The position numbers and the translations under genes are program-made. This document shows positions 1 to 64,000 of a stretch of 64,000 bases of DNA, piece by piece. The notes beneath the pieces were generated by a model. It had not been told where the DNA came from and did not search any database. It was given only the letters and a program-made list of their open reading frames with translations. Location: NCBI GenBank assembly GCA_963806195.1, contig CAWDXI010000002.1, positions 1,335,493-1,399,492 of the forward strand, written 5' to 3'. How positions within the stretch are numbered: position 1 is the stretch's first letter; each line of letters starts with the position of its first letter. The stretch is from an uncultured Acidobacteriaceae bacterium. GTDB taxonomy: Bacteria > Acidobacteriota > Terriglobia > Terriglobales > Acidobacteriaceae.

Positions 1-968
1 CCGAGCATGGTCTTCGCCAGGTCGGATGGGATATTGAAATCCTTGACGGTCCCGATCAGGTTGTACGCCCGCTCCGGTTGTGTCTTGATAAACTCAACGC
101 CTTCGAGCCAGCCCTGGGCGAACTTCAGCAAGGTTTGCGGATGCTTGGCAGAGAAGCTGTCACTCACCACCAGAATGTCGGCGATGAGGCGGTTAGCGAT
201 CTTCGTATCGTAGATCTTCTTCGATCCGGGGCGCTTGGAGACTGCGTCGCTCATATCAGGATCCCAGGCAACGGCTGCGTCGACCTTCTCCTGGGCGAAG
301 AGGGTTGCCGGCTCGATGCCATCCTTGGTGTGGACGGCCTGGTTGAAGATTTCGTTTCTTTGCTCCGTGCCAAGGCCGGAAGTCTTGAGTCCATTCCACA
401 GCAAGAAGTGCGACGGAGTATAAGGAGCAAAAGCCACTTTCTTTCCGTCCAAGTCTTCGATGCTGTTGATTCCCTGTTTGCCGATGACGCCATCGGCGCC
501 GCGTGACCAGTCCACCATCAGAAACGCATGCGATCCGAATCCTCTTTCCTTGAACTGGGCGTAGTCTTTGGCGTACACATCTGCGGTCGTGAGCATGACG
601 TCGACGTTATTAGTTGCCAGGGCGGCTGCTCCTTCCGTCCAATCGTCGATGATCTTGAAGGAAACCTTGAGTCCTTTCTTGTCGTAGATGGAGTCGGGGA
701 GTGTGTCGAGCCCGCCATTTGCCACCAGGCCGCCGACGCAACCGACCCACACGTTGACGCGCACCCGGACCTCGGCATCGCTGCTCGTCGAAGACGCCGG
801 CAGCAATAGAGGCTTGGAAGCATCCACAGTCTCCCCGCTACCGGAGCCGCTTTTGCCGCCAGTCCACTTGCTGAAATCTATGACACCGTATCGATTCAGG
901 CTGTAGCCAACCAGGGCTACGCCAATCAGGAAAATAAGAACCCATCCCCCTCTTTCAATTTTTACCAT
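1..968 (-). CDS. ABC-transporter substrate-binding protein, NMT1/THI5-like (nitrate/sulfonate/bicarbonate type); 3' end runs off the window
   Basis: Absent from the ORF track because it has no stop inside the window. The minus-strand ATG at 968-966 opens MVKIERGGWVLIFLIGVALVGYSL (N-terminal anchor). The frame continues through VNVWVGCVGGLVANGGLD, KVSFKIIDDWTEGAAALATNNVDVMLTTADVYAKDY, GKKVAFAPYTPSHFLLW and WDPDMSDAV, uninterrupted to position 3. Confidence 0.8.
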   Translation of the reverse strand, partial: MVKIERGGWVLIFLIGVALVGYSLNRYGVIDFSKWTGGKSGSGSGETVDASKPLLLPASSTSSDAEVRVRVNVWVGCVGGLVANGGLDTLPDSIYDKKGLKVSFKIIDDWTEGAAALATNNVDVMLTTADVYAKDYAQFKERGFGSHAFLMVDWSRGADGVIGKQGINSIEDLDGKKVAFAPYTPSHFLLWNGLKTSGLGTEQRNEIFNQAVHTKDGIEPATLFAQEKVDAAVAWDPDMSDAVSKRPGSKKIYDTKIANRLIADILVVSDSFSAKHPQTLLKFAQGWLEGVEFIKTQPERAYNLIGTVKDFNIPSDLAKTML

Positions 969-1034
969 ACCATTTTCCTCCGCGGCCCTTTCGCAGCCGC
1001 TCGCATCTATAACTTGTATTCTCTAAACTGTCCT

Positions 1035-1769
1035 CTAAGAAGTTCGTTGTGGTTCCTTCGCCGCGATTGTCTTCTCTCCAGTACCTGGTGCCGCGGCTTG
1101 TGGTGCAGCCAAGCCCATCTCAATTTTGAATTGCTTAACCAGTTCGGCGGCCTGGAGTTTCTGGGCGTCGTCCTCGATCTTGAACTTCTGTTGATCCACA
1201 TTGCTCATCGCCATATCCATACGAGCTTCGTTGACCGCGGTCATCTCTTCAATCTTGCGCACCATCTCATCATGGGTTTGGCTGATGCCCGCCACTTCGA
1301 ACTGTTCCATGGCATCGGCAACCTTTTTCTGCCACTGCGCGCGACGGTAGTCGGCGATCGCGTTGAGCGCCTCCTGCGTTTTGCGTTCCTTCTCTTGCAT
1401 GAACGCCTGCTTCACGGTCATGGCTTTGTCAAAGGCGGCACGCGCCGTGGTGAGCTGTCCCTGAGTCCTGGCCAGAGCACTCCTGGTCTGCTCGAGCTGG
1501 GCGGCGAAGCTTCCGGCCAGATCGTCGCGGTTGGCCTGGATCGCGGCTTTCACCTTCGCGGTCAGCCCGGCCATGTCGTTCTTGTACTTGGCTTCCTCCT
1601 TTTCCAGCAGCGTCACGTTGGCCTTCACCATCGCGATGCTTTCATTCATCCGAGGCACCTGGTCATTCATGTCGCGGATATTTTGCTGGAGAATGAGTTC
1701 CGGATCCTCCGCCACCGAAATGAAGAAACCGATAAAAGACCGCACCACCCTGGTCAACCGTTGCCACAT
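1035..1769 (-). CDS. pspA: PspA/IM30 (Vipp1) family membrane-stress protein
   Basis: 244-aa ORF. The N-terminus is MWQRLTRVVRSFIGFFISVAEDPELILQQNIRDMNDQVPRMNESIAMVKAN, followed by long coiled-coil heptads. This is the typical PspA/IM30 signature. Confidence 0.92.
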   Translation of the reverse strand: MWQRLTRVVRSFIGFFISVAEDPELILQQNIRDMNDQVPRMNESIAMVKANVTLLEKEEAKYKNDMAGLTAKVKAAIQANRDDLAGSFAAQLEQTRSALARTQGQLTTARAAFDKAMTVKQAFMQEKERKTQEALNAIADYRRAQWQKKVADAMEQFEVAGISQTHDEMVRKIEEMTAVNEARMDMAMSNVDQQKFKIEDDAQKLQAAELVKQFKIEMGLAAPQAAAPGTGEKTIAAKEPQRTS

Positions 1770-1782
1770 AAACTCCTCCTAG

Positions 1783-2463
1783 TCAGGAACGCTGCGCTGT
1801 TTTCGGTGTGGGCGGCGGCGCATTCACATCGCCCGTCGTAATGGGGTTTTCGCTGACAAAGTATCCGACCGCCTCAGCGATCTTCTTTTCTTCCTGCTGT
1901 TTCTTCAGCCGCCAGCCGGTGAAGCGCTCTTTCTCCCGCGATACTTCTTCGTTGTTGCCCTGGATCTTTGCTCTCTGCTCGGTCACGTACTTATCGATCT
2001 GCGCCTGAATCTCGCTGTTCTCCTTGGTCTTGCGTGCTTCCAGTTCGTCGGCCGCACGCTGTTGCACGCGCTCATAGGTGTCAAGGGCGCGGTCGCGCCG
2101 AACCGCATCCTGGATGACTTCCTTTACGTCCACGCCCGCGGCATCAAGCGCGACCAGAACCGAAGAGCGTTTCACGTCCGAAGGCAAATTGCGAATATGC
2201 TCGCTCTCCAGCATCTGCGAGATCTTGAGGATGGAATAGCCTTGCGGTGCGGGTGGAATTTCCGCAGCCTTGTAGATCTCCTCGAACGAAGTGGGATCGG
2301 AGACCGGCGTAGTAAATTTCGGCTCTGTGGCTATGCTGGATGCGATCTCAGCCACGCTCTGAGCCGCGCTCTTAGCGGCGGCCGAAGCGTTCCTTGCATT
2401 CGGGGGGCTTTGCTGGGTGCCGGCGTCAACGGAAACAATGTAGTTGTACCACTTCTTGGACAT
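1783..2463 (-). CDS. Hypothetical coiled-coil protein, first gene of the pspA operon
   Basis: 226-aa ORF ending 13 nt upstream of the pspA start, on the same strand. The C-terminal half is charged and coiled-coil-like (ELEARKTKENSEIQAQIDKYVTEQRAKIQ). I recognise no family. Confidence 0.7.
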   Translation of the reverse strand: MSKKWYNYIVSVDAGTQQSPPNARNASAAAKSAAQSVAEIASSIATEPKFTTPVSDPTSFEEIYKAAEIPPAPQGYSILKISQMLESEHIRNLPSDVKRSSVLVALDAAGVDVKEVIQDAVRRDRALDTYERVQQRAADELEARKTKENSEIQAQIDKYVTEQRAKIQGNNEEVSREKERFTGWRLKKQQEEKKIAEAVGYFVSENPITTGDVNAPPPTPKTAQRS

Positions 2464-2543
2464 TCTGCCTCCCGGGGACGCAACCTTCGCGTGTCAGGGT
2501 TCAGCGCAACTACAACTATAGAAAGGAAAGAGGGTGACCTTGA

Positions 2544-2572
2544 AAACTACGACCCAGCGCGTTGTTTGTCAA
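2544..2572 (-). promoter_or_regulatory. Candidate sigma70-type promoter for the 2463-start operon
   Basis: The minus strand reads TTGACA (2572-2567), a 17-nt spacer, then TAGTTT (2549-2544), about 75 nt upstream of the ATG at 2463. Motif match only. Confidence 0.3.
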
Positions 2573-2774
2573 TTGTTTTCATAGAGTTCCAACCCCGCTG
2601 AACAAACCCCCTGGCGAAGCTGGCGTCCCGTCCTGTCTGCATTCAGTACACCGGTGACGTGAGCCAATGTAATGCGATCTTTGGCGCTGTGCAATTCAGA
2701 TAGAATGAACACTTTGCCTGTTCAAATTGACCTTTGTTTCTGAACTATTAAAGACCCTTCTTTGAGGAACTCCC

Positions 2775-3239
2775 GTGCCTACCAACGACATTTCCTCCAT
2801 ATTGAGCCGAGTCGTGGAATCGAAGACCGAGTACGACACACGTTTGCTCGCCCAACAGCTGGGGACTAACTATCGCTCACTCATGTACTGGCTTCGAGGG
2901 GAGCAGCCGCTGCCCGCGCATCTGCTGCCGCGGATGTGCGTCCTCCTCGACAATTGTGAAGTCCTTGATTTTCTTGAAAGCCAGGCAGGGCGGGTGGCGT
3001 TCAAGCTGCCGGATCCCAATGTGACGCTGGAAAAGGAACTGGTTGCCATATCCAACCTTATAAAAGAGGTCGGGGAGGCGCTGGAGAGCGTCGCGGAAAC
3101 TCTGGCTGACGGCGTGGTCGAGGAAAATGAGCTGAGGCTGACCATTCCTAAACTCGAAGGCGTCATTCAGGAGTGTGCGTCCTTGAAATACGTGCTGGAA
3201 GACCTCTGCAAGAAGAGAAAGAAAAAGACAAAGAGCTAA
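2775..3239 (+). CDS. Phage CII (CP76)-like regulatory protein, putative
   Basis: 154-aa ORF with a GTG start. An HTH-like N-terminus (LLAQQLGTNYRSLMYWLRGEQPLPAHLLPRMCVLL) is followed by ADGVVEENELRLTIPKLEGVIQE and a basic tail. This resembles the CII/CP76 pattern as I remember it. Confidence 0.55.
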   Translation: MPTNDISSILSRVVESKTEYDTRLLAQQLGTNYRSLMYWLRGEQPLPAHLLPRMCVLLDNCEVLDFLESQAGRVAFKLPDPNVTLEKELVAISNLIKEVGEALESVAETLADGVVEENELRLTIPKLEGVIQECASLKYVLEDLCKKRKKKTKS

Positions 3240-3529
3240 CCTGCAGGAACACGCTGAGGGTCCCTAAGCTTGGTTGCCGGCCTTCCGCAGAGATGGTGAC
3301 ACTCAGTGTTAATCCGCAACCACTCGACGGTTCCCGAGTTGTCGGCCAGCCTTACCTTACCGGATTGTGGAAGGTTGCCCGTCACACAGGAACAATCGTC
3401 CAGAACCTGCGTGTGCGTAGCATCACTGACACCTGATCCGTCCCGGTTGCAAACTTGCAACGTATTTATCCCAGCAAGTGTCTAGAACGTAATTTGCCGC
3501 ATCCCTCCACGTCTCATGGAGGTCCTCGG

Positions 3530-6169
3530 ATGATTGGCGAGAAGTCAGCCACGCCGCACACCGCCGGAGAGACTCTGGGCCATTATCGCGTCATAGAGAA
3601 GATCGGTGCCGGCGGAATGGGCGAAGTCTATCGCGCCCGCGACGAGCACCTCGCCCGCGATGTTGCCATCAAAGTTCTTCCGCCCGGTACGCTAACTGAC
3701 GAATCAGCCCGCAAGCATTTCCACAAAGAAGCTCTGATTCTCTCGCAGCTCAACCATCCCAATGTCGCCACTATTTATGACTTCGACACGCAGCAGGGAG
3801 TGGACTTCTTGGTGATGGAATACATCCCCGGGATCACACTCAGCGAGAAGGTGGCTGCCGGACCGCTGCCGGAAAGGGAAGTCCTCCGGCTGGGAGTGCA
3901 ACTGGCCGAAGGGCTCGCGGCGGCGCATGAGCAAGGGGTAATTCACCGGGATCTGAAGCCGGGCAACGTGCGGGTGACGGCTGACGGGCGGGTGAAGATC
4001 CTGGACTTCGGGCTGGCGAAGCTGGTGGGGCCGTTCGGCGGGACGGAATCGACGCAGTCCCTGGGTGAAAGTCAGACCGTTGCGGGCACCCTGCCGTACA
4101 TGGCGCCCGAACAGTTGCGGGGACAGGCCTGCAATGTGCGGACTGACATCTACAGCGCCGGAGCCGTGCTCTACGAGATGGTAACTGGGCAGCGTGTGTT
4201 CCCCGGCGCCCAGAGCGGGGAGTTAGTCAACGCCATCTTTCACCGCGAACCAACGCCTGTCGGGAAGGTGAACTCCAAGGTGTCGCTCGCACTGGAAGCG
4301 GTGATCGGCAAAGCGCTGGAGAAGAATCCGGCGCGCCGACAGCAGAGCGCGCGCGGGTTGCTGGCCGATCTGCAAGCACTGGCGGCTTCAAGCGACGCGG
4401 TAGCTCCGGCAGCGGCAATGCAATGGTTCGGATGGGTGAAGTGGCGCATGCGACGGCGGTACCGCGCGTTGCTGGTCGCGGCCGCGTTCATTCTGGCGGC
4501 GCTGGTGGGCATGGTCTGGCTGTCCGGCCGTACGCCGGCCCTGGCTTTTGCGGCGCGAGATTTCGTACTGGTCAGCGATTTTGAGAACCAGACGGGCGAC
4601 CCGGTATTCGACAAGTCGTTGACGACGGCATTCACGACCAGCCTGGGGCAGTCGAGCTACGCCAATATCTACTCGCGGCTGCGCATAGCCGATTCTTTGA
4701 AGCGAATGGAAAAGCCCACGGTCAACCGGATCGACGAACCGTTGGCGCAAGAGATCGCCGTGCGGGAAGGGCTGAAAGTGATTGTCTTGCCGAGCATCAG
4801 CGGCGTCGGAGAAAACTACCGTATCGCGGCTAGTATCCGCGACGTGGCTTCAGGCAAAGACGTAAAGACCGAGTTTGTGAAAGCCCATGGCAAAGACAAG
4901 GTCCTCGATGCGGTAGACACGCTCTCCGCTGCGATTCGCAAGGACCTGGGCGAGAGCTTGCAGACCGTCTCGCAAAGCAAGCGACTCAGCTCGGTGACCA
5001 CGCAGTCGCTGGACGCGCTGCGGCAGTACTCGATCGCGACGGAGAGGGCCTTAGCGCTTCGATGGGACGAGGCGAAGGTGTATCTTGAAAACGCACTGCG
5101 CATCGATCCCACGTTCACGGCCGCCCGCGCCTCTCTAGGCATGATGCACGTGGAACAAGCCATGAACGGCTTGCCTCATTTTGATGGCGAAGAGGGCAAA
5201 CGCCTGCTGAGCGAGGCCGTGAAGCATGTGGACGGACTTACCGACCGGGAGAAATACGGCATCCTGGCGTTTCATGCCCGGGCGGTGGAAAAGAATCCGG
5301 AACGCGCAATCGGATACCTGAAAACCCTGATAGCGCTGTACCCCGACGACTCCGTCACTCACGTGAGCCTGGGCCGGACATACCTTCAGATGGGGCGCGT
5401 GCCGGAGGCGCTTGCGGAGTTCAAAGAAGCAATCCGGATCGATCCGAGATTCGTTCTCGCATACGCGAATGTAGGGGCCACCTACCTGTACCAGATGGGC
5501 GACGTCGCCTCGGCTCTGCCGGTGTGTCAGAAAATCCTGCAACTTGATCCGGGAAACGCCTGGGCGCAAGACTGTATTGGCTGGTCGTACTTTGCGAAGA
5601 ACGATCTTCCGCAGGCGCAAGCCGCGTTCGAGAAGGCGGTAGCGGCCAATCCGCAGGGAATCCTATCCCGCTACCGGTTGGCGCACACGCACCGGGCACA
5701 AGGCCACTACCGGCAGGCAATCGAAACGCTACAGCAGATCCAGAAGGTCGATCCGAGCGAAACCTCGGTGTTCTACGACATGGGAGTTGTATATGAGCGG
5801 ATGGGAGATCGCCAGAAAGCGCGCGAGTCTTTCACCCGCTTTCGCCGCGAGGTGGAAACGCATGAAAAAAAAACGTTGCATGAGCCGGGCACAGAACTGG
5901 TGCTAGCCGCAGACTGCGCGCGCCTTGGGGAAACCGAGCGCGCCCGGCAATTGCTCCGCAAGGCCATCGCGAAAGCGCCCCAGCTTCACCTGGAGGCGGC
6001 GTTTGTGCTCAGCCTGCTGGACGAGAAGAAAAAAGCGGTTGACCAACTGGAGCTGGCGATCCAGAACGGGTACACCAATTACATCTGGCTGATGATGAAT
6101 CCGGACCTGCTGCCGCTGCACGGATATCCGATGTTTGAGCAGTTGATGGGTAAGGTGTTAAAGACGTAG
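3530..6169 (+). CDS. Ser/Thr protein kinase with a transmembrane segment and C-terminal TPR repeats
   Basis: Kinase motifs are GAGGMGEVYRA, AIKVL, HRDLKPGNV, DFGLAK and LPYMAPE. A TM helix (ALLVAAAFILAALVGMVWL) and multiple TPR units follow. The ATG at 3530 (MIGEKSAT...) is preferred over the upstream TTG of the track ORF at 3455. Confidence 0.92.
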   Translation: MIGEKSATPHTAGETLGHYRVIEKIGAGGMGEVYRARDEHLARDVAIKVLPPGTLTDESARKHFHKEALILSQLNHPNVATIYDFDTQQGVDFLVMEYIPGITLSEKVAAGPLPEREVLRLGVQLAEGLAAAHEQGVIHRDLKPGNVRVTADGRVKILDFGLAKLVGPFGGTESTQSLGESQTVAGTLPYMAPEQLRGQACNVRTDIYSAGAVLYEMVTGQRVFPGAQSGELVNAIFHREPTPVGKVNSKVSLALEAVIGKALEKNPARRQQSARGLLADLQALAASSDAVAPAAAMQWFGWVKWRMRRRYRALLVAAAFILAALVGMVWLSGRTPALAFAARDFVLVSDFENQTGDPVFDKSLTTAFTTSLGQSSYANIYSRLRIADSLKRMEKPTVNRIDEPLAQEIAVREGLKVIVLPSISGVGENYRIAASIRDVASGKDVKTEFVKAHGKDKVLDAVDTLSAAIRKDLGESLQTVSQSKRLSSVTTQSLDALRQYSIATERALALRWDEAKVYLENALRIDPTFTAARASLGMMHVEQAMNGLPHFDGEEGKRLLSEAVKHVDGLTDREKYGILAFHARAVEKNPERAIGYLKTLIALYPDDSVTHVSLGRTYLQMGRVPEALAEFKEAIRIDPRFVLAYANVGATYLYQMGDVASALPVCQKILQLDPGNAWAQDCIGWSYFAKNDLPQAQAAFEKAVAANPQGILSRYRLAHTHRAQGHYRQAIETLQQIQKVDPSETSVFYDMGVVYERMGDRQKARESFTRFRREVETHEKKTLHEPGTELVLAADCARLGETERARQLLRKAIAKAPQLHLEAAFVLSLLDEKKKAVDQLELAIQNGYTNYIWLMMNPDLLPLHGYPMFEQLMGKVLKT

Positions 6170-6686
6170 CCGGTGATTTTCGAGACGGCAGCTCTTTCAG
6201 AGTTTTTGAACTCGACCATGAAAGGCGGCTCGAGGTTTTCGGCGATCGGCTTGTACTTGGCAGGCAACGGCTTCTGGGGAAGCGAAAAGTGCGGTTACGA
6301 TGGATAGTCGGCAAGCCGGAGAGCGCCGGGATAAACCGGCATGTTGTAGGGGATGAAAGAGCCCTACAGGAAAGGAAGCAGCGAATCCATCCTGGCCCCG
6401 AGTCTAGCAGGCGACACCGCGAGGTGTCGTTTGAAGCGTAGACAGGGGTATCGGTGGGCCGGGCTATTGAGCTTCGAAAAGCCGATGGAACAGGATGCCG
6501 ACTCCGTTCCGGTAGGGAGGAAGGCAACACGGCAACCACGTGAATCGCGAGTGGACTGTCGGTCCTGCGTAGTCTAAGAACCCGCGCACGCTGAGAAACA
6601 ACATGCACGAGAACCGGGAGATCTCCTGTACGTCTTGGTCGAAAGAACAAGACCGGTCCGCGAAGGCCATAAACCGAACGGCGGAC

Positions 6687-7322
6687 ATGAACGTACAGGA
6701 GAAGTCGGACTGTGCCGTAGTACCCGTGAACCAGTCGAACAAAGAAGAGCGATCTTCGGCGGAGACTGGGGAGGGAAGGGCACAGACTGAGGAGAACATC
6801 ATTCAATCACGCATGCGCCCGACACAGAGCGGGAAGCGTATGTCCCAGGGATTGGACGGTGTGCGGCAAGCGGCAAGAAAGAGGAAGCAGGAACGGTTCA
6901 CCGCTTTGCTCCACCATCTGAACGTCGGACTCCTCTGCGAGAGCTTTTACGCACTCAAGCGTCAGGCTTCTCCCGGAGTCGATGGCGTGACGTGGCAGGA
7001 GTATGAGACCGGATTGGAAGATCGGCTCGTTGATCTGCACAGTCGGGTGCATCATGGAGCGTATCGAGCCCAACCCTCACGACGAGTCTATATTCCGAAG
7101 GCTGACGGGCGACAACGTCCGTTAGGCATCGCGGCACTGGAGGACAAAATCGTTCAACAGGCCGTGGTGACGATTCTCAACCAGATCTATGAGATCGACT
7201 TCAAAGGCTTTTCGTACGGGTTTCGACCCGGTCGCAGCCCGCATCAAGCGCTGGACGCGCTGACGGCGGGCATCCAATGGAAACGAGTGAACTGGGTGCT
7301 CGATGCGGACATTCGTGGCTTC
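6687..7322 (+). pseudogene. Group II intron reverse transcriptase/maturase, N-terminal piece
   Basis: RFTALLHHLNVGLLCESFYALKRQASPGVDGVTWQEYE, RVYIPKADGRQRPLGIAALEDKIVQQAVV, SYGFRPGRSPHQAL and VLDADIRGF. Homology stops at codon 7320-7322. The rest of the track ORF (to 7382) is insertion sequence. Confidence 0.85.
7313..7322. repeat. TCGTGGCTTC, left copy of a 10-bp direct repeat bracketing the recombinase element
   Basis: The identical 10-mer recurs at 10057-10066. A third partial copy (TGGCTTC) lies at 7330-7336. Interpreted as att-arm similarity, not a target-site duplication. Confidence 0.6.
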
Positions 7323-7351
7323 TTGGATATGGCTTCATACTGCCCCCAGAT

Positions 7352-9562
7352 TCATGAAGTACTCTCAAACAGGTTCGGGTGATCGTCCACCACTCTGATT
7401 CGTAAGCCTTTACGACGTCCACGGGTTACTAACAAAGCTTCGAGCTCGCCACGCTTTACACGCTGCAACACGGTTTGGCGTGACACCCCAAGTTTCATCG
7501 TTGTTTCCAGCATGGGCAGATAGTCGGGCGGTGCTTGCTCGACAAAGCGTGCCCGCAGCTCATCGGTGATACGAATCTGCCAGGGCGCACCGGGCGTTAC
7601 TTGCTCACCGGCGATGAAACCATCATTCAGCCAGCGATGAATAGTGGAAGTGTTGATTCCCAGGATCTGCGCGGCTTTGCGAATCGTTGCCAGCTCCCCC
7701 GTGGGGGGCTCCACCGGCCGTCGGAATCGGGGAATGTTTCGATAGCGGCGGAGGCAGCCGACCTGATGAGCAGTAAAGCGTTCTCCGGTCGCCGTTTTTC
7801 GACCTTGACGATTCAGGATGCCGGCGATGACATCGTCGGAGTAATGAACAGCCAGGCGACGGAGCAAGGAGAGGGTATCTTCTTCGGTGCGTAGGCCACG
7901 CGGCTGGGAGCGCGGCAAGGAGAGATCTAGTTCGGTGAGCGTGCCGCCACGCCAGCGCAGAGTGAGATGAGCACGACGTTCGGGCCGATCGACGGTAACA
8001 ATCACTTCTTCCAGTAGAGTGCGCAAAAGCTCTTTGCGATCGCGATCCGTGGTGGTAGGCGCTGTCCAGACTTTGTTCAAATCGGAACCGAGAGATCGGA
8101 TCTTGTTTTTTTCTTCTGGGCCCAGAGCGCGAGGGCGTTGTTGTTCCCGCCGCTGGAGTTCTGCTTCGGCAGCAGCGAGATCGCGCAAACGTTTTTCCCA
8201 TTCTGTTTCCAACCCGCGCGCCACGAGCCGGTTTTCGGGCTCGACCGCACGATACTGGCGCTCCGCACGTTCTGCTTCGTAGCGAGCACGTTCCACCGCC
8301 AGGCGCCACTGACCGAGAGCTGCATCCTGGTCCGCTTCGAGTTGCTGTAGGGCAAGTTGCGTTGCTTCCACAGCCGCGGGCGTCACCGTTCGGAGAAAGG
8401 CCTCAACCACTGCCTGATCGATTTGCACGCCGCCGACGTTGAGACAGTACACGCCGCGTCCCTGGACGATATCCTTGCCGGAGCAATGGTAGCCGGGCGA
8501 GGAGTTTCTGCCGCGATAGTGAGTATGGAGTCGGCGGCCACACTTTCCACACGTGGCCAGGCCTTGCAGCAGCGCAGCGCCTTCTCTCACGGCACCTCCT
8601 GCTTGATGAGGTTGCGGATGAATGTTGGTGTCGATGCGGGCTTGGTTGGCTTGGAACATTGCCCAATCGATGAAGCCGGGATGGTGCTCGGGCAGAAGCA
8701 CGGACCACTCGGCCATGGGCAAATGACGAGTTCGTCTTCGGAGCATTCCTTGTTCATCGACATAACGTTGATGACGAGATTTTCCGTAGGCGTAAGCGCC
8801 AGCATACACCGGATTGGTGAGCACGTGATGGATGGCAGTGTAAGTCGGAGCGACCCAACGGATCTCACTTTTCATGTGGGCTCGCAGAGGGAAGGAAATA
8901 CCCTCGGAGCGGAACCAAAGCCAGACCTTGCGGACCGATCCAAGTTCCGTGAATTTAGAAAAGACCGTGCGGAGGGTGCTGACGACGGCTTCGTCGGGAT
9001 GAAAACGAACTTCGCCGTCCTCTTCTCCCCAAACGAAACCCACGGGTAACCCTCGGCGCAGTTCGCCGCGTGCGGCCTTATTGCGGATTCCACCGTCGAG
9101 TCGTGCACGCAGGATGTGCAGTTCTGCTTCCGACATAGTGCCCTTCAATCCGAGCACGAGACGATCGTTGAACAGTGCCGGATGATACACACCATCGCTG
9201 TCTCCGATCAGAGTGTCGGTTATGCCGCACAGATCGAGCAAGCGATACCAGTCGGCATTGTTGCGCGCCAGGCGGGAGACTTCCAGGCCGAGCACAATGC
9301 CCACATGCCCCAGAGCAACCTCTGCCGTCATATGCGCAAACCCGGAACGCTGCACCGATCCAGAACCGGATAAACCAAGATCTTGATCGATGACGATCAC
9401 TTGTTCCTTGGCCCAGCCCAGCTCGCAGGCTTTCTCGACCAAAGCGTACTGGCGAGCGGTGGACTCACGGTTGTACTCGACCTGCGAAGGACTGGATTGG
9501 CGAATATAGACGAAAGCAGCGCGTTGGGTATGACTTGGTTTTACTTTGCTGAAATCATTCAT
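7352..9562 (-). CDS. Large serine recombinase (resolvase catalytic domain, recombinase domain, zinc ribbon, coiled coil, two C-terminal excisionase-like HTH modules)
   Basis: 736 aa. AAFVYIRQSSPSQ carries the catalytic Ser context, followed by VLGLEVSRLARNNADWYRLLDLC. The Cys cluster is CGKCGRRLHTHY...YHCSG. The C-terminal modules are LATIRKAAQILGINTSTIHRWLNDG and MKLGVSRQTVLQRVKRGEL. Confidence 0.93.
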   Translation of the reverse strand: MNDFSKVKPSHTQRAAFVYIRQSSPSQVEYNRESTARQYALVEKACELGWAKEQVIVIDQDLGLSGSGSVQRSGFAHMTAEVALGHVGIVLGLEVSRLARNNADWYRLLDLCGITDTLIGDSDGVYHPALFNDRLVLGLKGTMSEAELHILRARLDGGIRNKAARGELRRGLPVGFVWGEEDGEVRFHPDEAVVSTLRTVFSKFTELGSVRKVWLWFRSEGISFPLRAHMKSEIRWVAPTYTAIHHVLTNPVYAGAYAYGKSRHQRYVDEQGMLRRRTRHLPMAEWSVLLPEHHPGFIDWAMFQANQARIDTNIHPQPHQAGGAVREGAALLQGLATCGKCGRRLHTHYRGRNSSPGYHCSGKDIVQGRGVYCLNVGGVQIDQAVVEAFLRTVTPAAVEATQLALQQLEADQDAALGQWRLAVERARYEAERAERQYRAVEPENRLVARGLETEWEKRLRDLAAAEAELQRREQQRPRALGPEEKNKIRSLGSDLNKVWTAPTTTDRDRKELLRTLLEEVIVTVDRPERRAHLTLRWRGGTLTELDLSLPRSQPRGLRTEEDTLSLLRRLAVHYSDDVIAGILNRQGRKTATGERFTAHQVGCLRRYRNIPRFRRPVEPPTGELATIRKAAQILGINTSTIHRWLNDGFIAGEQVTPGAPWQIRITDELRARFVEQAPPDYLPMLETTMKLGVSRQTVLQRVKRGELEALLVTRGRRKGLRIRVVDDHPNLFESTS

Positions 9563-9576
9563 GGCCCTTCTCCTCG

Positions 9577-10067
9577 TTATGACGTAGGGTTGCGTTCGCG
9601 ATGAGGCGCGCCAGGATGTTGATCGCGAGAAGCTTGTGTTCGTCGTGCAGTGTTTCCCACGGATAGGTTTCGTCGAGAAGAAGATCGAACAGGTTCCGAT
9701 TGTTTTCTTGCAATGGGGCCCTCCTTCGTTGCCGGGGAGTTGCCGTTCTCGCTTTGCAGTGCAGCGAGGCGACTGAGGAGAGCGTCTACGACGGCGCGTG
9801 CGTGAAGCAAGTCTTCCAGAGAGCCGAGGATTGCGGCCGTCTGTGCAGAGCGAACTTGTTGAGGTTGTGCCGTCGAGGCAAGATCTGTCCAGTCCACAGG
9901 GATCAGAGATTTACTGCCATCGGGCAAGATCAGAACGAGATGCAATCGACCTTTGCGATGAATCGATCCAAGAACGTCGAGCGCCCTGCCTTCGAACGGA
10001 TGGCGAGCACGGACAACGGTGACTCTCTCGGGAAGGTGCTGATGATGGGTAGTGTGTCGTGGCTTCC
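9577..10067 (-). CDS. Small recombinase-associated protein (DUF5372-like by recollection); N-terminus lacks a start codon in the integrated state
   Basis: The frame is open from the right junction: KPRHTTHHQHLPERVTVVRARHPFEGRALDVLGSIHRKGRLHLVLILPDGSKSLIPVDWTDL. The only canonical start inside is the TTG at 9945 (the track ORF 9577-9945), which would cut off the conserved HPFEG part. An in-frame TGA lies in the flank at 10104-10102. The ORF stops 14 nt before the recombinase ATG. Confidence 0.55.
10057..10066. repeat. TCGTGGCTTC, right copy of the 10-bp direct repeat
   Basis: Identical to 7313-7322. It is followed by C then TT, then the resumed RT frame. Confidence 0.6.
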
Positions 10068-10909
10068 TTCGACAACATGAACCACGAGTGGACAGTGAAG
10101 TTCATCGAGCATCGCGTGGCTGATCGCCGGATACTTCGCCTGATCCAGAAATGGTTGAAGGCAGGAGTTTCGGAAGATGGTCAGTGGTCGGAGACGATGG
10201 TCGGTACACCGCAAGGAGCAGTTGCTTCACCGCTGCTCGCCAACGTGTACCTGCACTACGTCTTCGATCTATGGGTCGAGGTCTGGCGCAAGAAAGTGGC
10301 GAAGGGCGATGTGATCGTCGTTCGCTACGCCGATGATCTTGTGCTTGGCTTTCAACATCGAACGGACGCTGAGCGATTCCTTCGGGAGTTTCGGGATCGA
10401 TTGGCCAAGTTCGGTTTGGAGTTACACGCGGACAAGACACGACTGATCGAATTCGGGCGGTTCGCCGCTCGAAACCGGAAGCAGCGTGGCGAGGGAAAAC
10501 CTGAGACCTTTACATTTCTGGGTTTCACTCACTTCTGTGGGCAGCGCATCAGCGACAAGGCTTTCATCGTCTGGCGGATTACGGCGAAGAAGCGAATGGT
10601 CGCGAAACTCAAAGCCATCAAGGCCGAGCTTCAATGCCAAAAGCATCATCGTACGACCGCGGTCGGTGCATGGCTTCGCCAGGTTGTGCTGGGCTACTAC
10701 CAATACCATGCCGTTCCAGGGAACTCGACTCAGTTGCGCATCTTTCAACGTCGCGTTTGCTGGTTGTGGCGGAGCGTCCTTGTCCGTCGCAGCCAACGCG
10801 CACAGGTGCGATGGGCTCGTCTCTCCCCAGTCTTGACCCGGTGGATTCCTCAACCCGCATTCTGCATCCCTACCCTGATGCACGCTTCGCCGCTACCCAT
10901 CCACGGTAA
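10068..10909 (+). pseudogene. Group II intron reverse transcriptase/maturase, C-terminal piece, with a 1-nt frameshift near 10854-10857
   Basis: FDNMNHEWTVKFIEHRV, GTPQGAVASPLLANVYLHYVFD, VRYADDLVLGF, FLGFTHF and YYQYHAVPGN. Frame 0 gives ...LTRWIPQP. The canonical tail RILHPYPDARFAATHPR* is in the -1 frame and ends at TAA 10907-10909, directly abutting domain V. Confidence 0.85.
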
Positions 10910-10981
10910 GAGCCGTATGCGTAAACGCGCTTGTACGGATCTGTGCGGGGGGCGACCAGCGATGGTCGTCCCTACCGCGAC
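10910..10981 (+). ncRNA. Group II intron domains V and VI (catalytic hairpin and branch-site hairpin)
   Basis: DV: GAGCCGTAT-GCG-TAAA-CGC-(GCTT)-GTACGGATC, containing the AGC triad. One G-A mismatch sits at the usual G-U position. DV also has a 4-nt (GCTT) 3'-strand bulge where the canonical bulge is about 2 nt. DVI: GCGG-GGGGCGACCA-GCGA-TGGTCGTCCC-(TA)-CCGC, then GAC. Confidence 0.7.
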
Positions 10982-11139
10982 AGTTGGACCACGGCAAGCA
11001 GGTCGGGCCATAAGTCGGCTTCTGTGAAGTCAAAATTCATGGGAATTTGGCAAAATTGTCCCAGGCGTGTTCACGCCTGTGCTCGCCAAACACTCAAAGT
11101 CGTTCTCGGTTATCGACTGCATCAGTCGGCGTGGATCGC

Positions 11140-11451
11140 ATGCAGAGAAATTTTGAGCCGATGCGACAGCAAGTAGAGCTTTGGCAAAAAGGCGAGCTCA
11201 CCGACGTGACCGCGAAGGTCGTCATCTACGAGGCCTTTGTCGAGGGCAAGCTCGATGCTCCAAAGCATCTTGCTCGCATCGTCCACGATCTCTACTTCAC
11301 GCCGACATACGATAATTTCCGGCCACGAACAATCTGGAGCCTCTCGAATGCGTTCACCTCTGCATTCAAGGAACTGGACCCGATTCCGCAGTTTAAGGCC
11401 ACTGCGAAGCTGGGCGGGTTCCCGAAGGCGCGGTTCTCCGGGTCGTTCTAG
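11140..11451 (+). CDS. Hypothetical protein
   Basis: The ATG at 11140 gives MQRNFEPMRQQVELWQKGELTDVTAKVVIYEAF...RTIWSLSNAFTSAFKELDPIPQFKATAKLGGF. The stop TAG (11449-11451) lies inside the IS1595 target duplication. I am not confident of any family. Confidence 0.45.
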   Translation: MQRNFEPMRQQVELWQKGELTDVTAKVVIYEAFVEGKLDAPKHLARIVHDLYFTPTYDNFRPRTIWSLSNAFTSAFKELDPIPQFKATAKLGGFPKARFSGSF

Positions 11452-11455
11452 CTAG

Positions 11456-12490
11456 CTTCTGATTATCCGGTTGGTTCAGCAACCCCCAATCGGTTGTGGT
11501 TGAGGTCTTTAGCTCCTCGAATCTGCTCATACTCGGTTGATTTGTGGCCGGTTCCGAGACCAAGAAGGGTCTGAAATGCGGCAGCCGGCGTCTTGCGGCG
11601 ATTGTGCCGAAAAACGAACTCGTCGAGGTATACCTGGAGTTGGGCCTTACTCACACCGTGGTAGGTGCCGATGAGCCACTGCTGGAGGTTGCCAATGGCT
11701 CGATCGGCAAGTGGAACGGCGGACTTCGCACCTTTTCGTAGCTCCGAGCGGAGCGGCTGGATGCGAGCGACATGTTTAAAGCCGGCCTCAACCAGACCTG
11801 CGAAACTCTTGAGGCCGTCGGTATAGATGGTGGAACCAGGTGCGACGTTCCGGGTGAGTACCGGGATTATCGTGCTGGCCTTGAAGTCGGGAATCACACT
11901 CATGCGAGCCCGACCGGACGCGTGACCACGCTTTTCCACCGCCACCAGAACGAGAGCCGCTCGTCGATCCTTGAGTTGCCGGCTCCCTTGCAGCCCGGCT
12001 TGCTCGCCGCCAACCCACGTGTCATCAACCTCTACCTCGCCGCGCAGGGGCTCCCGAGCCGCATTCACCATGGCCCGGCGGAGCTTGTGAAGCATCATCC
12101 ATGCGGTCTCGTAACTGGAAAGACCGAGTTGACGCTGGAGAAGCAGGGCGGACACGCCACGCTTGTCAGTGGTCATCAGATACGCCGCCCAGAACCAGTG
12201 GGTCAATGGAATCTTGGTCCGGTGAAGCACTGTCCCGGATGTCAACGAAACCTGGTGCCGGCATTTGGTGCATTGGTGACGCCCTTGGTTCACCAATTCA
12301 TACGCTCTTTCGTGCCCGCATCGCGGACAACTGAACCCATCCGGCCAACGGCACCCCGTCAAATACTGCTGGCAAGCATCCTCTGTGGCGAAGTCGGTCT
12401 GAAACTGACGAAGCGTCTTGGGGAACGGGGGTCGGGCCACCCCAATACACTACCCATTGGGGCTTGCTGAAGCAACCGGATAATCAGAAG
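11456..12490 (-). mobile_element. IS1595-family insertion sequence (1,035 bp) with 27-bp terminal inverted repeats and an 8-bp target duplication CTAGCTAG
   Basis: The left end is CTTCTGATTATCCGGTTGGTTCAGCAA (11456-11482). The reverse complement of 12464-12490 is CTTCTGATTATCCGGTTGCTTCAGCAA, a single mismatch. CTAGCTAG flanks both ends (11448-11455 and 12491-12498). Confidence 0.85.
11463..12440 (-). CDS. IS1595-family (ISXO2-like) DDE transposase with N-terminal zinc ribbon
   Basis: 325 aa: CQQYLTGCRWPDGFSCPRCGHERAYEL...HQCTKCRHQVSLTSGTVLHRTKIPLTHWFWAAYLM, VEVDDTWVGG, IYTDGLKSF and YLDEFVFRHNRR. Confidence 0.92.
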   Translation of the reverse strand: MARPPFPKTLRQFQTDFATEDACQQYLTGCRWPDGFSCPRCGHERAYELVNQGRHQCTKCRHQVSLTSGTVLHRTKIPLTHWFWAAYLMTTDKRGVSALLLQRQLGLSSYETAWMMLHKLRRAMVNAAREPLRGEVEVDDTWVGGEQAGLQGSRQLKDRRAALVLVAVEKRGHASGRARMSVIPDFKASTIIPVLTRNVAPGSTIYTDGLKSFAGLVEAGFKHVARIQPLRSELRKGAKSAVPLADRAIGNLQQWLIGTYHGVSKAQLQVYLDEFVFRHNRRKTPAAAFQTLLGLGTGHKSTEYEQIRGAKDLNHNRLGVAEPTG

Positions 12491-12748
12491 CTAGCTAGGA
12501 CGCCTAACTGCATTGTGTCGGTGCGGAATTCGGTCCTGTATACATCTGGGGCTTTGATATCGGCCAAGCTCGATATCGATGAACGCCCGCTGTGCGCAAC
12601 TTTTCATATGTCCTTAACACAAGCTCAACGTTACTTCCTTACCTTCACGAGATCGGTTGTGAGGCCTCGGACGGGATGATTACCTCGGTCGCACTCCGCC
12701 TCACGGAGGGATTCGTGAGGAACCTTTTAGAAGGAAAGGAATTCCGGT

Positions 12749-15700
12749 ATGAGATTGTTCAGGTTCGATGAGCTGAGCAAGCTGATTGTTCTCGCGTGGG
12801 CCATTCTGGTCCTTGCGAATTTTGCAAACGCGCAACGTAACGACGATGACGATGAGAAGTCGCCGACGCCGCCTGGTCTCTATATAACACCAACGGCCTT
12901 AGCTGACGCCGTCCAGCAGCCACTGAACCCCGGCCTCACCAATTATCCTAACTTCGTCGCGGGTGAGGCGGTAAAGGCGGTGGTAAGTCCGGATGGCAAT
13001 ACGCTGGCGATCCTCACAGCCGGGATGAACTCGCTGTATGACTCTACCGGTGTGGTCGACAGAGCGGCTTCAACACAGTTCCTCTTTCTGTACGACGTTG
13101 CAGGTGCGAATAAGAAGAGCCCTGTCCTGCAGCAAGTCATCCAGCAGCTCAATGCGCACGTTGGTCTGGTCTGGGTGCCAAACAGCCAGACGGTGTATGC
13201 ATCGGGCGGCTGTGACGATGCGGTGTACGCCTACAGCAACAACGGCACCAGTTTCGTGCTAAGCAGCAAGATCAGTCTTGGCCACGCCCCAAGTGGCTGT
13301 GTCTCCAATGCTGCCAATCGGACCGGCCTCGGTCTCGGCGTCGAGCCCAACGTAGCGGGGCTTGCCATTTCAGCCGACGGCAAAACGCTCGTCGCCGCCA
13401 ACAACTATAACGATTCGATTAGCGTAATTGACACTGCGACCGGAACAGTGCGCTACGAATACGATCTACGGCCCTATGCAACTTCAGGCGCCGCGAACGG
13501 CACCAAGGGCGGCACGTTCCCCTATTCCGTCGTGTTGAATGGCGCCACCGCCTATGTCGGCTCCGATCGAGATCGTGAAGTCGTCGTTGTCAACGTTGGC
13601 CAAACCGCCGCCTCATTAGTCGGCCGCATCCAAACGGATGGCAATCCAAACGGCATGACGCTGAGCGCAGGCGGTTCAACGCTTTACGTTGCGCAGGATA
13701 ATCAGGATCAGGTTGCAGTCATTGACACAGCAACCAACAAGATCACCCACAAGATCGACACACGTGGTCCGGTCCATCTCAATTTTCCCGAGAACACAAC
13801 GGGTGCTGCTCCGACGGCGGTCGCCGTTAATCGCGTCAACAAATTGCTTTATGCAGTTAACGCGGGTTCGAACTCTATCGCAGTGATACCGCTAAGTGGC
13901 CCACACGCTTTCCGCACGATTGGTCTTATCCCGACTGCATACGACCCGACTGATATCGCATTCAGCGCCGACGGTGGCTGGATGTATATCATCAACGGCA
14001 AGAGCGACACAGGTCCCAACCCCGGCTATGGGTACGGCAACTTCGCCTTTATCAAGTACATCACGCCGCCGGGCGGGCCCTTCCCGGGCGGCAATGCGGC
14101 AGAGTCTGCTAAGCTCAACGCGAACAATCAGTATCAATTTCAACTGGAACACGCAACGCTTGTCAGCGCTCAGGTTCCCGATAGCGACGACCTATGGGAT
14201 TTGACGTCACGAGTAGCGGCCAACAATGGATACCGAGTGGAACCCTCCGACTCGGATTCGGATGTAATGAAATTCCTCCATTCGAAAATCAAGCACATTA
14301 TTTACGTCGTGAAAGAAAACCGCACGTTCGATCAGATTCTCGGTGATCTAGGCAATGGTTCCAACGGCGATCCTTCGCTGGCTCTCTTCGGCGAACTCGT
14401 GACGCCCAGCTTCCATCGCATGGCGCGGAGCTTCGTGACCCTGGACAACTTCATGGACCCTGGCGACGGATCGATGGACGGCTGGTCCTGGTCGATGCGT
14501 GGCAGGGTGACGAATACGGAGACAATCACGCAGCAGATCAACTATGCGCGCGTGAACCGCGGCCTCTCGTACGACGGGGAAGGCCAGAACCGGAATATTC
14601 CAAGCAACCTGGATACCGTGGCCGGGCGCGACTTTTTCTTTGACCCAACCGGCGCCACTACGCCCTATAGCAACAACACTTCGTCGCTCAAGGGCGGCAC
14701 CGCCAACATTTTGGCTGGTGACGGTGACCATGCCGCCACCGACGGCCCGACAGGTTATCAGCAGGGGTACATCTTCAACGCGGTGTTGAACGCCGGCGGA
14801 ACTGTTCGCAACTACGGCTGGATGGCCAACACCCCGGGCAGTATCGGAACAATCGCAAACCCCATCTCCGATCCTTTCGCCGCAGGCATCGTCCAGACAA
14901 CGGCGGCCAATCAACTTATCTATCAGAACGGATTCTATGATCCGTACTTCCGCGCTTACGATCAGGCCTACCCCGATTTTTGGCGTTTCAACGAATGGAA
15001 CCGCGAGTTCCAGCAATTTGTTGCCAACGGCAATCTGCCGACGCTCGAGATGATCCGCGGCCTCAGCCACGATCACACGGGTAGCTTCAGTTCGGCGCTG
15101 GGTGGAGTCAATACGCCGGAATTACAACAGGCGGATAACGACTACGCTGTCGGCCTGCTGGCCCAAACCGTCGCTCACAGCCCTTACGCAAAGGACACGC
15201 TAATCATTGTCATCGAAGATGACTCTCAGGACGGAGCGGACCATGTGGATTCTCATCGCGCCACCACCTACTTCGTTGGCCCGTACGTGAAGAAGAATGC
15301 GGTGGTGAGCACCCGCTACAGTCAACCTAGCGTTCTCCGCACCATCGAGGACATCCTGGGCACCGAGCATCTGAACCTGAACACCTACTATGCGCGGCCC
15401 ATGGCGGACGTGTTCGATACCAAGTCCAAGTCCTCAGTCAAGTGGACTTTCAATGCCGTGGCATCGACGCTTCTCAAGGCGACCACGCTTGGACTGGATC
15501 CGACGAAGGTGCAGTTCGCCGCCGGTCCTGACTTAAAGCCAACTCATGACGCGAATTACTGGGCGGAGAAAACCCGCGGCTTCGACTTCTCCGAGGAAGA
15601 CCGGGTTCCGGCCGAACTCTACAACAAGATACTTTGGGAAGGTCTGAAAGGAACGGCTGCTCCCGTTACCCAAACCCACGAAGAGAAGAAAGGTAGTTAG
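12749..15700 (+). CDS. Secreted fusion protein: YVTN/YncE-type beta-propeller repeats plus a phosphoesterase (PlcN/AcpA family) domain
   Basis: 983 aa with a signal peptide. Repeated units include SPDGNTLAI, SADGKTLVAANNYNDSISVIDTATG, GSTLYVAQDNQDQVAVIDTATNK and LLYAVNAGSNSIAVI. The phosphoesterase signature follows: KIKHIIYVVKENRTFDQILGDLG...IIVIEDDSQDGADHVDSHR. Confidence 0.9.
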   Translation: MRLFRFDELSKLIVLAWAILVLANFANAQRNDDDDEKSPTPPGLYITPTALADAVQQPLNPGLTNYPNFVAGEAVKAVVSPDGNTLAILTAGMNSLYDSTGVVDRAASTQFLFLYDVAGANKKSPVLQQVIQQLNAHVGLVWVPNSQTVYASGGCDDAVYAYSNNGTSFVLSSKISLGHAPSGCVSNAANRTGLGLGVEPNVAGLAISADGKTLVAANNYNDSISVIDTATGTVRYEYDLRPYATSGAANGTKGGTFPYSVVLNGATAYVGSDRDREVVVVNVGQTAASLVGRIQTDGNPNGMTLSAGGSTLYVAQDNQDQVAVIDTATNKITHKIDTRGPVHLNFPENTTGAAPTAVAVNRVNKLLYAVNAGSNSIAVIPLSGPHAFRTIGLIPTAYDPTDIAFSADGGWMYIINGKSDTGPNPGYGYGNFAFIKYITPPGGPFPGGNAAESAKLNANNQYQFQLEHATLVSAQVPDSDDLWDLTSRVAANNGYRVEPSDSDSDVMKFLHSKIKHIIYVVKENRTFDQILGDLGNGSNGDPSLALFGELVTPSFHRMARSFVTLDNFMDPGDGSMDGWSWSMRGRVTNTETITQQINYARVNRGLSYDGEGQNRNIPSNLDTVAGRDFFFDPTGATTPYSNNTSSLKGGTANILAGDGDHAATDGPTGYQQGYIFNAVLNAGGTVRNYGWMANTPGSIGTIANPISDPFAAGIVQTTAANQLIYQNGFYDPYFRAYDQAYPDFWRFNEWNREFQQFVANGNLPTLEMIRGLSHDHTGSFSSALGGVNTPELQQADNDYAVGLLAQTVAHSPYAKDTLIIVIEDDSQDGADHVDSHRATTYFVGPYVKKNAVVSTRYSQPSVLRTIEDILGTEHLNLNTYYARPMADVFDTKSKSSVKWTFNAVASTLLKATTLGLDPTKVQFAAGPDLKPTHDANYWAEKTRGFDFSEEDRVPAELYNKILWEGLKGTAAPVTQTHEEKKGS

Positions 15701-15720
15701 GCTACATCGACTCTCAAATC

Positions 15721-15742
15721 GGTGGGACCCATGGGTCCCACC
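15721..15742 (+). terminator. Perfect 22-bp palindrome GGTGGGACCCATGGGTCCCACC downstream of the stop at 15700
   Basis: A 9-bp GC-rich stem 20 nt after the stop codon. There is no T-tract, so it may be a terminator or a protein-binding palindrome. Confidence 0.35.
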
Positions 15743-16107
15743 GATCGCATCAGGCTCAATGGAGGGTGGAATTCTGTTGGCTGAACTGGGCAAGCGTCGG
15801 GGCACGCACATTGTTTTTGTAATGCTTCCGACTTCAGGAGTCGATTCACGAGCTGTTTACACTCTCTTCACGCAGCAGCAACGTTGACCCCTTACTCTGT
15901 GACGCTGCGGCCGCGATTACTCATCTTCCCAGGTCAATTCCAACGATCCGTAACGTGCCTGCGCAGCAAGTCCGGATGTTAACTGGTGGAAATCTTAGTT
16001 GTTGTTGTCAGCTCATAGGATCATGTCGGCCCCGTCGGGGTGGCGATCCCCGCCGGGACTTGCGAAATGCTATTAAACCGACGTTCAACGCAAAGGATAG
16101 GTGACTT

Positions 16108-18090
16108 ATGCGATTCCAGACACTGCAGAAATTCTCCGCCGGGGTGCTCGTATTCTTGTTGTGCCAGCCGCCGTCTTTACTGTTAGCGGAAGACAAGCCC
16201 GGCCATCATCGAGCCCTCGTCAACAAATACTATATTTCGTCCGACCGTGAGCCCAAGATGTCGCACACCGCGCTGGTCGAGCATCTTCGGAAGAAGGTTA
16301 AGTACGTTTTCGTTTTGTACCAGGAGAACCGCTCGTACGATTCGTATTTCGGCACATTCCCGGGAGGTGAGGGACTGTTTGCTCACCCGGCGGCGCAAAC
16401 TCCGGGTTTCTCCCAGCAGTTGATCAACACTGATGGCAGCCTGACCACCATTCAACCCTTCCGCATCGGGCCGCAGGATCGGTGCCCGGCTTCTACCGTC
16501 AACGGCGTGATCACGCCCACGGCATGCTATGCGGCCGATACCGATGACATCGACCACTCGCACCCGCGCACCGTTGCGAAAATGGACATCCAGAGTAACA
16601 GTCCTCTGATGGATCAGTTTGCTGTCATCGAGGAAAGGAAGTACAGTCCGACCGGTAATCCGAGCCTGAAGGCAAAACAAATGGGCGAATTGGCCATGGC
16701 GTACGAGGACTGCGATACGATTCCTCTCCTGTGGGGATATGCTGACAAATTTGTACTTTTTGACCATATTTTTGAGACATTGACGGGTCCCTCAACCCCT
16801 GGAAATCTCGCGATCATCGGCGCTCAGGCTGGCCAAACTCAGTGGGTGCGTCACCCCGACCAAGGCTATACAGATAACGGAGCTTCCGCTCCCGGTGTGC
16901 CCGTTTTAAACGACAACGATCCTTTCTGGGGATCGCCATCCGACCCCACTCCACCCGCGGACAAGATAGCGGTGAATCCCACCGACTTCCCCGGGTATGG
17001 CACTCAGATCAACCTAACGTTCGCTACGATTCCGCTCACTCTTGCGGGCGGGAACTTACAAAAGGTGGTGAAGGCGGATACCAACGCTGCCGACTTGGAT
17101 GATGTCGAGGAGGATGTGGATTTCATCTCCTCGCTTAAAGCGGCGACCGTGCCGTTTGGTTGGTACGAGGAAGGCTACGACAAGGAACCCACCGATCCCG
17201 GTCCTGAGGATGCCAACGGGACACACGCGTCCTACATTACTCACCACAACGGGCCGCAGTATTTCGGCTACATTTCCAACAACCCGAAAATGCGCAGCCA
17301 GCTTCACGGGCTTGCGGACTTCTTTACCGCCGTGGAAACGAAGACGCTTCCAAAGGAGGGCGGCGTCTTTTTCGTCAAAGGTGGTTATCAGAACATCTTC
17401 AATTTGAAGCCGGTCGATCCGGACACGACCGTGCAAAAGAACTTCCTTGGGGACGATGATCATCCAGCTTATTCGGATGCTCAGATCAGCGAAGCCATGG
17501 TGGCGGAGGCCATTAACAAAATCGCTGCGAGTCCATATTGGTCACAAAGCGCGATTATCGTGACCTGGGACGACTCCGAGGGCGACTACGACCACCTTCA
17601 GCCCCCACTGCGCAATTACGGCCCGGATAACAGCTTAATCAGCAATGGCCCTCGAGTTCCGCTGCTGGTGATTTCACCTTACGCTCGCACCAATTACGTT
17701 GCGCAGGCGCAGGGAAGTCAATCCTCGGTAGTGAAATTCATCGACAAAGTGTTCAATCTGCCGGCGCTCGCGCTGCTGCCGGATGAATTGAGTGCACGCA
17801 AGCAGGGCGAGCTGGAATTCGGACAAAAAGATTTGGGACCAGAAGATGCGCTGACACCCGGCATCACCGATCTGGTCTCCGCTTTTAGTCCGTCTCGATT
17901 GATCGGGAAGACAGATCCGTTGCCGCCAGATTACGTCAAGGTTTCTGACGCGCTTATCCAAACTCTTCCTCAGGCGTGGGGTTTCGGCGGATGCCAATAT
18001 CTTGGAATCACGACCACCGATCGCCAGCAGGGGATCACAAATCCTATTCCCAGCGACTTCAATACTCGGCCGAAAACGAATCCGAATTAA
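16108..18090 (+). CDS. Secreted phosphoesterase family protein (phospholipase C / acid phosphatase type)
   Basis: 660 aa: KVKYVFVLYQENRSYDSYFGTFPGGEG, DIDHSHP, AIIVTWDDSEGDYDH and GPRVPLLVISPYAR. It is a paralogue of the C-terminal half of 12749-15700. Confidence 0.9.
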   Translation: MRFQTLQKFSAGVLVFLLCQPPSLLLAEDKPGHHRALVNKYYISSDREPKMSHTALVEHLRKKVKYVFVLYQENRSYDSYFGTFPGGEGLFAHPAAQTPGFSQQLINTDGSLTTIQPFRIGPQDRCPASTVNGVITPTACYAADTDDIDHSHPRTVAKMDIQSNSPLMDQFAVIEERKYSPTGNPSLKAKQMGELAMAYEDCDTIPLLWGYADKFVLFDHIFETLTGPSTPGNLAIIGAQAGQTQWVRHPDQGYTDNGASAPGVPVLNDNDPFWGSPSDPTPPADKIAVNPTDFPGYGTQINLTFATIPLTLAGGNLQKVVKADTNAADLDDVEEDVDFISSLKAATVPFGWYEEGYDKEPTDPGPEDANGTHASYITHHNGPQYFGYISNNPKMRSQLHGLADFFTAVETKTLPKEGGVFFVKGGYQNIFNLKPVDPDTTVQKNFLGDDDHPAYSDAQISEAMVAEAINKIAASPYWSQSAIIVTWDDSEGDYDHLQPPLRNYGPDNSLISNGPRVPLLVISPYARTNYVAQAQGSQSSVVKFIDKVFNLPALALLPDELSARKQGELEFGQKDLGPEDALTPGITDLVSAFSPSRLIGKTDPLPPDYVKVSDALIQTLPQAWGFGGCQYLGITTTDRQQGITNPIPSDFNTRPKTNPN

Positions 18091-18100
18091 GTTGCGATAG

Positions 18101-18129
18101 CTCGGGCTGGCATCTCGTGCCGGCCCGAG
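18101..18129 (+). terminator. GC-rich hairpin after the 18090 stop
   Basis: CTCGGGCTGGCA-tctcg-TGCCGGCCCGAG (one G-T pair). There is no T-tract. Confidence 0.35.
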
Positions 18130-18287
18130 CGCTTCCGCCTCAGACAAGGGAACAACGTCAAGTCAACAACCGGCAAGTCACAACTTGAAGATTGTGGCCA
18201 CGCGGTCAGAAAAACGCGCTTTCACTGGGCGGTATCTGCCTGGCTCCGCTCTTGCCGAGAGCTTTCCTTGGTTAAGACCCAATAGAG

Positions 18288-19682
18288 ATGGCGATCATGC
18301 ATGCTCATATGAGAACTCTCGGTTTACTCAGATTCGATCTTTGCTTCTTTCTTGTCTTCGTTCTGTTGCCGGCTATACTTCGCGCTGACGATGCAAGGCC
18401 AAGTGAAAGCACGACAGGTGAAGCTGCGCCTGTGTCGTATTCGGATCTCTACATCAAGGTGCAACTCGAGAGTAGTTTGAAACCTTCGGCGTTGAAGCCG
18501 GGAGATGTGGTGGAAGGAATACTCTCTCGCAATGTGTATCTGCGAGGCACCCAACTGTTCCCGGCCGGCAGCCGTGTGAGCTTGGTTGTCGATAGATTGG
18601 AACGGCGGCGGAGAGCTCCGAACGATCACTGGCCTTGGGTGATCAAAGTGTTTACTCCTCGGTACGAAACGTATCCGACATTCCAGTCGGCGCGAGTGTT
18701 ACTGGCGGACGGCAGGGAAGTACACATGCGAGTATCCCTGTTGTCGATCGGTCAGGAAGTTGAGGTGCGGGCCACGGCGAGAAAAGGAAAGTCGGGGCGG
18801 TATCCCGACAGCCTAGGGGCGACGGACTCGAACTTGGCGGCGCCGCCCGCAGCCTCTCAGAAGAAGGTTGAAAAAGGCCCTAAGACCTCAACCTCCTCCA
18901 CGATGGCCAACTTCGAGGCAGTTATCGTGAAAAGCGAGGACCGGTCCCCGATCCTCCAAGAGCAGCCTCCCGCTTCACCCGAGGACACTGTAACCGTTGC
19001 CGCAGGAACCCAGGCCAAAGTCATTCTTCTCGGCAGTGTCGCCGCCTCCAAGAGCCGCGCGGGAGACCGCTTTCAAGCCCGTCTCGTCGAGCCGATTTAC
19101 GCGGGCCACACCCTTGTGCTGCCAGAAGGAAGTGTTTTCGAGGGCAAAGTCACGAAGAGCAGGGGTCCGCGCATGCTGAGCCGCTCAGGTTCTGTTCTGC
19201 TGTCCTTCACAGGCGTGACCAGTTCCGTCGGAAAGCCCGAACCGATTGCGGCTTCGGTTACGGGAGTGGAACTAGACCGGCGATCGCATACAAGAGTTGA
19301 TTCTGAAGGACAACTCCGTGGCGATCGGCCTGGCAAGGCCTGGATGCTAATGAATATGGGAGTGACTGGAGGAATCTCCAAGGAGACCGACGACGCAGCA
19401 CAACTGCTGATCGAAGCGCTTGTTTCCTCCGCCACCGATGTTTCCACCGCAGGCACCGCCCGCATTGCCGGGGCCTGCGCGTCGGGTCTATTCATGCTTA
19501 CAAGGCATGGCCGCGATGTGGTGCTGCCCAAGTTCACCGAGATCGACATCATGTTCGACCGGCCGGCGGTGTTGCGTACGACTCAATCGCTGCCAGCCGC
19601 GGAGAGCAGCATGCAAACACAGACAGCGACGTTCGGTCAGCTTTTAAGGCAAACCTGCAGGCAGTGGCCATCCTGCTACTAA
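18288..19682 (+). CDS. Hypothetical secreted protein with two similar barrel-like modules
   Basis: 464 aa. The signal-like N-terminus is MRTLGLLRFDLCFFLVFVLLPAILRA (alternative ATG at 18309). Two modules share the pattern GD-x-V/F...L-x-PAGS/PEGS. Examples are KPGDVVEGILSRNVYLRGTQLFPAGSRVSLVV and AGDRFQARLVEPIYAGHTLVLPEGSVFEGKV. Confidence 0.7.
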   Translation: MAIMHAHMRTLGLLRFDLCFFLVFVLLPAILRADDARPSESTTGEAAPVSYSDLYIKVQLESSLKPSALKPGDVVEGILSRNVYLRGTQLFPAGSRVSLVVDRLERRRRAPNDHWPWVIKVFTPRYETYPTFQSARVLLADGREVHMRVSLLSIGQEVEVRATARKGKSGRYPDSLGATDSNLAAPPAASQKKVEKGPKTSTSSTMANFEAVIVKSEDRSPILQEQPPASPEDTVTVAAGTQAKVILLGSVAASKSRAGDRFQARLVEPIYAGHTLVLPEGSVFEGKVTKSRGPRMLSRSGSVLLSFTGVTSSVGKPEPIAASVTGVELDRRSHTRVDSEGQLRGDRPGKAWMLMNMGVTGGISKETDDAAQLLIEALVSSATDVSTAGTARIAGACASGLFMLTRHGRDVVLPKFTEIDIMFDRPAVLRTTQSLPAAESSMQTQTATFGQLLRQTCRQWPSCY

Positions 19683-20048
19683 TGGCGAATGCAGCAAAGC
19701 GTAACTGTCGGTTGTCCCGAGCGGGCTTCCGTCCAGAATTCCGCCTTCACTGCATGGGGTGGGTGTTGGATCTGGGCCCATCGGCAACGCCGGCACGGAC
19801 GTGTTTGGATTATTGAAATTCAGCGCGAGGGCCAGATTGTTGATCGCTGCATCCCGCTTGGTCAGCGGCTTCAGCCCCCATCGCCACTCAATCAACTTCA
19901 AGATCGAGGTGTGATCGTAAAGATGCGAATCAATTGTTGGATTCGCGGGATTTCCGCGGCTAAACGGGGAAGCCACAATCACGGGCACCCGGCATCCCAG
20001 GAGCGCCTTACCGTTCACGAGATCTGGGTCGATGTTGTTAGGTGCGAT
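19644..20048 (-). pseudogene. C-terminal remnant of a third phosphoesterase-family gene
   Basis: GCRVPVIVASPFSRGNPANPTIDSHLYDHTSILKLIEWRWGLKPLTKRDAAINNLALALNF matches the C-terminal block of this family (compare GPRVPLLVISPYAR in 16108-18090). The N-terminal 55 residues of the track ORF are not protein-like, so most of the gene is missing. Confidence 0.6.
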
Positions 20049-20071
20049 CACACGCCACGCGGATGCCCTAA

Positions 20072-20293
20072 AGAGCGGCCGGCAATGCGCTCGGGTGTGA
20101 GTTGGTGTATGCGCTGGTGCCAAAGGCGAACACTCTCCATGATCCGGTCGAAGAGCGGGCGCGCTCCCAGGCCAGGAAACAGGTACTGGGCTTCGAACAC
20201 TCGATGGCACTCGAGGATCAAGCCGTGGGCCGCGTCGATGAAGCAGTGGAAGCGGAAACCAAGCGACTGCTCAGAAAGCGTGGCGTACGGTGA
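20072..20293 (+). pseudogene. C-terminal remnant of the partner gene of the Fic protein (mobile mystery protein A type); the HTH part is lost
   Basis: RAAGNALGCELVYALVPKANTLHDPVEERARSQARKQV... matches my recollection of the family tail (...AAEALGC-LVYALVPK...). A TAA lies at 20069-71 immediately upstream. A 63-codon ORF from TTG 20102 survives and ends in a GTGA overlap with the Fic start. Confidence 0.55.
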
Positions 20294-20868
20294 GTCTCTT
20301 CACCGAGGGAGCTCTGTCGGCCGATGAACGGGCCGATCTCATTCCCAATCTGGCGACCAAGGAAGAGTTTAACGAGTGGGGACGACAGAACATTCTCGAA
20401 GCGTATGCGTGGGCACTCGCACCCAACAATCTTCGCCGGCGTGATCCTCTTGTCGAGTCATACATAAGAGATCTCCATCTGCGTATGTTCGATCAGACCT
20501 GGAGGTGGGCTGGAGCTTATAGAACCACCGAAAAGAATATGGGTGTTCCCCACCATGAAATCCGCGAGAGACTCGCCGCCCTGCTTGGGGATGCGCGCTA
20601 TTGGCTGGAACACGGAACCTATGCTCCGGATGAACTCGCCGTCCGCTTTCATCACCGCTTGGTTTTCATTCACCCTTTTGCGAACGGCAATGGTCGCCAT
20701 GCGCGCCTAATGGCGGACGTGCTGGCCCAGAGACAAGACAGGCCAGTTTTTACTTGGGGTGGCGCGGACCTGGTGCGCGCCGGTGACTTCCGTCAACGTT
20801 ACATTGAAGCGCTGCGCGCAGCCGATGCGCATGATATCGGACCCCTTCTGGCGTTCGCGCGCTCTTGA
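20290..20868 (+). CDS. Fic-domain protein, mobile mystery protein B type
   Basis: 192 aa. The Fic motif is HPFANGNGRHARLM. The context YIRDLHLRMFDQTWRWAGAYRTTEKNMGV is typical of this Fic subgroup. Confidence 0.9.
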   Translation: MSLFTEGALSADERADLIPNLATKEEFNEWGRQNILEAYAWALAPNNLRRRDPLVESYIRDLHLRMFDQTWRWAGAYRTTEKNMGVPHHEIRERLAALLGDARYWLEHGTYAPDELAVRFHHRLVFIHPFANGNGRHARLMADVLAQRQDRPVFTWGGADLVRAGDFRQRYIEALRAADAHDIGPLLAFARS

Positions 20869-21052
20869 GAACCTCACAGAAGAATACCTGCGCACCTATT
20901 CCCGTCCGGAGATCGGCCATCAACGCAGCTTTGTCAATCTGAGAGAAAGTTCCTACAAACGTTGCTGCTCGTAAATCTCCTGACGTGGCAGCGGTCGACG
21001 ATGCATCGACTGAATCGTCGGAACACAAAAGAAAGGAAAAGGAGGCTAGACC

Positions 21053-21416
21053 ATGAGCCAAAGTTTTCGGCCGGTGAAGGAAATCTGGAATATGCACTCC
21101 TCCTGCTTTGTTGAACCCGAAGAGTTGATTGCGCTGCTCCACGACCTTGCCGCCAGAGTGGGAACGGCCAGCGACGAACACGAATACGGAGACAACATGG
21201 CAGTCGGTTGAAGACGGCAAAAAGGTTCTGGACTACATAGAGGCAGACGAACGCTTCAATGCCGCCAGTTTCAAGGACAGCATGGAAGAGCGAGGGATAG
21301 TCATCGACAAGAATGACCTGACCAGTCTGATCGACAATATGCGGAGCCTGGTAAAGCAGTGGCGGAATTCCGTCGGAGAACGTGGTGAGTTGGTGTTCTA
21401 CATCGATGCTTGTTGA
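21053..21416 (+). pseudogene. Possible small gene split by a +1 frameshift
   Basis: The ATG at 21053 is preceded by AAAGGAGG and gives MSQSFRPVKEIWNMHSSCFVEPEELIALLHDLAARVGTASDEHEYGDNMAVG*. The +1 frame continues protein-like to 21416 (WQSVEDGKKVLDYIEADERFNAASFKDSMEERGIVIDKNDLTSLIDNMRSLVKQWRN...) but has no good start of its own. Confidence 0.3.
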
Positions 21417-21569
21417 ACCCAGCAGACGTGGCAACGAGAAAGTCTGCTCCGATTCTTGAATCCCGCATTTCCGTTGTATACTCCAGGCGCAAAGATAAGG
21501 CCTGGGTCTTCGCTTGGAGTAAGGTGTGACAGCAATCCTCAATGTCCAAGTAACCCGATTCCGATTGCG

Positions 21570-21986
21570 ATGACTCCTTCCACCGACAAGAATGTCTTGG
21601 ATGTGCCGCCTCCGCTTCGGCGTGTTTACGAATGGTGGAAAGCGCTCTTCGTGCCCGCCACTGTTTTAGCAGCTCTTGCAGGTTACTTCTTCGGACCCGA
21701 CGTAGGGTGGGTAGTGGCGGCGCTGTGCGTCGGGTTCTTAGTTGTGCTCCACGTATTGATTTTCGTCACGGGCCGAAATCTTCGAGCCACCGACTTGGCA
21801 GAAGAATTTCTTTCGACATCGGACTACACCAATGCGGAAGAACGCCAAAAGGCGCTCCGGGAACTACGCAGTGCCAAAAGGTCCGCCAAAGTGCTCTTCG
21901 GATTCCTTTTTTTGGTAGCCGCCGCAGCGATCGTGCTGCTCTTGTACCAACCGATCTATCGCATCTTACGAACTATTGAGTATTGA
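21570..21986 (+). CDS. Hypothetical membrane protein
   Basis: The ATG at 21570 (MTPSTDKNVLD...) precedes hydrophobic helices: ALFVPATVLAALAGYFF, VGWVVAALCVGFLVVLHVLIFV and VLFGFLFLVAAAAIVLLLY. The stop lies 10 nt inside the left end of the IS630-type element, so the C-terminus may be altered by the insertion. Confidence 0.5.
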   Translation: MTPSTDKNVLDVPPPLRRVYEWWKALFVPATVLAALAGYFFGPDVGWVVAALCVGFLVVLHVLIFVTGRNLRATDLAEEFLSTSDYTNAEERQKALRELRSAKRSAKVLFGFLFLVAAAAIVLLLYQPIYRILRTIEY

Positions 21987-23066
21987 ATAATATAGTGACA
22001 GACTGCGGGATTTTGTGCTACTCTGCGTTCATGGGAAACCCTGCGGGAGTGCGGCGCGATTTTCAGAAGTTGGAAGAGCGGCGGTTGTTGGGCGCCCGAC
22101 TGTTGCGCCAGGGAATGCACCCGGCCGAGGTCGCGCGGCAAGTCGGGGTGCACCGACAGTCGGTCAGTCGCTGGGAGCGGCAACTGCAGCGGGGCGGAGT
22201 GCGGGCGCTGAAGAAAGCCGGGCGCGCCGGGCGCAAAGCGCGCTTACGCCCGGAAGACTTACGGCGCATCGAGCGCGGTCTGAAACGCGGACCGGAGGCC
22301 CTGGGGTACGAAACCAGCCTGTGGACCTCGTGGCGCGTGGCCCATCTGATCGAGCAGGAATGTAGGGTGAGGTACCACCCTTCGCAAGCTTGGCGGATTC
22401 TGCGGCAACTGGGTTGGAGCTGCCAGCGTCCGGTGGGACGGGCGCTGGAACGCGACGAGGACAAGATCCGGTTCTGGAAGCAGCAGCGTTGGCCGGAGAT
22501 TAAAAAAAAGCCCGAAAAGAGGGGCGCACCATCGTCTTCATCGACGAAAGCGGACTGAGCGAGCGCCCACACCGCTGCCGGACCTGGGCGCCACGGGGAC
22601 AGACGCCGGTGCTGCAATATCACTTCAACTGGAAGATGCTGTCGGCCATGGCCGGCGTGACCTGGTGGAACTTTTACTTTCGGCTGTTTCCCGGTGCCAT
22701 CCGCAGTCCGCAGATCATTGAGTTTCTCACGCATCTGCTGCGCCACATCCCCGGCAAGCTGCTGATCGTCTGGGATGGACTGCCGGGTCATCGCAGTCGC
22801 GCAACCTGGGAGTTCATCCGAGAGCAGCGCGGGCGCTTGTGGGTGGAGTTTCTTCCCGGTTATGCGCCGGAACTAAATCCGGTCGAGTATCTGTGGTCGC
22901 ACTGGAAGCAGCACGAGTTGCCCAACCTGTGCCCGCAGAACTTCGGGCAGTTGAGCCAATATGCTCGCCAAGCGCTCCGCCGGATGCGCAAACGGCCTAC
23001 CTTGGTGATTGCCTTCTGGCGGCAGGCAGAACTGTTTCCGCTGTAACTATATTATGCAATCCTCAA
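21976..23066 (+). mobile_element. IS630/Tc1-family insertion sequence, copy 1 (1,091 bp), flanked by a TA duplication
   Basis: The ends are TTGAGTATTGAATAATATAGTGACAG and CTGTAACTATATTATGCAATCCTCAA (imperfect inverted repeats). TA lies at 21974-75 and 23067-68. A second copy lies at 59385-60476 and differs at only about 7 positions, by eye. Confidence 0.9.
22031..23046 (+). CDS. IS630-family transposase made from two frames via a -1 frameshift at A AAA AAG (22504-22510)
   Basis: OrfA runs from ATG 22031 and carries HTH regions (MHPAEVARQVGVHRQSVSRWERQL) up to ...WPEIKKK. The -1 frame continues ARKEGRTIVFIDESGLSERPHRCRTWAPRGQTPVLQYHFNWK...LLIVWDGLPGHRS...LPGYAPELNPVEYLW, which holds the DDE residues. 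The A8G run is identical in both copies. Confidence 0.88.
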
Positions 23067-23115
23067 TAAGCAGAGCAAAAAAACAGCCAGGCCCAGCTTG
23101 CAACTGAGGTGAAGG

Positions 23116-24129
23116 ATGTCTCAGTTTCGCAAAGATGTCTTCACGGGACGATGGGTGATCGTGGCCGAAACCGAGGCGGTCCGAACCGGAAATTTCAGCT
23201 TTAAGAAATTCACCCGCGAAACCACATTTTGTCCCTTCTGCGAAACCCATGAAGCTTCTACGCCGCCGGAAATCTTCGCCCTCAGACCTGGCGGTTCGCC
23301 GGCGAATGGGCCGGGGTGGACGGTCCGCGTCGTCCCCAATTCGCAGCTTCGGCTAAGGATTGAAGGGGATCTGAGTCGAAGGCCGGAAGGTTTTCACGAC
23401 ATGATGAACGGTATAGGAGCCGATGAGGTTATCGTCGAAACGCCAAGACACGACCGCAGTCTGCATGAACTGGATGTGAACGAAGTTGCGGATGTGATCC
23501 GGACATGGGTTGCCCGCATTGTCGATCTGCAGCGGGATAAGCGCATTCGCTACGTGTTGATCTTCAAAAACCATGGCGAAGAAGCCGGCGCCCACACCAT
23601 CACCCATTCCATTTCTCAGCTCATGGCTCTCCCGGTCACTCCGCGTGTCATTAAGGCCAAGCTTATGGCTGCGCAAGACTACTACTCGCGCAAAGAGCGC
23701 TGCATATATTGCGACGTGCTGCACCAGGAACTGACAGAGCGGAAACGTCTGGTGGCCGAAAACGCCGACTTCGTGTCGCTCGCACCCTTCGCCTCACGCT
23801 CCCCATTCGAACTGGGGGTGTTCCCTAAATTTCACAGCAGCGCCTTCGGCCGCATCAGTTCCGCACAAATCGAAAACCTGGCGCAGCTCTTGCGTGATGT
23901 CTTGCAAAGACTGGACAAAGCTCTGAGTGGCCCGCCCTACAACCTAGCGCTCCAGGATCGGCCATTCCTGCGTCTTCGAGAAGGCTACTGGAAAACCATC
24001 GAAGAGGATTTCCATTGGCATCTGGAGATCCTGCCACAAGTGATTGGGCTGACGGGATTCGAGCGTGCGTCCTGGTTCTTCTACAATCCTGTTCCGCCTG
24101 AACTCGCCGCTCGATGCCTCTCGGGTTGA
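23116..24129 (+). CDS. Galactose-1-phosphate uridylyltransferase-like HIT-superfamily protein
   Basis: 337 aa: DVFTGRWVIVAETEA, the zinc-knuckle-like FCPFCETHE, WTVRVVPN, YVLIFKNHGEEAGAHTITHSISQLMALPVTP and SRSPFELGVFP. An RBS (GAGGTGAAGG) precedes the ATG. Confidence 0.8.
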   Translation: MSQFRKDVFTGRWVIVAETEAVRTGNFSFKKFTRETTFCPFCETHEASTPPEIFALRPGGSPANGPGWTVRVVPNSQLRLRIEGDLSRRPEGFHDMMNGIGADEVIVETPRHDRSLHELDVNEVADVIRTWVARIVDLQRDKRIRYVLIFKNHGEEAGAHTITHSISQLMALPVTPRVIKAKLMAAQDYYSRKERCIYCDVLHQELTERKRLVAENADFVSLAPFASRSPFELGVFPKFHSSAFGRISSAQIENLAQLLRDVLQRLDKALSGPPYNLALQDRPFLRLREGYWKTIEEDFHWHLEILPQVIGLTGFERASWFFYNPVPPELAARCLSG

Positions 24130-24209
24130 CAACGCGGTAATCTACGGTTCACGGGTCTCGCCTGACCGCTAACTAGTTCCGGCAATCTCTGTACTCAGTC
24201 GGATGATGT

Positions 24210-25268
24210 TCAGTCAACCGCCATGCGACGCAACAGTCTGAAGTCGTCGAGAAGCTTCGCTGTACCCAGCACCACACTGCACAGGGGATCGTCGGCGATG
24301 CATACCGGCAGGCCGGTTTCTTCGCGGATCCGCGTGTCAAGGTTTATCAGTAACGCACCGCCTCCTGCGAGCACGAGGCCACGGTCACTGATATCAGCGG
24401 AGAGTTCCGGCGGAGTGCGCTCCAAGGCCACACGGATTGCGCTCACGATGGCGGCCACGGATTCGTTCAATGCTTCGCGGATCTCGCTGTCATCCACGGT
24501 AATCGTCTTGGGGATGCCCTCAATGAGACTTCGGCCCTTGACCTCCATGGTCACCGGCTTCTCGACAGGAGCTGCCGACCCGATCTCGAGTTTGATCTGT
24601 TCGGCCATGCGCTCACCGATCAGCAGGTTATATTTCCGTTTCACGTAGTTCATGATGGCTTCGTCCATGTGATTGCCGGCAATGCGCAGCGATCGCGAAT
24701 AGACGATCCCAGACATTGATATGAGCGCGACGTCAGTCGTGCCGCCACCGATGTCGACAACCAAATTGCCGCCTGGCCTGGACACGGGCATACCGGCCCC
24801 AATGGCAGCCATCATCGCCTGCTCCACGAGGTGCACCTCCGCAGCCTTGGCGCGATAGGCTGAGTCTGTCACGGCGCGCCGCTCAACTTGGGTGATTTCA
24901 GAGGGGACGCTGATGATCACACGCGGATGTACCAGCGTCCTGCGTTGATGCGCCTTTTGGATGAAGTAGGCGAGCATCTTCTCCGTGACCCTGAAATCGG
25001 CGATCACCCCATCTCTTAAAGGCTTGATCACGCTGATCTTGCTCGGTGTGCGGCCTAACATCTCTTTGGCTTCCTTACCCACCGCCCGCACTTCTCCCGT
25101 ACTCTCTTCGAGCGCAACCGCTGAGGGCTCATTGACAACTATGCCCCGACCGCGGGCGTAGACGCGAGTGTTGACGGTGCCCAAATCAATCGCAAGATCC
25201 TCCGAAAACAGGCTCGCCAATGGACGCAGGTGTTCGAAGGAGATTCGCGTTGTCCACTCAGGGCGCAT
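24210..25268 (-). CDS. mreB: Rod-shape-determining actin homologue MreB
   Basis: LFSEDLAIDLGTVNTRVYARGRGIVVNEPSAVAL, IKPLRDGVIADF, VVDIGGGTTDVALISMSGIV and LAGGGALL. The ATG at 25268 gives the usual length of about 352 aa. The track ORF extends 54 codons further without homology. Confidence 0.92.
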   Translation of the reverse strand: MRPEWTTRISFEHLRPLASLFSEDLAIDLGTVNTRVYARGRGIVVNEPSAVALEESTGEVRAVGKEAKEMLGRTPSKISVIKPLRDGVIADFRVTEKMLAYFIQKAHQRRTLVHPRVIISVPSEITQVERRAVTDSAYRAKAAEVHLVEQAMMAAIGAGMPVSRPGGNLVVDIGGGTTDVALISMSGIVYSRSLRIAGNHMDEAIMNYVKRKYNLLIGERMAEQIKLEIGSAAPVEKPVTMEVKGRSLIEGIPKTITVDDSEIREALNESVAAIVSAIRVALERTPPELSADISDRGLVLAGGGALLINLDTRIREETGLPVCIADDPLCSVVLGTAKLLDDFRLLRRMAVD

Positions 25269-25858
25269 AAGACAACTGGTGCAGTTCTTACGGAACATGC
25301 AGACTTGGACGACAGCCAGTGCCGTGGAGGTCGGTGTTTCATCGCTGCATGCCGTCAACGTGTGCCAGGCGGAGCTTTCCTCAACAAGAAGCCGACGATA
25401 AATCCCATTAAAGCGATTGGGAAGGTCCATATGGCGAGCGGCAATGCCGCGTCGGCCGAGATGCCTATCTCTTCGTGAATCGTGAACAAGAAATAGGCTG
25501 AAGGTAGATTGCCGCCGAAGCGGTCACTGCCAGCCCGATGGAGAGAAAAAGACCGTGTTTGAGCGTCGGTTCCACGATAGCCCCGTCGAACTAGACTGTG
25601 CTCTCCTGTCCGAGTCGTTAGCTTCTGCAATCAGGGCAGTTGGCTCAACTTCTTCCTAACACGAGGACACACAATCTGCCGTGACCATACTCACCCAGCC
25701 CTATGAACCAGCCAGAGAAGGTTCACGTTGTCGATAAGATCGGCTTGGGCCAGGTCATTGCAATTCCATGGAGAAAGGAAGCCTAATATTGAGGAGGGCA
25801 TTTCGCACAGGAGGCTCGTCTTGAAAGGTATCCGCCGCCACAAGCGAGGAGGCTTTTC

Positions 25859-25996
25859 ATGAAGACGCTGATACATCTCAAGAAGTATGGGAACAGTTTT
25901 TTTCACGTTGACCAGCAGCATGTAGTCTTCTTCCTTGTCGCCGGTTTCGTGTTGGCGGCGCTGGTTGTTTTGGTGCTGGCTTCGTCGGCGATGTAA
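25859..25996 (+). CDS. Candidate 45-aa membrane peptide
   Basis: Below the track's apparent ~60-aa minimum ORF length. AGGAGG sits 6 nt upstream of the ATG at 25859. The product is MKTLIHLKKYGNSFFHVDQQHVVFFLVAGFVLAALVVLVLASSAM, with one C-terminal TM helix. Third-position G+C is about 69 percent, against about 58 percent for the overlapping antisense 76-aa ORF. Confidence 0.3.
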   Translation: MKTLIHLKKYGNSFFHVDQQHVVFFLVAGFVLAALVVLVLASSAM

Positions 25997-26065
25997 GCGA
26001 GAGAACTCGCTGTTGATGTCCCCTTCACATGAAGAGGCGATTCATGTTTCGTTGGAGTTGTACAC

Positions 26066-26311
26066 ATGTCCGCATTTCCCCCACAGCTCCCGTGGAGGCG
26101 TTTCGTTTGCCTTCTTCGTGACCTCGGCTATCGTCCACTGAGATCACACCGAGGAACACTGAGGCAGTTTATCTGTCCCACACGCAGCCCAAACCTAGTC
26201 TCATTTCACGAGCCGCATCCCGGCGACACTCTACACAAACCCGCCCTGTGCGACTCTCTTCGAACTGAAGCTCAGCACGATGAATTTCTTCAGCTTCTTG
26301 AGAGACATTGA
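26066..26311 (+). CDS. HicA/YcfA-like small protein
   Basis: 81 aa: LPWRRFVCLLRDLGYRPLRSHRGTLRQFICP...VSFHEPHPGDTLHKPALCDSLRTEAQHDEFLQLLERH. The shape matches HicA/YcfA (LxxLGF...GSH...HxxxxxLxxGTLxxILxxxxLxxxEFxxLL), but the GSH histidine position reads RGT. Confidence 0.6.
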   Translation: MSAFPPQLPWRRFVCLLRDLGYRPLRSHRGTLRQFICPTRSPNLVSFHEPHPGDTLHKPALCDSLRTEAQHDEFLQLLERH

Positions 26312-26361
26312 GGATCGCAATCGTTGTCCAACACACATCGACCCTTTCAGAAGGAGGAACC

Positions 26362-27252
26362 ATGCTAGGAGGAGCTAAGCCTAAAGGGATTTCGCTCCAT
26401 ATCGGATTGAATCGAGTTGACCCTATTCACTATGCAGGCTGGAAGGGAGAGCTAGGGGCCTGCGAGAACGACGCTCGTGACATGGAAACAATTGCCAGAA
26501 GCCAGGGTTTTGTCGCTCAATCGTTGCTCACGAAAGACGCAACGTCCACTGCGCTGCTGGGTCTAATCGAAAAGGCGGCGAAAGAGTTGGTCGAAGACGA
26601 CTTCTTCTTGCTGACCTACTCGGGCCACGGTGGCCAAATTAATGATGCCGGGAGCGACGAACCGGACGGGTTGGATGAAACCTGGGTGCTTTTTGACCGC
26701 CAACTGGTGGATGATGAGCTGTACGCAGCCTGGTCGATGTTTCGGCCTAGCGTACGCATCCTTGTATTGGCGGACAGCTGTAACAGTGGGACGATGACAA
26801 AAGCGACGTTGCTAGACCCTGGTCCGTACATGTCACATCTCGATGCCAGGGTGCGTGCGAGCACAGGCGCAAACCTGAGACCGAGATTTCTGCCGCCGGA
26901 CGTGCAGGCCAAGATTTACAAGGAGCGGGCGACCCTGTACGACGACATTCGCAAGAAGACCCCACGAAGAGAGAGAGTCAACGCGGAATGCAGCGTGATT
27001 CTGATCTCCGCCTGTCAAGACAACCAGGTAGCCATGGAGGGAATCAAGAATGGCATTTTCACTGAAACGTTGGTGAGAGTGTGGAACAAGGGCAGGTTCG
27101 CAGGCGGCTACCACCACTTCCGCAATGAGATTGCGAGTATGATGCCGCCGACCCAAAGCCCGAAATACACGATCATTGGCCATCGCGAGCGTGCTTTTGA
27201 ACGCCAGCGACCGTTTTCGATTATTGTGCCGCGCGCGGCCGCCGCGGCGTGA
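26362..27252 (+). CDS. Caspase-family (peptidase C14) protease, stand-alone
   Basis: The ATG at 26362 is preceded by GAAGGAGG. The catalytic dyad contexts are FLLTYSGHGGQ (His) and ILVLADSCNSGT (Cys). About 296 aa with no recognisable extra domains. Confidence 0.9.
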   Translation: MLGGAKPKGISLHIGLNRVDPIHYAGWKGELGACENDARDMETIARSQGFVAQSLLTKDATSTALLGLIEKAAKELVEDDFFLLTYSGHGGQINDAGSDEPDGLDETWVLFDRQLVDDELYAAWSMFRPSVRILVLADSCNSGTMTKATLLDPGPYMSHLDARVRASTGANLRPRFLPPDVQAKIYKERATLYDDIRKKTPRRERVNAECSVILISACQDNQVAMEGIKNGIFTETLVRVWNKGRFAGGYHHFRNEIASMMPPTQSPKYTIIGHRERAFERQRPFSIIVPRAAAAA

Positions 27253-27297
27253 ACGCCATCGAGAGTGTTTTTCTCGGGGATGTGAAGCTGGCAAGCA

Positions 27298-27564
27298 TCA
27301 AAGAAGGGCCTTGTCATCGCGGATTGTACAAATCGTGGGCCCTGCGCAAGGAGTCAGTGATCGAAACAAGTCCGGTCCGATTCGACCGTAAGAGTGCGAC
27401 ACTGTTAGGAGTTCGATTGCTTCCACTTCAGAGCTGGAGGGACTTTCCAGCGCCGTTAGTTGGAAGAGAGCGTTGGTATACGCTTCAAGTTCCGCGTCAT
27501 TGTGTATAATGTGGGGAGCGCCTTGCGCAATCATTTCCGCAGGGTTTGCGAGGCCTGTGCTCAT
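27298..27564 (-). pseudogene. Remnant of a HigA-type (XRE) antitoxin N-terminal region
   Basis: PHIIHNDAELEAYTNALFQLTALESPSSSEVEAIELLT resembles the N-terminal helix bundle of HigA-like antitoxins (I-x-x-E-x-x-Y...L..L..........E...ELL). The expected HTH part is missing or garbled. Confidence 0.4.
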
Positions 27565-27684
27565 CTTGTTCCAAACCTCCCGTGTAGCTGCTTGTCGTCT
27601 TCTGACGAACCCAATTCATGGGATTAGCCGACTCGTCGCAAGGGATAAGCCCATAGCGTTGTCCGTGTTTGTAGACCAAATTCA

Positions 27685-29409
27685 TCACACGCCGGATTTT
27701 GTCCAGAGTGGGGTTCTCAAGCCGAGCCCAAACTCCTCGATGGAAATGTCTCTTATGCGGAACTTCTGAATTTTACCCGTCACGGTCATGGGAAAATCGT
27801 CAGTGATTTTCAAATAGTGGGGTATCTTGAAATCGGCAATCTTTCCCTTACAGAAGGCCTTCAGTTCGTCCATTGCTAAAGTACAGCCGGGTTTCAATTT
27901 GATCCACGCGGCCGCCACTTCTCCAAATTTACGGTCAGGCACGCCCACTATTTGTACGCCCACGATCGCCGGGTGAGAGTAGAGGAATTCCTCCACCTCG
28001 CGCGGATAGATATTTTCGCCGCCGCGGATGATCACGTCCTTGGCGCGACCGGTGATCCTGAAATATCCTCGCACATCGAGAACTGCGATGTCGCCGCTGT
28101 GGAGCCAACTGTCTTCGTCGATTGCCTCTTTGGTCGCCTCGGGATTCTTGTAGTAACCCTTCATGACGAGATATCCCCGCGTGCACAGTTCGCCCGCGGT
28201 CCCGATGGGAACCGTCTCCTTTGTCAGGGGATCAATAATTTTGACTTCCGTATGCGGAAGAACTTTACCAACAGTCTCGACCCTCAATTCGATCGGATCG
28301 TCGGGCGTGGTTTGCGTAATACCGGGGGACGATTCCGTCAAACCATAAACGATGGTGAGGTCGCGGCAGTGCATGTCGTGGACCACCCGCTTCATGATTT
28401 CGACCGGACACGGCGAGCCTGCCATAATGCCAGTGCGCAACGACTGTAGGTTGAACTCAGGAAATCTAGGATGTTCTAATTCCTCGATGAACATCGTTGG
28501 AACGCCGTGCAATGCAGTGCAGCGCTCCTCTTGTACGGCCAACAAAGTCAGCAGGGGATCGAACGAGGCCGCAGGGATCACCATCGTCGCGGCACTCGCC
28601 ACACACGCCATGTTCGCTAACACCATTCCAAAACAGTGGTAAAAGGGCACGGGAATGCAGAGGCGATCCCGATGCGCGAAACGCATCGCGTTGGCGACTA
28701 GTTGACCATTGTTCGCGATGTTCCGATGAGAAAGCATTGCGCCCTTCGGCCGTCCGGTGGTGCCGGAAGTGTATTGAATGTTCACCGCATCGTCGATGTG
28801 CAGGGCGGATTCCCGCTCCCTCAGGAGATTGCACGAAACCGACTCACCGGCGGCCAAGAGATTGGACCAGAGCATGGTTCCGGGAACGGGCGAAACTCCC
28901 AGAAAAATTAGGTTCTTGAGGTCGGGCAGGGAGAGCGATGAACGGTTTCCATGCTCACGGGCTGCCAAATCTCCACAAATTTCTTGCAACGTTGTAACGT
29001 AATTAATGTCGCGGAATCCCTCGGCAAACAGCAGGGTCTGGGTTTCAGACTGCCGCAGTACATGTTTCAATTCGAAAGCCCGGTTCGCGGGGTTAATGTT
29101 CACCAGTATGGCGCCAACCTTCGCGGTGGCAAACTGGGTTATTACCCATTCGGCACAATTGGGTGACCAGATCCCCACCCGATCCCCTTTCTTGACCCCG
29201 AGATGCAGCAAGCCTCGGGCGGTGAGGTCGACTTGTTCCAGGAATTGCCGGTAGGAATAGCGCTTCTTCTGGTGGCATGAGATCAGGCAGTCCTCGTTCG
29301 GATGCTTGTTGGCCGAATCGTCGAGAACTTCACCTATGCATTTGTCCAGCAGAGCCACTTCAGAGCTACCGCAAACATAGCTCAAGCAATCGTTAGTTTG
29401 GAATGCCAT
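27685..29409 (-). CDS. AMP-dependent acyl-CoA synthetase/ligase
   Basis: 574 aa: NIQYTSGTTGRPKGAMLSHRN (AMP-binding motif), YGLTESSPG, GELCTRGYLVMKGYY, WLHSGDIA, GRAKDVIIRGGENIYPREVEE and GKIQKF. Confidence 0.92.
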   Translation of the reverse strand: MAFQTNDCLSYVCGSSEVALLDKCIGEVLDDSANKHPNEDCLISCHQKKRYSYRQFLEQVDLTARGLLHLGVKKGDRVGIWSPNCAEWVITQFATAKVGAILVNINPANRAFELKHVLRQSETQTLLFAEGFRDINYVTTLQEICGDLAAREHGNRSSLSLPDLKNLIFLGVSPVPGTMLWSNLLAAGESVSCNLLRERESALHIDDAVNIQYTSGTTGRPKGAMLSHRNIANNGQLVANAMRFAHRDRLCIPVPFYHCFGMVLANMACVASAATMVIPAASFDPLLTLLAVQEERCTALHGVPTMFIEELEHPRFPEFNLQSLRTGIMAGSPCPVEIMKRVVHDMHCRDLTIVYGLTESSPGITQTTPDDPIELRVETVGKVLPHTEVKIIDPLTKETVPIGTAGELCTRGYLVMKGYYKNPEATKEAIDEDSWLHSGDIAVLDVRGYFRITGRAKDVIIRGGENIYPREVEEFLYSHPAIVGVQIVGVPDRKFGEVAAAWIKLKPGCTLAMDELKAFCKGKIADFKIPHYLKITDDFPMTVTGKIQKFRIRDISIEEFGLGLRTPLWTKSGV

Positions 29410-29629
29410 ATCCTCGGCCTCAGCAGTCTCAATGATCCGGCCTGCATTGTTCGCTTAGCTCGTACTGCCATCGGACAAAAAGGAGAGAGGCAGGTCCGTT
29501 GTGCGGGAACATATTCTGCGTTTTAGAATCCGGAAAGTCAAGAGCAACGCGCCAAAGAACCTTCCTGCGATTAGCCGTTTGTGAGTGGAACCCTTTAAAT
29601 TGGAGTGATCGATGCTGAGGCCATTTTTC

Positions 29630-31189
29630 TTACAGCGCCGGCCACAACGATTCCCACACTTTGAATTCATTGTGAATTCCGGATTGCTCTGCTACCGTTT
29701 TTTGACCGGAAGCGACGGCAATTGTTTCCTCGAAGATTCGCCTTCCTACATCTTCCACCGTCTCGGTACGGTCCAATACAGTTCCGGCGTTAATGTCCAT
29801 ATCCTCGTTGTTCTTCCAAAGCAGCGTATTGGAGCTGACCTTCACAACCGGGCCCAGCGCATTACCAATGCCCGTGCCTCGGCCGGTTGTAAATAACGCT
29901 ACCTGTGCTCCACTTAGGAACAACGCGGGCGTGGAGAGCTGGTCATACCCGGGGGTGTACAACACGTAGAGTCCCCTTCGTTTCCCCAACCATTCGCCGT
30001 ATTCGAGCAGTCCTTCGACAGTAGTGGTTCCACCTTTGGCTTTTGCTCCGGTAGATTTGAGGTAGATGTTATAGAGCCCACCCTTTTTGTTGCCGGGTGT
30101 GGGATTCTCCGCGAAGTTCTCCCCGAACAGCTCGACATACTTCTGGAAGCGGTCGAGGGAGTCCATCAATTTGTGGCCAACCTGGGGATTGCGCGCCCGA
30201 CGCACCAGGTCGATCATCGCCGCACCCTGGAGTTCCGGAATTTCCGGCAGAAATACAGCGCCGCCGGCCTTCACGAACATGTCGGCCGCTACTCCGACAG
30301 CGGGATTCGCCGTTAGTCCAGACCAGCGGTCCGATCCGCCGCACTTTGTTCCCACGATCAAGTTTGAAATGGAAACCGGTTTTCGTGAGAACTTATTCGC
30401 GTACTCCAGGAGTCCTTCAATTACTTCAAGACCTTTCAGGATCGTCTTACGGCTCCCTCCTTGTTGCTGCACCGTCATGTTTACGACCCGTTGGTTGTAA
30501 TTGGGGATCCGATTCTGAAACAGCGGCACCGAGCATTCCACGCAAGTTTTCCCACAGCCTAGATCCAGGTAGATAGCGCTGCCCAGATTTGGATGCTTCA
30601 AAGTATTGGTCAGAAGCTGATTGAGAAGCGTAAGACCGGCGCCATCCGGCATGCCGCATCCAGATTCGTGCACGACCGCAACCACTCCGTCCACATTGGG
30701 ATGCTTTTCCCGGGAATAGATTTCGTGCATGGCCCTCCAGGCGATTTCACGGGCCTCTGTGGACGAGCACATCCCGGACGTAACAATGCCTACGATGTTT
30801 CTTGTTCCTACGGTTCCGTCGTCACGCACGTACCCATCAAAGGTGCGGGCCGCCAATTCCGGCACGGTTGCTGCGGAAGGGTTTTCGCGGTAAGCAACCT
30901 CGAGCTGCGGCAGTTCGGCCGCGAAGTTTTCTTCTTCAATCGAATCGCCGGGCTGCATGGTTTGAGCGGCGATTCCAAAGGGATCCCCCAGAGTGATGTA
31001 CGGTTCGCCCTTTGGGATCGATTGAATGGCGAAGCTCTGGCCCCGCTGTGCCCTTCTGATCATGGTGATCAGGCGATCTGAATATCGAAGTTGGGCGCCC
31101 CGATCCAGAAAATCAACGGCTACCACCGCTACGTTGTCCGAGGCGGGACGACCGACAATTGCTACGTCTTCGAGATTCATAGTTTCCAT
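29630..31189 (-). CDS. UxaA-family sugar-acid dehydratase (altronate/galactarate dehydratase family)
   Basis: 519 aa. An N-terminal SAF-like part (VAVVAVDFLDRGAQL...FAIQSIPKGEPYI) is followed by FDGYVRDDGTVGTRNIVGIV, VVAVVHESGCG, VGTKCGGSDRWSGLTANPAVG, FLPEIPEL and LFTTGRGT. Confidence 0.9.
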   Translation of the reverse strand: METMNLEDVAIVGRPASDNVAVVAVDFLDRGAQLRYSDRLITMIRRAQRGQSFAIQSIPKGEPYITLGDPFGIAAQTMQPGDSIEEENFAAELPQLEVAYRENPSAATVPELAARTFDGYVRDDGTVGTRNIVGIVTSGMCSSTEAREIAWRAMHEIYSREKHPNVDGVVAVVHESGCGMPDGAGLTLLNQLLTNTLKHPNLGSAIYLDLGCGKTCVECSVPLFQNRIPNYNQRVVNMTVQQQGGSRKTILKGLEVIEGLLEYANKFSRKPVSISNLIVGTKCGGSDRWSGLTANPAVGVAADMFVKAGGAVFLPEIPELQGAAMIDLVRRARNPQVGHKLMDSLDRFQKYVELFGENFAENPTPGNKKGGLYNIYLKSTGAKAKGGTTTVEGLLEYGEWLGKRRGLYVLYTPGYDQLSTPALFLSGAQVALFTTGRGTGIGNALGPVVKVSSNTLLWKNNEDMDINAGTVLDRTETVEDVGRRIFEETIAVASGQKTVAEQSGIHNEFKVWESLWPAL

Positions 31190-31512
31190 TGCAAAGGCTG
31201 CCTAGAGTTAATTTCGTCGTTCTCTAATATTAATGCCGCGCGCCCCGGTTCGATCGAGGACATAGAAGCGCCGGTTCCGGAAATTTCCGCAATGGTTTTC
31301 GTTTCTCCAGGGGCAATGCGGACGAAATCAAAGTTGCCGCCTTTGCGGTCGTAGGATGAGATTCGCGCCGTCTCATTATCTTGCAGGACGAACAGATTAT
31401 CGAGAAGCCGGCCATCTTCTGAGGTCGTCTGCGCATGCAGTGATAACGGAACCAGTAAACCGGCAGCACAATACACAAGAGAAAATAGTTGCTGAATGCC
31501 AATTCTCAACAT
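31177..31512 (-). pseudogene. N-terminal fragment of a GH172/DUF2961 paralogue
   Basis: A signal peptide plus LLDNLFVLQDNETARISSYDRKGGNFDFVRIAPGETKTIAEISGTG parallels VLDNLFVVRDTKTIRISSYDRKGGNEDFIRIAPGETKTIAEIPGTG of the neighbouring full-length gene. It then diverges and stops 12 nt inside the uxaA-family ORF. Confidence 0.6.
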
Positions 31513-31575
31513 GTTCCTATCCCTTGTGAACGAGGCTCCTAGTGAGACAGTCTCGTCGATTGGTCTTACGCAAAA

Positions 31576-31605
31576 TCAGGCGCGTGTTTCACTCGGCGCG
31601 CCTGA
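31576..31605 (-). terminator. Rho-independent terminator after the GH172 gene
   Basis: On the minus strand the hairpin is TCAGGCGCG-(12 nt)-CGCGCCTGA, followed by TTTTG, 40 nt after the stop at 31645. Confidence 0.55.
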
Positions 31606-31644
31606 AAGGCTTCCAAGGTCGTTTTGCGACTTGGAAGACATCCC

Positions 31645-33024
31645 TTAGTTGGTGCCCGCGGGAGTACCTTGGCGATATTTTTCTGCGATCTTATCCGCAG
31701 CGTTTACATCGCGAATAAAATCGTCGTATTTCAAACTGTGGAATTCCTTGTTCCGGGCGATTTCTAGTTGTTGCCACAGCGCACCATCCTCTGGGCTGAG
31801 CTTGATCTTGCCAGAAGATAAGATACCCGCCACCTGGCCCCGCAGTGCGGTTTCTTTTTCCAGAGCTTCGGATACGCCATCCGGCCACAACGGCAGGCGG
31901 TCCTTTGCGGCGGGCATGGGCGGAAATGCCTTATGCGGCTCTATCTGATACCAAAAGGCAGTCGAGGTATAGGAGTTCTCAAAATTATTGTTGTGCCCGT
32001 GCTCGATTGTGACCCTGATGTCTTTTTGAAACACAACGGGTTCGTTTACATAGAAGTGATACATTTGGTTTTTTCCGTGCCAGGGCGTCTTTAGGTCTTC
32101 AATCAAATAAAAACCAGTGTACAGTCCGGAAAACTCTTTATCGGGACACGCTCCAGCATTGAAGATTTCCTCATGTCCGGTGCCGGAGTAGGTCGGCGGC
32201 CATTTCGCGCCGTCGATGAAAATCATGTCATCTCCTTCGCCGTACCATCCTCCGGGAAGGTTATCTACGGTAAGAAACAGGCCGACGTAAGTTCCACGGC
32301 CTGCGGCATCGAGCACCAAGTAGTTATCGTCACCGGTAAGGTTGAAGCCACTACTTTCCTGAGTATTTTTCTTCACGTCGGATTTTACCGGAGTTCTCAG
32401 CACGTTACGCCACTGGGCATGAAAGCGACCCGAGTTCGGGGGCAACTTTCCGTCCGGGTACTGCTCATACTCAATATGGTAGTAGAGAATGTAATCCTTG
32501 ATCCCGCCATCGTTTTCGACCGTAATGCGCGCTCCCTTTGCGAATGGCATGGGCAAATAGGACACCATGCCGTCAAAGTCAAAGCCATCAAAGCCGGGGT
32601 TCACGTCCATGGCGACCGAATGGAACTGTCTGAGCGTCCCCAAGCCAGAGCCGAAGAAATCGCCTAGAGGCACCTCGACACAGGGGTCTTTCTGACCGTC
32701 CCAGTACATGCGCAGTATTACTTTGCGGAAGCGCATTCGGTCTCCGGCATAAGGGGCCATGTAAAACCGCCGGATAACTCCTGTTCCCGGGATTTCGGCT
32801 ATGGTCTTGGTTTCTCCAGGAGCAATCCTGATGAAATCCTCATTGCCGCCCTTGCGATCATAGGAGGAGATACGAATCGTCTTGGTGTCTCGAACCACGA
32901 AGAGGTTGTCGAGAACCCGTGGCTCGGCGGGTTGCCCGGCTTGTGCATGCAGTGCAAGCGGCGAGGCAAGAATCCACGCGAAGCATAAGCAGGAGAGCAG
33001 ACGGGCAATACTCGTTCTTATCAT
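31645..33024 (-). CDS. Secreted GH172 (DUF2961) family glycoside hydrolase
   Basis: The ATG at 33024 gives MIRTSIARLLSCLCFAWILASPLALHAQ. Family blocks are ISSYDRKGGNEDF, RIAPGETKTIAEIPGTGVIRRFYM, ILRMYWDG, VPLGDFFG, YLPMPF, YYHIEY, GRGTYVGLFLTVDN, GWYGEGDDMIFIDG, GTGHEE and TAFWYQ. Confidence 0.9.
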   Translation of the reverse strand: MIRTSIARLLSCLCFAWILASPLALHAQAGQPAEPRVLDNLFVVRDTKTIRISSYDRKGGNEDFIRIAPGETKTIAEIPGTGVIRRFYMAPYAGDRMRFRKVILRMYWDGQKDPCVEVPLGDFFGSGLGTLRQFHSVAMDVNPGFDGFDFDGMVSYLPMPFAKGARITVENDGGIKDYILYYHIEYEQYPDGKLPPNSGRFHAQWRNVLRTPVKSDVKKNTQESSGFNLTGDDNYLVLDAAGRGTYVGLFLTVDNLPGGWYGEGDDMIFIDGAKWPPTYSGTGHEEIFNAGACPDKEFSGLYTGFYLIEDLKTPWHGKNQMYHFYVNEPVVFQKDIRVTIEHGHNNNFENSYTSTAFWYQIEPHKAFPPMPAAKDRLPLWPDGVSEALEKETALRGQVAGILSSGKIKLSPEDGALWQQLEIARNKEFHSLKYDDFIRDVNAADKIAEKYRQGTPAGTN

Positions 33025-33133
33025 GTAGTCCCCCAAGGCGGAGCTGGAGATGAGTGAGATTAGGGAATTGCGACACGCAGAAAAAGCCTCCAGCCGCCAT
33101 TTTGACTGGCAGCTGAAGGCCTGGAAACGTTCT

Positions 33134-34084
33134 TTACCGCTTTGCACCAACCGGCTCTTCTTGAGCGGAGCCTGCCTGCAACAGCTCTGGATGAATCCGC
33201 TGAATGAGTTCCTCCATGATCTGCACGTTGCGGACTTTTTGTCGCGCCAGATCAGCCAGGCTCTCTTCGCTGCTCCACGGCTTGCAGAGGTCAGCCACTG
33301 ACTTTCCAGGCTCCTGCTTCAAATAGCAGGGGGCGCAAATTCGGCAAATTTCCGGCACTTCCCAGGGACGATACCAGCCCCCCTGTGAATCAAAAATCGA
33401 TATATGGAGGTCCATCGGAATCTTGATGGTCTTTCGAATCGCTCCCAGCATGGGCAGAGTAAGATCCGGTAGCGGATTCCAAGTGTCCGCTCCAAGATTC
33501 TCAACTACCTTGGCACCGGCAGGATTCGCATGTCCCGTGAACACCGATACCTTGAAGAAGCAATCCTGTGGAATCTTGCCTTGGCGGCGCATTTCGACCA
33601 ACACCATCAGCAGACCTTCATCCCAAACCAGGAATCCCCGCACTCCGGCTTCCATGGCACGCATCATGTCAGCAATGGTGTAGGACAGGTAATCAGCTCC
33701 TCTTACCCGGATTCCACTGTATGCTCCCTCAGGAGTGGCCGACATTTTGCCGATATCCCAAAACACGCGCGGCCCAGGCAAAATCACGAGCTCGGTTTCT
33801 TCGTCGGCGGCCATGTTTGCCATGTCCCGGAGTTCGTCCATGGTTAGCAACGTGGCGCCCATGGTCACGGCAATTACGCGGTGAATCTTGACCTTGTACT
33901 TGCGAGCTTCGTCCTGCATGGCGCGAAGTGTGGAAGGCCTCTCGATGCTGGAAATTTCGTTGCGATAAACGGCCCCGTCAGGAAAGCGGAGCGGAGAGGT
34001 CGGCAGTTCATAGGCATCCCGAGGTGGGATGTTGATAGTGGACATGAACTTCTGCATTTCTTCGAAATCAAACTTGAAGGACAT
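33134..34084 (-). CDS. Conserved hypothetical protein, family not recognised
   Basis: The ATG at 34084 gives MSFKFDFEEMQKFMSTINIPPRDAYELPTSPLRFPDGAVYRNEISS...VKIHRVIAVTMGATLL...GFLVWDEGLLMVLVEMRRQGKIP. It lies inside the sugar-acid operon. An alternating beta/alpha pattern suggests a barrel enzyme (inference). Confidence 0.7.
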   Translation of the reverse strand: MSFKFDFEEMQKFMSTINIPPRDAYELPTSPLRFPDGAVYRNEISSIERPSTLRAMQDEARKYKVKIHRVIAVTMGATLLTMDELRDMANMAADEETELVILPGPRVFWDIGKMSATPEGAYSGIRVRGADYLSYTIADMMRAMEAGVRGFLVWDEGLLMVLVEMRRQGKIPQDCFFKVSVFTGHANPAGAKVVENLGADTWNPLPDLTLPMLGAIRKTIKIPMDLHISIFDSQGGWYRPWEVPEICRICAPCYLKQEPGKSVADLCKPWSSEESLADLARQKVRNVQIMEELIQRIHPELLQAGSAQEEPVGAKR

Positions 34085-34360
34085 TGCTTTCTCTCGTTGT
34101 TCCATAATATAGAAGCAAATCACGCTACTCAGAACCGCGATCTTAGTCGAACTTAAAGAACGATGTCAAGTCCGAAAACCTCAACGTTCCGAAAACCTCA
34201 ACGAAAGGAGGCCCTCCGGCGCACGAATCAAGCGGACAGCGCAGCCGCTCGCCGCACTTTTCCGTTCGCCTCGGACGAGAGGACGAGACGGCTTCCGGTC
34301 AGGAACAAACGCACCAGGTACCTGAAAGATTGTGGATGAAGACTTGGAAGGAGAAAGAGG

Positions 34361-35197
34361 TCAGCGTCTGAGCTTCGCCATCAGACCCTGTGCGCCGGCT
34401 AGAAACATGCCTGCATCGATGTTGACGGTGAGGTAAGAAACCCCCAACTCCCGGTATTCGTTGGCAGTTTCGGCATCGTCACAATAAGTTCCGAGCCTCT
34501 TCCCTAGCCGCGTTGCCATGGCCGCCGCAGAGGAAATAGCCTCTTTCACACGGACATCCCGGATTTGGCCGGGAATACCCAAAGACTGAGATAAATCGTA
34601 AGGTCCCACAAATGCGCAATCAATGCCTTCGACGTGCAGGATGGATTCCAGGTTCCCTATACCCTCCGTGCCCTCAACCTGGGCCACCAGTAAGGTTTCG
34701 TCATTGGCAGTCGTTAAATACTCGGCGGTGGCAAACGAACGATAGCTGGCTGCCCGTACGTACGGTTGAATGCCACGTTCGCCGAGCGGATGATATCGGG
34801 TAGCCTGCACGACAGACCGGGCCATTTCGGCAGAACTGACATGCGGCACGTGAATCCCGGCTGCTCCCTGGTCCAGAGGCTGCGCCATGATAGCGGCCGA
34901 CGAATGCTCCGCCACCCGAATCAGAACGCTAATTTCGCTGGAAAGCGATGCGCGAACTAGTTGTTCGCACTGGTCCCTATCAATGGGGCCGTGTTCGCAA
35001 TCTACGACCGCGAAATCGAACCCCGCCAGCCCCAGCAGTTCGACAATCGGTGGCGCAGGAATTTCGATAAACGTGCCGAATACACATTGTTTCTCGCGTA
35101 ATTTTAGCTTCAAAGAGTTGGTGCGGAGATGTGGGGGCGTAGCAGCGCTAGGCAAGAGCTGCCTCCAAGTGCTTACTCGTTTGGTAGCCAAGATCAC
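34361..35197 (-). CDS. HpcH/HpaI-family 2-keto-3-deoxy-acid aldolase
   Basis: VFGTFIEIPAPPIVELLGLAGFDFAVVDCEHGPID, GAAGIHVPHVSSAEMA, YHPLGERG, LVAQVEGTEGIGNLESIL and FVGPYDLSQSLG. The start is uncertain. The TTG at 35113 (MKLKLREKQ...) would avoid the 50-nt overlap with the IclR gene. Confidence 0.87.
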   Translation of the reverse strand: MILATKRVSTWRQLLPSAATPPHLRTNSLKLKLREKQCVFGTFIEIPAPPIVELLGLAGFDFAVVDCEHGPIDRDQCEQLVRASLSSEISVLIRVAEHSSAAIMAQPLDQGAAGIHVPHVSSAEMARSVVQATRYHPLGERGIQPYVRAASYRSFATAEYLTTANDETLLVAQVEGTEGIGNLESILHVEGIDCAFVGPYDLSQSLGIPGQIRDVRVKEAISSAAAMATRLGKRLGTYCDDAETANEYRELGVSYLTVNIDAGMFLAGAQGLMAKLRR

Positions 35198-36011
35198 CCG
35201 ACAGTTCTTGCGCGGCGTCCAGGAGAAGCACCTTGAATTCCTGCATCTGCTTTGAACTCACGCGATTTTTTGGAAATGCGATGCTGATGGCAGCAATGGT
35301 CTTGCCGTCGTGAGTCCGCACCGGCGCGGCCATGCAAACGACTCCAGGAAAAGTTTCCTCGTATTCGAATACAACTCCGGCGCTACGATTTTTGTCGATG
35401 TGATCGAGCAATGCAGAAACCGTCGAAATGCTTTTCTTCGTGGGAGCTTCTAGTTTCGCAGTCTTTCCGTAGAGACGCACCAACTCCACCCGGGAAAGGC
35501 TGCATAGCAGCGCTTTTCCTAGTGCCGTGCAATGGGCCGGCAATCTCTTACCCACGGTTCCGGTCATGCGCAAGGGGGCATTGGATTCTTTGATTACCAG
35601 GTAAAGTACGGACTTGCCGTCCAGCAGGCCAAGGTTGCAAGTTTCTCCCGTCTCTCGAGCCAGTCGTGAAACGATGGCCGCGCCGTATCGCACAAGAAGG
35701 CTCTGATGACTCAATTGCTCGCTGAGCTGCAAGACCCTCGCACCCAGGATGTAGCGGGAAGAGTAGGGTTCGAGCCAGACAAAATCGTGGTCGCGCAGCG
35801 TTCCCAAGAGGCGGTGAACCGTGCTCTTCCCAATTCGCAGCTTGGCACTGATCTCGGTCAGGGTGCTTCCACTTTCTACTGTCCCCAGATACACCAGAAT
35901 TCCCAGCGCCTTGATGAGGGACTTTACCGGATATTTGTTGTCAGGATTCAACGTGTGTCCACCTGTCGCATCGTTTTCAGCCCTTTCAATGGGCGGAAGG
36001 CCGGGCGTCAA
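35148..36011 (-). CDS. IclR-family transcriptional regulator
   Basis: VKSLIKALGILVYLG...STLTEISAKLRIGKSTVHRLLGTL is the wHTH. The effector domain follows: CNLGLLDGKSVLYL...GKRLPAHCTALGKALL...FEYEETFPGVVCMAAPV. Confidence 0.92.
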   Translation of the reverse strand: MTPGLPPIERAENDATGGHTLNPDNKYPVKSLIKALGILVYLGTVESGSTLTEISAKLRIGKSTVHRLLGTLRDHDFVWLEPYSSRYILGARVLQLSEQLSHQSLLVRYGAAIVSRLARETGETCNLGLLDGKSVLYLVIKESNAPLRMTGTVGKRLPAHCTALGKALLCSLSRVELVRLYGKTAKLEAPTKKSISTVSALLDHIDKNRSAGVVFEYEETFPGVVCMAAPVRTHDGKTIAAISIAFPKNRVSSKQMQEFKVLLLDAAQELSGDLGYQTSKHLEAALA

Positions 36012-36976
36012 TACATTGCAAATGGGCGCATGGCCACACCCGCGGCCGCTCCTTTAATCTTGTTCGTGGTTGCAATGTACAGGAACTCGTATATCCGCTC
36101 CTGAGAAAGCTGTTCCAGATAGTGTATCTCACCCAGAGGGACACCCTGTTCTACCAACACGTAAGGGTGGACCATTTCAGTGAACGGCACGACCTCTACG
36201 GAGGAAGTGTCGGAAGCGATGAGTATCGCCCCAAACTCCTCAATCAGCCAGCGCGCACTCTCTAGGTTGATCCCGGCGGTATCATGTCGGTTGAGTTGAG
36301 CATGATCGGCGCCAGTTTCACCCCACAAACGCCCGGTACCTGTGCGGATAAGAACCACGTCCCCTGTCCGCAAGGCCACGTGCCCGAAGGCCAGCGCATC
36401 AGCGAGATCCGTCGGAGTAATGACATAGCTGCCCGGCAACGCATCCACTTTCTTGCAGCCAGCTATGTCGAGAAGCACACCGCGCGCCACGATGGGCGGG
36501 AATTTATCAACCGACGCTTTGCGGACCCCAAAATCACCACCGTGCTGGCTTTCCTTGAATCCGTTATACCAGTGAGTATCGGACCCTATTCCAACCGTAA
36601 TGTGGCCCAAGCTATCGAGATGTGTGCCCACATTGTCGCCGGTAAAGATCGCGGTGCTGTGCCAGCGGGGATCGTTCGAACCGGGAACATCGTCTCCGGC
36701 AACTCTCTCTCCGTGTGGAGTTCGATAGCTCATGATTTCCGTGGCTGCATGCCCAGCCCATCGGAATGAGCCTCGATCCACCGTCACTCCCAGATCTGCT
36801 ATTCGGCCCTTGGTCACCAGTTTTAGAGCTGCCAGCACGGACTGCTCAGTGATCGCGTTCAGAGCCCCGATCTCGTCGTCCGGCCCCCATATCCATCCCC
36901 AGCCTTTACCTTTTTGCCAATTTCCCATTTGAGCCGCACCCAAACACATTTTTGTTTTCAATTTATATGAAGTCAT
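36008..36976 (-). CDS. Cyclase-family protein (kynurenine-formamidase-like metal hydrolase)
   Basis: 322 aa: GRIADLGV, FTGDNVGTHLDSLGHI (HxD...H metal motif), GVLLDIAG, GDVVLIRTG, AGINLESARWL and ASDTSSVE. A 4-nt overlap links it to the IclR gene. Confidence 0.87.
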   Translation of the reverse strand: MTSYKLKTKMCLGAAQMGNWQKGKGWGWIWGPDDEIGALNAITEQSVLAALKLVTKGRIADLGVTVDRGSFRWAGHAATEIMSYRTPHGERVAGDDVPGSNDPRWHSTAIFTGDNVGTHLDSLGHITVGIGSDTHWYNGFKESQHGGDFGVRKASVDKFPPIVARGVLLDIAGCKKVDALPGSYVITPTDLADALAFGHVALRTGDVVLIRTGTGRLWGETGADHAQLNRHDTAGINLESARWLIEEFGAILIASDTSSVEVVPFTEMVHPYVLVEQGVPLGEIHYLEQLSQERIYEFLYIATTNKIKGAAAGVAMRPFAMY

Positions 36977-36983
36977 CCTGCGA

Positions 36984-37133
36984 CTACCCTAGTTGATACG
37001 CAACTGCGACAGTCACTACGCCGATGGTGTAAAGCGCCAAACTGCCAGACATCAAGAGTTTCGCCTGGCCGTCGGCATGCTTAAATTCCTTCCAGAGGAA
37101 AATCCCCCACAGAGCGCCCACCATGGACGGCGC
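36984..37133 (-). pseudogene. C-terminal remnant of a GRP/RhaT-type sugar transporter
   Basis: The last 49 codons of the track ORF 36984-37418 read APSMVGALWGIFLWKEFKHADGQAKLLMSGSLALYTIGVVTVAVAYQLG, the typical tail of glucose/rhamnose uptake proteins. Everything upstream is not protein-like and overlaps the SDR gene. Confidence 0.45.
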
Positions 37134-37294
37134 TCCGACACGCACGCACTTGGTCGGGCTGGGTTTCTGTAACCTAACCTCTTCTGCGAGCCCCTCAAGA
37201 CTTGATAATGACGCGCTTCTTCTTTGTAGCGATGGCTTTGAACGGAAGAGCCGGCATGCACCTGTTCCCGCGCTGCGAACACTCGCAGCTTGGG

Positions 37295-38062
37295 CTAACT
37301 GGTATAGCCACCATCTACAACGACAGTCGAACCTGTCGAATAAGAAGACTCGTCGGAGGCTAACAGCACGATGAACGGAGCCAACTCGTACGACTCGCCG
37401 AACCGTCCCAACAAGCAACGCGGACCCAGAAATTTCTGCTCCGCTTCTTTTCGGGTCACGCCCATCCGCTTAAGCAGATCCTCCATCGCTGGAGTATGAA
37501 TCATTCCCGGACAAATACAATTAACCCGAATGTTATATTGCACGAAATCCTTGGCCATGGTCTTCGTCATGTTCACCAAGGCAGCCTTGCTGGCGCTGTA
37601 ATTCACCCAGTCAGGTCCCATGCCCACGAGACCGTTGATCGAAGCAATATTGATAATCGAGCCGCTTTTCTGGCGCTTCATGATGGGCAGGGAGTATTTG
37701 ACGCAAAAACTGGTTCCGTAGATGTTGACCTTAAAAACTTTCTCGTAGTCCGCCGCGGTAGCTTCTTCGGTGGACACGTGGTGAAACGAGGCAGCGTTGT
37801 TAACCAGAACGTCCAGGCGGTTCCACAGACTTTCGGCCTTGGCCGCGACGCTTTTCGCGCCAGGTTCCCCCGAGATATCAGCGGTCAGCGGCTCGGCAAC
37901 TCCGCCGGTATCTTTGATCTCCTGTGCTACCTGTTTCGCTCTATCTTCGACGAGATCGACTACGAGTACGCGCGCACCCTCTTTCGCCATCTGCAGGCAA
38001 GCATGGTGACCGATTCCCGAGCCCCCGCCGGTTACTACAGCGACCTTATCTTTCAACCTCAT
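37295..38062 (-). CDS. Short-chain dehydrogenase/reductase (SDR)
   Basis: KVAVVTGGGSGIG, LVNNAAS, NIASINGLV...YSASKAA (catalytic YxxxK), IRVNCICPG and VVVDGGYT. Confidence 0.92.
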   Translation of the reverse strand: MRLKDKVAVVTGGGSGIGHHACLQMAKEGARVLVVDLVEDRAKQVAQEIKDTGGVAEPLTADISGEPGAKSVAAKAESLWNRLDVLVNNAASFHHVSTEEATAADYEKVFKVNIYGTSFCVKYSLPIMKRQKSGSIINIASINGLVGMGPDWVNYSASKAALVNMTKTMAKDFVQYNIRVNCICPGMIHTPAMEDLLKRMGVTRKEAEQKFLGPRCLLGRFGESYELAPFIVLLASDESSYSTGSTVVVDGGYTS

Positions 38063-38176
38063 CCCAAACTCCAGTTTTCTACATTTCGGAATTAAGTGCT
38101 GGATTCCGAAGCGACTTTACAGGGTGAATAATGCCTTGTCAAGCAGATGTACTCGTCCAGTCGATTAGTGACACCT

Positions 38177-38269
38177 TCATTCCTTTCGGGGAAATGAGAA
38201 CTGAAGCAAGAACTGACGGGGTGTGAGGTAGCCCAGGGACTGGTGGGGACGCACGGTATTGTAGATACG
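38177..38269 (-). pseudogene. Tail fragment of an rve-type (IS3/IS481-like) transposase
   Basis: QRIYNTVRPHQSLGYLTPRQFLLQFSFPRKE* is preceded directly by an in-frame TAG. The YN-x-x-RPH-x-x-LGY-x-TP motif is the usual C-terminal integrase-core signature. Confidence 0.45.
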
Positions 38270-38320
38270 TTGCTATTGCCGGAGGCAACTCACTCAAGAA
38301 CGTGACAGGAGGGCTGTCGC

Positions 38321-38540
38321 GTGCTCCTTGCGGCCATCGAATTCAAGTCGCAGGTCGGCTCGTTCGGCAGCAACTACAACACTTCGAACGGAAGAGGCCA
38401 TCGGCAGCGCGCCGGACATTTGGACTGCCTGCTGCGATGGCGGGTTCAAGTCCTCCGGCCGCCCCGTGATCTGCTTTGCGGTCGCTCGCAAAATGACTTC
38501 CTGTACTTTTGCCGCCCGCAAACGGACAGTGACTTGCTAG
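38321..38540 (+). pseudogene. Frameshifted fragment of a PaeR7I/XhoI-like type II restriction endonuclease
   Basis: One frame gives AAIEFKSQVGSFGSNYNT and the next frame gives RTEEAIGSAPDIWTA. Together they match the block AIE-KSQ-G-SFGNN-NNR-EEAIG-A-D-W that I recall for this family. Only about 60 residues remain. Confidence 0.4.
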
Positions 38541-38569
38541 CGCACCCGGACATATCATGTGCGTCTGCT

Positions 38570-38749
38570 CGGCCGAAAGTGGAAGCACTCTTCGCGGAAC
38601 TGAAGAAGTACATCGGACTACTTCGATTGAGACTTCGCCAGATGCGCTTTGCACGCGAGCTGTTCTATCTTGCTGCCACGGCGCAGAACTTTAAACGGTT
38701 GGTGCGGTTGCTCGCCCGTAGGTCTGAAGTCCAAACTGCAACCGTGTGA
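38570..38749 (+). pseudogene. C-terminal fragment of an IS5/IS1182-type DDE transposase
   Basis: RPKVEALFAELKKYIGLLRLRLRQMRFARELFYLAATAQNFKRLVRLL is the conserved tail (VE..F...K...GL.R.R.RG...V..EF.L.A.A.N.KRL). Confidence 0.55.
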
Positions 38750-39267
38750 GTCGGAAGTCACCAAAGAATTGGAAACACGCAGAGAAAAGTGCCGAAGGAA
38801 AACCACAGCGCCGACGGGTCTTTTTCAACACGCACATGTGCTCGCGACAGGGAACCCAGAAAAAACTTGACAAGAGCGTCGGCCTTCGACTAAAGTCCCC
38901 ACCCAGACGGGGTGGTCTGCATTGTGGAACCTAGTAATGAAATTTAGAAGTGACGTACATGGATTCCAAGTCCCAGGTTTACGAAGGGGACTCTGCAGCT
39001 AATGTCGGAGAAGACCAGCATCTGATATTAAGCCTCTTCCGATGACGTAAGCGGTGGCTGCGATGTGGACTCTTGTTGAAGTTACTAAGCGTTGGGGCAA
39101 AAGAGCGGAACTAAGGCACACCCGAGAAGACTCGGCGTTTGGTTACGTTTTGAGCATGCGTGGTGTGGGTTGTTCAAGTGTTGCCAGCGGTTGCGCGTTA
39201 AGTGAAGTTCGCCAATTGCTCGCCCCATTGCCGGATCGAGACACGTAATAATTTTGAGGAGGGTGCG

Positions 39268-42200
39268 ATGCCTGTCAGACGTATTGTTATGCTCGTCATG
39301 ACCGTTTTATGGGGCTCGATGATTTGTTTGGCCCAACTTGAGACTGCCACAATTCTCGGGACAGTTTACGACAGCTCGGGGGCGATAATTCCCGGCGCCA
39401 AGGTAGTGGTTACAGATATCGGGACGTCCGCGACGGTGGAACTGACCACGGACCGGAGCGGGACGTTTATTGCCCCGGCGCTGAGGATCGGCAATTACAA
39501 AGTCACCGTCTCGGCGTCGGGTTTCAAGACATTCGTTCAAACGGACATTACTGTCAACGTGAACGCCAGGGTCAATTTGGACGTGGTGCTGCCTCCTGGG
39601 TCCGCCAGCCAGGAGGTTACGGTCGTCGGGAAGGCGCCGGTCGTGCAGACCGCCTCGACCACCCTCGGCGCCGTCGTCAATAATCAGGAAGCAGAGGACC
39701 TTCCATTGAACGGCCGGGATATCTCAATGCTGATGAGTGTGGCGCCGGGCACAGTCCCTCTCGGCGACAGAGCTTTTAGCGGCGCCGGAGAGGGCCGACT
39801 CTGGGAAAATGCCACAAGATACTTAGTGGATGGCGGCGATTCCTCCCAGGTGGACTCAGACTTTGCGTTCGGCGGATATGGCTCCTCGGCTCGCCTTACT
39901 CGCGCCAGCGTCGATGCTGTTCAAGAGTTCCGCGTGGCCAACGACGCCTACTCGGCCGAGTACGGCGCGGCGGTGGGTGGGGTAGTCAACTTCATCACCA
40001 AGTCCGGCACGAACCAATTTCACGGCGACGTGTTCGAGTTCTTCCGCAATGACAAGCTCAACGCGCGCAATTACTTTAACGCTGCTCCGTCTGCGAAGCC
40101 GGAGGACCGGCTGAACCAGTTTGGCGGGACAATCGGCGGCCCCATCATTCGGGACAAACTCTTCTTCTTCGCCGATTATGAGGCCGTCCGGGAGCGCACC
40201 GGGGTGAGCTTCAGCACTTTTACGCCGACCCAGGCCTATCGGAACAGCCTCACGGACCCCGCGCTGCTGCCCGCGATTAATCAGCTCCCGTTACCGAATG
40301 GCGCGGTAGTAAATGATCCTATCTGTCCGAACTGCGAAGCCGCTTATAACGGCTCGCGGGTGAACAGCCTTACGGAAAACAGCTTCATGGGCAAGATAGA
40401 TTGGCAAGCTACCTCCAAGGACCGGTTTACTTTCCGGTATTCCGCGGATCCGAGCACCACCCTGAACTATAATGGCGTGGGGGACGGACAATACAGCACG
40501 ATTCCCGGCCACCCGCAATTGGTCAACATCAATTACACTCGAGTTATTACCCCAAACCTCTTAAACGAGTTCGGAACGCATCTCAATCGCCAGTATTGGG
40601 ATGATCCTGCAGGGGCGGGCAGCTACGCACCTAACTCCATCCGACAGACGCCGCTGGTGATCTTTGGCAGTGGTGTTGCCGATGCGGGTCCCACCTACTG
40701 GGACATGAACGTGGCGAATACCTTGTTCGACTTCCAAGACGCGCTGACTTGGATCAAGGGGCGCCACCAGATGAAGTTTGGGGCGCAGATTGTGCACATG
40801 GCCAATGACAAGTTGGTGAGAGAGCAGGTCTGGGAGGTTTTCCTGGGCCTGAATGGAGCTTTTGGAGCCACTCCACCCGCTGGGGAGCCCGCTTATTTTG
40901 GAGCATACGCGACCAACACGCCATACCTTCTCTACAACGAAGGTTGGCCGCGACCGAGCGTGCGCATCGGGCAGAATGCCTTCTTCGCCCAAGACGACTT
41001 CAAGGCTTCCAGCCACCTCAACCTCAATATAGGTCTCCGCTACCAGTACGACGGAGCGCCGACGGAAAAGCATGGAATTATCGCCAATTTCGACGAGGCG
41101 ACCGGCACGCTCGACAAACCGGGGACGACCGTTTTCAACGCGCCCAAGACGGAGTTCGCACCGCGCTTCGGTTTTGCGTGGTCACCTTTCAGTACACAGA
41201 AAACCGTCGTTCGTGGTGGCTTCGGGATGTTCTATTCGGACTTTAACTCGGGCTACGCGCAGTTCCTCCCGACCAATGTTCCGGGGTTCGCTCACAATTA
41301 TGAGGCGGTTACGAGCCCTGCGCTTCCGCTGGTCGGATTTCCGCCGACCGATATCAGCGGGTTGACGGGTACATTATCCCCCACCAGCTTTAACAAAGAC
41401 TGGAAGAACGCCTATACCGAAGCGTGGAATTTCAACATCCAGCAGGGGCTCGGACAAAACATGGTCCTTCAAATAGCGTACGTGGGAAATCGGGGCCTGC
41501 ATTTCAGCACCACGGCAGATGGAAATCCTATTGACCCGGCCACCGGCCTACGGGGTTTCCCCAATTTTGGCGAGGCAACTTACTATTGTGCGTGCCTCAT
41601 CACCAACTACAACGCCTTGCAGGTAACCTTCAAGCGTCAGTTGAGCAATGGCCTGACTTTCAACGTCAACTATACCTTTGGGAAGTATCTGGACGACGTT
41701 GGGACTAGCTTTGGGCCGACCGCCGTGGCACAGAATCCTGCTGACCCCCGTGGCGAATATGGGCCGTCCGACTACGATGCTCGCCATGTTCTGGAGTTCA
41801 ACTATAGCTATAATCTACCAGTGCCGCACAGTTTCCCGGGATGGCTTGGCGGATGGCAGGTTAACGGCATCACCACTATGCAGTCAGGTCAGCCACTTAC
41901 GGCCCTCTGTAGCTGTGATCCCACTGGGATCGGGGATACTACGGGGCGGGCGGACATCGTGCCCGGCGTCCCACTCTACACTGGAAATCCATGGCCGGGC
42001 ACTCCAACCAAACCTGTGATCAATCCGGCGGCCTTCGTAACCCCTCTAGGGACTGGCCAATTCGGTGACTCCAGCAGAAACTTGCTGCGCGGCCCGGCGC
42101 TTCTGAACTGGGATTTTTCAGTTTTCAAGAAGTTCAAGGTGCGGGAGTCCCAAATGTTGGAATTCCGCGCAGAGATCTTCAACCTCTTCAACACACCGGA

Positions 42201-42327
42201 GTTTTCTAACCCGAATGCGGACGTGTCGGCTCCGGCCACATTCGGCCAGAGTTTCTCTACCATTACCACACCGGTAGGATTTCCCTCACAAAGGCAAATC
42301 CAGCTTGGAATGAAGTATTCCTTCTGA
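39268..42327 (+). CDS. TonB-dependent-receptor-like outer-membrane protein with an N-terminal carboxypeptidase-regulatory-like domain
   Basis: The ATG at 39268 follows GAGGAGGG. The signal peptide is VMLVMTVLWGSMICLAQ. Next come ATILGTVYDSSGAIIPGAKVVVTDIGTSATVELTTDRSGTFIAPALRIGNYKVTVSASGFK, a plug-like LNGRD, and a long beta-barrel ending ...QRQIQLGMKYSF. Confidence 0.9.
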   Translation: MPVRRIVMLVMTVLWGSMICLAQLETATILGTVYDSSGAIIPGAKVVVTDIGTSATVELTTDRSGTFIAPALRIGNYKVTVSASGFKTFVQTDITVNVNARVNLDVVLPPGSASQEVTVVGKAPVVQTASTTLGAVVNNQEAEDLPLNGRDISMLMSVAPGTVPLGDRAFSGAGEGRLWENATRYLVDGGDSSQVDSDFAFGGYGSSARLTRASVDAVQEFRVANDAYSAEYGAAVGGVVNFITKSGTNQFHGDVFEFFRNDKLNARNYFNAAPSAKPEDRLNQFGGTIGGPIIRDKLFFFADYEAVRERTGVSFSTFTPTQAYRNSLTDPALLPAINQLPLPNGAVVNDPICPNCEAAYNGSRVNSLTENSFMGKIDWQATSKDRFTFRYSADPSTTLNYNGVGDGQYSTIPGHPQLVNINYTRVITPNLLNEFGTHLNRQYWDDPAGAGSYAPNSIRQTPLVIFGSGVADAGPTYWDMNVANTLFDFQDALTWIKGRHQMKFGAQIVHMANDKLVREQVWEVFLGLNGAFGATPPAGEPAYFGAYATNTPYLLYNEGWPRPSVRIGQNAFFAQDDFKASSHLNLNIGLRYQYDGAPTEKHGIIANFDEATGTLDKPGTTVFNAPKTEFAPRFGFAWSPFSTQKTVVRGGFGMFYSDFNSGYAQFLPTNVPGFAHNYEAVTSPALPLVGFPPTDISGLTGTLSPTSFNKDWKNAYTEAWNFNIQQGLGQNMVLQIAYVGNRGLHFSTTADGNPIDPATGLRGFPNFGEATYYCACLITNYNALQVTFKRQLSNGLTFNVNYTFGKYLDDVGTSFGPTAVAQNPADPRGEYGPSDYDARHVLEFNYSYNLPVPHSFPGWLGGWQVNGITTMQSGQPLTALCSCDPTGIGDTTGRADIVPGVPLYTGNPWPGTPTKPVINPAAFVTPLGTGQFGDSSRNLLRGPALLNWDFSVFKKFKVRESQMLEFRAEIFNLFNTPEFSNPNADVSAPATFGQSFSTITTPVGFPSQRQIQLGMKYSF

Positions 42328-43018
42328 GGTGTTGGGTGAGTTCAACATTGATGACCCCTCGGAGAGGAAGACCGAGAAAAATTCGGCCTTTCTCTCCCTT
42401 TCACATTGTTTCGGCTACTGCGAACGGTACTTTTCTCGAGCGTATTGCTAAACCTTAATCCCTCGTTAAGAAAGAACTCACGTTCGACAGTGGCTGGTTT
42501 ATTCCGTCGAAGGAGCCAGGACACAGCATCACCTTCGATGATCTCTTAGACGATAACTTACTTACTTTTGAATCCTAAATAAGCGCCTAAAACGAGTAGA
42601 TTGTTCCCCACTGTGCGAAATGAATCAGAAATCAACTTACAGGAATTCCGTGAAGTTGTTCGCCGTATCTCGAATCCGAATTCTCTGTGGCTCCATGCTT
42701 TCCTGCTTCTCGTGGCAAGCACGATTTTCTCTGCGACAGGCCACACTCAAAATACCAGCAGTCTTGGACATTCATCTCACCTTCCCCGGGTACGCACCGG
42801 TATCCGGAATGGGGCTGTCAATTCTCTGTGGAAGTACGACGCCTATCCGGACCTCCAATGGTTGGCAATAGACATTGCCCCTGCGAAGTTGAGGGTTCTG
42901 ATCCAAGAAAAATACACTCACACAGGGGAGTACGCAACGAAAGAAAAACTGCGTCGCGATGACAGCCCAAAAGTGCTTCTGACCTTGAATTATCATAGGG
43001 CGATTAAAGACAGTGGGT

Positions 43019-44851
43019 TTAACGAACATCAGTGATGATAAACGTTCTGACCGCTTGGCTGTTCTGCGTCACCTTCTCGTTGCGCATTTGAGCCAATTTC
43101 GCGTAGCGAGCCAGTACCTCCCGAGCCAGCTCAAAGCGGCCCAGGTTTCGGTACGTCTGCCCCAATCGGTATTGTCCCGCGACGGAATTTGGATCGAGCT
43201 GAACAACCTGCAGAAACTCCTTCAAAGCCTTTTCTTCTTGCTTGCGCGCAGCAAAGAGGGACCCTAATTCCAGATGAGCATCAGTGAATTTGGGTTTGAG
43301 GCGAACCGCGGTCGCCAGAGCTCTTTCCGACTCGTCCAACCACTCGGCCTTGTCCAAGGCAAGACCGACCCGTAACAATGTCGTTCCGAAACAAAACTGC
43401 ACCTCGGTTGCCGTGGGATGGGTCTCACTCAGATGCTTCAGTCTCGGAATGTAACCTTCCCATTCTGCAGGAAGAAGGAATGGGCCAAGGGTGTACCAGG
43501 CCGAGGCCGCGCTGGGAGACGAGGGTTCGACCTCGAGCGCCGTCAGGAATGCTCGTGCTGCGTCCGCATACTGCCGAAGGCCGAAGCGCGCAATTCCAAC
43601 GCCGAGATACTGTCGCCCCGATTCCGGAAACCTCCGGGTTCCAACTAGGAAGATTTCCAATGCGGGCTCGAAGTTGTCATGCGCCAGGTACTCGGATGCC
43701 AAGTCAAAATTGTAATCCTCGTTGTGGGGTTCCATCTCTACTGCGTGCTGATAGTGGCGCAGGGCTTCTACGTAATCGCCCGCCTCCTCTTCCACCGAGG
43801 CAAGCAGATTGAACAATTCCGCCGCAGGTTTGCTTTCAACTTTTCCCCGCAGAAATTCCACAGCCTGCCTCGTCGCGCCAGCCGCACGGTAGGCGAGCGC
43901 AAGGTTATAGGCCGCCTCGTCATTTTCTGGTTCCTGGCGCACGACTTCCTCAAGATGGGTCACGGCCTGGTGCTGCGCGCCGTGCGCAGCAAACAGCACG
44001 CCCAAGGCCAAATTCTGTGCGCCAGATAGCTGGGAGGGCGGAGGCGGCAGGCTTTCGACGGCCTTGGGGTCGCCTGCCACGAGCGTGATCTGGACGAGTT
44101 TAATGTAGAGTTCAGGGGAGGCAGAACTTAACTCGTAGGCGCGCCGATAAGACCGCAGGGCTGCTGCATTGTCGCCTCGGTCTTCGGCCACGAGGGCGGA
44201 AAGCGCGTAAAACTGCGCAGCCGGAATCGAATATGGAGGAGGGGTTAACTGGAGGAGGATGTTAGCTGCCTCGATGGGCCTTTTTAACTCGCGAAGCGCC
44301 CGCGCATATTGATAGCCGGTCCGAAAGTCTCCAGGGTGAGTTGCCCAGGCTTTTTCAAGATAGGGTACCGCCTCGTTGTACTCGCCAAGTGTGGCCAGGT
44401 TTGTCCCGATACCAAGCAAGGCGACGAAACTCGTCGGGGCGCGCCGTAGGGCCTGGTGAAAGAGCACGACGGCCTCCTTGTTCCTCCCCATTCGTTCGAG
44501 CAACGCGCCAAGGTTGGTATAACCGATTGCTTCCTGAGGCTGGAGCCTTATAACGTTGCGGAAGCTATCCTCCGCCTCCTGCAGGCGGCCCAACTGGCTG
44601 AGCGCCATGCCTCGAAGGTTATGCAGGGAAGCATCGTAGGGAGCCTGCTTGAGTCCCGCATCGACCTCGGTCAGCGCCTCGGCAAATTTGTTCTGCGCGA
44701 GTAGTTGAATAGCGATATTTGAAGATGCAGAGGCTTCCTTAGTGGGGGGCGCCACGCGGGTGGTGGTTTGGAGACCTAGTGCAGCGCCGGAAAGGCTGCC
44801 CACCGAAAGAAGAAAAAGCAGAGTACACCGCATCGCCGTCGTAATTCTCAA
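43019..44851 (-). CDS. Secreted tetratricopeptide-repeat protein
   Basis: 610 aa. A signal peptide is followed by more than 10 TPR units, for example AEALTEVDAGLKQAPYDASLHNLRGMALSQLGRLQEAEDSFRNVIRLQP. A 4-nt overlap links it to the upstream CRTAC1-like gene. Confidence 0.88.
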   Translation of the reverse strand: MRITTAMRCTLLFLLSVGSLSGAALGLQTTTRVAPPTKEASASSNIAIQLLAQNKFAEALTEVDAGLKQAPYDASLHNLRGMALSQLGRLQEAEDSFRNVIRLQPQEAIGYTNLGALLERMGRNKEAVVLFHQALRRAPTSFVALLGIGTNLATLGEYNEAVPYLEKAWATHPGDFRTGYQYARALRELKRPIEAANILLQLTPPPYSIPAAQFYALSALVAEDRGDNAAALRSYRRAYELSSASPELYIKLVQITLVAGDPKAVESLPPPPSQLSGAQNLALGVLFAAHGAQHQAVTHLEEVVRQEPENDEAAYNLALAYRAAGATRQAVEFLRGKVESKPAAELFNLLASVEEEAGDYVEALRHYQHAVEMEPHNEDYNFDLASEYLAHDNFEPALEIFLVGTRRFPESGRQYLGVGIARFGLRQYADAARAFLTALEVEPSSPSAASAWYTLGPFLLPAEWEGYIPRLKHLSETHPTATEVQFCFGTTLLRVGLALDKAEWLDESERALATAVRLKPKFTDAHLELGSLFAARKQEEKALKEFLQVVQLDPNSVAGQYRLGQTYRNLGRFELAREVLARYAKLAQMRNEKVTQNSQAVRTFIITDVR

Positions 44852-46608
44852 AACGTATCCTGTGAGAGAATTCCTTTCCCCTCCTGAATCGTGACCAGCC
44901 GGTTTGCGGGAATGCGTTCAAAATTCTCCTTAGCGCCGCCGAGCCATTGTACTTCGACATTCGCATCACCCGCCGTGCCGAGGCCAAAGTGGAGTCGAAG
45001 GTCGTTCTGCGAGCAGAAGCTGCCCCCGCTTTGAACCTCCTGGAACTGGCGGCGCCTGTGTGCTTCCACAACCACCCGCGACCCGATCGCCGCACGGTTA
45101 GTCTTCGACCCGATCAGCCGGACGAGGAGCCATGAGCTCGGCGAAGGCGACTGGTTGCGCAGCAGAAGCGGGCAGTCGTTAATGTTATTGATCACCAGAT
45201 CAATTTGTCCCGTATTGAAAATATCGCCCACTGCTGCGCCCCTGCTGCAGCGCGGCGCGCTAATACCGGGCCCGCAATGTTGGGAAATATCTTGGAACCG
45301 CCCGTCTCCCAGGTTTCGGAGGAGGATGCGGCTTCCTGCTTCCGGCGGGAAGGCCCCCCGGGGCGGATAGATGGGCCCGCCCGCGATGAAGATGTCGGGC
45401 CATCCGTCGTTGTCGAAATCGAAAAACCCGGTTCCCCACTTGACGGATTTAGTTAGTCCCGCAAGGCCGCTCATGTTGGTCACGTCTGTGAAGAATGCAT
45501 TGCCTTCATTGCGATAAAGCGACGGTGTGTCATCGGAGAAATTGGTCTTGATAATGTCGAGAAAGCCGTTTTCGTCGTAATCGCCGGTCGCGACCCCCAT
45601 TCCAGCCTGTGGCCTTCCGTTGATATCAAGGGCCACACCCGCCATCAGCCCGATCTCACTGAACGTCCCATCGCGGTTGTTATGAAACAAAAGGCTGGGC
45701 TTAGCATCGGCTGCAACGTAAATGTCTGGCCAGCCATCGTTATCGAAGTCGGCGACGCAGGGTGTGAAGCCGTACGTTGGAGCTGGCTTCAAAATCCCCG
45801 CCGCCTGGGAAACATCCGTGAACGTCCCATTGCCATTGTTATGGTAGAGAATGTTGTAGCTGCCAGGAAGGCCTTCGACGCCGTAACGTACAGGAGATCG
45901 CATGGTGGCGATCGACGGATCGGTGTCGTAAAGAACTGTCGCTTCTTTATAACCGACGTAATTCGCGACGAAAAGGTCCAGGTGTCCATCGCGATCATAG
46001 TCCAAGAAAGCCGCCCCGGTGTTATAGCGATCCTCCACCTGCAGGAGGCCCGCTTCCTTGGTTATATCCGTGAACGTTCCGTCCCCGTTGTTCCGGAAGA
46101 GCACATTCTTCCCGTAGTAGGTAACGAATAGGTCCAGGTTTCCGTCATTATTGAAGTCACCTACACAAACACCCTGCGTCCAACCGTGCCGGACCAAACC
46201 GGCCTCTTGAGTGACGTCCTTGAAGGTCCCGTCTCGATTATTGCGGTAGAGGTGACTGAAGGGTTCTTGGCCCTCTGGAAACTGACCGAGGCCCCAGCCG
46301 TTGGCGATGAAAATGTCTAGCCAACCGTCGTTGTCGTAATCAAACAGCGCGACTCCGCCGCCAGTCGTCGAGAGAAGGAAGTCTTTAGTTTTGTCCCCGG
46401 AGATGATCGTCTTAGCTGTCAGACCGGCTTTTTCGGCAACATCGATATAGGACGGATAGTACGGCGTGGCGTGACCGGCTGTTCGAGCTCCTTCCCACCG
46501 AGGTGGCACGCAGAAGCAGGCCGCGCCTTGAAGCATGTGCTTTAGGCAGCGGCGTCGATCCATGGGCTGGATTATAGCAAGACGCCAAACCGCGAACAAC
46601 GCCATCAA
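44848..46608 (-). CDS. CRTAC1-family protein (FG-GAP/VCBS repeats plus a C-terminal ASPIC/UnbV domain)
   Basis: Repeated DYDNDGWLDIF, DFNNDGNLDLF, DYDRDGHLDLF, DFDNDGWPDIY, DYDENGFLDI and DFDNDGWPDIF motifs. The C-terminal part reads NRAAIGSRVVVEAHRRRQFQEVQSGGSFCSQND. Confidence 0.9.
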   Translation of the reverse strand: MMALFAVWRLAIIQPMDRRRCLKHMLQGAACFCVPPRWEGARTAGHATPYYPSYIDVAEKAGLTAKTIISGDKTKDFLLSTTGGGVALFDYDNDGWLDIFIANGWGLGQFPEGQEPFSHLYRNNRDGTFKDVTQEAGLVRHGWTQGVCVGDFNNDGNLDLFVTYYGKNVLFRNNGDGTFTDITKEAGLLQVEDRYNTGAAFLDYDRDGHLDLFVANYVGYKEATVLYDTDPSIATMRSPVRYGVEGLPGSYNILYHNNGNGTFTDVSQAAGILKPAPTYGFTPCVADFDNDGWPDIYVAADAKPSLLFHNNRDGTFSEIGLMAGVALDINGRPQAGMGVATGDYDENGFLDIIKTNFSDDTPSLYRNEGNAFFTDVTNMSGLAGLTKSVKWGTGFFDFDNDGWPDIFIAGGPIYPPRGAFPPEAGSRILLRNLGDGRFQDISQHCGPGISAPRCSRGAAVGDIFNTGQIDLVINNINDCPLLLRNQSPSPSSWLLVRLIGSKTNRAAIGSRVVVEAHRRRQFQEVQSGGSFCSQNDLRLHFGLGTAGDANVEVQWLGGAKENFERIPANRLVTIQEGKGILSQDTF

Positions 46609-46899
46609 CTAGGATCGTCGGCTTTTTCTATCAGCCGTCTTGCCGTCATGATTGCGCTATATGCTTGGATAAGCGTTGGGATCCTCTGTGAGACTCCGCC
46701 CTTCGGGTTGAACTCGGGGCGGCCGACTGGTTAAGAGCTTTCTGGTAGTGGTCGCAGATTATTGGTTGAGCCTCTGGAGGATCATCAAAGGGAATCGTGG
46801 AAACAGCGTCATCGAGTGCGGCAGCATCGCACTAATGGTTTTGTTCCTCATCATGCTCTTGATGAAGTTCACAAATCTAGCGGGACGAATGCAGAACAC

Positions 46900-47010
46900 C
46901 AACGTCGTTTCGGCGCGATGACCCAATATCTGCGTGAGCTTGCCGAATGGCTAAGGCTGTTCGGTGTGACTCAAGTAGCGATGGAATCGAATGGCCAAAA
47001 AACTGTAGAC
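46900..47010 (+). pseudogene. Short internal fragment of an IS110-family transposase
   Basis: RFGAMTQYLRELAEWLRLFGVTQVAMESNG matches the F.....L..L..WL...GV..VAMESTG block. Nothing recognisable lies on either side. Confidence 0.4.
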
Positions 47011-47286
47011 AGTTTGCAGGCACCGCACTTCCACACAAGCAGGGTATCTGCTGTGTTCGCGAGATGGAGAATCCCAGCATAATTGAGCCCTGTAAATTGC
47101 CGCACCACGCGTTTTTTTTACTGCGTTCCTGGGATACACCATCAGAGCATCGGAGCTATTTTGCTGCCAGGACAGCACTATTGCACCTCCATTGTTGACT
47201 GCACAAAATACTTGCACTAACTTGCACTGCATTCCTTTCGCGGGAGAGTATTTTTCCGGTGAACTCATCACCCACAATAGATAGCA

Positions 47287-47626
47287 CCAATTACCGGTTG
47301 GAGTGATCCAAATGTGCTGTATCGCGCCGATACCGTTAATCTCCGCAAGGGTAAATCTTGTGCCGGGCGCCACAATTACATAAGGATTGACCTTCCAGCC
47401 TTGCCCCAAATCCCGGGCCTCGGGGGACGCTCCCCCTCAATCGCCATTCCACCTTTACCCTTTTCGGCGATAGGTTTTTCGGACTGATGGAGAACGTCTT
47501 GGCATTCGAGACTCGGTATATATCGCCCAAGTCATTGCTTCTCCCATCGTTCGAAAGTTGTTGGCTTCCCGCTGACAATGTCGCAAAGAGCAAGAGTGCA
47601 GATGTTCCCAGAACGTTCAATCTCAT
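47287..47626 (-). pseudogene. Frameshifted, 3'-truncated GH172/DUF2961 paralogue
   Basis: MRLNVLGTSALLLFATLSAGSQQLSNDGRSNDLGDIYRVSNAKTFSISP, then (in another frame) GQGWKVNPYVIVAPGTRFTLAEINGIGAIQHIWITPTGNW. These parallel residues 1-120 of the intact gene at 58076-59224. Homology is lost before the IS110 fragment. Confidence 0.65.
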
Positions 47627-48159
47627 TGGTTAGATCCTCCCGAAAACTTGTCTTCTCGACCAACACCCAAGCGAAGAGGCAGAACACGGCCAGTCATCGA
47701 CGACACGCAGCTTCTGACAGTAGGAGCCAATAGCTTGGGGCGTATCAGTAGAGTGGCTGACAAATCGGTTCACCAGGAAGCATTCAAGCATCAGGGCAAG
47801 GTACTGTCAACGATTCCACTAAGACCTACCAGACCAATCTCTGCGCGGGAATCCATGCTTGTTTTGCTGCCGCAAATCATGCAAAGCAAATCGTTACGCC
47901 GCTGTGCAACAAGACTTTATTTTCGACCGGCTTGCTGATAAGATTCTGCGTATGGAAACCGTTCCGAACTTTGTTAAGCTCATTTGATTGTGCGAACGGA
48001 AGTTGGGAGGGGAAACTCGTCAGTGAGGGTTCCGCCTTTGTAATCGGTCAAGAGCAACTCTGGGAAAAACGTAAAGAGATTGTTAGTCAGGCTTTGCCAT
48101 CAACCGGCAGGCGATCACGAGCCAGGAAACACAAGCCACTAGATAGATTGGGAGAATCA

Positions 48160-49773
48160 ATGAAACTGACAGGTCGGTCGATCGTTGGGTTCGACTCAAG
48201 CGCAGGTTCAAGCCAAGTTTTCTATGCCACCAATCCCACAAACGGCGAGACCTTGGAGCCTAGTTTTGCAGCCGCTACATCCGATGAGGTAGAACGCGCC
48301 GCGCAATTAGCGCATGAGGCATTTGCAAAATATAGTCAGACTTCGGGCCGCGAACGTGCTGCATTCTTGCGCAAAATTGCAGCCGAGATAGAAGCGAATG
48401 CGACGGAAATCATTGACCGAGCGGAACGGGAAACTGCGCTCAACAAAGCTCGTCTGCAAGGCGAGACCGCGCGGACCTGTGGCCAGTTGCGTTTGTTTGC
48501 CCAGTTGGTGGAGGAAGGTTCCTGGGTTGGAGCGCGGGTCGATCGGCTCGATCCGGACCGCAAACCTCTGCCCAAACCCGACCTCCGCTCCATGCTGCGG
48601 CCCGTGGGCCCGGTGGTTGTGTTCGGAGCCAGCAATTTTCCTTTGGCATTCTCGGTGGCCGGAGGCGACACCGCATCCGCTTTGGCTGCAGGTAATCCTG
48701 TGATCGTGAAGGCGCACTCGGCGCACCCCGGTACCGGAGAGCTGGTTGGTCAAGCTGTCCTCAAAGCGGTGCGGGATAGTAATTTGCCGGAGGGCACCTT
48801 CTCGTTGTTGTTCGGCGGCGGGAATCAGATTGGCGCCGCTCTGATGAAACATCCCCACGTCAAGGCGGGAGGCTTCACCGGATCGCGCAAAGCTGGCAGA
48901 AGCTTGATGGACATCGCGGCCGCGCGGCCTGAGCCTATTCCGTTCTATGCGGAGATGAGTAGCACCAACCCAGTTTTCATTCTTCCCGGCGCTCTCCGTG
49001 AGCGTAGAGATGCCATCGCCGCTGGTTTGTATGCGTCCTTCACGTTGGGGGCAGGCCAGTTCTGCACTAAGCCCGGCATGGTATTCATCCCTGAAGGCGT
49101 GGACATTTCGGCGTTCGTTGGAAAGCTGCAGCGGTTAGTCGAGGAATCCGCTCCCTTCCATTTGCTGACCGGGGCGATCCGATCTTCTTACGATGCGGGG
49201 CTCGATTCGCGCAAGGGCAAGTCCGCGGTGAAATTGGCAGCGAAAAAATCGATCGCCGATAGCAGGTCCAGCGCCGTAGGTGCGGCGTTGCTTGAGACCG
49301 ACGCGCAATCCTTCCTCAAAGACCCCGAATTGTCCGAAGAAATCTTTGGGCCGACGACTTTGTTGGTGCGGTATTCCAATCGCGAGGAGGTTCTGAAGGC
49401 TAGCCGCGAGTTAGAAGGGCACTTGACCGCCACCATCCACGGAACAGAACAAGATTTGCGTGACTTCGCCGATCTGATTGCGATCCTCGAGCAGAAAGTC
49501 GGCAGGCTGGTGTTCAATGGTTTCCCAACTGGGGTCGAAGTGTCGCATGCAATGGTGCATGGTGGCCCCTACCCGTCAACCTCGGATGGAAGATCGACCT
49601 CTGTTGGCACACAGGCGATCTTCCGTTTCACGCGACCCGTCTGTTATCAGGGATTTCCCGAGGCGGCGTTGCCCGATGCATTGAAAGAAAACAACCCCCT
49701 TGGCATTTGGCGCCTGGTAGATGGCGAAATGACAAAAGAGGCGGTCGTTCAGCTGCAAACTGTAGGACAATAG
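48160..49773 (+). CDS. NADP-dependent aldehyde dehydrogenase of the alpha-ketoglutarate-semialdehyde (2,5-dioxopentanoate) dehydrogenase type
   Basis: The ATG at 48160 follows GGGAGA. The product is MKLTGRSIVGFDSSAGSSQVFYATNPTNGE..., GPVVVFGASNFPLAFSVAGGDTASALAAGNPVIVKAH, GQFCTKPG (catalytic Cys) and EIFGP. It is about 537 aa, as in KGSADH-type enzymes. Confidence 0.88.
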   Translation: MKLTGRSIVGFDSSAGSSQVFYATNPTNGETLEPSFAAATSDEVERAAQLAHEAFAKYSQTSGRERAAFLRKIAAEIEANATEIIDRAERETALNKARLQGETARTCGQLRLFAQLVEEGSWVGARVDRLDPDRKPLPKPDLRSMLRPVGPVVVFGASNFPLAFSVAGGDTASALAAGNPVIVKAHSAHPGTGELVGQAVLKAVRDSNLPEGTFSLLFGGGNQIGAALMKHPHVKAGGFTGSRKAGRSLMDIAAARPEPIPFYAEMSSTNPVFILPGALRERRDAIAAGLYASFTLGAGQFCTKPGMVFIPEGVDISAFVGKLQRLVEESAPFHLLTGAIRSSYDAGLDSRKGKSAVKLAAKKSIADSRSSAVGAALLETDAQSFLKDPELSEEIFGPTTLLVRYSNREEVLKASRELEGHLTATIHGTEQDLRDFADLIAILEQKVGRLVFNGFPTGVEVSHAMVHGGPYPSTSDGRSTSVGTQAIFRFTRPVCYQGFPEAALPDALKENNPLGIWRLVDGEMTKEAVVQLQTVGQ

Positions 49774-50167
49774 ATTTTCCCAAAACGGGGCCTGACAATC
49801 GTCGGAGTGAGAGGAACAGACGCCCCATTCGCTGGATCGCGAAACGTGATGCTGAAACGATTCACCAGATAGGAGCGAGTCTGCAAGAGTCGAGACGTGA
49901 CACTAGTCGTTTCCGATGCACAGGAGTGGATGGTCCGGGTTGTCCGGCTGGACGCGTCAAGAAAATAGTGGATGGAATTCCTGCGGCGACCTTTCATCTA
50001 CCCGCTTCGTGTAGATAATACTGCGCGAGCTCATGTCATTGCCCACGGTGTAGCTGACAACCTATCCGCATATACGAGAGGATACGCCAGCGGCGACAAC
50101 CTGATCGCTCTGAGAAAATCTGTACCCTCATGCCACCAATGAACCCACATATTCCGAGAGGAATCGA

Positions 50168-50990
50168 ATGCTCCGAGAGTTCCTGTTGCTCACTATGGTC
50201 GGAATGGTTACGACGAATATGGTTGCGGCTGTAAAAGTGGAGAAAACTGAATACAAGGGCTGGCCAGACTGCTATCGGGTCAGCAACGGCGAAGTTGAAC
50301 TGATTGTAACAAGCGATGTGGGGCCAAGGGTGATCCGTTTCGGGTTTGTCGGCGGGCAAAATTTATTCAAGGAGTTTTCCGATCAACTCGGGCGCAGCGG
50401 GGAAGAAAAGTTCCAGTTGCGCGGCGGCGATCGAGTCTGGAAGGCTCCGGAGGACCCCGTGGCTACCTGGGCACCAGACAACGTTCCGGTCGTGATCCAG
50501 ACAACACCATGACTATGATGGTTCAAGGGGGAACCGCGGACCACGTGGAAAGCACCCTATTAATCTTGAGGCCACCAATCCGCTGGTGATGTGGGTCTAC
50601 ACCGATCTTTCAGATCCGCGCTGGAGATTTACAAAGAAATACTTAATTTTACGCCAAGATCCCAAGAACAGCGAGGCCCAGAAGCTTGGGCTGTTCAACC
50701 CGGACACTTGGGCCGTATACATCCTGAATAATGAGGTATTCGTTAAGAGGAGTACTTCGGATCCAACCAAGACGTATCCTGATTTCGGCTCTTCATTCGA
50801 GACCTTTGCGAATAACGATTTTCTCGAAATGGAAACCCTCGGTCCTCTGACCAAGGTGTTGCCTGGGCACACGGTCGAACAGTTGGAGCACTGGGGCTTG
50901 TACCGCAACGTGGTGCTGAGCGACTGGAGCGATGAAGCATTGGATCGGGTCCTGCTCCCGCTAGTCAGGTCTGTCGGGGGCACCCCGTAA
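50168..50990 (+). pseudogene. Conserved hypothetical (DUF4380-like by recollection) split into two ORFs with its middle part missing
   Basis: The N piece is AVKVEKTEYKGWPDCYRVSNGEVELIVTSDVGPRVIRFGFVGGQNLF...RVWKAPED, ending at 50512. The C piece is NPLVMWVYTDLSDPRWRF...YPDFGSSFETFANNDFLEMETLGPLTKVLPGHTVEQLEHWGL, in another frame from about 50560. Confidence 0.5.
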
Positions 50991-51310
50991 TGCTAGCAGC
51001 GTGGTTCTTCCAGGGTGCTAATGTTCGCCTGTCGCTCAACCCTGTCGACCTGATCATCGTTGTGTTGTACTTCGTGTTGGTTCTGGGCCTTGGCGTCTAC
51101 TTGCGACGGTTTACCAAAACGGGCGAAGGATTCTTCATGGCTGGCCGCGAAATGAGCGCCTGGATTGTCGCCCTTAGCTTTATCTCGGCTAACCTTGGTT
51201 CCCTGGAAATGATGGGCTATGCGGCTGCCACCTACCAATACGGCATTCTCGTGGGACACGCCATTGGATGCAACGAGAATCCGCTTGACAAACCGTTTTC
51301 GAATCAATAA
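50990..51310 (+). pseudogene. N-terminal fragment of a sodium:solute symporter (SSF) family transporter
   Basis: LNPVDLIIVVLYFVLVLGLGVYLRRFTKTGEGFFMAGREMSAWIVALSFISANLGSLEMMGYAAATYQYG is the characteristic first two helices. The frame ends after about 100 aa. Confidence 0.6.
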
Positions 51311-51334
51311 GATCCAGCCCGCTTTGTAGTACTC

Positions 51335-52110
51335 AATTCCACAATGTGGAAGTATCCAAAGGCAATCCTGGGGCTCAAAAATATCGGCCCTGCACCGGCG
51401 CCATTACCTCAGGGGAAGATTTTGAAAAGTATCCCTGGCCGGACCCCGAATAAACGAATCTATTGTTCCCGGACAAAGTGCAGCGACTGTTGCCCGAGGG
51501 GGTTCGCGCGGCGGCAAATATCGGAAAGATCTTTACCGGGGCATGGCAGTTGATGGGCTTTACCTTCTTTTGCGCGGCTCTGCGCGATAACCCGAGTCTC
51601 ATCGAACGGGTGTTTGAACGGGTCGCAGCCATTCAGGCCCGGCTGACGGAACGGGTGATTGCCCATCCAGTGATCGGTGCCGTGCTGCATGCCGATGATC
51701 TCGCCTACTTCGGCGGACCGATGGTCAACTCCGTGGGTGTACCGGCGTTGCGTTTTTCCAGCATACAAAGAAGATGCGAGAAATATGCCGCCAACGCAGC
51801 GTGCTCTACATCACTCGGATGGGCAGATGAAGGATTTGATTGGCGACATCGGGGACGGCGGGTTCATCGCTTCACCCCATTGGGCCGAAGCCGATGGACG
51901 CAGTTGAGGTGAAGGTTGGGCTAGAGGATCTGCCTGCTGGGGCACATTGACGTGGATCTACTGGCGCGGGGCACACCGCAGCAGATCCGCGAACAAACGA
52001 AACTTAACCTCGACGCACTTGCCCGCGACCGTGGATATTGCCCTGGTTCTCGAAACTCCGTTCCGGACTATGTGCCACTCCGCAACTTCGTAGCCATGAT
52101 TGAGGCGACC
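51335..52110 (+). pseudogene. Uroporphyrinogen-decarboxylase-like (URO-D/MtaA family) gene with an in-frame stop and several frameshifts
   Basis: The pieces in three frames are: GEDFEKYPWPDPE*; FPDKVQRLLPEGVRAAANIGKIFTGAWQLMGFTFFCAALRDNPSLIERVFERV; FPAYKEDARNM...LHHSDGQMKDLIGDIGDGGFIA; and LLARGTPQQIREQTK...SRNSVPDYVPLRNFVAMIEA. Confidence 0.6.
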
Positions 52111-52276
52111 ACGACTGGCGCTAAGGGCGGTGCCGCCGCATGGCCAGAAAGGCCAACTTGGGACCAAGAATCCTTGGGACCAAGAATCCCTTGACAGGCT
52201 GTTCGCGAATCGTTAGAGTGTGACCCGTATTGCAGTACAGACTTCCATAATATAGAAATCATTGAGATGCTTGGTA

Positions 52277-53045
52277 ATGAGACTCAAAGGTAATGCGGTA
52301 GTAGTAACCGGTGGTGGTTCAGGCATCGGTCAGTCTACCAGTCTGCACTGGCGCCCGTGAGCGCGCCCGCGTCCTGGTGGTGGATATCGTGGGCGAAAAG
52401 GTGGAGCGGGCTATGCGCGAGATCACGGACGCCGGTGGCATCGCTGAAGGTCTTGCCCCCGATGTTTCCACCGAAGAGGGCGCGAAGAGTATCCCTTCCC
52501 GCGCCGCCAGCTTGTGTCATCGCCTTGATGTTCAGGTAAATACCGCTGCTTCGTTTCATCACCGGTCTATCGAAGAAACCACTCAGGCTGACTCGGAATT
52601 GGTCCTCAAAGTAAATGTGCTGGGGACCAGTTTCTGCACCAAACACGCGGTCGCCCTCATGAAAGAGCAGAAAAGCGGCTCCATCGTGAACGTGGCTCCA
52701 TCAATGGCTTGGTCGCCATGGGTCCAATCTGGACAACGTATAGCGCCAGCAAGGCCGCTATCGTCAACATGTCAAGATCCATGGCGGTGGGCTTCGCCCC
52801 ATTTAATATTCGGGCGAACTGCGTTTGCCCGGGAATGAGCTACACGCCGGCACTGGAACATGAGTTGGTCCAGTTGAAAGTGACCAGAAAATATGCGGAA
52901 GAGAACATCATGGGTCCGCGCTGCTTGCTGAGGCGGTTTGGCAAACCCAGAGGAGATCTCTCCCGTAATCGTTTTGCTGGCTTCTGACGAGGCCTCATAC
53001 ATAACCGGTGCAACCTTTGTGGCAGATGGCGGATACACGAGTTAA
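52277..53045 (+). pseudogene. Dead paralogue of the SDR at 37295-38062 (at least three frameshifts)
   Basis: MRLKGNAVVVTGGGSGIGQ then a stop; ARVLVVDIVGEKVERAMREITDAGGIAEGL...NTAASFHH...VNVLGTSFCTKHAVALMKEQKSGSIVNV; YSASKAAIVNMSRSMAVGFAPFNIRANCVCPG; LASDEASYITGATFVADGGYTS*. It is colinear with the intact SDR. Confidence 0.75.
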
Positions 53046-55212
53046 GACTGTGCATCGATACATCTACAACATCGCAGCTTTGATCGCGGTTGGTGTTTCT
53101 TTGTCGCGTGCCCAGACTCCTTCTGCCCGGCCGAAAGAGATCACGCTGCAAAACTCACAATTACGAGTTGTCTTGTCAGCCCGGAACGGCTCGCTGATCA
53201 GTATAGAGCGTAAGGACGGCAATCTTTCCTATCTCGGATCGTCGGAGCAGTCGGGATGGTTTCGCGTACAGCTCCCTCTGCCGTACTGGGAGGGACACTC
53301 CACGGCGAGCAAAGACCTGCCAGCAATCGACGTAGCGAAAAAGACTGCGGATTCCGTGGAACTTCGGTTGGTCGGACTTGCTTCCAAGGAGGGCAAGTTC
53401 AAGATTACTGCTCGTCTGTCGGTACGGCTTGACGGTGACAACGTGATTTGCGCTCTCAACCTGCGCAACGACAGTCAGCAGACGATTGATCGGATTAGTT
53501 TCCCCATTATGGATCTTCCGGCTGCTTCCGATGGAAACGAAACCATTGTCACGCCTAACAGCAGCTTCTTCCAGTTAGCTCCCTTGCGCCTGCTTTTCAG
53601 CCAGAATGATATCCGGACGACCCACAATCCTTTCGATTCGCTCGACCCGCTGGACCTCCGCGCCTGGTTCGCGAACGATCCCAAGATTCCAATGAAAGGA
53701 ATCAATTACCCGATGGATTTGCCGACCTCGTGGGTTACCTATACCGGGGACCAGAAGGGTCTCGGGTTCGATGTGCGTACTAGGGATTTTGAGTTCCAAA
53801 AGCTCACGGTAGAGCGACGCTTGTTCCGCAATGAGATCTCGCGTGAGAAGAATCGCCGCGACTATGAACTGGCGTGGAACTGGTATCCGCTGATAAAGCC
53901 TGGCGCCTCCTGGCAAAGCGCGGAGGTGTATATCAAGTGTGATCATGGCGACTGGCACGCCATTGCCAAACAGCACCGGGACTGGCTGAGGACCTGGATC
54001 ACGCGCCCCAAGCCGCCAAAAGAATTGCAGCAATCTATCGGCTGGATCAGCCGTAGCATACGGTCGTTTGACGACATCCCCGTGTTCGGGAAGCAGGGCG
54101 TGGACATCGGCGCGCCCTACTTCATCGTGTACGGATGGGCCGCGATTAACACCGGCGGCATGACCTACGACTCTTACCCCAGGAGCGAATTCGGAGGGGT
54201 GGAGGCTTTGCGGCGCAATTTGCAGGCGGCCAAGCAACTGGGCTCACTTCCCTTGGCTTGGTTCAATGGCACCACCAGCGTGCAAAGCGACATGGACCAT
54301 CTTCTGATGGGATACAACTGGACGGCAATTGACCGCTGGGGAGGCCAGTTGCTTGATGGGAGATGGTCGCTGTTCTCTCCCGGCCAGGTCGCTACCATCA
54401 ATAACAACACGCAGTGGTTTGAAATGGATCTGAGCACCGACGTAAAGAATTTTCTGCTCGACTGTGAGCGGCGCTTTATCGATTACGGCTTCGTCGGCAA
54501 TGAAATGGATCAGGCTCATAAAAATTACCTGTCCTACCGGGAGCACGGGGACGGAACCGGGCCGGAGTTGGCGTTTTCCAAGGGCTACGGAGACTTCTTT
54601 GCCGAGGCGCAGAAAATCATCAAGGGCGCGAACCCAGCCGGAATCATGGTTGGCGAAAATCCTTCAGAACTGATGAACCAATATGTGGATTCAACCTGGA
54701 TCTTCGAGGGCGGCGCCCTGAACCTCCCGACGCTGAATACCCTGCGCTATTCCTGGCCGTGGGCGACGGTCCCCACGCGGGCGATTCCCACCGACCGGGG
54801 CCACGCCAATCGGGCATTCATGATGAATGCGCCCCTCGACATTTTTGATGACCTCACCAAGCATCCGGAGTATGCAGAACATCTCAAGCGATTGCATGGT
54901 CTGAAGCAAGCCACCTCGGACTTCTTTTATCAAGGTGAGTTCTCCGATCAAGACGGCTTTTCACTAACTTCATCCCAAGAGGATGTCATGGCGAAGTCGT
55001 ATCGCGAACCCTCGGGAAAATTCACCGCAATCGTAGTCATCAATTCGGGATCGACGGCGCGGGAAGCGACGATTCGCCCGGATCCCGAGATCGCCAAAGA
55101 GAAAGTCCGGCATTTTTACCTGGATGGGCGAACCGAAACGGATGCATCCTCGGATGAAATCCATTTGAGCTTGCCACCTTATGACTTGCAAGTTCTGGGT
55201 TTTGAGCGATAG
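53026..55212 (+). CDS. Large secreted protein, uncharacterised glycoside-hydrolase-like family (DUF6259-like by recollection)
   Basis: About 728 aa. The signal-like N-terminus is YIYNIAALIAVGVSLSRAQ. It is a paralogue of the next gene, with shared blocks LQNSQLRVVLSARNGSL / LENDALRVEVSPETGTI and GDWHAIAKQHRDWL / ADWHKIAAEHREWY. The start is uncertain (ATG 53026 or GTG 53050, just after the dead SDR stop). Confidence 0.78.
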   Translation: MADTRVKTVHRYIYNIAALIAVGVSLSRAQTPSARPKEITLQNSQLRVVLSARNGSLISIERKDGNLSYLGSSEQSGWFRVQLPLPYWEGHSTASKDLPAIDVAKKTADSVELRLVGLASKEGKFKITARLSVRLDGDNVICALNLRNDSQQTIDRISFPIMDLPAASDGNETIVTPNSSFFQLAPLRLLFSQNDIRTTHNPFDSLDPLDLRAWFANDPKIPMKGINYPMDLPTSWVTYTGDQKGLGFDVRTRDFEFQKLTVERRLFRNEISREKNRRDYELAWNWYPLIKPGASWQSAEVYIKCDHGDWHAIAKQHRDWLRTWITRPKPPKELQQSIGWISRSIRSFDDIPVFGKQGVDIGAPYFIVYGWAAINTGGMTYDSYPRSEFGGVEALRRNLQAAKQLGSLPLAWFNGTTSVQSDMDHLLMGYNWTAIDRWGGQLLDGRWSLFSPGQVATINNNTQWFEMDLSTDVKNFLLDCERRFIDYGFVGNEMDQAHKNYLSYREHGDGTGPELAFSKGYGDFFAEAQKIIKGANPAGIMVGENPSELMNQYVDSTWIFEGGALNLPTLNTLRYSWPWATVPTRAIPTDRGHANRAFMMNAPLDIFDDLTKHPEYAEHLKRLHGLKQATSDFFYQGEFSDQDGFSLTSSQEDVMAKSYREPSGKFTAIVVINSGSTAREATIRPDPEIAKEKVRHFYLDGRTETDASSDEIHLSLPPYDLQVLGFER

Positions 55213-55215
55213 GCG

Positions 55216-57351
55216 ATGATGAAGAAAACGGATTGGCGCGCTCTGGTTCTATTCTCGCTTGTGCTTGTCGCTTTGCATCTCTCGGCAATGGATAGCGCCA
55301 CGGTTCTCGAGAACGATGCTCTGCGCGTCGAAGTTTCGCCAGAGACCGGAACCATTACCCGCATTTTCGACAAGCACACGAACACCGAATATATAAAGGA
55401 GCACCCGCAGGCGAAACTCTTTCAGCTTCTGATCCCCAAGCCGGGCGATCTTACGCAGCAAATCAATTCCTGGGAGCAAAAACCCGTATCGGTGCTGGTA
55501 GCCGACGGCGCCTTAACCATCAAGTTTCAGAATCTGCGGGCCGCGCAGCAAGCTTATCTTTTTCAATCCGGCCAAATGGCCTCACCCGGGCCGCAACTTC
55601 CCATCACAGTGACGGTAACGCTTCGTTTGCAGAACGAACACATCCTGGCGTCCATTGAGGTAGAGAACAAAAGTCTCGAGCAGATCACGGATGTAGTTTT
55701 TCCCTGGCTCGAGGGCCTCCCACGTTCCTCCGATGGGAAACCGTTCAAGGTGATCCTGCCGTCCCTGGCGCAGAAGACGCTGACGGCTACTTCGGACTTC
55801 TTGCTGGGTCAAAGGGCAAAGACCTATCCCGCATTACTGGCCACTAGTTGGCTCGACTACGAAAATGGCAGCGAAGGGATTGGAATCGAAGTACAGTCGC
55901 CGCCAGAGACGCAAGAGGGGCTCGTCTCTCTCAGTCCGAACGTATCCATCGGAGGCGACGCCCAGGAAAGCCCTGGCGGCCCTTACATTGGGTGGGATTT
56001 CTACCCCCACATTGGAGGTCAGAGTACATGGAAGTCTTCACCGGTCGTGATTCATGTCCATGGCGCGGACTGGCATAAGATCGCTGCCGAACACCGCGAA
56101 TGGTACCGCCAGAAGTATTCGCCGAAACAAGTTACCGCATTCGACCAGGCGGTGGGATTCTCCACCTACCGGCTTAAAAAAGACGACAATAGCATCCACT
56201 GGACTTATGACGATCTGCCAAAGCTCGCGGATATTGCTGCCAAGGCAGGAATCCAGAACTTGGTAATTGAAGGTTGGCGGGAGCGAGAGGGGCCGGGCAA
56301 TCCTTCGCCCTTCGGAGAGGTCGCCGATCCCCACATGGGTGGCGGCGCCCGCCTTAAGGACGTGGTGGAGAAGCTTGAGCAAAGGCACGTGAATCTGATT
56401 TTTGCTTTTCACCCGGCCTACATCAACACAGCCGCCGAACACTACAAAGATAGAAACATTCGCTGGACGGTCAGGACCCGCCGTCAGGTTGAGCAGATGC
56501 AACCGCAATTCACCTTCTATACGTTCGACTATCCCTACCAGGAGGAGATTGCGCATTTCTGGGGTGTGGTCGATCCTTCGCTGCCGGTGACCGACCAGCT
56601 TCTGCGTGACGCCCAGCGGCTCAAAGAGGAGTACGGCTTCCGCAATCTATTTCTTCGCGGCGTGGGCCTGCAGTCCTACCTTTCTTACAACAAAGAAGAC
56701 GTTGTAGCTCCGCAGAAGGTGTATGAGTTGGGATACGAACGTTTCCTTGGAGGTCTCCGCAAGCTCTATCCCGACGGCATGCTGCTCATGGAAGGATTCA
56801 ATGATCTGGTAAATTCCTACGGGGACGGTGGATACACTTGGGTTCAGAACACAGATTCCGAAATCCTCGCTTATAGCATCCCGTGGGATCCTTTCTCAAA
56901 TGATGTTGACGCGCTGGATTACGACGAGGTAAATGAAAGTTTTGCACGCAAGATCCTGATCAATCTGATGGTGGATGGCGGCGATGGCACCGTCGAACCC
57001 TACTCGCAGTTCGCTCAGCACTTAAAAGCGCTGCGGAGCTTGAAAGAGGCCACCACTCCTTATTACGCGCAGGCTGAATTCCACGACCATGACGGATTGA
57101 AGAAGATCGACGCAGAATCCCAGGTTCAGGTTTCGGCCTTCGAGAACACCGCTGCGAAAAAACGTGGGATCGTGTTGGCAAATCTCTCCGAACAGAAAAA
57201 GAAGGCGACGCTTGAGCTGGATCAGTCGAGCGGAATGAAAGGCCGTCTGTTCCGTTTGGGAGGACAGCAGGAAGAAGTCGCGCTTCCACAGCTATCCGTA
57301 GAGTTGGCGCCCTACGAAGTAGTGATTGTCGGAATTGATTCAGATCACTAG
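55216..57351 (+). CDS. Large secreted protein, paralogue of 53026-55212 (DUF6259-like)
   Basis: 711 aa. The signal peptide is MMKKTDWRALVLFSLVLVALHLSA. It starts 3 nt after the preceding stop. Confidence 0.8.
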   Translation: MMKKTDWRALVLFSLVLVALHLSAMDSATVLENDALRVEVSPETGTITRIFDKHTNTEYIKEHPQAKLFQLLIPKPGDLTQQINSWEQKPVSVLVADGALTIKFQNLRAAQQAYLFQSGQMASPGPQLPITVTVTLRLQNEHILASIEVENKSLEQITDVVFPWLEGLPRSSDGKPFKVILPSLAQKTLTATSDFLLGQRAKTYPALLATSWLDYENGSEGIGIEVQSPPETQEGLVSLSPNVSIGGDAQESPGGPYIGWDFYPHIGGQSTWKSSPVVIHVHGADWHKIAAEHREWYRQKYSPKQVTAFDQAVGFSTYRLKKDDNSIHWTYDDLPKLADIAAKAGIQNLVIEGWREREGPGNPSPFGEVADPHMGGGARLKDVVEKLEQRHVNLIFAFHPAYINTAAEHYKDRNIRWTVRTRRQVEQMQPQFTFYTFDYPYQEEIAHFWGVVDPSLPVTDQLLRDAQRLKEEYGFRNLFLRGVGLQSYLSYNKEDVVAPQKVYELGYERFLGGLRKLYPDGMLLMEGFNDLVNSYGDGGYTWVQNTDSEILAYSIPWDPFSNDVDALDYDEVNESFARKILINLMVDGGDGTVEPYSQFAQHLKALRSLKEATTPYYAQAEFHDHDGLKKIDAESQVQVSAFENTAAKKRGIVLANLSEQKKKATLELDQSSGMKGRLFRLGGQQEEVALPQLSVELAPYEVVIVGIDSDH

Positions 57352-57396
57352 GCACGAGAGGCCCGGCGGATGCGGAGCTTAGTTTAAGAAGCAAGC

Positions 57397-57708
57397 ATGC
57401 AGATCACCAAGGTTGACCCCTACTACTTGCGGGTGCCGATGCGACGAACAGTCGCTGATTCTTTCAACGTCGCCATGCACGTCGGCTTGGCTGGAGTGCT
57501 GTTGTCCAAAGGCAGAGGGCTTGTAGGTAATGGATTCACCGCGACCCTGGCGACCGGCGACGATCTGATCCGCGACACTATCGAACGCTACTATGCGCTG
57601 TTGCTAATGGGGCGTGACCCCCACTATGTGAAGCAAAACTGGCATGACCTCTTGGGAAGGCAAGGCATCACAACCATGGCGATGGCGGCCGTCGATATAA
57701 CTCTCTGA
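57397..57708 (+). pseudogene. N-terminal fragment of an enolase-superfamily (mandelate racemase/muconate lactonizing enzyme type) protein
   Basis: MQITKVDPYYLRVPMRR...GLVGNGFTATLATGDDLIRDTIERYYALLLMGRDPHYVKQNWHDL...TMAMAAVDITL* is the capping-domain pattern ending exactly at the conserved A.DiALWD block. The barrel domain is absent. Confidence 0.6.
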
Positions 57709-58075
57709 CCCGGTGATCAAGATCAGGAGCGTGCAGTAAGGACACCATGCAGAGCGATGTGGAGTATTCCTTCACCCTGGCCACCGACGGCAAGCCTTCT
57801 ACTATGAATTTTCAGGGCACCGATGCAACGAATACTGCTTATTGGACCCAAGATGTTCTGACCGTTGATACAGACACTACGTTCCAAGGCCACTAGACTT
57901 GGCATCAAGAGCCTGTGGAGCTTAAGCGAGGACGGAAAGACCATTACCGTAAACACTCACTTCGCCATCTCTCTTGGCGAACTCGACCAGAAGCTGGTTT
58001 TTTGTCAAACAATGAGATGCTCGTCGCACCGATTCTTCGGCCTCACACCAAATCTCACAAGGGAGAACTTCAACC

Positions 58076-59224
58076 ATGAGACTGACAATTCGTTCGGTGA
58101 CCCCAGTTTTCCTCTTTCTGACGTTTTCGGCATTCTCGCAGGAAGTCCCCAATGACGGCCTGCACAACAGCTTAAGCAATATCTATCGCGTCTCTAACGC
58201 CAAGTCATTTTCCATCAGTCCGGAAAACTTCACCGGCGAGAAAGGTAAGGGCGGAATGGCCACGACGGGGGTCGCCTCCAATCAGGCACGCGATTTAGGC
58301 CAGGGTTGGAAGGTGAATCCTTACGTCATCATCAAACCGGGCGCAACCTTTACCCTCGCCGAGATTAATGGATCCGGAGCCATCGAGCACATCTGGATGA
58401 CGCCGACCGGCAACTGGCGCTTTTCAATTCTCCGCATTTACTGGGATGACGAAACCACTCCTTCGGTCGAAGTGCCCGTCGGCGACTTCTTCGCCGCGGG
58501 CTGGGGAAAATACGCCCGAGTTTCTTCTCTGCCGATTTGCGTCAACCCCGGCAGCGCTTTCAATTCCTACTGGCCCATGCCATTCCGCCACAAGGCCACG
58601 CTTACCATGGAAAACATCGATCAAAAACCCATGGCCGTCTATTACCAGATTGACTACACGCTGGGTGATGTTCCCAAAGACGCCGCCTACTTTCATGCCC
58701 AGTTCCGCCGAGTGAATCCGTTGCCGTTCAAGCAGGTGTACACGATCGTAGACGGCATCAAGGGCAAAGGCCAGTACGTCGGCACTTACATGGCTTGGGG
58801 CGTGCACAACAATGGTTGGTGGGGTGAAGGTGAAATCAAGTTCTACATGGACGGCGACAAGGAATTCCCCACCATTAACGGCACCGGCACCGAAGACTAC
58901 TTCAACGGCTCCTACGATTTTGAGAATCAGACCACACACCAATATGAGGAGTTCACTAGTCCTTATTCTGGTCTGGCGCAGGTCCTCAAGCCCGACGGGC
59001 TTTACCAGACGCAGGAAAGATTTGGCTTGTACCGGTGGCACATCGTTGATCCGGTTCGTTTCGACAGCGATCTGCGGGTGACCATGCAAGACCTCGGCTG
59101 GAGAGAAGGTGGAACCTATCTTCCCCTGCAGGACGATATGTCTTCGGTGGCCTACTGGTATCAGGTCGAACCGCACGCTGCTTTCCCCAAGCTGCCCGCG
59201 AAAGAGCAACTGGAAATCGACTGA
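58076..59224 (+). CDS. Secreted GH172 (DUF2961) family glycoside hydrolase
   Basis: 382 aa: signal peptide, YRVSNAKSFSISPENFTGEKGKGG, GQGWKVNPYVIIKPGATFTLAEINGSGAIEHIWMT, ILRIYWDDE, VPVGDFF, YWPMPF, YYQIDY, GKGQYVGTYMAW, GWWGEGEIKFYMDGD, GTGTEDYF and VAYWYQ. Confidence 0.9.
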   Translation: MRLTIRSVTPVFLFLTFSAFSQEVPNDGLHNSLSNIYRVSNAKSFSISPENFTGEKGKGGMATTGVASNQARDLGQGWKVNPYVIIKPGATFTLAEINGSGAIEHIWMTPTGNWRFSILRIYWDDETTPSVEVPVGDFFAAGWGKYARVSSLPICVNPGSAFNSYWPMPFRHKATLTMENIDQKPMAVYYQIDYTLGDVPKDAAYFHAQFRRVNPLPFKQVYTIVDGIKGKGQYVGTYMAWGVHNNGWWGEGEIKFYMDGDKEFPTINGTGTEDYFNGSYDFENQTTHQYEEFTSPYSGLAQVLKPDGLYQTQERFGLYRWHIVDPVRFDSDLRVTMQDLGWREGGTYLPLQDDMSSVAYWYQVEPHAAFPKLPAKEQLEID

Positions 59225-59384
59225 GTGTATCGGCACGACCGCCCCAGGGAGGTTTGGAGTCCAACTGATAATTTTTGCGGCGCGTCTTTCGGCTCGGTCA
59301 GATAGGCGCACAACCTTATGCAACTCAGGACTTTTGTTCAGGAAAGGGCATTCAAGCACAATCTCAGCTAGTGTCCTGAGTCTA

Positions 59385-60476
59385 TTGAGTATTGAATAAT
59401 ATAGTGACAGACTGTGGGATTTTGTGCTACTCTGCGTTCATGGGAAACCCTGCGGGAGTGCGGCGCGATTTTCAGAAGTTGGAAGAGCGGCGGTTGTTGG
59501 GCGCCCGACTGTTGCGCCAGGGAATGCACCCGGCCGAGGTCGCGCGGCAAGTCGGGGTGCACCGACAGTCGGTCAGTCGCTGGGAGCGGCAACTGCAGCG
59601 GGGCGGAGTGCGGGCGCTGAAGAAGGCCGGGCGCGCCGGGCGCAAAGCGCGCTTACGCCCGGAAGACTTACGGCGCATCGAGCGCGGTCTGAAACGCGGA
59701 CCGGAGGCCCTGGGGTACGAAACCAGCCTGTGGACCTCGTGGCGCGTGGCCCATCTGATCGAGCAGGAATGTAGGGTGAAGTACCACCCTTCGCAAGCTT
59801 GGCGGATTCTGCGGCAACTGGGTTGGAGCTGCCAGCGTCCGGTGGGACGGGCGCTGGAACGCGACGAGGACAAGATCCGGTTCTGGAAGCAGCAGCGTTG
59901 GCCGGAGATTAAAAAAAAGCCCGAAAAGAGGGGCGCACCATCGTCTTCATCGACGAAAGCGGACTGAGCGAGCGCCCACACCGCTGCCGGACCTGGGCGC
60001 CACGGGGACAGACGCCAGTGCTGCAATATCACTTCAACTGGAAGATGCTGTCGGCCATGGCCGGCGTGACCTGGTGGAACTTTTACTTTCGGCTGTTTCC
60101 CGGTGCCATCCGCAGTCCGCAGATCATCGAGTTTCTCACGCATCTGCTGCGCCACATCCCCGGCAAGCTGCTGATCGTCTGGGATGGACTGCCGGGTCAT
60201 CGCAGTCGCGCAACCTGGGAGTTCATCCGAGAGCAGCGCGGGCGCTTGTGGGTGGAGTTTCTTCCCGGTTATGCGCCGGAACTAAATCCGGTCGAGTATC
60301 TGTGGTCGCACTGGAAGCAGCACGAGTTGCCCAACCTGTGCCCGCAGAACTTCGGGCAGTTGAGCCCATATGCTCGCCAAGCGCTCCGCCGGATGCGCCA
60401 AACGGCCTACCTTGGTGATTGCCTTCTGGCGGCAGGCAGAACTGTTTCCGCTGTAACTATATTATGCAATCCTCAA
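59385..60476 (+). mobile_element. IS630/Tc1-family insertion sequence, copy 2 (1,092 bp), inserted 14 bp inside the end of the other IS
   Basis: Same termini as copy 1. TA lies at 59383-84 and 60477-78. It differs from copy 1 by about six substitutions and one extra C near 60390. Confidence 0.9.
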
Positions 60477-60479
60477 TAA
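59440..60479 (+). CDS. Transposase of copy 2 (-1 frameshift at 59913-59919); C-terminal 20 codons altered by a 1-nt insertion
   Basis: Identical organisation to 22031-23046. After ...ARQALRRMR the frame changes (QTAYLGDCLLAAGRTVSAVTILCNPQ* instead of KRPTLVIAFWRQAELFPL*). Confidence 0.8.
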
Positions 60480-61550
60480 TGTTCGTTTACAAAAGCGAGC
60501 GACAGAGTCGAGGATTTGGTCGGCGGACTTGGTCCAGACAAAGGGTTTGGGGTTCGAGTTGTGATGCTCGATGAAGTGGCGGATGGCGTTCTCCAACTGC
60601 AGCGTGCTGCGGTGAACGCCGCGCCGGATCTGTTTTTCGGTCAACTCGGCGAACCAGCGCTCGACCAGGTTCAGCCAGGAGGCCGAAGTCGGAGTGAAGT
60701 GCAGGTGGAAGCGCGGACGTTTGGCGAGCCAGCGGCGGATCAACTGGGTTTTGTGGGTGCCGTAGTTGTCCAGAATGAGGTGAATGTCCAGCTCTGGGGG
60801 CACGTTCTGCTCGATGGTGTCGAGAAATCCGCGGAACTCGCGGGAACGATGCCGCCGATGCAACTGGCCCAGCACATGGCCACTGGCCACGTTGAAAGCC
60901 GCGAACAAGCTGGTGGTGCCATGCCGTTTGTAGTCGTGAGTGCGGCGTTCGATTTGTCCGGGGCGCATGGGCAGCAACGGCGCGCTGCGGTCCAGCGCCT
61001 GAATCTGGCTCTTCTCGTCCACGCACAGCACCAGGGCGCGGTCCGGCGGGTTCAGGTAGAGGCCGACGATGTCGCGGACTTTGTCGATGAACAGCGGGTC
61101 GCGGCTCAGCTTAAAGGCCTGGCTGCGGTGGGGCTGGAGCGAAAAGGCGCGCCAGATGCGGCTGATGCTGCTCTGACTCAGTCCGGTCGCTTGGGCCAGC
61201 GAGCGTGTGGACCAGTGCGTGGCGGCTTGCGGTTGGCTTTCCAAGGTGCGCGCCAGCACGCGTTCCACCGCGACGTTGCTCAAGCGGCGCGGCGTGCCCG
61301 GACGGGGTTCATCGAGCAGCCCGTCGAGGCGGAGAAGGACAAAACGCTGTCGCCACTTGCCCACCGTGGCCAGCGCAACATGCACTCGGCGAGCCACCTC
61401 GGTGTTGCTCCGGCCCTCGGCGCAGAGCAACACGATGCGGGCGCGCAACGCCAACGCCGGCGCGGTCTTGGGACGGCGAGCCCACTCCAACAACCGCTGT
61501 CGTTCGGTAGGGACAAGAGTCAGGGGCGAGAGCGGGCGACCGAGTGCCAT
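60462..61550 (-). CDS. IS630-family transposase (single frame) of the outer IS; last 5 codons replaced by the nested insertion
   Basis: 362 aa. The HTH regions are RSNTEVARRVHVALATVGKWRQRF and STRSLAQATGLSQSSISRIW. The DDE core is LVLCVDEKSQIQAL...HLILDNYGTHK...TPTSASWLNLVERWF. The ORF now ends ...CKRTLLRIA* inside copy 2. Without the insertion it would read ...CKRTLDSGH*. Confidence 0.9.
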   Translation of the reverse strand: MALGRPLSPLTLVPTERQRLLEWARRPKTAPALALRARIVLLCAEGRSNTEVARRVHVALATVGKWRQRFVLLRLDGLLDEPRPGTPRRLSNVAVERVLARTLESQPQAATHWSTRSLAQATGLSQSSISRIWRAFSLQPHRSQAFKLSRDPLFIDKVRDIVGLYLNPPDRALVLCVDEKSQIQALDRSAPLLPMRPGQIERRTHDYKRHGTTSLFAAFNVASGHVLGQLHRRHRSREFRGFLDTIEQNVPPELDIHLILDNYGTHKTQLIRRWLAKRPRFHLHFTPTSASWLNLVERWFAELTEKQIRRGVHRSTLQLENAIRHFIEHHNSNPKPFVWTKSADQILDSVARFCKRTLLRIA

Positions 61551-61777
61551 GCAGTTCCTCCTGCTTATATCAGATGCAGGAAGAGCCGTTAGTTATTCAA
61601 CGAATATTAGACTCAGGACACTAGCCAAAGTTTATTCCGTGATACAGACCTATATGCCGTATCACAGAACTATTTGAGATATAATCTTCCGTGCACTTTG
61701 TCAGGGGTCATTTCCATCACGCCTCAGGGCGATGACCAGGACAACCGGCTGCCCACGAAACCCGTCGACCTACGATC

Positions 61778-62626
61778 ATGAAACTCTATCGAACCGCCTC
61801 CGGCTGCTTTATTGAAGAACAAGACCAGTTTTATACGCCAAGCACTCACTCCAGCGACGGCGACCAGTGGGACTCGCTGATCACACGAGATGATCTGTAC
61901 AGTCACCTGCTGCGAGGAATTCAGGATGGAACCTGGAAACGAGTCGGACTGACCGGGCTCGAGAACATTCTTGCTCCGATCGGAAGTCAGGAAGTATGGG
62001 CCGCCGGAGTGACCTATTATCGCAGCCGCGAGGCGCGTATCGAGGAATCGAAGCAGGCCGGCGGTGGAGGCTTTTATGATCGTGTCTACGATGCCCAGCG
62101 GCCTGAACTCTTCTTCAAAGCTACACCCAATCGCGTGGTCGGACCGGAGGAGGCCGTTGCAATTCGCGACGATTCCACGTGGTCGGTACCCGAGCCTGAA
62201 TTAGCCCTGCTGGTATCTCCGAAAGGAACCATCACTGGATACACAGTGGGCAACGATATGAGCTCGCGCAGTATCGAGGGAGAAAATCCCTTGTATCTGC
62301 CGCAGGCAAAAGTCTACAACCGCTGTTGTGCGCTCGGCCCTTGCTTGTTGTTGGTTGAGACGCCACTGCCGTCGTCGACCGAAATTCGGATGGAAATCTT
62401 GCGGGAGGGAAGACGCGAGTTTCACGGCGCAACTCTGCTGTCCAGCATGAAGCGCGATCCGGCAACATTAGTTCAATATCTTTACCGCAACAACACTTTT
62501 CCTCGCGGCTGTTTTCTGCTTACCGGAACCGGCATAGTACCGCCCGACACCTTCAATCTGAAGGCGGGCGACGAGATTCGAATAACGATCACGGGCATCG
62601 GAATCCTCGTGAACTCGGTCGGTTGA
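61778..62626 (+). CDS. Fumarylacetoacetate-hydrolase-family protein, 2-keto-3-deoxy-D-arabinonate dehydratase (KdaD)-like
   Basis: 282 aa: [90 protein letters not shown] and [10 protein letters not shown]...[12 protein letters not shown]. The architecture and blocks match my recollection of archaeal KdaD. Confidence 0.78.
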
Positions 62627-62920
62627 GTGCCAATTGTCTTCGGCCTTCGGAACGGCTCGTAGCCTTGGATAACTCTTGACCTCACCGGCGAAATTTGTGC
62701 TAGGTGGAAGGAGAACCCACCAAGAAGGAAGACGGTGATGGCGAGGCAAGCACAAAATCGTTTTGCTTGACCGGTGACATCGTACACATCAAATACTCCG
62801 TAGCGGGGTGGAGATTTGTATTCAACTATAACTAAATAATGCAGTTAGATTGGAGTCAAGAACGAAACAGGATTAGGCCATGAGGGCGCAACATGATCTT
62901 GCGAATCGTTATTTTTTAAG

Positions 62921-62950
62921 TTGACAACAGATCAAATCTGCGAGTAATAT
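62921..62950 (+). promoter_or_regulatory. Near-consensus sigma70-type promoter in an AT-rich spacer
   Basis: TTGACA (62921-26), an 18-nt spacer, then TAATAT (62945-50), about 60 nt upstream of the truncated OMP ORF at 63011. Motif match only. Confidence 0.35.
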
Positions 62951-63010
62951 ACGCAGGGATCAGGCCGAGTCGCCGGAATCTTTGAAACTCAAGGGCAACT
63001 CTCCATCGCA

Positions 63011-63193
63011 GTGAGTTTAAGCTTTCTGTTGGTGTCCGCCACATGCTTCGCTCAGCTCACCACCGCGACGATATTAGGCACCGTGACCGATTCAACCGGC
63101 GCAGTGCTTGCGAATGCAAAGGTTGAGATCCAGAACACGGGCACTTCCGCGACGGTGCAATTGATAACGGCTCTCCCGGCCCAAGTGTTATAA
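63011..63193 (+). pseudogene. N-terminal stub (about 50 aa) of a second CarboxypepD_reg/TonB-like outer-membrane protein
   Basis: SLSFLLVSATCFAQLTTATILGTVTDSTGAVLANAKVEIQNTGTSATVQL parallels residues 15-70 of 39268-42327. It then diverges and stops. Confidence 0.6.
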
Positions 63194-63199
63194 ACAGAT

Positions 63200-63396
63200 G
63201 AATATGAAGGAGCGCTCCGCCATCGGACTTCGTCGACAAACCGATATTTTCAGTGTCTTCCCTCTTTGATTTCGACGACCGGCGAAGACAATTACGTCAT
63301 CCTTGATTCTACGGGTCGCGGGAATTACGTCAGTTTTACCTCGTTGTGGATAACATTGCTGGTGGCTGCTATGGCGCCAGTCATCAACGATTATGA
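63200..63396 (+). pseudogene. Internal fragment of another GH172/DUF2961 gene, frameshifted
   Basis: TGEDNYVILDSTGRGNYV then (+1 frame) FYLVVDNIAGGCYGAS. Compare TGDDNYLVLDAAGRGTYVGLFLTVDNLPGGWYGEG in 31645-33024. Its TGA overlaps the uxuA ATG (ATGA). Confidence 0.5.
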
Positions 63397-64000
63397 AAGA
63401 GACATGGCGATGGTTCGGTCCGCAGGATCCAATTTCGCTTGACCAAATCAAGCAAGCCGGGGCGAGCGGAATCGTCACCGCTTTGCACGATAGATACAGT
63501 GGAGAAGCATGGCCACTGCACGAAGTGCTCAAACGCAAGGGCGAAATCGAGGCAGCAGGCCTAGTGTGGTCCGTAGTCGAAAGTATTCCGGTCCACAATT
63601 CCATCAAACTGCGCTCCGGTCCATACCGCCAGTTTATCGAAGCATGGAAGCAGTCGCTGCTCGCGATTGCTGAAGCAGGCATTGAAATTGTTTGCTACAA
63701 CTTCATGCCGGTGCTGGACTGGACAAGAACTGAGCTGAGATGGCGTCTGCCCAGCACAGGTTACGCTCTGCGCTTCGATATGACCGACTTCGCGGCATAT
63801 GACCTGTTTATCCTTAGACGGAAGGACGCGGAACGCGATTATGAGAGTGATCGAGTTGCTTCTGCGCACCGGCGATTTAAGGCAATGTCGGATGCACGCA
63901 TAAGCGACTTGGAAGTTACGATAACTGCGGGCCTGCCGGGTGGTGAAGGATCATACGACCGTGAGAGCCTGCGCCGGTTTCTTGCTGAGTACGCCGGAAT
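63394..64000 (+). CDS. uxuA: Mannonate dehydratase; 3' end runs off the window
   Basis: Absent from the track because it has no stop in the window. MKETWRWFGPQDPISLDQIKQAGASGIVTALH...AGLVWSVVESIPVHNSIK...IVCYNFMPVLDWTRTELRW...ALRFDMTDFAAYD...ITAGLPGGEGSY is colinear with E. coli UxuA as I remember it. Confidence 0.93.

Follow-up and report, generated by a model that had tools for sequence, protein, structure and literature searches.

A serine recombinase element inserted in a group II intron, with its attP likely placed inside the 5' end of an accessory gene

Introduction

The clostridial transposons Tn4451/Tn4453 and Tn5397 are large serine recombinase (LSR) transposons in which the LSR, TnpX or TndX respectively, is the sole 'transposase'. 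In Tn4451 the circle junction assembles the tnpX promoter, altering the expression of an element gene. Circle junction promoters are also found in IS911, IS2 and IS30, which are DDE transposons; in these the -35 lies in one end of the element and the -10 in the other, and the resulting gain of expression is thought to drive the integration step.

In other systems it is a gene that spans the attachment site. In mycobacteriophages with integration-dependent immunity, and in the intP gene of Mx8, attP lies within a phage gene and the protein products depend on the state of the phage. These are tyrosine-integrase phages, and it is the 3' end (C-terminus) of the repressor or integrase that is altered. 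In the archaeal SSV1-type 'suicidal' tyrosine integrases attP lies in the coding sequence and integration splits the gene, so that it is intact only on the excised or episomal form; these integrases are described as exclusive to archaea (PMC8371274). Directionality factors (RDFs) are required for excision by attL x attR recombination, and must therefore be made from the integrated state.

Here we describe an element inserted in a group II intron of an uncultured Acidobacteriaceae bacterium, within a stretch of 64,000 nucleotides (the window). An LSR as the sole 'transposase', a circular intermediate, in our case inferred, a 2-bp crossover and the absence of target duplication are features in common with Tn4451/Tn4453 and Tn5397, but those transposons are larger, carry cargo and have a loose target preference, while this element is 2.7 kb long, cargo-free and targets a conserved codon pair in a gene of another mobile element. 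Where the Tn4451 junction assembles a promoter, the junction of this element would assemble an open reading frame, a Shine-Dalgarno (SD) sequence and ATG being joined to the body of the gene. As in IS circles, abutted ends create a circle-specific gain, which is transcriptional there and translational, or coding, here. In contrast to the mycobacteriophage and Mx8 cases it is the 5' end, including the start codon, that integration removes. Unlike the SSV1-type integrases the recombinase is a serine recombinase that stays intact, the host is bacterial, and the gene that is split, after its fifth codon, is an accessory one. An LSR with one or more small accessory proteins encoded next to it is also found in the Bxb1 gp47, phiC31 gp3 and SPbeta SprB systems, but, unlike the RDFs of phage-type LSR systems, protein A is predicted to appear only once the element has been excised.

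Results

The insertion site

The insertion lies in a genuine group II intron, with ribozyme domains flanking an RT/maturase ORF (Rfam and Pfam RVT_1; Table 1). Homologues of the intron RT are annotated as group II intron reverse transcriptase/maturase, and uninterrupted RTs are 97% identical to it. The RT frame has its last codon, TTC, at 7320-7322 and picks up again at 10068 (..DADIRGF|FDNMNHEW), and removing the 2745 bp from 7323 to 10067 (or from 7325 to 10069) gives ..DADIRGFFDNMNHEW.. as a single RT ORF. A further frameshift lies in the 3' part of the host RT, past ..RWIPQP. Removal of the DNA between two 10-bp repeats (2744 bp) leaves the RT frameshifted, as an earlier first-pass annotation of the sequence had stated. 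The 10-bp repeat, TCGTGGCTTC, is incidental and not a feature of the family, and nothing comparable was evident in the junction sequences of other copies that were inspected by eye.

The predicted empty site is seen, bar one synonymous base, in an uninterrupted intron that is 97% identical to the host (L103). There it reads GACATTCGTGGCTTC-TT-TGACAACATGAAC, with a single TT. To compare uninterrupted RTs we used the best 120 listed of 7,994 matches. D-A-D-I-x-G-F-F-D spans the insertion site in all 120, and exact DADIRGFFDNMNH is present in 34 of them, so that the attB predicted in the first-pass annotation agrees with the closest uninterrupted RTs at the level of the protein motif.

Table 1. 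Features of the element and its host intron, in window coordinates.
Feature	Position	Strand	Evidence or remark
Host intron 5' RNA domains (D1-D4)	6356..6582	+	Rfam RF02005, 159.7 bits, E 4.7e-47
Host intron RT ORF, 5' part, ending ..DADIRGF	6603..7322	+	ORF list; RVT_1 on rejoined protein
Mobile element, 2745 bp with the TT core counted once	7323..10067 (= 7325-10069)	-	Deletion restores RT; empty site in L103 matches
TT crossover dinucleotide, left-junction copy	7323..7324	.	AA/TT at family junctions
Gene A detached 5' piece: ATG (7338..7336) AAG CCA TAT CC + core	7323..7338	-	In frame across rebuilt junction
attP P' arm (putative recombinase half-site), left end	7325..7351	.	Consensus mirrors P arm
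GGGGG SD-like run between LSR stop (7354..7352) and gene A ATG	7343..7347	-	Family-conserved; part of P' arm inverted repeat
LSR, 736 aa	7352..9562	-	Pfam Resolvase, Recombinase, Zn_ribbon_recom, HTH_17
Gene B, 52 aa, helical, TTG start	9555..9713	-	Third-position variability in B frame; structure model
Gene A body, codons 6-168, weakly DUF5372-like	9577..10068	-	274 homologues; codon-level selection; structure model
attP P arm, right end; also codes RKPRHTTHHQ of gene A	10040..10067	.	Near-invariant nucleotides
TT crossover dinucleotide, right-junction copy	10068..10069	.	AA/TT at family junctions
Host intron RT ORF, 3' part, from FDNMNHEW	10068..10909	+	ORF list, rejoined frame, RT comparison
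Host intron domain V/VI	10908..10981	+	Rfam RF00029, 42.3 bits

Family, crossover and attachment site

The element belongs to a family of over 100 copies in Acidobacteriota MAGs and on proteobacterial plasmids, including the TOL plasmid pWW53. Family copies are 2716-2748 bp long with like ends, apart from truncated ones (L022, L028, L087-L090). Of 53 complete copies scored, 51 are inserted at the F|FD codons in the antisense orientation relative to the RT, with a TT crossover. The rebuilt attB spells the RT motif in the 53 complete copies, which span more than 10 RT lineages, and six proteobacterial plasmid copies come in addition. Within a single MAG, copies share 99.96-100% identity across 2.72-2.74 kb; their flanks share only 90-97% or are unrelated, and the identity stops exactly at the element ends. 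The same layout and junctions are seen again in 53 complete relatives and an empty site has been found, and the arrangement is therefore not due to chance.

Both window junctions carry the same dinucleotide without a target-site duplication, as in other LSR elements. Across the family AA/TT is present at 56/58 right-end (gene A-side) junctions and at the left-end junction of all 53 complete copies. These counts, the identity breaks between copies in one MAG and the match of the empty site to the predicted attB support TT as the crossover dinucleotide, which had been proposed from the window alone. The attP expected of an LSR element is also present, as two imperfectly inverted half-sites about an AA core; the earlier prediction of attP held in this family form. 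Read outward, the P' arm consensus is GGATCcatcTtCATAcTGCCCCC, the mirror of the P arm GGAa.ctACgACACACTACCCAT, and the two have GGA and CA.ACT.CCC in common at equal distances from the core. Third codon positions within the P arm are nearly invariant as well (ACT in 54/55 and ACC in 51/55). Sequence comparison shows the boundaries, target and crossover of the element, its recent mobility, and its split architecture and the conservation of that architecture.

Three sister clades with unrelated att sites have the same design, the junction placing SD and ATG in frame. One targets an IS3 transposase (core CC) and one an IstB P-loop (core GG), while the third targets an IS66 transposase and its LSR stop overlaps the ATG.

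The recombinase and gene B

The LSR has the domain set of an LSR integrative element, with a resolvase catalytic domain (PF00239, residues 16-167), a recombinase domain (PF07508, 194-313) and a zinc ribbon (PF13408, 331-389). An excisionase-like HTH (HTH_17) lies at the C-terminus, residues 626-664. The protein matches PHROG 95 integrase (E 3.6e-55), is only distantly related to solved LSRs and, at 736 aa, is full length like the LSRs of its relatives. Its ORF (9562..7352) is unbroken in the integrated state, so it lacks the disrupted recombinase ORF of a 'suicidal' integrase; the gene split by integration is gene A.

The first-pass annotation had described a two-gene element, which failed, as there is a third gene, gene B, of 52 aa with its own start. 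Gene B has its own SD, AAGGAGG, at 9726..9720, behind which TTG, GTG and ATG interchange as start codons in the family, and its stop overlaps the LSR start. Its relatives form 95 protein clusters of 52-53 aa. The final ~48 codons of the 168-codon gene A ORF are shared with gene B, and third-position variability switches to the B frame in the overlap, showing that selection there acts on B. The A frame nevertheless stays open through gene B, with a stop within about 17 nt of the LSR ATG. Gene B has an SD and start of its own in every state, whereas gene A does not.

Gene A and its split start

With the element ends joined, the sequence reads TGA-ATCTGGGGGCAGT-ATG AAG CCA TAT CCA AGG AAG.. and opens an ORF of 168 codons. 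In the integrated window copy the gene A ORF is open to the right junction, with TTG at 9945 as its first ATG, GTG or TTG and an in-frame TGA in the flank at 10104-10102. The far end of the element supplies an SD and an ATG or GTG in frame across the junction in 53/53 complete copies. A start codon inside the element is absent from 49/55 distinct elements, and a canonical start before R25 is absent from 6/55. The N-termini given to gene A by gene callers are heterogeneous, and PGAP annotates no gene A at all.

Selection on the gene A protein is evident from about codon 17 onwards. Residues P18 and V21 use all four codons and R20 uses six, and codons 17-20 (L/F-P-E-R) keep their amino acids while synonymous change is free; this region is therefore translated. 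Codons 10-15 are conserved at the nucleotide level, including third positions.

PF17342 (DUF5372) matches residues 28-100 with 17.7 bits (E 0.0038), under the 25-bit gathering threshold, and several homologues have a precomputed PF17342 match, making gene A a divergent DUF5372 relative at best. Protein A is modelled as an SH3/Tudor-like barrel followed by a helix and then a tail encoded where genes A and B overlap, but the fold is generic (best Foldseek E 0.03) and gives no functional clue. Neither A nor B showed likeness to known RDFs by sequence or fold search.

The statements that the first-pass annotation made about the sequence itself, on the RT break, the 2,745-bp deletion, the recombinase, the open accessory ORF and the circle-junction ORF, all held. 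Its proposal that the accessory gene obtains a start only through the junction is supported and withstood the three refuting conditions that it had named: a search for a conserved internal start found none, no complete copy lacks an in-frame start across the junction, and the closest uninterrupted RTs carry the expected motif. The directionality or copy-control role that it suggested for this gene remains an inference.

Circle junctions and promoters

Junction-spanning (attP-type) contigs of four sequence variants occur in metagenomes. They include junctions of related elements (contigs L002/L084, L083 and L101), and attP-bearing DNA was also reached through proteins P0006, P0038, P0044 and P0050. 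The attP junction of the window element itself was not found in the metagenome scan, and the attP contigs could derive from copies in head-to-tail tandem instead of from free circles. That the recombinase excises the element to a circle and re-integrates it is thus inferred from sequence alone, with only the indirect support of attP contigs and identical copies elsewhere.

No sigma-70-like promoter was found on either strand of the linear sequence 7100-10300, a scan that does not include the abutted junction, with a tool that does not cover acidobacterial promoter types. By eye, the circle junction has no obvious -35/-10 hexamers.

Discussion

The likely explanation of these data is a site-specific LSR element with its attP inside the 5' end of gene A, the window copy being an intact and recently active member of the family. 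This is inferred from sequence, without experiments or read-level data on this element.

It could be argued that the SD and ATG at the left end are kept merely as a recombinase-binding site, that A is translated in the integrated state from the flank or from a non-canonical start, and that the junction ORF is a by-product. Indeed, the P' arm motif CATAcTGCCCCC, the mirror of the P arm CACACTACCCAT, takes in both the SD and the ATG, and because they sit inside the recombinase-binding arm their conservation within one clade is confounded. An in-frame ATG, GTG or TTG is available in the flank of 13/57 integrated copies (for example a GTG from the antisense of ..IPH codons), and gene A is therefore not strictly silent everywhere. 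However, no flank start exists for the other 44/57, in many of which a stop lies 1-4 codons upstream. The window copy is among those without one, and direct reading finds no CTG, ATT, ATC, ATA or ACG between its junction and R25. A binding site alone also does not account for the ATG being displaced by exactly one codon, to 10 rather than 13 nt before the core, in the pWW53 and Mycetohabitans copies (L085 and L086), where the frame is retained, nor for the in-frame SD and ATG of three sister clades whose att sequences and cores are unrelated. Both observations add support to a start obtained only through the junction. As a rough estimate, with ~5 possible positions an in-frame ATG would arise by chance with a probability of roughly 0.08 per clade, or ~4e-5 over four. 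We consider this rival unlikely.

Much less room is left for an internal start at the V21 codon or downstream, with 'RKPRHTTHHQHLPE' as untranslated att DNA. Conservation of codons 10-15 at third positions is what a binding site would give, and V21 is GTG in 13/55 distinct elements, where gene callers sometimes begin (P0003-5). Against this, V21 is GTC, GTT or GTA in 42/55, the window included, the pattern in codons 17-20 is that of a translated sequence, and a start at the window TTG would truncate the confidently modelled barrel by about half, with loss of the first two strands. It is also hard to regard the copy as a decaying relic with the absent start as a pseudogene mark. The extra frameshift near the 3' end of the host RT and the truncation of some family copies could be read in this way, but the window copy has a full-length LSR and unbroken genes A and B, and multi-copy sets with 100% identity, evidently the product of very recent movement, lack the start as a rule.

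In the favoured explanation, with attP inside gene A, the ~2.7-kb element would move by conservative recombination with its own LSR as catalyst. Its attB is the DNA coding for xDxD(I/L)xx(F/Y)|FDxxxH, a conserved motif of the reverse transcriptases of group II introns; insertion is antisense to the RT with the crossover at the TT of the Phe codon, and excision would restore the RT junction exactly. The element genes are packed on one strand in the order A, B, LSR, with the SD run, the ATG and four codons placed at the LSR-distal (left) end, 13 nt past the LSR stop, and codon 6 onwards at the other end. With start and body at opposite ends gene A has no start of its own in the chromosome, while on an excised circle, or on any DNA carrying attP, it is a complete ORF in operon order after the LSR. 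A coding-level analogue of IS circle junctions had been proposed; a coding-level split by attP does have a precedent, in the archaeal 'suicidal' integrases (PMC8371274).

Production of protein A from the circle alone is an inference, as is its action there, most plausibly to favour integration or to tune LSR expression by translational coupling; the coupling is suggested by the stop of A, which in every case falls at the start of the LSR. A directionality factor for excision is better sought in gene B, which is small and expressed on its own, although its binding and its role in excision are inferred. The family is widespread and apparently undescribed. A classical excision RDF has to be present before excision, which rules out a factor made only afterwards, and the role of protein A would therefore be without direct precedent among LSR systems.

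Boundaries and target of the element

The frame of the host reverse transcriptase (RT) stops at ...DADIRGF, with its TTC codon at 7320-7322, and picks up as FDNMNHEW at 10068. Deleting the intervening element leaves a single RT ORF that reads DADIRGFFDNMNHEW. The first-pass annotation had claimed that recombination between the 10-bp repeats would instead break the RT, and this held, as 2744 bp would be lost to give a frameshift. Rfam domains on both sides of the element confirm that the host is a true group II intron. A further frameshift in the host RT lies at window 10850-11027, after ..TRWIPQP. Intact RT homologues are 520 aa long and end in RTLHPYPDARFAASHPR, and the same ending occurs here in another frame (ORF 10634-10909), so that excision alone would not fully restore the RT of this window.

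Features of the element, its host intron and the neighbouring DNA (window positions)
Feature	Position	Strand	Description
Ser/Thr protein kinase	3455-6169		904 aa, C-terminal TPR array; upstream of intron, apparently unrelated to element
Group II intron D1-D4	6356-6582		Rfam
Element	7323-10067	-	2745 bp, inside intron RT
TT core copies	7323-7324 and 10068-10069
Gene A, detached ATG	7338..7336	-
LSR	9562..7352	-	736 aa
LSR C-terminal extension	7352-7700	-	residues ~620-736
Gene B	9713..9555	-	52 aa
Gene A, body	9577..10068	-
Group II intron domain V/VI	10908-10981		Rfam
IS1595-family IS	11444-12502		~460 bp past intron 3' end
IS1595 transposase	11463-12440	-	DDE_Tnp_IS1595 and Zn_ribbon_IS1595 domains
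IS1595 inverted repeats	11444-11498 and 12448-12502		~55 bp, 91% identical, bounding the IS

Read with the accessory gene on the top strand, the two junctions have the same form across the family: flank..TC(G/A)-AA-GGA..CGACACACTACCCA for the first and LSR stop-A..GGGGGCA(G/T)T-ATG-N6-GATC(C/G)-AA-flank for the second. The AA core, which is TT on the RT strand, is present in 56 of 58 copies. The complete copies (n = 53) are 2716-2748 bp long and throughout lie antisense to the RT, and the rebuilt target, in which xDxD(I/L)xx(F/Y) meets FDxxxH at the insertion point, comes from >10 RT lineages. Two loci, L048 and L028, are exceptions to the RT target pattern. The first (QHYS01000153.1) lies outside any RT yet is complete, with AA at each junction, which shows that insertion does go off target; in L028 the right end is damaged, and in another locus, L022, the left end is truncated.

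A degenerate-pattern search found no empty site among the fetched loci, and neither further copies of the element nor an empty site were found elsewhere in the window. The nearest uninterrupted RTs (the best 120 of 7,994 matches) all carry D-A-D-I-x-G-F-F-D at this position, and in 34 the sequence is exactly DADIRGFFDNMNH. The closest uninterrupted RT led to an intact intron (L103) whose RT is 97% identical and whose site, GACATTCGTGGCTTC-TT-TGACAACATGAAC, is the predicted attB with the exception of one synonymous base. Like those of other large serine recombinase (LSR) systems, the two arms of attP are imperfect inverted copies of each other. By sequence comparison this is an LSR element with a TT core, an attB in RT motif 3 and exact boundaries. 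The sequence was as the first-pass annotation described it, and the core of its interpretation, namely crossover at TT, the predicted attP and a start codon available only from across the junction, is supported.

A gene split by the attachment site

The ORF of gene A, upstream of the LSR, is open as far as the junction, where the flank supplies an in-frame TGA at 10104-10102, and its first ATG, GTG or TTG is the TTG at 9945. Joining the ends at TT gives TGA-ATCTGGGGGCAGT-ATG AAG CCA TAT CCA AGG AAG..., an ORF of 168 codons, with the predicted circle junction ..GGGGGCAGTATGAAGCCATATCC-AA-GGAAGCCACGACACAC... The N-terminal part of gene A is evidently translated, as from about codon 17 its residues are conserved despite variation at synonymous positions, with all four codons in use for P18 and V21 and six for R20. 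Codons 10-15 (HTTHHQ) show no variation, even at third positions, and overlap the P arm of attP on the gene A side, so that coding sequence and binding site coincide here. In 53 of 53 complete copies the far end of the element provides a Shine-Dalgarno (SD)-like run together with a start codon, ATG or GTG, whose frame continues across AA; one subclade has GTG-TAG and then a second ATG.

The element had been described as carrying two genes, but this failed, as three are present. About 345 nt from the junction the phase of third-position variability switches to the frame of gene B, which has a strong SD (AAGGAGG) and a start codon that interchanges between TTG, GTG and ATG among elements. Gene callers recognise B in 95 protein clusters, at a length of 52-53 aa, and the invariant K120-E121 of frame A is the SD of gene B. 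Frame A is kept open over gene B: T occupies B third positions before AA/AG/GA codons at 44 of 642 sites, compared with 219 of 1157 elsewhere, and those 44 amount to about one per element and are A's own stop. The A stop lies at most ~17 nt from the LSR ATG and the B stop overlaps it; both genes ending at the recombinase start suggests translational coupling, although this is an inference.

Several other readings of gene A can be weighed against a split start. Internal initiation at V21 was rejected: of 55 distinct elements, 42 have the non-start GTC, GTT or GTA at this codon and 13 have GTG, and no other ATG, GTG or TTG lies between the junction and R25. The flank could supply the start in the integrated state, but an in-frame flank start exists in only 13 of 57 integrated copies and many have a stop 1-4 codons upstream; the absence of an internal start and the scarcity of flank starts account for the patchwork of N-termini that gene callers assign to A. 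The layout resembles prfB, which raised the possibility that frame A passes into B by programmed +1 frameshifting at CCC-A, after AAGGAGG; this was set aside because the TTG/GTG/ATG interchange fits a true initiation codon. One caveat corrects the earlier interpretation: the SD and ATG are located within the recombinase-binding arm, GGGGG and ATG forming part of a P' motif (on the LSR-stop side) that mirrors the P arm, so their conservation in one clade alone is no proof of a coding role. This confound is broken by two observations. In pWW53 and Mycetohabitans the ATG is 10 nt rather than 13 nt ahead of the core, a shift of exactly one codon, and three sister clades with unrelated att sequences and different cores each carry an LSR-distal SD and ATG in frame with a start-less DUF5372-like ORF. 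An attP that splits gene A after codon 5 is a conserved architecture, as shown by sequence comparison.

Joined ends also occur in deposited DNA. Contigs ordered LSR 3' end, attP, gene A, LSR 5' end are found in four sequence variants; they are represented by L083, L101 and L002, the last of which has the same junction sequence as L084 from a separate data set, and in addition by the proteins P0044 and P0050. Assembly artefact is unlikely, we infer, since the two ends share far less than one k-mer. It remains possible that these contigs derive from tandem dimers instead of free circles.

Protein products

The LSR contains Resolvase, Recombinase, Zn-ribbon and HTH_17 domains. Its long C-terminal extension has an excisionase/MerR-type HTH at residues 626-664, and a second similar HTH was seen by eye near residues 690-720. 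Such an extension is unusual for LSRs and could provide extra DNA recognition or built-in directionality control. In the model of protein A, residues ~15-62 fold with confidence into a small SH3/Tudor-like barrel, residues 84-107 form a helix, and the tail is basic and disordered; the gene B product is modelled as two helices, the first short and the second long. Searches of Pfam, NCBIfam, PHROGs and PDB sequences returned nothing for B; for A these and a PDB fold search, run on A only, gave a generic SH3/Tudor-like barrel and no informative structural neighbour.

Distribution and mobility

The accessory protein has 274 homologues, and a genome scan gave 80 loci, nearly all in Acidobacteriota (Terriglobia) MAGs and often 4-6 copies per genome. 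Edaphobacter aggregans DSM 19364 is among the carriers, with the copy L047. Copies from the same MAG are 99.96-100% identical across the whole element, the identity stopping at AA, while their flanks have no nucleotide similarity or are 90-97% identical. Near-identical elements with dissimilar flanks mean recent movement, and the sequence comparison shows that mobility in this family is precise and recent. In two sets of same-MAG copies (L020/L021/L026 and L017/L018) the elements are 99.85-100% identical and the intron flanks just 90-97%, which points to independent entry into already-diverged copies of one intron family rather than carriage as cargo of a retrohoming intron.

The same element, with an LSR 62-68% identical, lies between F and FD of group II intron RTs on proteobacterial plasmids, the hosts including the TOL plasmid pWW53, Pseudomonas mandelii, Mycetohabitans, Cupriavidus, Bradyrhizobium, Mesorhizobium and Rhizobium. 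The pWW53 copy (L085, NC_008275.1, 76006-78710) separates VNWILDADITSF from FDEIDHEW in its intron RT, and the annotation divides its LSR gene into two 'recombinase family protein' CDSs. A second TOL plasmid, pDK1 (NC_014124.1), gave a matching search result only, and the locus was not inspected. On five RefSeq plasmids (L086, L088, L092-L094) PGAP annotates only gene B ahead of the recombinase, as a 52-54-aa 'hypothetical protein' or once as a 'DUF2309 domain-containing protein'; gene A is never annotated on them, most likely as a result of its absent start codon. Nothing relevant was found in the first 25 kb of pNGR234a, examined because of repeated y4b genes.

The sister clades, with LSRs ~38-42% identical and a DUF5372-like ORF, also occupy mobile DNA of other kinds, where they interrupt conserved genes. 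One lies in IS3-family transposases between SVGSVG and DSYDNA (core CC), one in the IstB P-loop between FLGQP and GCGKT (core GG), and one in IS66 transposases between LFAGSD and GGA; in this last clade the ATG and the stop codon of the LSR share bases, as ATGA. Rhizobia account for most of the 455 records that a plasmid search returned at E<1e-50. In the set L095-L100 (NZ_CP067421.1, NZ_CP141049.1, NZ_CP054622.1, NZ_CP147719.1, NZ_CP054618.1 and CP029174.1) IS21 istB is hit by sister-clade elements at several sites, the P-loop among them; the junctions of L095, L096 and L098 could not be fixed, the flanks overlapping or being 1 nt out of register.

Mechanism and significance

In the mechanism we propose, the excised form, which carries attP, would be the sole source of full-length protein A, with gene A following the LSR in operon order. 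We infer that A is unlikely to be a classical excision recombination directionality factor (RDF), since it could not be made before excision; it may more plausibly favour integration, block re-excision or raise LSR translation by coupling, its function being inference only. Gene B would be the better RDF candidate because it has its own start in both states. No sigma-70-like promoter was found in the linear window and the abutted junction was read only by eye, a result that is uninformative for Acidobacteria. A bolder reading is that minimal serine-recombinase elements make up a widespread superfamily that lives in conserved genes of other mobile DNA (group II intron RT, IS21 IstB, IS3/IS66 transposases), and that the split gene serves each element as a physical sensor of its own state: A could be made only after the ends have joined, and would then promote integration or set directionality specifically on the circle, opposite to a phage RDF, and/or switch on recombinase translation by coupling. 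Taking all of its parts together, we lean slightly against it.

The enzyme and recombination chemistry of the element are standard LSR features. Circle-specific expression through a junction promoter occurs in Tn4451 and IS circles, and the inferred circle-only production of A would be a functional parallel to the latter. As a further correction to the earlier interpretation, coding-level splitting does have a precedent: an attP-split gene is known for archaeal 'suicidal' SSV-type tyrosine integrases, where it was called exclusive to archaea (PMC8371274). Splitting by attP at the 3' end of a gene is also known in mycobacteriophages and Mx8. Our literature searches (DUF5372; LSR with group II intron; pWW53 with intron; LSR with IstB or IS66) returned nothing relevant, with no description of the family, of RT, IstB or transposase targeting, or of an attP-detached start codon.

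These are very small, currently active LSR elements, a family not described in the literature searched, with members on replicons as well studied as the TOL plasmids pWW53 and, by its uninspected match, pDK1. Annotation pipelines overlook gene A, presumably because it has no start. By targeting conserved motifs in other selfish elements the family acts as a 'parasite of parasites', with many neutral landing sites per genome. What the family would add is a mechanism for sensing the integrated versus the free state, in which the attachment site separates the start codon and ribosome-binding site from the gene, in bacteria and in serine-recombinase elements. LSRs are tools of genome engineering, and a compact one that comes with two tiny partners and has state-dependent control built in would offer a new directionality system open to test.

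Follow-up and report, generated by a model that had tools for sequence, protein, structure and literature searches.

The window, a 64,000-nt stretch of a contig assembled from an uncultured Acidobacteriaceae bacterium, carries three co-oriented, closely spaced open reading frames (orfs) on the forward strand. They code for a 45-residue membrane peptide (here called pep45), an 81-residue HicA-like protein, and a stand-alone peptidase C14 of the orthocaspase type (Table 1). Gaps of 69 nt (pep45 to the HicA-like gene) and 50 nt (HicA-like gene to caspase gene) separate them, and the compact arrangement described in the initial annotation is confirmed. Each ATG follows a Shine-Dalgarno sequence: GGAGG starting 11 nt 5′ of pep45, GGAG starting 12 nt 5′ of the HicA-like gene, and GGAGG starting 9 nt 5′ of the caspase gene, whose 296 residues are counted from an ATG within a 314-residue orf that opens with TTG. 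A promoter scan of 25200–27700 returned no sigma-70-like promoter. The same interval holds six terminator-like sites against 2.7 expected, one of which lies within pep45 and none between the HicA-like and caspase genes; since this last gap is only 50 nt long, is free of such sites, and ends in a strong Shine-Dalgarno sequence, the caspase gene is probably co-transcribed with the two small genes in this copy.

Table 1. Features of the window around the HicA-like gene.
Feature	Position	Strand	Basis and remarks
IS630-type element (HTH and DDE_3 orfs)	21983..23046	+	Pfam; abuts the 4.2-kb block
4.2-kb block (galT-like, mreB paralog, two-TM gene, pep45, HicA-like, caspase)	23067..27254		Present twice in the genome
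MreB paralog	24210..25268	−	Divergent from the pep45 operon; Pfam MreB_Mbl, 9.7e-139
73-aa two-TM protein gene	25358..25575	−	Upstream of the mreB paralog; tblastn matches in 49 loci
pep45, 45 aa	25859..25996	+	Orf list; first 22 aa basic and with His, then a single TM helix at the C-terminus; tail-anchored
pep45/HicA-like spacer, 69 nt	25997..26065	+	Contains a GGAG ribosome-binding site
HicA-fold protein, 81 aa	26066..26311	+	Leu32 at the catalytic His position
Peptidase C14 (orthocaspase), stand-alone, GSU0716/3BIJ type, 296 aa	26362..27252	+	His89/Cys140 dyad
Tyrosine recombinase (integrase) fragment	27497..27688	−	Genome and family comparison

The second copy of the 4.2-kb block (G000:C2, approximately 1484979–1489190) is 83.4% identical in nucleotide sequence over 4226 nt; its caspase gene has one in-frame TAG, its galT is broken, and it is adjoined by a copy of the IS630 element with 96.7% identity. 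The genome encodes three full MreB genes (100, 91 and 77% identity), and five other genomes have a canonical mreB copy plus a paralog of the type seen in the window. Conservation in this neighbourhood extends, at similar identity, to the galT-like gene, the mreB paralog and an Hsp20-like gene. Synteny with other genomes stops near 27402, and the integrase fragment matches the N-terminal part of a 271-residue Phage_integrase orf elsewhere in the genome with 61% identity.

The genes had been placed in a patch of mobile-DNA relics, a setting suited to the travel of defence modules. The IS630 orfs on the left and the integrase fragment on the right bear this out for this copy, but the genes are part of the 4.2-kb chromosomal block and of no recognised defence island. 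An antitoxin fragment proposed at 27298–27564 was not confirmed: Pfam, PADLOC and PHROG searches returned no match and its only match in the genome was itself. The C-terminal part of that interval overlaps sequence conserved 3′ of the caspase gene in other genomes.

The window copy is mildly damaged, which may reflect either decay or assembly errors. Its HicA-like gene has a compensated frameshift (indels of −2 nt after 26262 and −1 nt after 26278) that alters about residues 65–70 of the protein, its caspase has Asn141 where at least 90% of homologues have His (H141N), and its two-TM gene is frameshifted, with residues 1–25 and 27–73 in different frames.

The peptide, the HicA-like protein and the orthocaspase

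The 45-residue orf was originally described as following a Shine-Dalgarno sequence and ending in one transmembrane (TM) helix, and both points stand; the mean Kyte-Doolittle hydropathy of residues 22–40 is 3.25, which fits a single C-terminal helix. Judged by sequence comparison, pep45 is a genuine gene. A homologue precedes the HicA-like gene in nearly all loci (below), and its dN/dS is about 0.2 (0.22 in the alignment of homologues). Codon-position entropies are 0.51/0.40/0.93, and the conserved section is a cytoplasmic N-terminal motif (H6, K8, G11, F15). The family has no match in Pfam, NCBIfam, PHROGs or PADLOC, and its best Atlas matches are unnamed clusters at 0.88–0.89, scores that the tool treats as no more than a lead. 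Small membrane toxins are, in general shape, short peptides with a single very hydrophobic helix. In its size and its one hydrophobic helix, pep45 resembles type I toxin peptides and other small bacterial proteins with a single TM segment, but it differs from this class in its conserved N-terminal motif and in its partner, which codes for a protein and is no antisense RNA.

The proposal that the 81-residue protein is HicA/YcfA-like agrees with its predicted fold and with the scores of its orthologues. Pfam HicA_toxin (PF07927) gives 17.5 bits on the window protein against a cut-off of 27, and 28.9 and 27.0 bits on two orthologues (P0016 and P0036) and 31.6 bits on a relative from genome G008. 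The copy in the window, which scores low, is also the one with the compensated frameshift. The AlphaFold2 (AF2) model (pLDDT 79.7; H10–20, E32–36, E44–48, H58–66) has the dsRBD-like alpha-beta-beta-beta-alpha fold, and the top five Foldseek matches are all HicA structures (1WHZ, 5YRZ_B, 6G26_E, 6G26_F and 4C26), with target-normalised TM scores of 0.52–0.77 and weak E-values of 0.02–0.2. Searched by sequence against solved structures, the narrow HicA-like profile found nothing relevant, and only a broader profile reached HicA structures, at an E-value of about 0.008.

HicA has an RNA-binding fold, and His24 of the Burkholderia pseudomallei protein is essential, the H24A substitution abolishing toxicity (PMC3969222, in part). 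In a profile alignment to 1WHZ, 6G26 and 4C26, the Gly-Ser-His triplet of HicA corresponds to G30-T31-L32 of the window protein, which thus has Leu32 in place of the catalytic His of the family; at the H24 position itself 1WHZ has His, and 6G26 and 4C26, which are mutant structures, have Ala. The triplet had first been read as RGT, correctly as to the missing His but at the wrong residues. The equivalent residue is Leu, Val or Met throughout the orthologue clade; wider relatives have Ala, Arg or Gly there. The protein may still act as a toxin through other residues, for example a conserved F-H-E-P-H motif, since the His-less HicA subfamily among the outgroups is still paired with HicB.

To our knowledge, HicA proteins are regarded as RNase toxins whose neutralisation always falls to HicB. 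The initial annotation was right that no HicB-type antitoxin accompanies the HicA-like gene: none occurs among the orfs at 22–31 kb of the window, and PF15919 matches in the genome lie on other contigs (C3 and C4). The nearest outgroups are hicAB or hicBA operons, in which the HicA gene lies beside HicB-family or HicB-like genes; some of these outgroup relatives adjoin an IS1595 transposase. The HicA-like gene has a dN/dS of 0.20. Compared with HicAB/HicBA systems (PF07927; 1WHZ, 4C26, 6G26, 5YRZ, 6HPB), the protein shares the predicted fold and profile-level similarity, but it has no HicB gene, has Leu in place of the His that is essential in the B. pseudomallei protein, follows a 45-residue membrane peptide as its upstream partner, and belongs to a cassette that sits within a conserved chromosomal block. 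Gerdes's survey distinguishes 14 HicA gene contexts, and the words ‘caspase’, ‘peptidase’, ‘protease’ and ‘transmembrane’ do not occur in its main text (PMC10865869).

The assignment of the third protein to peptidase C14 with intact His and Cys is secure. Pfam Peptidase_C14 matches with an E-value of 5.6e-20 (72.5 bits; cut-off 21.4), His89 (YSGHGG) and Cys140 (DSCNSG) are invariant across 30 homologues, as is Asp138 preceding the Cys, and both motifs align with their counterparts in yeast Yca1 and GSU0716. The latter, an orthocaspase from Geobacter sulfurreducens with no assigned function whose structure comes from structural genomics (PDB 3BIJ), shares the stand-alone architecture of about 290 residues and the His/Cys dyad, and matches residues 7–288 with an E-value of 9.5e-81. 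The AF2 model (pLDDT 86.9, pTM 0.88) gives TM scores of 0.84/0.93 to 3BIJ and has the caspase-hemoglobinase fold; a structure search with it returns 3BIJ (E-value 5e-34) and then metacaspases. Orthocaspases are expected to cleave after Arg or Lys (PMC6426788, in part), and by analogy the window caspase is expected to be Arg/Lys-directed. The Terriglobia caspases are distinct from GSU0716 in forming a clade of their own (19 rows, support 99), and only in this clade does the HicA-like pair precede the caspase gene; other GSU0716-type members and distant caspases adjoin DUF7379/CHAT, second C14 or lipase-like genes. PADLOC-DB 2.0 matched the caspase only weakly (18.6 bits, E-value 2e-4) and pep45 and the HicA-like protein not at all, and yielded no defence-system match for the components.

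Conservation of the pair and linkage of the caspase gene

A pep45 homologue lies 5′ of the HicA-like gene in 83 of the 87 hic-bearing loci that have at least 230 nt of upstream sequence, and pep45 was not found in any examined locus without a HicA-like gene. Spacers in the related loci fall into two narrow classes, 48–50 or 66–85 nt, and the pair is kept at fixed spacing while both flanks vary, including the region 3′ of the HicA-like gene. Identity of the HicA-like protein is 65–85% across loci, except for 46–64% in L013, L014 and L015 and 52% in L021. As the comparison of these loci has it, the tightly conserved unit in this group of soil acidobacteria is the pair of pep45 and the HicA-like gene. 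The loci all come from one narrow clade and are not independent, so shared ancestry alone can hold two adjacent small genes together.

No RNA fold is conserved among 19 pep45/HicA-like spacers (RNAalifold −1.36 kcal/mol; no compensatory pair), and an Rfam search of 25300–27700 with E-values up to 1 gave no match. In three runs of one study, contigs from peat RNA libraries of relatives reach from pep45 into the HicA-like gene (for example, record 1 corresponding to 25931–26358 and record 8 to 25812–26141); such contigs indicate presence and bridging, carry no information on transcript ends, strand or level, and say nothing of the parts they leave uncovered. Runs with matches contain them in small shares only (0.06) and derive from relatives in metatranscriptomes of peat and permafrost.

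The caspase gene is linked to this pair less strictly. A survey of gene neighbourhoods had been suggested as a check on the three-gene arrangement, and its outcome is mixed. Among 80 caspase-seeded loci kept, all 13 foreign loci with a HicA-like gene have it directly 5′ of a close caspase homologue, and none of the 61 more distant caspase loci carries one. When loci were seeded with the HicA-like gene, however, 56 informative metagenome loci divided into 30 with a caspase gene downstream, three with remnants and 23 with none, where ‘none’ refers to the 1.3–4 kb available on short metagenome contigs and the gene may lie elsewhere in the genome. A class II aldolase gene is inserted between the pair and the caspase gene in eight of the 30.

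The caspase gene is present in 52 of 76 scored loci, including both deep branches of the tree, and we infer that the trio is the ancestral state at the base. At least six changes in caspase presence are needed on the tree (shuffled mean 20.5), at least four of them forced by well-supported branches; reconstructed in this way, the gene is lost at least 4–6 times. The HicA-like gene has nearly the same dN/dS with the caspase gene (0.186) as without it (0.192). Replacement of the mreB side leaves the trio in place (L013, L021 and L076; L103, L137, L152 and L154). Survival of an ancestral trio through several upstream rearrangements is also compatible with a functional tie that is genuine yet dispensable.

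The converse arrangement also occurs, in which the caspase is conserved and the small orfs are absent, a pattern that the initial annotation had named as evidence against its proposal. Loci L012, L016, L018 and L022 have the caspase gene without either small gene, and three genomes (MAGs, possibly incomplete) in which no HicA-like gene was found at all have a caspase gene. Caspase homology in the hic-less loci begins 11–16 nt 5′ of the ATG, i.e. at the gene's own Shine-Dalgarno sequence. Because loci exist without the caspase gene, the HicA-like gene is equally constrained in them, and the caspase gene also occurs alone, these distributions rule out the caspase as a necessary antidote to the HicA-like protein or a necessary controller of it. 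As far as gene content goes, it is a frequent but dispensable, facultative neighbour, whose association with the pair is ancient yet loose.

Function of the pair and rival explanations

The reading we prefer, with a probability of about 0.5, is that the functional unit is a two-gene cassette of pep45 and the HicA-like gene with the caspase gene as a facultative neighbour. From sequence comparison we read the locus as a new HicA context, HicB-less and paired with a tail-anchored peptide. The cassette would descend from hicAB/hicBA toxin-antitoxin stock, with loss of HicB and of the canonical catalytic His, and the tail-anchored peptide would always precede the HicA-like gene; a GSU0716-type orthocaspase would have joined it early in one Terriglobia lineage. 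The HicA-like protein would bind RNA and have little or no RNase activity, and the cytoplasmic N-terminal 22 residues of the anchored pep45, which takes the position filled by the HicB antitoxin in relatives, would hold or modulate it. The pair would function without the caspase, which, where present, may act on it, for example by cutting the basic tail of pep45, in analogy to MaOC1 and its ParD-like antitoxin. It is distinctly doubtful that the whole of a more specific version applies, in which this HicB-less branch with pep45 as a membrane-tethering ‘antitoxin’ is a fifteenth HicA context and, in the ancestral form, an Arg/Lys-specific orthocaspase is the trigger that cuts the cytoplasmic tail and frees the HicA-like protein.

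The precedent is MaOC1 of Microcystis aeruginosa PCC 7806, which cleaves the ParD-like antitoxin of an adjacent ParE/ParD-like module (PMC7935541, in part). There too a C14 orthocaspase gene lies beside a toxin-antitoxin-type gene pair. That system has a ParE toxin, a conventional protein antitoxin and the protease gene first, whereas here the toxin-like partner has a HicA fold and the protease gene is last; cleavage of the antitoxin was seen there, and the linkage here is facultative.

MaOC1 also lends some plausibility to the initial proposal of a three-part toxin-antitoxin or abortive-infection-like system, in which the HicA-like protein and the peptide are switched on by the caspase or keep it in check. 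The co-occurrence and basal position of the trio (52 of 76 scored loci, both deep branches), its retention where the mreB side is replaced, its operon-like layout in the window with no terminator-like site in the 50-nt gap, and the position of this copy between IS630 and an integrase fragment all fit such a system. We consider it quite unlikely, given that the caspase gene is dispensable, with at least 4–6 losses and no relaxation of the HicA-like gene, that it also stands without the pair in four loci and three genomes, and that a metabolic gene is intercalated in 8/30 loci; there is likewise no PADLOC system match, and viral contigs yielded no relative of the HicA-like protein. Plain synteny, i.e. 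three functionally untied genes in a block that is inherited and occasionally transferred whole, is unlikely. The narrowness of the clade, the variable region 3′ of the HicA-like gene, and the conservation nearby of the galT-like, mreB-paralog and Hsp20-like genes at similar identity speak for it, but it leaves unexplained why the two small genes stay together at fixed spacing in 83/87 loci as both flanks vary, why pep45 never appears without the HicA-like gene in examined loci, and why RNA-library contigs span both.

Two further explanations concern the partners of pep45. Its shape—45 residues with a single, very hydrophobic helix—is that of a small membrane toxin, and the RNA-binding HicA fold (PMC3969222, in part) could suit an RNA-level regulator or antidote of a type I-like, membrane-damaging peptide. 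That assignment of roles is very unlikely: 25300–27700 yielded neither an antisense RNA nor an Rfam element, the spacer has no conserved structure, and the conserved N-terminal motif suggests a binding surface over a pore former. An envelope or morphogenesis module, in which the pair acts with the divergent MreB paralog and the 73-residue two-TM protein, would account for the divergent arrangement with both of those genes in most loci with enough upstream sequence, but the pair lacks the mreB side in eight loci (L013, L021, L076, L100, L103, L137, L152 and L154) and is intact in the window where the two-TM gene is broken, making a module of this kind most improbable.

The two-gene cassette presents a HicA-fold protein that has neither the essential His nor HicB, yet is under purifying selection beside an unannotated membrane peptide. 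Should the two products interact, a toxin-derived RNA-binding protein would be controlled in a new manner, by membrane tethering, and a class of small proteins that usually escapes gene callers would gain a named partner. For the GSU0716-type orthocaspases, widespread and with no assigned function, the comparison provides a defined candidate substrate pair, one that does not itself require the protease.

The three genes and their products

The initial annotation placed three adjacent ORFs of 45, 81 and 296 codons in one direction, and these are present as claimed. Gaps of 69 nt and 50 nt separate the 45-aa tail-anchored peptide gene (pep45), the HicA-like gene and the caspase gene, and the ATG codons follow GGAGG (starting at −11 nt), GGAG (−12 nt) and GGAGG (−9 nt), respectively. 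A PADLOC search with the trio matched only the caspase, weakly (18.6 bits).

Features of the block, its surroundings and related loci. Positions are those of the window unless another sequence is named.
Feature	Position	Strand or orientation	Remark
Block	23067-27254		4.2 kb; trio at right end
galT-like gene	within 23067-27254
MreB paralog	24210-25268	-	in block
Two-TM protein gene	25358-25575	-	73 aa; upstream of mreB paralog
pep45	25859-25996	co-oriented with other two ORFs	45 aa
HicA-like gene	26066-26311	co-oriented with other two ORFs	81 aa
Caspase gene	26362-27252	co-oriented with other two ORFs	296 aa
88-aa ORF	27298-27564	-	no family match
Other full MreB genes	G000:C2:1486122-1487180 and 3711829-3712848		same genome (G000), contig C2
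Second block copy	L005 1979-6190		same genome
Aldolase/adducin-family gene	L008 5246-5965; L010 5233-5871		present or decayed; related loci
Divergent HicA-like paralog	L128 2225-2928; L136 2312-3015	-	related loci

The transmembrane helix claimed for pep45 fits residues 22-40, which are very hydrophobic (mean hydropathy 3.25); the N-terminal 22 residues include three Lys/Arg and three His. Two sets of loci were compared, one of genome loci collected with the caspase as seed (the best 80 of 258 relatives) and one of metagenome loci collected with the HicA-like profile (the best 80 of 116 relatives). Of 87 loci that carry the HicA-like gene with at least 230 nt upstream, 83 match a peptide profile in that upstream stretch, and the profile has no match in the examined loci of either set that lack the gene. 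The length is nearly constant at 45 aa, with the consensus MKTLIHLKRHGDSYFHLHPQHAxFSLVASFVLAVLVVLxLVSSAR, in which H6, K8, G11 and F15 are nearly invariant, and 48-50 or 66-85 nt separate pep45 from the HicA-like gene across related loci. Variation at third codon positions is about double that at first and second positions, and the median dN/dS is 0.22 (385 pairs, 29 loci). Peat RNA-library contigs of close relatives (three runs, one study) run from pep45 across the spacer and into or through the HicA-like gene, which is compatible with a single transcript but is not proof of one. Searches of Pfam, NCBIfam, PHROGs and PADLOC gave no family match for the peptide. We conclude that pep45 is a real gene and a constant companion of the HicA-like gene.

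The window copy of the 81-aa protein scores below the Pfam HicA_toxin threshold (17.5 bits, cut-off 27), but its designation as HicA-like is supported by structure prediction: the model (pLDDT 79.7) shows the HicA arrangement of a helix, three strands and further helices, and the top five Foldseek matches are all HicA structures, at weak E-values of 0.02-0.2. A profile of the broader HicA-like family (A2) aligns with 1WHZ, 6G26 and 4C26 at E of about 0.008. Orthologues reach the Pfam cut-off (27.0-28.9 bits), and the low score of the window copy is attributed to a compensated frameshift that alters about residues 65-70, comprising deletions of 2 nt at 26262 and 1 nt at 26278, 17 nt apart and absent from all five aligned relatives; this could be true decay or an assembly error. 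A word-based search recovered 50 close relatives, mostly of 82 aa and 56-83% identical, some of them labelled HicA-family toxin by their source annotation. The subfamily is small: a search of 1.84 billion proteins gave 121 cluster representatives at E up to 1e-3. The dN/dS of the gene is 0.20.

In the A2 alignment, Leu32 of the window protein corresponds to His24 of Burkholderia pseudomallei HicA, a position that is His in 1WHZ and Ala in the mutant structures 6G26 and 4C26; toxicity of the B. pseudomallei protein is reported to be abolished by H24A and by G22C (PMC3969222). The loop glycine, G30, is invariant. The catalytic-His position is Leu, Val or Met within the clade, wider relatives have Ala, Arg or Gly there, and an F-H-E-P-H motif is conserved in lieu of the canonical His. 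Two of the 36 genomes searched from the same genus encode a 32-39% identical relative, whose gene directly follows that of a 117-aa protein weakly matching a HicB-like family (DUF1902) and lies beside an IS1595 transposase. Strong matches (58-101 bits) were found in only three of 400 genomes drawn from the phylum, two of them followed by a PF05534 HicB gene. Given these HicB-type neighbours of outgroup relatives, the His-less subfamily has its roots in ordinary hicAB/hicBA modules; in the clade analysed, pep45 occupies the slot upstream of the HicA-like gene. In the window's genome, PF15919 HicB matches occur only at two canonical hicAB loci, both on other contigs.

The third product is a peptidase C14 (Pfam Peptidase_C14, E 5.6e-20) with the His/Cys pair intact, as the initial annotation had it; all 30 aligned homologues share His89, Asp138, Ser139 and Cys140. 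Codon 141 (26782-26784) encodes Asn beside the catalytic Cys (DSCNSG), where at least 90% of these homologues, and the second caspase copy in the genome, have His. The protein is about 50% identical over its full length to GSU0716 of Geobacter sulfurreducens (PDB 3BIJ; E 9.5e-81), and its AlphaFold model (pLDDT 86.9) superimposes on 3BIJ with TM-scores of 0.84/0.93, followed by plant, yeast and trypanosome metacaspases. These similarities and the invariant residues therefore place it in a known, functionally uncharacterised family of stand-alone orthocaspases; where GSU0716 was encountered in the literature, it serves as a comparison protein. Neighbours of distant caspase genes (41-55% identity, many phyla) include large DUF7379/CHAT proteins, a second C14 protein and LCAT/PGAP1-like hydrolases; such neighbours recur beside the GSU0716-type caspases of L036, L070, L078, L028 and L060.

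Linkage of the caspase to the two small genes

The suggested check for co-occurrence of the three genes in other genomes gave a mixed answer. The HicA-like gene occurs in 13 of the 80 caspase-seeded loci (best 80 of 258), each time directly upstream, and all 13 fall among the 19 Terriglobia loci whose caspases are at least 69% identical; the 61 more distant loci all lack it. Among the other six Terriglobia loci, L019 and L020 have too little upstream sequence to judge, and L012, L016, L018 and L022 have at least 1.4 kb upstream with neither small gene. In L012, L016 and L018, nucleotide homology to the window extends no further than 11-16 nt upstream of the caspase start codon, and the genomes holding L016, L018 and L022 (MAGs of unreported completeness) have the caspase and no HicA-like match anywhere. 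In the caspase tree, the Terriglobia proteins group in a single clade of 19 rows with support 99, and 14 of these rows are linked to a HicA-like gene.

Seeding with the HicA-like profile gave 56 informative loci (at least 1300 nt downstream; best 80 of 116), of which 30 have the caspase, three keep just the first 41 codons of it and 23 lack it, with heterogeneous genes following the HicA-like gene in caspase-less loci. A class II aldolase gene (Pfam 3.4e-43) lies between the HicA-like and caspase genes in eight of the 30. This gene, of the aldolase/adducin family, occupies the interval, present or decayed, in part of the clade, namely in L008, L010 and these eight metagenome loci, with remnants in L006 and several caspase-less loci. 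In some caspase-less loci, such as L128 and L136, the pair is followed at about 1.8 kb by a second, more divergent HicA-like paralog (HicA_toxin, 22.9 bits), itself behind a 151-aa ORF matching no known family.

On a 90-row tree of the pep45 and HicA-like region, in which 76 rows were scored (52 with and 24 without the caspase), caspase presence requires at least six changes, at least four of them forced by well-supported branches, compared with 20.5 for shuffled labels. The caspase occurs on both deep branches, and the simplest reading is therefore that an ancestor had the linkage and the caspase was lost repeatedly. Constraint on the HicA-like gene is equally strong with (dN/dS 0.186, 40 sequences) and without the caspase (0.192, 15 distinct sequences).

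The block and its mobile surroundings

The conserved two-TM gene of the block, with tblastn matches in 49 related loci, is frameshifted in the window, residues 1-25 and 27-73 lying in different frames. MreB is represented in the genome by three full genes (100, 91 and 77% identity) and fragments; five other Terriglobia genomes have a canonical MreB (77-79%) and the paralog, in one as a fragment. The block's MreB is a lineage-specific paralog.

A second block copy lies 126 kb away at 83% nucleotide identity, with an in-frame TAG in the caspase gene and a broken galT. The window block is closest to L087 or L006 and the second copy to L011, and the two therefore did not arise by recent internal duplication. 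Searches of 60 genomes (36 same-genus and 24 same-order) found neither the caspase nor a close HicA-like gene. IS630 copies, 96.7% identical to each other, abut both blocks, synteny with other genomes stops near 27402, and a tyrosine-recombinase fragment lies beyond. Together these observations point to horizontal arrival of the entire block. The Hsp20-like gene (DUF2934 and HSP20) that follows the caspase in most other loci is missing in the window. At the second copy, a predicted group II intron-type reverse transcriptase ORF lies between IS630 halves.

The mobile relics claimed earlier stand for IS630 and the recombinase, but not for the 'antitoxin fragment': the 88-aa ORF so named matches no family. 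It straddles the synteny break, and in its C-terminal part it overlaps a stretch that other genomes conserve downstream of the caspase.

Interpretation and precedents

The data support pep45 and the HicA-fold protein as a firm two-gene unit with which the caspase has a loose, ancient association. From sequence and predicted structure, we infer that the cytoplasmic tail of the membrane-anchored peptide would hold or modulate a HicA-fold protein that has neither the canonical catalytic His nor a HicB partner; the caspase, where present, may act on the pair, which would have no need of it. Alternatives are a true three-part, protease-triggered system and plain synteny of the three genes. Against pure accident, the small genes and the caspase are kept where other DNA has replaced the mreB side, as the full trio in L013 and L076; L021 keeps the HicA-like gene and the caspase, with pep45 not found. 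Such retention is also seen in L103, L137, L152 and L154. Other alternatives are that pep45 is itself a peptide toxin, or that the pair is tied to the MreB paralog.

The closest parallel in which a caspase homologue acts on a toxin-antitoxin pair is that of Microcystis MaOC1, reported to cleave a ParD-like antitoxin encoded beside it (PMC7935541). Gerdes described 14 genetic contexts of HicA (PMC10865869); caspase, peptidase, protease and transmembrane do not appear in the main text of that survey, whose supplements might hold such cases. Literature searches on HicA with caspase-family or small membrane proteins, and on Acidobacteria with metacaspases, found no paper in which this arrangement is described. 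The pairing of pep45 with the HicA-like gene, rather than the caspase, is the strongest new point.
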